The position numbers were made by a program, and so were the translations under genes. The notes under the pieces are model-generated. The model had not been told where the DNA came from. It saw only the letters and a program-made list of their open reading frames with translations, and ran no database searches. A stretch of 14,566 nt of DNA from Candidatus Woesearchaeota archaeon (GTDB lineage: Archaea > Nanobdellota > Nanobdellia > Woesearchaeales > GW2011-AR15), in NCBI GenBank assembly GCA_038874655.1, contig JAVZBY010000007.1, forward strand, positions 1-14,566, in the 5' to 3' direction. Shown here one piece after another: positions 1-14,566 of this stretch. Positions within the stretch are counted from its first letter, which is position 1; each line of letters starts with the position of its first letter.

Positions 1-413
1 TTAAAGCAAATATTTTTTAATTCTAATATTTGATTTACAAGTTTGTTATAATCTAAGAAAACTTCTCTATTTTTTAAATAATATTGGTTATCTATTCTTA
101 TTTCTTTATCAGTTTCAAGCTCTTTGCTAAAACCATTAGGGATTATCTTTTTTTGCTCTAAAAATTTACAAATTTCGATTGTGCAATCATGAATTTCGCA
201 TTTTATCCCTATTCTCATAAGAATTGAATAGATAGCAAAATATTTACAATAGTATTTTGTAGTAGCAATCCAAACTTTTGATTTACCCTCAATTGTTTTT
301 AAAATATCAAGTGTTTCTTCAGCTGTTTGAATATATTCTTTTGCTAAATTTTCATTTGGTTCTATTTTTTTAATACCTTTAGATTGCTTTTTGCACCAAT
401 TTATTGTTACCAT
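1..413 (-). CDS. HEPN domain protein (putative toxin of an MNT-HEPN pair), 3'-truncated by the window edge
   Basis: Manual translation from ATG at 413: MVTINWCKKQSKGIKKIEPNENLAKEYIQTAEETL...WIATTKYYCKYFAIYSILMRIGIKCEIHDCTIE...DKEIRIDNQYY, open to base 1. It has HEPN-type YY..., H and Rx4Y motifs. Its start overlaps the stop of the MNT gene (ATGGTAA). Confidence 0.85.
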   Translation of the reverse strand, partial: MVTINWCKKQSKGIKKIEPNENLAKEYIQTAEETLDILKTIEGKSKVWIATTKYYCKYFAIYSILMRIGIKCEIHDCTIEICKFLEQKKIIPNGFSKELETDKEIRIDNQYYLKNREVFLDYNKLVNQILELKNICF

Positions 414-970
414 AAAAACCACCTTAAAAATAAATCTGCTCCTTTAATAATTAAATGTTTTTTAATTATTTCTTCTTTCAAGGTAATAGAAATATCTTCT
501 AAGTTTTTTACTTGAATAAGATGTAATTCTAAATTATATCTTTTTTTTATAAGATCAAGATTGTTTTTGTCAATATTTCCTATATACAAAATATCAATAT
601 CTTCTGCTTGATCAAAATCTTTTGATGCTGAGCCAAATATTAATACTAAATTTGTTTCATTTTGCTCATTAAAGAAAGAAATTAACTCTTTCAAACGAAG
701 CCATTTCTCAGAAAAATATATTAATTTTTCATTTTCAGAATTAACTAAATAATAGAATAAAACAGGATTATTAAAATTTAAGTAATATAACGAGAGTTTA
801 CCCCTAGTTTCTTTTTTTAATATAGCTTTTTTTTCTAATTCATTTAGTCTTAATCTTAAAGATGTATGATTCATACTAAGCTCTCTTGCTAATTCATTAA
901 GATGCATTTTTTCTTTAGGTTTATGTAAAAAAGGCCATAATGCAGAATATATTGTTAATTTTTTAACCAT
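407..970 (-). CDS. Winged-HTH + minimal nucleotidyltransferase (MNT) protein, putative antitoxin
   Basis: N-terminal wHTH (HLNELARELSMNHTSLRLRLNELEKK) and Pol-beta NTase motif FGS...DID (LIFGSASKDFDQAEDIDIL). Translationally coupled to the HEPN gene. Confidence 0.85.
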   Translation of the reverse strand: MVKKLTIYSALWPFLHKPKEKMHLNELARELSMNHTSLRLRLNELEKKAILKKETRGKLSLYYLNFNNPVLFYYLVNSENEKLIYFSEKWLRLKELISFFNEQNETNLVLIFGSASKDFDQAEDIDILYIGNIDKNNLDLIKKRYNLELHLIQVKNLEDISITLKEEIIKKHLIIKGADLFLRWFLW

Positions 971-980
971 ATTGTTAAAA
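950..980. promoter_or_regulatory. Putative autoregulatory operator of the MNT-HEPN operon
   Basis: Inverted repeat TTTTAAC-catatt-GTTAAAA (961-980) spans the start codon. TATTGTTAA is also directly repeated at 950-958 and 970-978. Confidence 0.45.
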
Positions 981-993
981 TAGTATCAATTAA

Positions 994-1010
994 TTAATAA
1001 ATTTTTTGTT
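994..1010 (-). promoter_or_regulatory. BRE/TATA promoter of the MNT-HEPN operon (probably leaderless)
   Basis: Minus strand reads AACAAAAAA-TTTATTAA, with the TATA centre about 27 nt upstream of the ATG at 970. Confidence 0.4.
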
Positions 1011-1030
1011 TTATAGATTTTTATTATACA

Positions 1031-1126
1031 CTAACAACCCTCTCTGTAAGGATTGCTTGGTGTTCTATCAACACCATCACATGAAATATCAGCCATTCCC
1101 GGATTTATGTTAGGGTCATTGGCGCT
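1031..1126 (-). other. GC-richer island: MopE-like metal-binding repeat fragment, or a 21-aa peptide ORF (1096-1031)
   Basis: Minus frame reads *SANDPNINPGMADISCDGVDRTPSNPYREGC*, resembling the DPxINPGAxEICDGxD putative metal-binding repeat. Contains the hairpin TGGTGTT-ctatc-AACACCA (1058-1076). Confidence 0.45.
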
Positions 1127-1143
1127 TTAATTTTAAATATAAA

Positions 1144-2088
1144 CTATTTGATAGGTTCTCTAATCTTTTCAGATAAAATTGTATTGCAGAAATGACATGA
1201 ATTAAAATCTCTAAAGAATTCTTTATTCATGATTCTTCTAATTCTTTCTTTTTTTAAAGCAGCAGCTTGTTTTAATCCTAAGATAAACAATTCTGAGAAA
1301 GTTTTTTCTTTTAAACTTCCTAATACAGCACCTTGGCCTATTGTATCGCAACAAAAGATATATTCACCATAAGCATTTATAGCAGGTTCATGATCATTAA
1401 TGTTGCCACAAAACTTTTCAGCATCAGTTACAGTAAATAAAGAGGTTGTGTTAGTTATCTCCAATCCTAACTTTTGTTTTTTTAATTCTTGTAAATAGTT
1501 ATAAACTTTAACTTTTTGTTCCCATTCTAATCTTAAATCTTGATTAAATTCAGTAGGAATGATTCCAGCAAACCTAACAGCATTTACTTTTAATTCTAAT
1601 GCTAATTTGATAAAGTCATCTATCTCATTAATGTTTTTTGAATTAACAGTAAAAATTAGCCTAACAAATATATTTTTTTCAACCCAATATTTTGCAGCTT
1701 CTTTTACTTTTTTAAATGAACCTTTTTGTCTTATGTAATCATGTGTTTCTTCTTTTCCACCATCTAGGCTTATTGCAATGAATTTTAATTTGTCTTTATG
1801 TTTTTCAATTAAAGAATCATATTTTTTATAAAAAAATCCATTAGTAACAAAAGACCATGTAAAACCTTTTTCTACTATTAAATCAACTAATTCTGAAAAG
1901 TTTGGATATAAAATTGCTTCGCCACCTGTAATAGCAATATGTTTAAAACCTAATTCATTTGCTTCATTTAAAGCTTTTTCAATTAATTCTAAAGGTAAAT
2001 CATATTGCTTTGTATAATAATCTCTTAAACAATGTTTGCATTTAAAATTGCATCTTGTTGTTATTATTAAAACTAATGTTGTTTTCAT
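1144..2088 (-). CDS. Radical SAM protein with C-terminal SPASM/twitch-like auxiliary Fe-S domain
   Basis: CxxxCxxC (CNFKCKHC), TGGE, VTNG and ISLDG motifs. C-terminal C...G...CC...LGSL...CHFC. Confidence 0.9.
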   Translation of the reverse strand: MKTTLVLIITTRCNFKCKHCLRDYYTKQYDLPLELIEKALNEANELGFKHIAITGGEAILYPNFSELVDLIVEKGFTWSFVTNGFFYKKYDSLIEKHKDKLKFIAISLDGGKEETHDYIRQKGSFKKVKEAAKYWVEKNIFVRLIFTVNSKNINEIDDFIKLALELKVNAVRFAGIIPTEFNQDLRLEWEQKVKVYNYLQELKKQKLGLEITNTTSLFTVTDAEKFCGNINDHEPAINAYGEYIFCCDTIGQGAVLGSLKEKTFSELFILGLKQAAALKKERIRRIMNKEFFRDFNSCHFCNTILSEKIREPIK

Positions 2089-2142
2089 TAAATTAATAAT
2101 TTTATTTTTTTAATTTTAAATTTTTTCTTTTTTTCTTAAATA

Positions 2143-2160
2143 AACAAAACTATTTAAAAT
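2143..2160 (+). promoter_or_regulatory. BRE/TATA promoter of the epimerase gene
   Basis: AACAAAAC-TATTTAAAAT about 25 nt upstream of ATG 2182, with no SD sequence. Confidence 0.35.
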
Positions 2161-2181
2161 ATAACTATATTCAATTTTTCT

Positions 2182-3102
2182 ATGAAAGTAATTGTAACTG
2201 GTGGTTGTGGTTTTATAGGCTCAAATTTAGTAGATGAATTAATAAAATTAAAACATGATGTAGTTGTAATTGATAACCTTAGCACAGGAAAAAAAGAAAA
2301 TCTGAATCCGAAGGCAAGGTTTTATTTAGTTGATATAAGAGAAAAGGAAAAAGTTGAGGATATTTTTAAAAAAGAAAAACCTGAAATTGTGAATCATCAT
2401 GCTGCACAAATTGATGTAAGAAAAAGTGTTTCTGATCCTGGTTATGATGCTTCTGTAAATATAATAGGTTTGATAAATTTGTTAAAAGCCTCAGTTGATA
2501 ATAAAGTTAAGAAATTTATTAATGTTTCTTCTGGAGGGGTTATATATGGTGATGATGCTAAACTACCCATAAAAGAAAATGAAAAAAAGAATCCAATTTC
2601 ACCTTATGGAATATCCAAATTATCTGGTGAATATTATGTAAATTTTTTTAATAAAATTTATGGATTAAATTTTACAACATTAAGGTATTCAAATGTTTAT
2701 GGACCAAGACAAGATCCAAAAGGAGAAGCAGGAGTAATCTCTATTTTTTCAAATCTAATGTTAAACAATAAACAACCAACTATTTTTGGTGATGGAAAAC
2801 AAACAAGGGATTATGTTTTTGTTAAAGATGTTGTTAATGCTAATATTTTGGCTATGGAAAAAGGAGATAATCAAGCCTTTAATATAGGGACAATGAGAGA
2901 AACTTCTGTGAATGAGTTGTTTAGTATAATGAAAGATATTATAGGTTTTAAAGGAAATCCTATTTATGCTGAAGCAAGAGCTGGTGAACTTTTAAGAAAT
3001 TGTTTAGATAACTCTAAAGCAAAAAAACTTTTAGGTTGGCAACCTAAATATAGTTTAAAAGAAGGATTAAAACAAACAATAGATTGGGTAAAAAGCTTTT
3101 AA
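2182..3102 (+). CDS. galE: NAD-dependent epimerase/dehydratase (UDP-glucose 4-epimerase-like extended SDR)
   Basis: TGGCGFIG Rossmann motif, HHAAQ, SSGG, catalytic YGISK (YxxxK), NVYGPRQD and GDGKQTRDYVFV. Confidence 0.9.
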   Translation: MKVIVTGGCGFIGSNLVDELIKLKHDVVVIDNLSTGKKENLNPKARFYLVDIREKEKVEDIFKKEKPEIVNHHAAQIDVRKSVSDPGYDASVNIIGLINLLKASVDNKVKKFINVSSGGVIYGDDAKLPIKENEKKNPISPYGISKLSGEYYVNFFNKIYGLNFTTLRYSNVYGPRQDPKGEAGVISIFSNLMLNNKQPTIFGDGKQTRDYVFVKDVVNANILAMEKGDNQAFNIGTMRETSVNELFSIMKDIIGFKGNPIYAEARAGELLRNCLDNSKAKKLLGWQPKYSLKEGLKQTIDWVKSF

Positions 3103-3122
3103 AGATAATAAATTAAAAATAA

Positions 3123-3461
3123 TTAAAATCTTGTATTGTTTTTTACAAAGCTTTGTCCTTGTTTTATGTGTAAATATAAAAATGCATAATAGTAATCTTT
3201 ACTAAAAATAACTGCGCTATTGAAAAGGTCTATATAAAAATGATGTTTAGGTACTAATAAGTTAGGTATATAAGAAGCGGCAGCTTGAAATAGATTAAAT
3301 TTATGAGATAAATATTGTTCATAAATTTCTCTTTTAATTCCAATTAGAATCTCTACATTTTTTTCAGAATATGTAATCTTTATAACTGATTGTTTATCAT
3401 ATGAATATAAAAAGGATGTTAAACCTTTTTCTAATACTTTAATTAGTTCAGATAAATTCAT
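3123..3461 (-). CDS. Hypothetical protein
   Basis: 112-aa ORF starting 7 nt downstream of tfe on the same strand. No recognisable motif. Confidence 0.55.
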   Translation of the reverse strand: MNLSELIKVLEKGLTSFLYSYDKQSVIKITYSEKNVEILIGIKREIYEQYLSHKFNLFQAAASYIPNLLVPKHHFYIDLFNSAVIFSKDYYYAFLYLHIKQGQSFVKNNTRF

Positions 3462-3468
3462 TGTAGTT

Positions 3469-4182
3469 TTATTTTTTCTTTTTTATTTTTTTTATTTTTG
3501 GTTTTTCTTTTTTTTGTATTTTTTTTATTTCTTTTGTTTTTTTCTTTTTTATTTTTTCAATCTTTTTAGAGTTCTCTTTTTTAATTTTTTTATCTGTTGT
3601 TCTTTCTTTTTTTGATTCTTTCGGTTTTTGTTCTTTTTTCTCTTCTATGTCTGGTTTTTTTTCTTTTGGTTGGTTTTTTATTTCTTCTAATTCTTTTGTT
3701 AGTTCTGCTATTTTTTCTTGTAAAAATTCAATTGTTCTTTTATTATCCATTGGATTCATGAGTTCGCCACATTCTGGGCATTTAAAATTTGCGTTAAAGG
3801 CTTTTTCAAAATCCATTCTTGTACATGCATTTTTACACATATAAAAGTCAAAGTTTTTTTCTTTTTCTAATCTTTCTTTTAATTTTTCTATTTTTTGCTT
3901 TAATAATTTAACATACATATGATCTATGTTTTCAGGATTAAAGTCCCAATAAGTTACATACCAACCTTTTTGCCTGTCTTTTCTTCTTTCAAAAGTAAGA
4001 ATATTGTTTTCAAATAATTTATATAATATGGCTCTTGCTTGGTGCAAATCCATTTTCATTTGTTTTGCAACTTCAAACTCAGAAACTTTTGTACCATTTT
4101 TTACAAATAATGTAATATTTACAGCGTCTTCTCCTAAAAGTTCAGAAACAATATCACTTATTATTTTATTTGTGATTTTCAT
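3469..4182 (-). CDS. tfe: Transcription factor E (TFIIE-alpha homolog) with Lys-rich C-terminal extension
   Basis: wHTH (SEFEVAKQM...ARAILYKL), the RRKDRQKGWYVTYW signature, a coiled coil, and a Zn ribbon (C..C...FEKAF..NFKCPECG...DN). Confidence 0.93.
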   Translation of the reverse strand: MKITNKIISDIVSELLGEDAVNITLFVKNGTKVSEFEVAKQMKMDLHQARAILYKLFENNILTFERRKDRQKGWYVTYWDFNPENIDHMYVKLLKQKIEKLKERLEKEKNFDFYMCKNACTRMDFEKAFNANFKCPECGELMNPMDNKRTIEFLQEKIAELTKELEEIKNQPKEKKPDIEEKKEQKPKESKKERTTDKKIKKENSKKIEKIKKKKTKEIKKIQKKEKPKIKKIKKKK

Positions 4183-4231
4183 TTGCTTTTAAAAAGAATT
4201 TTTTTTCTTGTTTAAATATTTAACTGAAATT

Positions 4232-4621
4232 TTAGCCTAAATAAGCAGGTGTTTTCTCATTTTTGTTATTTTTTTCTATGTTTGTTTCATTTTTAATATT
4301 GGATTTTTTTTGTTTTCTGTTTATTTTTCTTAATTGTTCAGGTTGTTTTATTTTTCCAAATTGTTTTTCATAATTAGCAATGTTTTGTTTTAGTAATTCT
4401 AATAAGTTTTTAGCCATAAAAGGATCTAATATAACTACATTATGTTTTATCACAATTGGCTGAAATTCTTGATTTCTTATATCAACTCTGGGAGTGACAC
4501 TTCTGAAATCTAGCATTATTCTTAGTGGATTATGAATTATTCCAATTTCATCTGCAAAAAAAACATTACCATTATCAATATCAAATTTAACCTTTTTTTC
4601 ATTGTTTTCCAATATAATCAC
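4232..4621 (-). CDS. DUF3467-like protein
   Basis: Motifs IMLDF and VILDPFMAKNLLELLKQNIANYEKQFGKI are typical of DUF3467. The GTG start lies within an AGGTGA SD, so the true start may be TTG at 4612. Confidence 0.7.
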   Translation of the reverse strand: MIILENNEKKVKFDIDNGNVFFADEIGIIHNPLRIMLDFRSVTPRVDIRNQEFQPIVIKHNVVILDPFMAKNLLELLKQNIANYEKQFGKIKQPEQLRKINRKQKKSNIKNETNIEKNNKNEKTPAYLG

Positions 4622-4723
4622 CTAGTTTTTTTAAGACTAATTTCTTTTTATTAAAGTTAAAAAAAGGTATTTAAAAAATTATTCTTTTAGTTTTTTGTTT
4701 GATTTTTTTGTATTTGTTTTTAA

Positions 4724-4742
4724 AACCGCAAAGCTTTTATAG
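4724..4742 (+). promoter_or_regulatory. BRE/TATA promoter of the arvABC operon, leaderless geometry
   Basis: AACCGCAAAGC followed by TTTTATAG (4735-4742), about 26 nt before ATG 4764. Confidence 0.6.
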
Positions 4743-4763
4743 TCATTAATAAATTTAAAAAGT

Positions 4764-5390
4764 ATGTTTGAATTTTTAAAAAAAGCATTTGGGAATTTTT
4801 TTAATAAATTGTTTAAAGGAAAGAAGAAGATAAAATTAGGTTTATATGGGCCACCTAATGGAGGAAAAACAACCTTAGCTAATAAAATATGTATGGACTG
4901 GCTTGGCGAAGAAATGGGGACTGCTTCTCCTATTGCTCACGAAACTAGGGAAATTCAAATTAAAGAGCAAATTACAATTAAGTCAAATGGAAAGGAATTG
5001 ACTTTTAATTTGGTTGACACACCTGGAATTGCTACCAAGATTGATTACGAGGATTTTTTAAAGTATATGGATGAGAAAGATGCCAAGCAAAGAGCAAAAG
5101 AGGCAACAAAAGGTGTTATTGATGCTATAAAATGGCTAGATGATATGGATGTTGTTATTATTGTTTTAGATGCAACAAAAGATCCTTATAGCCAAGTTAA
5201 TTTGACAATTATAGGAAATTTGCAGGCAAGAAATATTCCTGTTTTGATTGTTGCTAATAAAATTGATTTGAAGAAGGCAGATGTTAAAAAAATACAAGCA
5301 GCTTTTCCACAATATAAGGTTGTTGGAATCTCAGCAAAATTTGGAACCAATATGGACGAGTTTTATGAAAGCCTTATTGCTTTAGCATAA
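4764..5390 (+). CDS. arvA: Small Era/Ras-like GTPase ArvA (OapA)
   Basis: G1 GPPNGGKT, G2 HETR, G3 DTPG, G4 NKID, G5 SAK. Family motifs RAKEATKGVIDAIKWL and LDATKDPYSQVN. N-terminal amphipathic helix. First gene of an operon with DUF2073 and DUF2072 genes. Confidence 0.9.
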   Translation: MFEFLKKAFGNFFNKLFKGKKKIKLGLYGPPNGGKTTLANKICMDWLGEEMGTASPIAHETREIQIKEQITIKSNGKELTFNLVDTPGIATKIDYEDFLKYMDEKDAKQRAKEATKGVIDAIKWLDDMDVVIIVLDATKDPYSQVNLTIIGNLQARNIPVLIVANKIDLKKADVKKIQAAFPQYKVVGISAKFGTNMDEFYESLIALA

Positions 5391-5419
5391 GATTTTATTG
5401 AAATTAAAAAAGTTTTTAA

Positions 5420-5839
5420 TTGCATAAAATAATAAATATGAAAAAGAGGAAAAAAATGCTAACCTTACAATTTATTCCTTATAGTGAAATTGCTCATTTA
5501 AGCACAGAGGAAAGAATAAAAAAATTGTTGCAGTTAGCAAAAGATGAAAAAATTATTTTGATTGAAGGTAGAATTAAAGAGACAGAAAAAGCTGAGTTGA
5601 TTAAAAGAACAATGGAGAATATTGATGAAAAGTTTAAAGGAATTGAATTAGAAGATGTTAGTTTAGATAAAAAAAATAAAAACTTGTATGAAAAATTGCA
5701 TAAGTTTTTAGTTAAATTATTGTTGGGGAATAGAGAGGGTTTTACTATAATCGGACCTGCGAATATTGTTAGAGAGATTAAAAAGGATCCTGATAAAATT
5801 CAATTATATACAAAAGATATTTCTAAATCTAAAAAATAA
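5420..5839 (+). CDS. arvB: OapB/ArvB (DUF2073) family protein
   Basis: ERIKKLL...IILIEG...ELIKRTMENID..FKGIE and FTIIGPANIV motifs. The more likely start is ATG 5456 (MLTLQFIPY), preceded by AGAGGA. Confidence 0.85.
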   Translation: MHKIINMKKRKKMLTLQFIPYSEIAHLSTEERIKKLLQLAKDEKIILIEGRIKETEKAELIKRTMENIDEKFKGIELEDVSLDKKNKNLYEKLHKFLVKLLLGNREGFTIIGPANIVREIKKDPDKIQLYTKDISKSKK

Positions 5840-5863
5840 GAAATATAAAAATAGGATATAAAA

Positions 5864-6259
5864 ATGCCACACCAGTGTGTTAGATGCGGAACTTTTTATC
5901 AAGATGGTAGTAATGAGATTTTAAAAGGTTGTAAATGTGGAGCAAAATTGTTTTTTTATGTTAAGAAAGAGAAATTAGATGAGATGAAAGAAGTAACAGC
6001 AAAATTAACTAAAAATGAAAAACAACAGATTGAAAAAGATGTTTTTGATATTATTGGACTGCAAGAAACTTATGAAGAGCCAGTTGTCTTGGATTTGGAA
6101 TCTATAAGAATACAAAAACCAGGGAAATATGAAATTGATTTAGTTAGTTTGTTTAAAGAAAACCCTGTTATTTATAAGTTAGCAGAAGGAAAATATGTTA
6201 TTGATTTGCCAGAAACATTTAGTAAATTGAAAAATGAGAATAAAAAGAAGAAAAAATAA
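5864..6259 (+). CDS. arvC: OapC/ArvC (DUF2072) Zn-ribbon protein
   Basis: MPHQCVRCG...ILKGCKCGAKLFFY Zn ribbon, and C-terminal ESIRIQKPGKYEIDL..LF...EGKYVIDL. Confidence 0.9.
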   Translation: MPHQCVRCGTFYQDGSNEILKGCKCGAKLFFYVKKEKLDEMKEVTAKLTKNEKQQIEKDVFDIIGLQETYEEPVVLDLESIRIQKPGKYEIDLVSLFKENPVIYKLAEGKYVIDLPETFSKLKNENKKKKK

Positions 6260-7660
6260 TTAGATTATGTCATTAATATCATAAAGCAATACATTTTCTT
6301 TTTTTGCCAGTTCTTTCATTTTTTTATTAAAGCCTGACTTTGAGAAGAGAGCAAATTTTTCGTTTATTTTTTTGTTTTTTCTATCTTCTAGTTTATAATT
6401 TACGAATTTGGATTTTTCTTTTAGTTCATAATAAACATCAATATCAACTAAAGAGTTTTGCCATTTGCACTCTGCAAATAAAATTTCGTTTTTTTCCTCA
6501 GAGATTCCAATTATATCTATTTCTTTGTCCTTGTGCCACCATCTACCTACTAAATCGTAATATTTCTCATTTATAATTTTTTGTCTGGATATTTCTTCAA
6601 AACCAAAGCCAAAAAAAGAATTTATGTTGTTTTTAATATTATTAATTATATAGGAATAGTTATTTTGTTCTATATAACTTATATAAGGATAAATAAATCT
6701 AAACCAAAATTTAATAATATTGGATTTTATTTTATAAACAGAATTTCTTGTGTTTTTGTTATCAGTTATAGGAATTTCTCTTTCAATAATCTCATAATAA
6801 TTCAATAAATCATTCATAAAATCTGTTATTTCTGTTTGATGCTTTCGTAAATAAGAAGAAATTTCATTTAATTTTGTTTTTCCTTGAGAAATTGCTGATA
6901 ATATATCAAAATAATAACTTTTTGTTTTTCCAAACTCCTGCCTTAAAATGTTAATTACTTCGTTTTGTAAAGGTGCATTTTCCCTTAAAAATAAAAATTC
7001 AATTACTTCAAAAAAATCTTTTTCAAGTAAATCATAATCTTCTAGAGCAATATAATATTTAGGATATCCTCCAAAAATACTAAAAAATTTTACAATTTCT
7101 TCTTTTTTTTGATTCTTATTTTCAAAAAATTTTATAGTATCTTTAAAAGCTAAAGATTTTAATTTTAGTTCTTGATTAATTCTCCCATATAAAGGGCTTT
7201 TTAAATCTTCAAAAACATTTTTTATTAAGCCAATTAATGAGCCTAAAAAAATGAACATTATTTTTTTATTTTTATTTTCATCAATTTTTTTTTGCATATA
7301 TGAAAAAAAAGCTTTATATATATTATTCATATATTGAACTTCATCAAAAATAATAACATAATTTTCACAATAATTAAATAAGATTTCAATAAACTCCTCA
7401 ATTGATTGAAGTTTTCTAAAATTATCAATTATCTTTTTTTCCTTTAAAATATTTTCAAAATCTTGCAATAATAAATTTAAACTTTTTCCATCATAAATAA
7501 AAAAATATAAATGGTTTTTGTCTTTACTAAATTCTTGAACTAATCTTGTTTTTCCTATTCTTCTTGGACCATAAATAACAACAGAGATTAATCTATTTTT
7601 TGAAAGAAGATATAAATTATTTAACTCAGACAGCTCTTTTTCTCTATTAATGAATTTCAT
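6260..7660 (-). CDS. Archaeal (MJ-type) P-loop ATPase with wHTH and DUF234/PD-(D/E)xK nuclease-like C-terminus
   Basis: FINREKEL start, Walker A GPRRIGKT, Walker B IIFDEVQY, SPLYGR, GGYPKY, FWFRFIYP, GRWW..EIDI..FAECKW and FSKSGF. Confidence 0.9.
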   Translation of the reverse strand: MKFINREKELSELNNLYLLSKNRLISVVIYGPRRIGKTRLVQEFSKDKNHLYFFIYDGKSLNLLLQDFENILKEKKIIDNFRKLQSIEEFIEILFNYCENYVIIFDEVQYMNNIYKAFFSYMQKKIDENKNKKIMFIFLGSLIGLIKNVFEDLKSPLYGRINQELKLKSLAFKDTIKFFENKNQKKEEIVKFFSIFGGYPKYYIALEDYDLLEKDFFEVIEFLFLRENAPLQNEVINILRQEFGKTKSYYFDILSAISQGKTKLNEISSYLRKHQTEITDFMNDLLNYYEIIEREIPITDNKNTRNSVYKIKSNIIKFWFRFIYPYISYIEQNNYSYIINNIKNNINSFFGFGFEEISRQKIINEKYYDLVGRWWHKDKEIDIIGISEEKNEILFAECKWQNSLVDIDVYYELKEKSKFVNYKLEDRKNKKINEKFALFSKSGFNKKMKELAKKENVLLYDINDII

Positions 7661-7686
7661 TTTTTTTGTTTGTATTTTTTATAAAT

Positions 7687-7711
7687 TTATTATAGTATTT
7701 TACTATAATAA
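7687..7711. promoter_or_regulatory. Perfect 11-bp palindrome (putative operator) upstream of the ATPase gene
   Basis: TTATTATAGTA-ttt-TACTATAATAA, plus an extra half-site TTACTATA at 7716-7723. Confidence 0.6.
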
Positions 7712-7718
7712 TAAATTA

Positions 7719-7737
7719 CTATATAAATCTTTTGGTT
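7719..7737 (-). promoter_or_regulatory. BRE/TATA promoter of the ATPase gene
   Basis: Minus strand reads AACCAAAAGA-TTTATATAG. Confidence 0.6.
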
Positions 7738-7752
7738 TTTATTTATAAAAAA

Positions 7753-7905
7753 CTAAAAAGAATCAATAATATTATCTATTTCATACAACAAAACATTTTC
7801 TTTTTTTGCTAGTTCTTTCATTTTTTTAGTAAATCATGATTTATAAAATTACAATCGATTTAAAAAATCTAAATTCTTCTCCCTATTATAAAATTGTTGA
7901 AATAT
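7753..7905 (-). pseudogene. Internally deleted remnant of an ATPase paralog (N-terminus joined to C-terminus)
   Basis: A single minus frame reads IFQQFYNREKNLDFLNRL*FYKS*FTKKMKELAKKENVLLYEIDNIIDSF*. The intact gene starts FINREKELSELNNL and ends FSKSGFNKKMKELAKKENVLLYDINDII. DNA at 7793-7842 is near-identical to 6291-6340. Confidence 0.85.
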
Positions 7906-8056
7906 GATTATTATATGTAATTTTTTTGGTTTTTATTAAAATTGCTATATAAAAAAAAGATTTTTAGAAAAAATAGTTGTGAGTTGGTTATTAATTTTGA
8001 TAGAGATAAGATGATGTTTATTGTTTGGAAATAGAAAATAAAGATAAAATTATTTT

Positions 8057-8653
8057 TTAAGAATTAATATATTTTTCAATAACATTTTGGTAAAGTTGAT
8101 TTAAATACCTACCAGGTTCTGCTGCTATTTTTGTATCATCTTTAATCCCTAAATACTTTGCTACAGCTTTTCTATGAGAATCTTTTGTATTATCATATCC
8201 TCTAAAAATAAATTCTGCTGCTTTTTCTTCAAGTAATTGTCTATGCCTTTCATTAGTTTGTTTAACCTTTTGTAGGAAATCTTTTTCACCAACAGACTTT
8301 AAAATTGCTTCTTTATTTGGCAAAAATATATTATCAATTAAATGTTTTATAAACTCATCTTTTGCTAACTCATTAGTATTAACATATGCATGTAACGGAT
8401 GCATTTCATTTTTATATGATAACAACTCATCAATTTTTGCTCTTAAAGCATCTTTATCCTCTTTGCTTAATTTATAATGATGTTCAGGTGGTAAATTTTT
8501 TTCTTTAGTGAATCTTATCACTTCACTCCAGATAGAACCAGATAAGGCCTCTAAATACATCATACTTCTTTGTGTTAATTCATGCCTGCTTATAATAAGA
8601 TCTTCTAGTGTTGAATGATCCTCAAAAGAAGGCTTTTTTTTCTCATCTGACAT
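8057..8653 (-). CDS. Hypothetical soluble, helical protein
   Basis: 198-aa ORF with a strong SD (AAGGTGA) just upstream of the ATG. No family recognised. Confidence 0.75.
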   Translation of the reverse strand: MSDEKKKPSFEDHSTLEDLIISRHELTQRSMMYLEALSGSIWSEVIRFTKEKNLPPEHHYKLSKEDKDALRAKIDELLSYKNEMHPLHAYVNTNELAKDEFIKHLIDNIFLPNKEAILKSVGEKDFLQKVKQTNERHRQLLEEKAAEFIFRGYDNTKDSHRKAVAKYLGIKDDTKIAAEPGRYLNQLYQNVIEKYINS

Positions 8654-8744
8654 CTTTTTTCACCTTTCCATAGTTATTACATTATTTATTTAATTTATAC
8701 TATAAAAACCTTTCTTTTTAAAAAGGTTTCTTTTATTAGAATAA

Positions 8745-9068
8745 TTAATTAGTTTTATTAAATTTTTTTAAATGAAATTTTTTTCTTTTAAAGAAATAAA
8801 TAATTGTTAAAATAAGTGTAATTGTGGTCAAGTAAATCCATAAATTTAAAGCAGTAATGCCACCAGTAATGTCTTTCATTGTTTTGTTATAGCCAAGAAA
8901 TAAGCCAACAGCTATGTCTATGCAGATACTTAAAACAAAACCTAATGCAATTTTTTCTAATTGTTCTAATTCATCAAAGAAAATTAATGCTAGAAGATAG
9001 CCAGGGATAAATAAAGCTAATGGCAAACCTATTATTACTCTTAAGATTTGGATTATTGTTTCTATCAT
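8745..9068 (-). CDS. DUF1616 membrane domain protein (N-terminal TM half)
   Basis: LRVIIGLPLALFIPGYLL...LEKIALGFVLSI...GL.L signature, about 3 TM helices. ATGA overlap with the upstream gene. Confidence 0.8.
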   Translation of the reverse strand: MIETIIQILRVIIGLPLALFIPGYLLALIFFDELEQLEKIALGFVLSICIDIAVGLFLGYNKTMKDITGGITALNLWIYLTTITLILTIIYFFKRKKFHLKKFNKTN

Positions 9069-9895
9069 GCTCTAAACCTCAATGCAGCATTCCATGGAAG
9101 TGAGTAAACAATTTTAGTTTTTTCACAATCAACTGATTCTTTTTCTTTTCCTATATCTGCAATTAATTTGTTTGCATATATTTTTTCATCGCCAATTATT
9201 ATGTAATTAATGTATAAATTTCTGTCCAATGTTTCGTTTTTGAAGTCATTGTCAAACACAATGTCAATAAGATCATATTCTTCAATTGTGATGTTTGTAT
9301 TTATTAATTCTGGTTCGTTCAAGGTTTTATTAAATATTTCTATGCCATTTTTTCTTATTTTTAGGTTGCTATCATTACCTGAGGCATTTATTGCTAATAA
9401 ACCCGTTAGGTTTATTTTAGGCACACAGTCAATTAATGCGATGTAATCTGGATATTTAAAAACAATATCCTCATTATAAACAAAGAAATGAATGTCTTGT
9501 AAAGAATCATTTTTAGTTTGTTCTACTGTTGTTTTAACTTTTACTTTTTTTACTTCTGGAATTTTATAAGATAATGTTAGATTTTTGTATTCTTCTTTTT
9601 TTACAAAAACATTTTCTTGATATATTGTTTCAGATTTATTTTCGCTTGCTGTTTCATATTCTAGAATTATTTTTAAATTATAATATGTGTCGTTTTTTTC
9701 ATGGTTTGCTATTGTAATGTTAAAAAAATATTCTTGATTTGGTTTTACTGAAAAAGGCAATGATTTATGGTTTGTGTAATATAGTTCAGTAAAATATTCT
9801 GGTTCTGGTCTGAGGAAAATTAATGATAAGATAACTACAAATATTCCAATAATTAAAGCAATAATCATTGCATTGTATAGAGATTCATCTTCCAT
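9065..9895 (-). CDS. Membrane-anchored surface protein: DUF1616 C-terminal-like domain + CBM60-like carbohydrate-binding module
   Basis: N-terminal TM helix followed by PEPEYFTELY...P...IANHE...Y. C-terminal IVFDND....DRNLYINYI motif. Many NxS/T sequons. Confidence 0.7.
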   Translation of the reverse strand: MEDESLYNAMIIALIIGIFVVILSLIFLRPEPEYFTELYYTNHKSLPFSVKPNQEYFFNITIANHEKNDTYYNLKIILEYETASENKSETIYQENVFVKKEEYKNLTLSYKIPEVKKVKVKTTVEQTKNDSLQDIHFFVYNEDIVFKYPDYIALIDCVPKINLTGLLAINASGNDSNLKIRKNGIEIFNKTLNEPELINTNITIEEYDLIDIVFDNDFKNETLDRNLYINYIIIGDEKIYANKLIADIGKEKESVDCEKTKIVYSLPWNAALRFRA

Positions 9896-10227
9896 TTATT
9901 TTATTTTGAAAATATCTTTTATTATATAAGTTTTCTTTTTTTGATAGTTTTTTAATATCAACTTTATTATAATCCAAAATTTTAATATATCTTTTGAATA
10001 ACAATAAATTATCATGTGTTTTATTTGCTTTTAAATGGAAAAATAGATTTTAAGATTGGAATGATTTTGTTTTAAAAATAAAGAAGTGTTGGTTTGTCTT
10101 AATAAAGAATTAATTACTATTGAATAAAATATAAGAAAAATTCATAATAGAGAAATTAAAATAATTAAATTACTTATAAGTAGTAAAAAAAATAAATTTA
10201 AATATAGAGTGGTTTTTATATGATAAT

Positions 10228-11304
10228 ATGAAGACTTGTGTTTTACATATAGGTAAATATTACGAACCATATCTCGGCGGAATGGAATCATTTACATATT
10301 CTTTATATAAGGAATTAGAAAAAAAAATTGATTTAAAGGTTATTTCTTATAATACTATTAGAAAAACAGAAATTTTGAATGAAAAATATAAAAAAGTTAT
10401 TAAAATAAGTAATTTATTTAAATTTAGATCACAGCCAATTTCTATTTCTTTATTTTTTTGGCTTAAAAAATTACTTAAAGAAGTTGATATAGTTCATGTT
10501 CATCATCCAAATCCTTTGGTAGAATTTTATTTATTACCCTTATTAAAAAATAAAAAACTCATAGTTACTTATCATACTGATATAGTAAGACAAAAATTTT
10601 TAAAAAAATTATATTCTCCTTTTTTGTATAAATTTTTAGATAAATCTTCTCATATTATTGCTACAAGCCCAAATTATGTTAAAAGTTCAAAAATTTTACA
10701 AAAATATAAAAAAAAAGTTGTTGTTATTCCTTTGGGATTAGCTCTTGATGAAATTAGAAAGAATAAAATTAAAGATAATTTAGATTTAAAGAAAAAATAT
10801 GGAGATTATATACTATATGTTGGTAGATTGGTTTATTATAAAGGAGTTGAATATTTGATAAAATCTGCCAGATATATAAAAAACAATATCTTAATTATAG
10901 GAACAGGGCCATTAGAAAAAAAATTAAAAAAAATTGCACCAAAAAATGTTATTTTTTTAGGAAAGGTTCCATATCTTGAGTTATACTATCAAAATTGTAA
11001 GTTATTTGTTTTACCTTCATCAGAAAGAACTGAAGCATTTGGAATGGTTATTTTAGAAGCAATGTCTTTTGGAAAGCCAATTATTTCAACAGAATTAGGA
11101 ACTGGAACAAGTTTTATAAATATAAATGGTAAAACAGGTTTTGTTGTAAAACCAAAGGATGAAAAAGAATTAGCAAAAGCAATAAATAAAATATTATGTG
11201 ATGAAAACTTATATAAAAAATTTTGTAAAAATTCTTTATATAGAGTAAAAGAATTTGATATAAAAAAAATTGCAGATTCTTATTTGAGGTTGTATTATGA
11301 ATAA
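10228..11304 (+). CDS. Glycosyltransferase family 4 (GT-B)
   Basis: HIGKYY.P..GGME, HVHHPNP, TYHTDIVRQ, VGRLVYYKG and EAFGMVILEAM (Ex7E). Confidence 0.92.
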   Translation: MKTCVLHIGKYYEPYLGGMESFTYSLYKELEKKIDLKVISYNTIRKTEILNEKYKKVIKISNLFKFRSQPISISLFFWLKKLLKEVDIVHVHHPNPLVEFYLLPLLKNKKLIVTYHTDIVRQKFLKKLYSPFLYKFLDKSSHIIATSPNYVKSSKILQKYKKKVVVIPLGLALDEIRKNKIKDNLDLKKKYGDYILYVGRLVYYKGVEYLIKSARYIKNNILIIGTGPLEKKLKKIAPKNVIFLGKVPYLELYYQNCKLFVLPSSERTEAFGMVILEAMSFGKPIISTELGTGTSFININGKTGFVVKPKDEKELAKAINKILCDENLYKKFCKNSLYRVKEFDIKKIADSYLRLYYE

Positions 11305-12250
11305 TAAAAAGATTTGTTTGATTGCAAGTGCGGGAGGCCATTTAAATGAAATATTAGAATTCAAAAAATTTATTGACAAGAATCTAATTTATATAGTAAC
11401 TCAAAAAAGAGAAGATTCCTATAGTTTGAATTATAAAAATATATATTTTATTCAAGATACAGGCAGAAATTTTTATCATGTATTAAAAAATATTTATGAT
11501 AGTTTTAAAATTTTCTTGAAAGAAAAACCAGATATTGTTATTTCTACAGGTGCTGGTTCTGCTTTAGAAACTATGTATATTGCAAAATTATTTGGGAAAA
11601 AGGTTATTTTTATAGAAAGTTTTTCTAGATTCAATTCTTTATCTTTAACAGGTAAGCTTATTTATCCTTTCGCAGATAAATTCTTTGTTCAATGGAAAAG
11701 CATGTTAAAATATAAAAAAGCTGAATATATAGGACAATTATTAACAATTGAACCTAAAAAATATAAAAAAGAAAAAAAAACAATTTTTTTAACAGTAGGA
11801 ACTAGTAATAAACCTTTTGATAGATTAATAAAATTGGTTGATGAAATGGCTTTAAAAGAATTAAAAGATTATAAAATATTTGGACAAATTGGGGCATCAA
11901 AGTATTTACCTAAAAATTTTAATTATGAAAAATATTTAACTACAAAAGAAATGGAAGAGAATTATAAAAACTCTGAAATTGTTATTTGTCATGCAGGAAC
12001 TGGCTCAATAATAAATGCTTTAAATTATGGTTGTAAGGTGTATGTTATGCCTAGATTAAAAAAATATGGAGAAAATGTAGATGATCATCAGTTAGAAATA
12101 GCAGAAGAATTTGAAAGAATAAATTATATATCAACTTTTACTGATAAAGATGAATTTTTTAAAAAAATGAAAACTGAAAAAAAAATTGAAGAACAAAAAA
12201 AAAATTTTAATTATAATATTCTTCTAAAAGAAATTCAAAATGAAAAATAA
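11297..12250 (+). CDS. Fused Alg14-like (PssD/Cps14F) + Alg13-like (PssE/Cps14G, GT28-C) glycosyltransferase
   Basis: N-half SAGGHL...ISTGAG...FIESFSR..SLTGK..FFVQW. C-half IFLTVGT..PFDRL..QIG..HAGTGSI..PRL..YGE.VDDHQ. Confidence 0.9.
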   Translation: MNNKKICLIASAGGHLNEILEFKKFIDKNLIYIVTQKREDSYSLNYKNIYFIQDTGRNFYHVLKNIYDSFKIFLKEKPDIVISTGAGSALETMYIAKLFGKKVIFIESFSRFNSLSLTGKLIYPFADKFFVQWKSMLKYKKAEYIGQLLTIEPKKYKKEKKTIFLTVGTSNKPFDRLIKLVDEMALKELKDYKIFGQIGASKYLPKNFNYEKYLTTKEMEENYKNSEIVICHAGTGSIINALNYGCKVYVMPRLKKYGENVDDHQLEIAEEFERINYISTFTDKDEFFKKMKTEKKIEEQKKNFNYNILLKEIQNEK

Positions 12251-13301
12251 AATCTTAATTATTGGAGCATTACCACCGCCAATAGGAGGAATGGAAACTT
12301 TTGTAAAGATTCTTTCTGAATTAAAATTTGAAAATTTTGAAATTAAAATTATGAATGTCGCAAAAAATAAAATTATAAAGTTAAACATTTTTTTTAATGT
12401 TGCAAATTTTATATATAGATGTTTTAAATTAATTTTTCTTATAATTTTTTTAAATCCTTCAATTGTACATATAAACTTAACAAGTAATAAGGATTTTTTA
12501 CAAAAAAAATATTTTTTTTATATAGCAAAATTTTTTAAAAAAAAAGTAATAGTTCATAATCATGGTGGAAATTTTATAGATTTCTATCAAAATAGTAAAA
12601 ACAAAAAAGAAATTGAATATATCTTTAAAAAAGCAGATAAAGTTTTAGTTTTAACAGATTCTTGGAAAAAAAAATATTTGGATTTATTTAATTTAAATAA
12701 TATTGATTTTATTTATAATCCATTAGATAAAAATTTATATAGATATATTCAAAAAAAAAAAGTAAAAAAGAATTTTATTGTATTATATGTTGGTAGATTA
12801 GAAAAAGAAAAAGGTGTTTATGACTTATTACAAGCCATCACCCTAGACAACTCAAAAGACACAAAGTATGTTTTTGTTGGTCCTTTTGAAGATAAAAATA
12901 AATTTTTTAGTGAGGTTGAAAGATTAAAAATAAAAGATAAAATTGAAGTTGTTGGTGAAGTAATTGGAGAAGAAAGATTTAAATATTTTGCTTCTGCTGA
13001 TGTATTAGTATTGCCCTCTTATGCAGAAGGTTTGCCAATGGTTATTTTAGAAGCTTTTGCTTTTGGATTGCCAGTTATCTCAACAAAAGTAGGTGGAATT
13101 CCTGATGTTGTTAAAAAAGAAAATGGGATTTTAATAAATCCGGGAGATGTAAAAGCATTAGCAAAAAGTATAAAAAAAATTAAAGCTTCAGATTTAAATA
13201 AATATAGAAAAATCAACATGAAAGAATCTGAAAAATATAGTGTTGATAAATTTAAAGAAAAGTTGGAAAAGATTTATGAAGACTTATTGAAAAGAAAATG
13301 A
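12240..13301 (+). CDS. Glycosyltransferase family 4 (GT-B)
   Basis: PPPIGGM, HNHGG, VGRL...KG and LPSYAEGLPMVILEA..GLPVISTKVGGIP. Confidence 0.92.
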   Translation: MKNKILIIGALPPPIGGMETFVKILSELKFENFEIKIMNVAKNKIIKLNIFFNVANFIYRCFKLIFLIIFLNPSIVHINLTSNKDFLQKKYFFYIAKFFKKKVIVHNHGGNFIDFYQNSKNKKEIEYIFKKADKVLVLTDSWKKKYLDLFNLNNIDFIYNPLDKNLYRYIQKKKVKKNFIVLYVGRLEKEKGVYDLLQAITLDNSKDTKYVFVGPFEDKNKFFSEVERLKIKDKIEVVGEVIGEERFKYFASADVLVLPSYAEGLPMVILEAFAFGLPVISTKVGGIPDVVKKENGILINPGDVKALAKSIKKIKASDLNKYRKINMKESEKYSVDKFKEKLEKIYEDLLKRK

Positions 13302-14566
13302 AAAATTTTATTAAAAAAAATTATAAAAAAATTTTGATATTATTATTAATTTATGTAATGCTTTTTTTTTATAATTTTCCTCTAAATACAAAACCGAATC
13401 AATATGATACTTATGTTTATATGAGTTTAGCGAATGATATTAATAATAAAGGTTATATTCAATGGACTTTGTCTCCTTTATCTTTAACAGGATTTTATCC
13501 AAATTCTTATCAAACAGGTGGAATTTTATTTTTATCAGTTTTAAAAAGCTTACTTGCTTTAGATTATGAACCCTTGATATTTATATTTGATTTTTTTTCA
13601 ACAATTTATTTTTCAATAATAATATATCTTTTTTTAAAAAAATTAATAAAAAAAACTAACTATTTTTTATATATTTTATCTTTATTAATATTTTTATTTT
13701 CTAAATATGTTCTAGGAAATTTAAATTTAGTTTTTCATGTAAGAAGTGTATTTTTAATGTTTTTTTTAATTATTATTTATATCTTATTTTTAAAATTTAA
13801 AAATAAAAAAATATTATTCTTAATTTTATTTGCATTTTCAATAATATTACATAGAATGTTTATTTTAATTTTTTTAATTTTATTTTCATATTATTTATCA
13901 AAAGTAATCTTTTCTTTTTATATTAATAAAAAGTATGAAAATTATGCTTTTTTATTAGAAATTTTTTTATTTTTTAGTTCTATTATTTTATTTTTTATAT
14001 CAATAAACAAAGTTGGTATAATTGAATTAGGACAAAATTTAACAATATATGATATTTCAACAGAAACTTTATTAGGAAAAATAGTAATAACTTTAATAAG
14101 AATTATATTTAACACAGGATTTTATTTCATTTTTTCTATAATAGGATTTTTTTATTTAATTTTTAAAAAAAATAAAAATTTTGAAGAAATCTTTATCTTA
14201 CTAAGTTTTTATTTGTTTATACCTTTACTATCTGAAACAACTTATTTACCTTATTTATTAACAATATTTTATGTTCTAATTTTAATAATATTTATTTATG
14301 ATTTAATTGATTTTAATATTTACAAGATTAGGTCAAATTTTTTTATAAATGGAAATAATTATTTTTACAAAAAAATAATTTTTATATTTTTTCTTTTTTT
14401 AATAATTTTACCTCTTTTTATACAATTTAGACCAAACATTCAATTTTTTAAAAAAAATGAAATTAATTACTATAATTATAAAGAAACAGACAATTTAAAA
14501 AAATTTTTAGTTAATAATTTAGAAAAAGATTATAAAATTACTTGTAATTCAATTTTATATTTATTT
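13298..14566 (+). CDS. Multi-pass membrane protein, GT-C-like (or polymerase-like), truncated by the window edge
   Basis: ATG 13298 overlaps the upstream TGA (ATGA), and the frame appears open to the end of the window. One TM helix, then loop NQYDTYVYMSLA..INNKGYIQWTLSPLSLTGFYPNSY, then many hydrophobic segments. Missing from the ORF track. Confidence 0.75.
   Translation, partial: MKNFIKKNYKKILILLLIYVMLFFYNFPLNTKPNQYDTYVYMSLANDINNKGYIQWTLSPLSLTGFYPNSYQTGGILFLSVLKSLLALDYEPLIFIFDFFSTIYFSIIIYLFLKKLIKKTNYFLYILSLLIFLFSKYVLGNLNLVFHVRSVFLMFFLIIIYILFLKFKNKKILFLILFAFSIILHRMFILIFLILFSYYLSKVIFSFYINKKYENYAFLLEIFLFFSSIILFFISINKVGIIELGQNLTIYDISTETLLGKIVITLIRIIFNTGFYFIFSIIGFFYLIFKKNKNFEEIFILLSFYLFIPLLSETTYLPYLLTIFYVLILIIFIYDLIDFNIYKIRSNFFINGNNYFYKKIIFIFFLFLIILPLFIQFRPNIQFFKKNEINYYNYKETDNLKKFLVNNLEKDYKITCNSILYLF

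Follow-up and report, generated by a model that had tools for sequence, protein, structure and literature searches.

Three genes of Haloferax volcanii, HVO_3014/3013/3012, have been described under three names: OapABC (Wolters et al. 2019, as cited by Mills et al.), ArvABC (Mills et al. 2024) and DipABC (He et al. 2026, a preprint). Knockout of arvA in H. volcanii abolished vesicles and its overexpression caused a 3.5-fold rise, and knockouts of arvB and arvC gave 3.13-fold fewer and 1.65-fold more vesicles, respectively (Mills et al. 2024). The vesicles were enriched in ArvA, FtsZ2 and a PRC-barrel protein, and neither ArvB nor ArvC was found in them (Mills et al. 2024). The preprint of He et al. 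(May 2026) describes Haloferax DipABC as a Min-like oscillator in which the GTPase is on the membrane with GTP. Deletion of any dip gene resulted in minicells and misplaced FtsZ1, FtsZ2 and SepF, and DipA, DipB and DipC all oscillate in Haloferax (He et al. 2026). In the same work, A. fulgidus DipA hydrolysed GTP and bound liposomes with GTP, not with GDP; DipB (ArvB) is a dimer, and the A. fulgidus DipB stripped DipA from liposomes and stimulated its GTPase activity. DipC (ArvC), whose localisation was DipA-dependent, is described as a cargo that blocks FtsZ1 assembly (He et al. 2026); purification of DipC was unsuccessful in that study, which still blocks the mechanism. Note that the two Haloferax studies differ in phenotype, vesicle loss in one and minicells in the other, without reconciling them.

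As for distribution, Mills et al. (2024) reported 1,666 ArvA-bearing genomes. Their Table S12 holds 256 Woesearchaeales and 163 Pacearchaeales rows, and their Table S13 gives SM23-78, which is also in Table S12, with ArvA, ArvB and ArvC beside H. volcanii. The triad, its gene order and its presence in Woesearchaeales were already known from published work, and identification of one more such locus in itself adds little. There is however a gap between the two studies: the genome set of the Dip preprint, as given in two supplementary files, has no rows matching Woesearchae or Pacearchae, whereas the Arv paper has the 256 and 163 rows mentioned above. A literature search on FtsZ in Woesearchaeota gave no usable statement, and DPANN is mentioned once in the main text of Pende et al. 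(2021).

Here, we analysed a stretch of 14,566 nucleotides, part of a longer contig and hereafter called the window, that carries this triad. A preliminary description of the DNA had regarded ArvB and ArvC as functionally undefined, a view made outdated by the knockout vesicle counts (Mills et al. 2024) and the DipB and DipC activities (He et al. 2026). It had also tied the GTPase to vesicles; this stands as a published Haloferax phenotype, but it is one of two published readings, the other being divisome positioning.

Results

Locus and Organism

The window has, at 4764..6259 on the + strand, an intact and complete arvABC (= dipABC = oapABC) triad of a Woesearchaeota-type (DPANN) archaeon. 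Its genes are as follows.

4764..5390, + strand: arvA (dipA, oapA), 208 aa, single-domain small GTPase, Pfam MMR_HSR1
5456..5839, + strand: arvB (dipB, oapB), 127 aa, DUF2073, PF09846; the mechanical ORF is 5420..5839 from TTG 5420, with an alternative ATG at 5438
5864..6259, + strand: arvC (dipC, oapC), 131 aa, DUF2072, PF09845; N-terminal Zn ribbon, 40-residue linker and conserved C-terminal domain

All three ORFs were found as the adjacent, co-oriented genes that had been called there, and profile searches confirmed the assignment of the two partners to DUF2073 and DUF2072. Specifically, ArvB matched PF09846 (OapB / DUF2073 / COG3365) at 65.3 bits (cut-off 27) over profile positions 2-100 of 104, and ArvC matched PF09845 (OapC / DUF2072 / COG3364) at 86.0 bits (cut-off 23) over positions 1-132 of 133. 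ArvA matched Pfam MMR_HSR1 at 54.2 bits (cut-off 21.9). The MacSyFinder rule of He et al. asks for at least two of the three profiles PF01926, PF09846 and PF09845 with at most one intervening gene; when this rule was applied to the Pfam matches of the window, all three profiles were above their gathering cut-offs on adjacent genes. The H. volcanii triad consists of these three families as well, arranged in this order.

The G+C content was 13-28% across the window, and the best 80 genome matches were all Woesearchaeota/Nanoarchaeia-type MAGs with ArvA identities of 64-85%, in agreement with the AT-rich, DPANN-like source proposed in the preliminary description. The intergenic regions contained only low-complexity AT-rich repeats, and tRNA and Rfam families were absent from the window. 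Among the 18 window ORFs, Pfam gave no Orc1/Cdc6 match, so that the label "origin-associated" is inapplicable to arvABC here. A tubulin signature (FtsZ) was found in no ORF of the 14.6-kb window or of 80 related loci examined with up to 5 kb of flank per side.

Promoter and Ribosome-Binding Sites

Three candidate expression signals were located in the sequence upstream of the genes.

4726..4742, + strand: BRE/TATA-like promoter element, CCGCAAAGC (4726-4734) then TTTTATAG (4735-4742)
5446..5449, + strand: Shine-Dalgarno-like motif GAGG, separated from the arvB ATG 5456 by 6 nt
5853..5856, + strand: Shine-Dalgarno-like motif AGGA, separated from the arvC ATG by 7 nt

The CCGCAAAGC-TTTTATAG element ends 21 nt 5' of the arvA ATG, and the predicted transcription start would be at about this ATG, giving a leaderless arvA mRNA. 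At one related locus (L001), an identical AAAGCTTTTATA was present at near-equal spacing, 1 nt farther from the ATG of that locus. Within 100 nt upstream of arvA, a BRE/TATA-like pattern was found at 47 of 78 loci, as compared with 35 of 1,520 random 100-nt windows and a mean of 2.2 per 78 in shuffled upstream regions; the window's own element is one letter short of the strict form of the pattern. The function of the BRE/TATA promoter called ahead of arvA is a putative one, because TATA-like strings are frequent in AT-rich DNA such as this.

The arvB start is most likely ATG 5456 (127 aa), not TTG 5420, because GAGG lies 6 nt upstream of it, the closest homologue is 127 aa long and the consensus of 121 homologues begins with MLTLQF. 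The Woesearchaeales and Pacearchaeales loci of Mills et al. (Tables S12 and S13) are direct relatives of the window operon, which differs from them, beyond the flanking genes, in a longer arvA-arvB spacer. This spacer is 65 nt, as against mostly tight junctions at the other loci, in a rough comparison where the ORFs of those loci begin at the earliest start codon possible.

ArvA

The following features were assigned to ArvA.

4764..4829, + strand: ArvA residues 1-22 (MFEFLKKAFGNFFNKLFKGKKK), N-terminal helix predicted from the hydrophobic moment to be amphipathic, cationic and membrane-targeting
4848..4871, + strand: G1 / Walker A GPPNGGKT, ArvA residues 29-36; G29, N32, G34 and K35 invariant in 67 aligned sequences
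ArvA residues 59-62, + strand: switch I HETR, from sequence and invariant columns
5016..5027, + strand: G3 / Walker B DTPG, ArvA residues 85-88; D85, P87 and G88 invariant
5256..5267, + strand: G4 NKID, guanine-specificity motif, ArvA residues 165-168; N165, K166 and D168 invariant
ArvA residues 190-192, + strand: G5 SAK, from sequence and invariant columns

The motifs G1-G5, described earlier as intact, were all located in the 208-aa protein, and the alignment of 67 sequences contained 18 invariant columns. H. volcanii DipA has GPPNAGKT at 31-38 and DTPG at 87-90, and the window ArvA has the matching Walker A type (GPPNxGKT) together with DTPG.

ArvA shared 76-95% identity with the other 119 listed clusters, the named ones being Woesearchaeota or Nanoarchaeota, and about 54% with a homologue from Methanobacterium formicicum. 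The ArvA search gave 55 representatives at E <= 1e-30, whereas the best solved non-family GTPase was Der at only 9.3e-8; Der and, at 1.9e-5, Era were the best solved relatives. Our tree took in 24 loci out of the 80, together with 12 distant representatives and just two outgroup rows, and it separated 37 ArvA-type rows from the G domains of Der (branch length 2.33, 96% SH-aLRT). The window ArvA fell within a 98% SH-aLRT clade containing L040, which is genome SM23-78, equated with GCA_001595785 by the common strain name; this places the GTPase inside the published ArvA family, as had been expected. The distant representatives that carry names are members of Methanobacterium, Thermoplasmatota and Altiarchaeota, with no haloarchaeon among those named.

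For ArvA residues 1-18 (net charge +3) the hydrophobic moment came to 0.545, and for residues 6-23 (+7) to 0.551; the value of residues 2-19 was reached or exceeded in 101 of 10,000 shuffles. At least 18 residues precede strand 1 in 64 of the 67 aligned ArvA rows, with a median best moment of 0.63 and a median charge of +6. The N-terminal amphipathic helix predicted in the window ArvA has its like in the H. volcanii GTPase, and it corresponds to the membrane-targeting sequence that was probed by the L7R mutant in A. fulgidus DipA.

ArvB and ArvC

ArvB has a best homologue that is 94% identical and likewise 127 aa long; the H. volcanii protein has 130 aa. The alignment of 121 ArvB sequences contained 23 invariant columns, and the AlphaFold2 model (mean pLDDT 83.8) consisted of four strand-helix units. 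A. fulgidus DipB has a positive membrane-binding loop at residues 73-85. By model position, this loop and the membrane-binding loop of H. volcanii DipB map onto residues 69-79 of the window ArvB (SLDKKNKNLYE), whose net charge is +1, and on this position-based mapping the equivalent loop was positive in only 18 of 121 Woesearchaeal sequences, with a median net charge of -1. The models suggest that most Woesearchaeal ArvB proteins have nothing clearly equivalent to the DipB loop, which weighs against the transferred mechanism. A Foldseek search of the ArvB model against the PDB gave no matches at E <= 0.001; M. smithii SepF (7al1) was ranked 37th in the list with an E value of 0.77 and TM scores of 0.30/0.40, and the reported SepF likeness of ArvB was not reproduced by this model comparison. 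Furthermore, when PDB sequences were searched with ArvB and ArvC profiles, nothing came below E 0.087, indicating that neither protein has solved relatives.

In ArvC, one feature was located on the DNA.

5876..5938, + strand: ArvC Zn ribbon, C5-x2-C8 ... C23-x-C25, each of the four cysteines invariant in all 120 ArvC sequences aligned

The ArvC alignment had 23 invariant columns, including L76, D77, P86, G87, F97, P101, G109, Y111 and D114. The AlphaFold2 model of ArvC was of low confidence, with a mean pLDDT of 60, and residues 79-91, 93-95 and 104-110 were below 50. The Zn ribbon and the conserved C-terminal domain are common to the window and H. volcanii, whose protein differs in being 330 aa long with a long serine-rich disordered linker, as against 131 aa with a 40-residue linker in the window. 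The preliminary description had singled out ArvC as compact at 131 aa, which is however the usual length outside Halobacteria: non-haloarchaeal DipC proteins have 131.5 +/- 19.6 aa (n = 152) and those of Halobacteria 276 +/- 61 aa (He et al. 2026), and the closest 120 ArvC sequences had a median of 125.5 aa with a range of 123-136.

Structure prediction had been proposed for an ArvA-B-C complex, and ArvA with GTP and Mg was run together with ArvC. The scores were 0.59, 0.61 and 0.59, the best of three controls scored 0.01, and at least 90% of the contacts agreed between runs, with a partner pLDDT of 66. In calibration, 116 of 157 solved complexes attained the mark, as did 2 of 215 mismatched pairs; reaching the mark at 0.60 or less was seen in only 18 of the 157 solved complexes, yet in both of the passing mismatches, and the alignments and ligands used here are unlike those of the calibration. 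The prediction thus lends weak support to binding between ArvA and ArvC.

Conservation of the Triad and Its Neighbours

Of 80 related loci, 74 have the A-B-C order on one strand, and contig ends cut four of the remaining six; counting only loci with enough sequence to hold the triad, it was kept at 74 of 76. Note that the locus scan, done with a 6-sequence alignment, returned only Woesearchaeota-type loci and no Haloferax locus. In one pair of sister lineages, L061 and L067, arvC comes directly after arvA, and no arvB was found in 4.8-5.0 kb downstream. The five window ORFs of at least 100 aa that flank the operon on both sides, up to about 2.3 kb away, had homologues at none of the 80 loci, and only the radical-SAM gene and two GT4 genes of the window recurred at related loci, at 2 loci each. 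Since the order is kept at 74 of 80 loci and the nearest flanking genes do not recur beside arvA, the triad is a self-contained module.

The window also contains, by Pfam, surface-glycan genes (GT4, an Alg14/Alg13-like fusion and DUF1616), and the DUF1616 ORFs and the Alg14/Alg13-like fusion had a homologue at none of the 80 related loci. At other loci, the recurrent neighbours were two unknown divergent genes (27 of 80), a YchF/Obg-like GTPase (21), HerA (18) and a Mre11-like phosphoesterase (14). We considered conserved neighbours as a hint to function and rejected them, as the recurrent ones include no division or vesicle gene.

Discussion

On balance, we consider it probable that the triad is a bona fide arvABC operon, one transcription unit, with a GTP-driven on/off cycle at the membrane as its likeliest mechanism. 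The operon would be transcribed as a single unit, with arvA leaderless and arvB and arvC each behind its own ribosome-binding site. GTP-bound ArvA would put its N-terminal amphipathic helix into the membrane, and membrane-bound ArvA would then recruit the Zn-ribbon protein ArvC. Finally, ArvB, probably as a dimer, would stimulate GTP hydrolysis and take ArvA off the membrane. In Haloferax, such a cycle would lead to a Min-like pole-to-pole oscillation, which holds the FtsZ1 inhibitor DipC away from midcell so that the division ring is placed. The vesicle phenotype is probably a further output of the same membrane and division activity. Note that the experiments behind this mechanism were done with H. 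volcanii and A. fulgidus proteins, the Dip work being a preprint. The sequence analysis itself establishes the gene identities, the families, the conserved linkage, the motifs and the predicted helix, while membrane binding by ArvA with GTP, the roles given to ArvB and, towards FtsZ, to ArvC, and any oscillation of the triad in the present archaeon are inferred from homology to these two organisms. A. fulgidus DipA and DipB, a biochemically characterised pair, belong to the same families as the window proteins, and the compact, non-haloarchaeal A. fulgidus form is probably the better model for the window operon.

In the model of He et al., the system resembles MinCDE in its parts: MinD and DipA as membrane binders that depend on a nucleotide and have an amphipathic helix, MinE and DipB as stripping activators, and MinC and DipC as FtsZ-antagonist cargo. 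There is however no homology between the two systems, as ArvA is a TRAFAC-type GTPase with NKxD and not a ParA/MinD ATPase, and its helix is N-terminal whereas the Min helix is C-terminal. Consistent with this, none of the Min, ParA and CbiA families was among the Pfam matches of ArvA, ArvB and ArvC.

We regard it as unlikely that vesicle budding is the primary role, in which ArvA-GTP would bend the membrane in an Arf/Sar1-like manner and release RNA-carrying extracellular vesicles, with ArvB as a positive and ArvC as a negative regulator. The H. volcanii vesicle counts (none after arvA knockout, 3.5-fold up on overexpression, 3.13-fold down without arvB and 1.65-fold up without arvC) and the enrichment of ArvA in vesicles speak for this role, although ArvB and ArvC were not found in vesicles and the evidence comes from Haloferax, not DPANN. 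Moreover, He et al. report that these mutants and the overexpression strains give rise to minicells and cell debris, besides oscillation and misplaced FtsZ, so that the counted vesicles may partly be a by-product of division. The amphipathic N-terminus of ArvA, for which GTP-dependent membrane insertion is predicted, resembles that of Arf/Sar1; residues 2-60 weakly match SAR1 chains (E 1e-4 to 1e-3), and Pfam Arf gave 27.2 bits against a cut-off of 22.3, though no single stretch passes. Overall, however, the sequence is nearer to Der/Era, the closest solved GTPases being Der and Era and not Arf or Sar, and a full-length Arf/Sar match was not obtained. The Arf-type G3 motif is WDxGGQ, whereas that of ArvA is DTPG, and there are no Arf-type GAP or GEF domains.

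Woesearchaeal cells are very small and may leave no space for a pole-to-pole wave. It is conceivable, if rather doubtful, that in ultrasmall Woesearchaeota the triad would serve as a non-oscillating GTP switch that marks a single division or budding site, or as a scission/vesicle device. We consider this because the triad is retained almost universally (74 of 76 loci), ArvA keeps 64-85% identity over 80 species-level genomes, the cells are probably too small for a standing wave, most ArvB proteins are without the positive loop, and L061 and L067 are without arvB. If the switch is indeed non-oscillating, lineages without arvB would be natural experiments.

The preliminary description had further suggested that the triad is a host-interface module of a symbiont, remodelling the membrane at host contact, where ArvB and ArvC would serve as regulators or form part of a coat, and we judge this very improbable. 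The DPANN lineage and the surface-glycan genes in the window are circumstantial points in its favour, but the glycan neighbours are not conserved partners, given that the DUF1616 ORFs and the Alg14/Alg13-like fusion occur at 0 of 80 loci and the GT4 genes at 2 of 80 each. Free-living Halobacteria, Methanobacteria and Archaeoglobi have the triad just as well, indicating that its core role cannot be symbiosis-specific, and Pfam gave no secretion signal or adhesin-like domain in the three proteins. Nothing that we tested supported the suggestion.

That ArvA is an Era/Der-type ribosome-assembly GTPase whose linkage to two small genes is incidental is scarcely credible, since the database names that close homologues carry ("Era-like GTP-binding protein", "50S ribosome-binding GTPase"), the best Pfam match (MMR_HSR1) and the best solved relatives (Der and Era) are set against NCBIfam scores far below the equivalog cut-offs (Der 63.2 vs 306.7, Era 54.0 vs 237 and 41.4 vs 116.25), a lone 208-aa G domain with neither the Era KH domain nor the Der tandem G domains and no space for a second domain, linkage to PF09846 and PF09845 at 74 of 80 loci despite changing flanks, and membrane binding by the A. 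fulgidus homologue.

Near-identical proteins are present in public databases under names that say little about them, for example "Era-like GTP-binding protein", "DUF2073 domain-containing protein" or "Zn-ribbon containing protein". A better annotation would be an arvABC/dipABC membrane-cycling GTPase module, tied to FtsZ ring placement and vesicle release, and not a ribosome GTPase. In addition, the compact DPANN versions, with an ArvC of about 125-131 aa free of the long disordered linker, may handle more easily than the Haloferax proteins.

Identity and expression signals of the operon

Three adjacent ORFs on the + strand of the window, which is very AT-rich (G+C 13-28%), were matched in Pfam to the families of a small GTPase, OapB and OapC. 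The preliminary description had read 4764..6259 as a complete arvABC operon, and all three ORFs were found where it placed them, with the start of arvB as the sole correction. The features of the operon are as follows.

Features of the arvABC operon
4726-4742 (+), BRE/TATA-like element, CCGCAAAGC then TTTTATAG, ending 21 nt before the arvA ATG
4764..5390 (+), arvA ORF, 208 aa; Pfam MMR_HSR1 best among small-GTPase families, 54.2 bits (cut-off 21.9)
5420..5839 (+), arvB ORF; Pfam PF09846 "Origin-associated protein OapB" (DUF2073), 65.3 bits (cut-off 27), profile positions 2-100 of 104
5446-5449 (+), Shine-Dalgarno-like GAGG before arvB
5853-5856 (+), Shine-Dalgarno-like AGGA before arvC
5864..6259 (+), arvC ORF, 131 aa; Pfam PF09845 "OapC" (DUF2072), 86.0 bits (cut-off 23), profile positions 1-132 of 133

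ArvA, ArvB and ArvC lack an NCBIfam model of their own, and the Era and Der models of that collection scored far below their cut-offs on ArvA. The identity of the triad as arvABC (dipABC) is close to certain. Translation of arvB most likely begins at ATG 5456 (127 aa) instead of TTG 5420, where the ORF opens, because GAGG precedes that ATG by 6 nt, the nearest homologue has 127 aa, and the family consensus starts with MLTLQF.

The Shine-Dalgarno-like motifs of arvB and arvC lie 6-7 nt upstream of the starts; together with the BRE/TATA-like element upstream of arvA, they make a single operon behind a single promoter, as first described, a reasonable reading. Since that element ends 21 nt from the ATG, a leaderless arvA transcript would fit. 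The same AAAGCTTTTATA was present in L001, one of the two nearest relatives, at nearly equal spacing (1 nt farther from the ATG). Of 78 loci compared, 47 carried a BRE/TATA-like pattern in the 100 nt preceding arvA, versus 35 of 1,520 random 100-nt windows from the same loci and a mean of 2.2 in 78 shuffled upstream regions; the window's own element is one letter off the strict pattern. A second BRE/TATA-like sequence, AAAAAGTTTTTAAT, resembling the element upstream of arvA, is located at 5408-5421 (+), within the 65 nt that separate arvA from arvB and ~35 nt ahead of the arvB ATG. Given this sequence, and since He et al. cite a minor transcription start within hvo_3014 (3' part), arvBC may have an internal promoter. 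At the other end of the operon, the stop codon of a convergent gene (6260..7660) begins one base past the end of arvC.

ArvA within the published family

The GTPase motifs of ArvA are as follows.

GTPase motifs of ArvA
Residues 29-36, G1, GPPNGGKT
Residues 59-62, switch I, HETR
Residues 85-88, G3, DTPG
Residues 165-168, G4, NKID
Residues 190-192, G5, SAK

Key residues of these motifs were invariant in 67 aligned family members with identity down to 35%. Residues 1-22, MFEFLKKAFGNFFNKLFKGKKK, are predicted to form a membrane-targeting helix (hydrophobic moment 0.545-0.551, net charge +3 to +7); the moment ranked in the top five among 191 windows and was reached by 101 of 10,000 shuffles, and the helix feature was conserved in 64 of the 67 members. 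The family is compact, as a search of 1.84 billion representatives gave 564 matches at E <= 1e-3, 146 at <= 1e-10 and 55 at <= 1e-30, and named full-length representatives at 35-55% identity included Methanobacterium formicicum, Thermoplasmatota and Altiarchaeota. The closest solved GTPases were Der (9.3e-8) and Era (1.9e-5). Chains of eukaryotic SAR1 matched residues 2-60 only (window 4764-4943, the N-terminal helix and P-loop; E 1e-4 to 1e-3), whereas Der and Era are nearer than SAR1 to the rest of ArvA.

A quick maximum-likelihood tree of 39 rows was built from the window, 24 of the 80 best related arvA loci (L001-L080), 12 distant representatives, and two Der G domains as an outgroup. The 37 ArvA-type rows were separated from Der by a branch of 2.33 (96% SH-aLRT), and the window ArvA fell inside a 98% clade of 25 Woesearchaeota-type rows where it is sister to L001 + L002 (96%). 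The same clade contained L040, a contig of "archaeon SM23-78", which we equated through the common strain name with GCA_001595785 (GTDB SM23-78, Woesearchaeales). Table S13 of Mills et al. lists genes 366, 367 and 369 of that genome as ArvA, ArvB and ArvC (2987, 2986 and 2985 in H. volcanii GCF_000025685), and the 694-nt arvB-arvC gap of L040 is consistent with the published gene distance of 3. Because the window and a genome of that table share one 98% clade, the GTPase lies within the published ArvA family.

Linkage of the triad and lineage of the DNA

A scan of species-representative genomes gave at least 512 confirmed ArvA relatives among at least 600 pattern matches, of which the best 80 (ArvA identity 64-85%) were retained, and HMMs built from homologues were run over all of their ORFs. 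The order arvA-arvB-arvC on one strand was found in 74 of the 80 loci; in L009, L054, L060 and L073, the contig ended before the missing gene. In L061 and L067, arvB was not found by HMM within 4.8-5.0 kb downstream of arvA, and arvC directly followed arvA (L061:4938-6050 and L067:4992-6074; gaps of 96 and 54 nt, respectively). As the ArvA proteins of these two loci are sisters (99% SH-aLRT), a single loss or relocation probably explains both. He et al. likewise note that dipB is missing from Methanoregula. Should arvB prove to be missing altogether, the L061 and L067 lineages would possess the GTPase and its cargo but no detaching factor.

The triad itself is conserved and forms a self-contained module; its flanks are not conserved. 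Five window ORFs of at least 100 aa within ~2.3 kb of the operon had no homologue in any of the 80 loci.

Flanking ORFs tested
Upstream: 112-aa ORF (3123-3461, -), TFE-alpha, DUF3467
Downstream: ATPase_2/DUF234 protein, 198-aa ORF (8057-8653, -)

The 112-aa and 198-aa ORFs also lacked a Pfam match. Among all 15 non-operon window ORFs of at least 100 aa, only a radical-SAM gene and two GT4 genes recurred, each in 2 of the 80 loci. Recurrent neighbours in the other loci had repair or housekeeping roles, apart from two unknown genes. The latter (~234 and 202 aa; e.g., L054:3516-4220 (-) and L058:2979-3587 (-)), conserved and Pfam-unmatched, lay upstream of arvA in 27 of the 80 loci, on the opposite strand in 23 of these, and farther upstream there were often HerA-like (18/80) and Mre11-like (14/80) genes. 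This arrangement was absent from the window, and no origin gene was found beside the operon there. The name Oap reportedly comes from Wolters et al. in 2019.

The window ArvA was 76-95% identical to the other 119 of the 120 90%-identity clusters listed (the 120th being its own protein), and the named clusters among these matches were almost all Candidatus Woesearchaeota or Nanoarchaeota, with the same picture for ArvB and ArvC. The NCBI labels of the 80 loci were distributed as follows.

NCBI labels of the 80 loci
Woesearchaeota, 40
Nanobdellota / Nanoarchaeia, 16
"Uncultured Methanosarcinales", 13
No rank, 8
Acidobacteriota, 1
Methanobacteriota, 1
Aenigmatarchaeota, 1

Among these loci, contigs with Woesearchaeota-type arvABC bear deposit names such as "uncultured Methanosarcinales archaeon", "Acidobacteriota bacterium" or "Aminicenantes bacterium" (L009, L015, L033, L036, L041, L042, L046, L050-L052, L060, L065, L075, L079 and L080). 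Those included in the tree were placed among Woesearchaeota rows, and the odd labels look like naming or binning artefacts.

Predicted properties of ArvB and ArvC

The fold of ArvB was predicted confidently (pLDDT 83.8) as four strand-helix units. Its reported likeness to SepF was not reproduced in a Foldseek search, which gave 0 matches at E <= 0.001, with SepF 7al1 at rank 37 (E 0.77). Residues 69-79 (window 5660-5692), the presumed counterpart of the DipB membrane loop, were variable in an alignment of 121 Woesearchaeal ArvB sequences, being net positive in 18 and net neutral or negative in 103 (median net charge -1; +1 in the window). The positive membrane-binding loop of DipB (He et al.) is not general among these 121 sequences. 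Unlike the loop, the C-terminal tail of ArvB is lysine-rich (consensus ...KxKK).

ArvC consists of a Zn ribbon, a 40-residue charged helical linker and a conserved C-terminal block (residues 73-119), and its cysteines C5-x2-C8 ... C23-x-C25 were invariant in 120 of 120 sequences. At 131 aa, it had been called compact, a description that does not hold, as this is about the mean of non-haloarchaeal DipC (131.5 +/- 19.6 aa, n = 152, vs 276 +/- 61 aa in Halobacteria; He et al.), and it is slightly long against its nearest relatives (median 125.5 aa, range 123-136). The C-terminal block modelled alone was poor (pLDDT < 50 at 79-91, 93-95 and 104-110), which would fit a domain folding on a partner.

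ArvB and ArvC had been proposed as regulators or coat partners of the GTPase. When ArvA with GTP and Mg was modelled with ArvC as the scored partner, the scores were 0.59, 0.61 and 0.59 against 0.01 for the best control, with contact agreement of at least 90% between runs and a partner pLDDT of 66; the outcome was classed as weak support. Of 157 solved complexes used for calibration, 116 attained the mark, as did 2 of 215 mismatches; those attaining it at <= 0.60 comprised only 18 of the 157 and both of the passing mismatches. The calibration's alignments and ligands differ from those used here. The prediction lends no more than mild support to ArvA-ArvC binding, which the in vivo dependence of DipC on DipA had already made likely.

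Probable function of the module

Mills et al. 2024 (PNAS), who renamed the genes arvABC, reported that an arvA knockout lacked extracellular vesicles and that overexpression gave 3.5-fold more; vesicles were 3.13-fold fewer in the arvB knockout and 1.65-fold more in the arvC knockout, and they proposed that ArvC is a GAP and ArvB a GEF. The vesicles were enriched in FtsZ2 and a PRC-barrel protein. ArvA was recorded in 1,666 genomes, which span 14 phyla (7 of them DPANN), with ArvB in ~95% and ArvC in 91% of these, and their Table S12 gives 256 occurrences for "Woesearchaeales", 163 for "Pacearchaeales" and 518 for "Nanoarchaeota". The system itself, the order of its genes and its occurrence in Woesearchaeales had thus been published before.

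The name dipABC was given to these genes by He et al. (bioRxiv, May 2026). Any dip deletion gave minicells with misplaced FtsZ1, FtsZ2, SepF and CdpB, and DipA overexpression gave minicells and small debris. DipA, DipB and DipC all oscillate from pole to pole, which Walker A/B mutants halt. In A. fulgidus, DipA has GTPase activity and attaches to liposomes in the presence of GTP but not of GDP, and L7R in its N-terminal helix weakens this binding. The DipB of this species is dimeric; it strips DipA off liposomes and stimulates GTP hydrolysis by DipA. DipC, whose purification was unsuccessful, is localised in a DipA-dependent manner, and its overproduction blocks FtsZ1 filaments. Bacterial Min is the analogue of Dip in their model, without homology. 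The 766-genome set of He et al. has zero rows matching Woesearchae or Pacearchae, and within DPANN, they report Dip for Nanohalarchaeota only. A literature search found no paper on Dip function in Woesearchaeota, where that function is a direct extrapolation, not a discovery.

By homology with the characterised systems, the copy in the window would probably run a GTP-driven membrane cycle whose main output is division-site placement. Three results speak against carrying the Dip model over unchanged: the ArvB loop that is mostly without positive charge, the lack of a significant SepF match and the absence of an origin gene beside the operon. From FtsZ2 and the PRC-barrel protein in vesicles, and the minicells and debris on DipA overexpression, we infer that the vesicle and division phenotypes of the two Haloferax studies are outputs of one membrane/division activity. 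The ArvB loops without positive charge and the sister pair without arvB point instead to a non-oscillating switch or scission device in very small cells, which we consider unlikely. A role at the host interface, suggested in the preliminary description, was not supported by gene context or domain content, and the system is common to free-living archaea.

Other features of the window

DUF1616 (PF07760) extends across two ORFs at 8745-9895 (-) that overlap by 4 nt and carry the profile halves in swapped order.

DUF1616 ORFs
9895..9065 (-), upstream ORF, profile positions 150-277
9068..8745 (-), downstream ORF, profile positions 20-121

Either a split and permuted membrane protein or a pair of diverged paralogous fragments could explain this layout. 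A 317-aa ORF at 11297-12250 (+) fuses an Alg14-like domain (PF08660) to Glyco_tran_28_C (Alg13-like) and has two GT4 glycosyltransferases on its flanks, and the region looks like a surface-glycan cluster. These genes are followed by a Pfam-unmatched polytopic membrane protein (13298..14566) running past the window edge. Near the other edge (3-970, -), a nucleotidyltransferase-domain protein at 407..970 (-; Polbeta 25.5 bits, just below the cut-off) is followed, with a 16-nt overlap, by a 140-aa Pfam-unmatched ORF that continues past the edge, a layout that we take to resemble a nucleotidyltransferase/HEPN pair.
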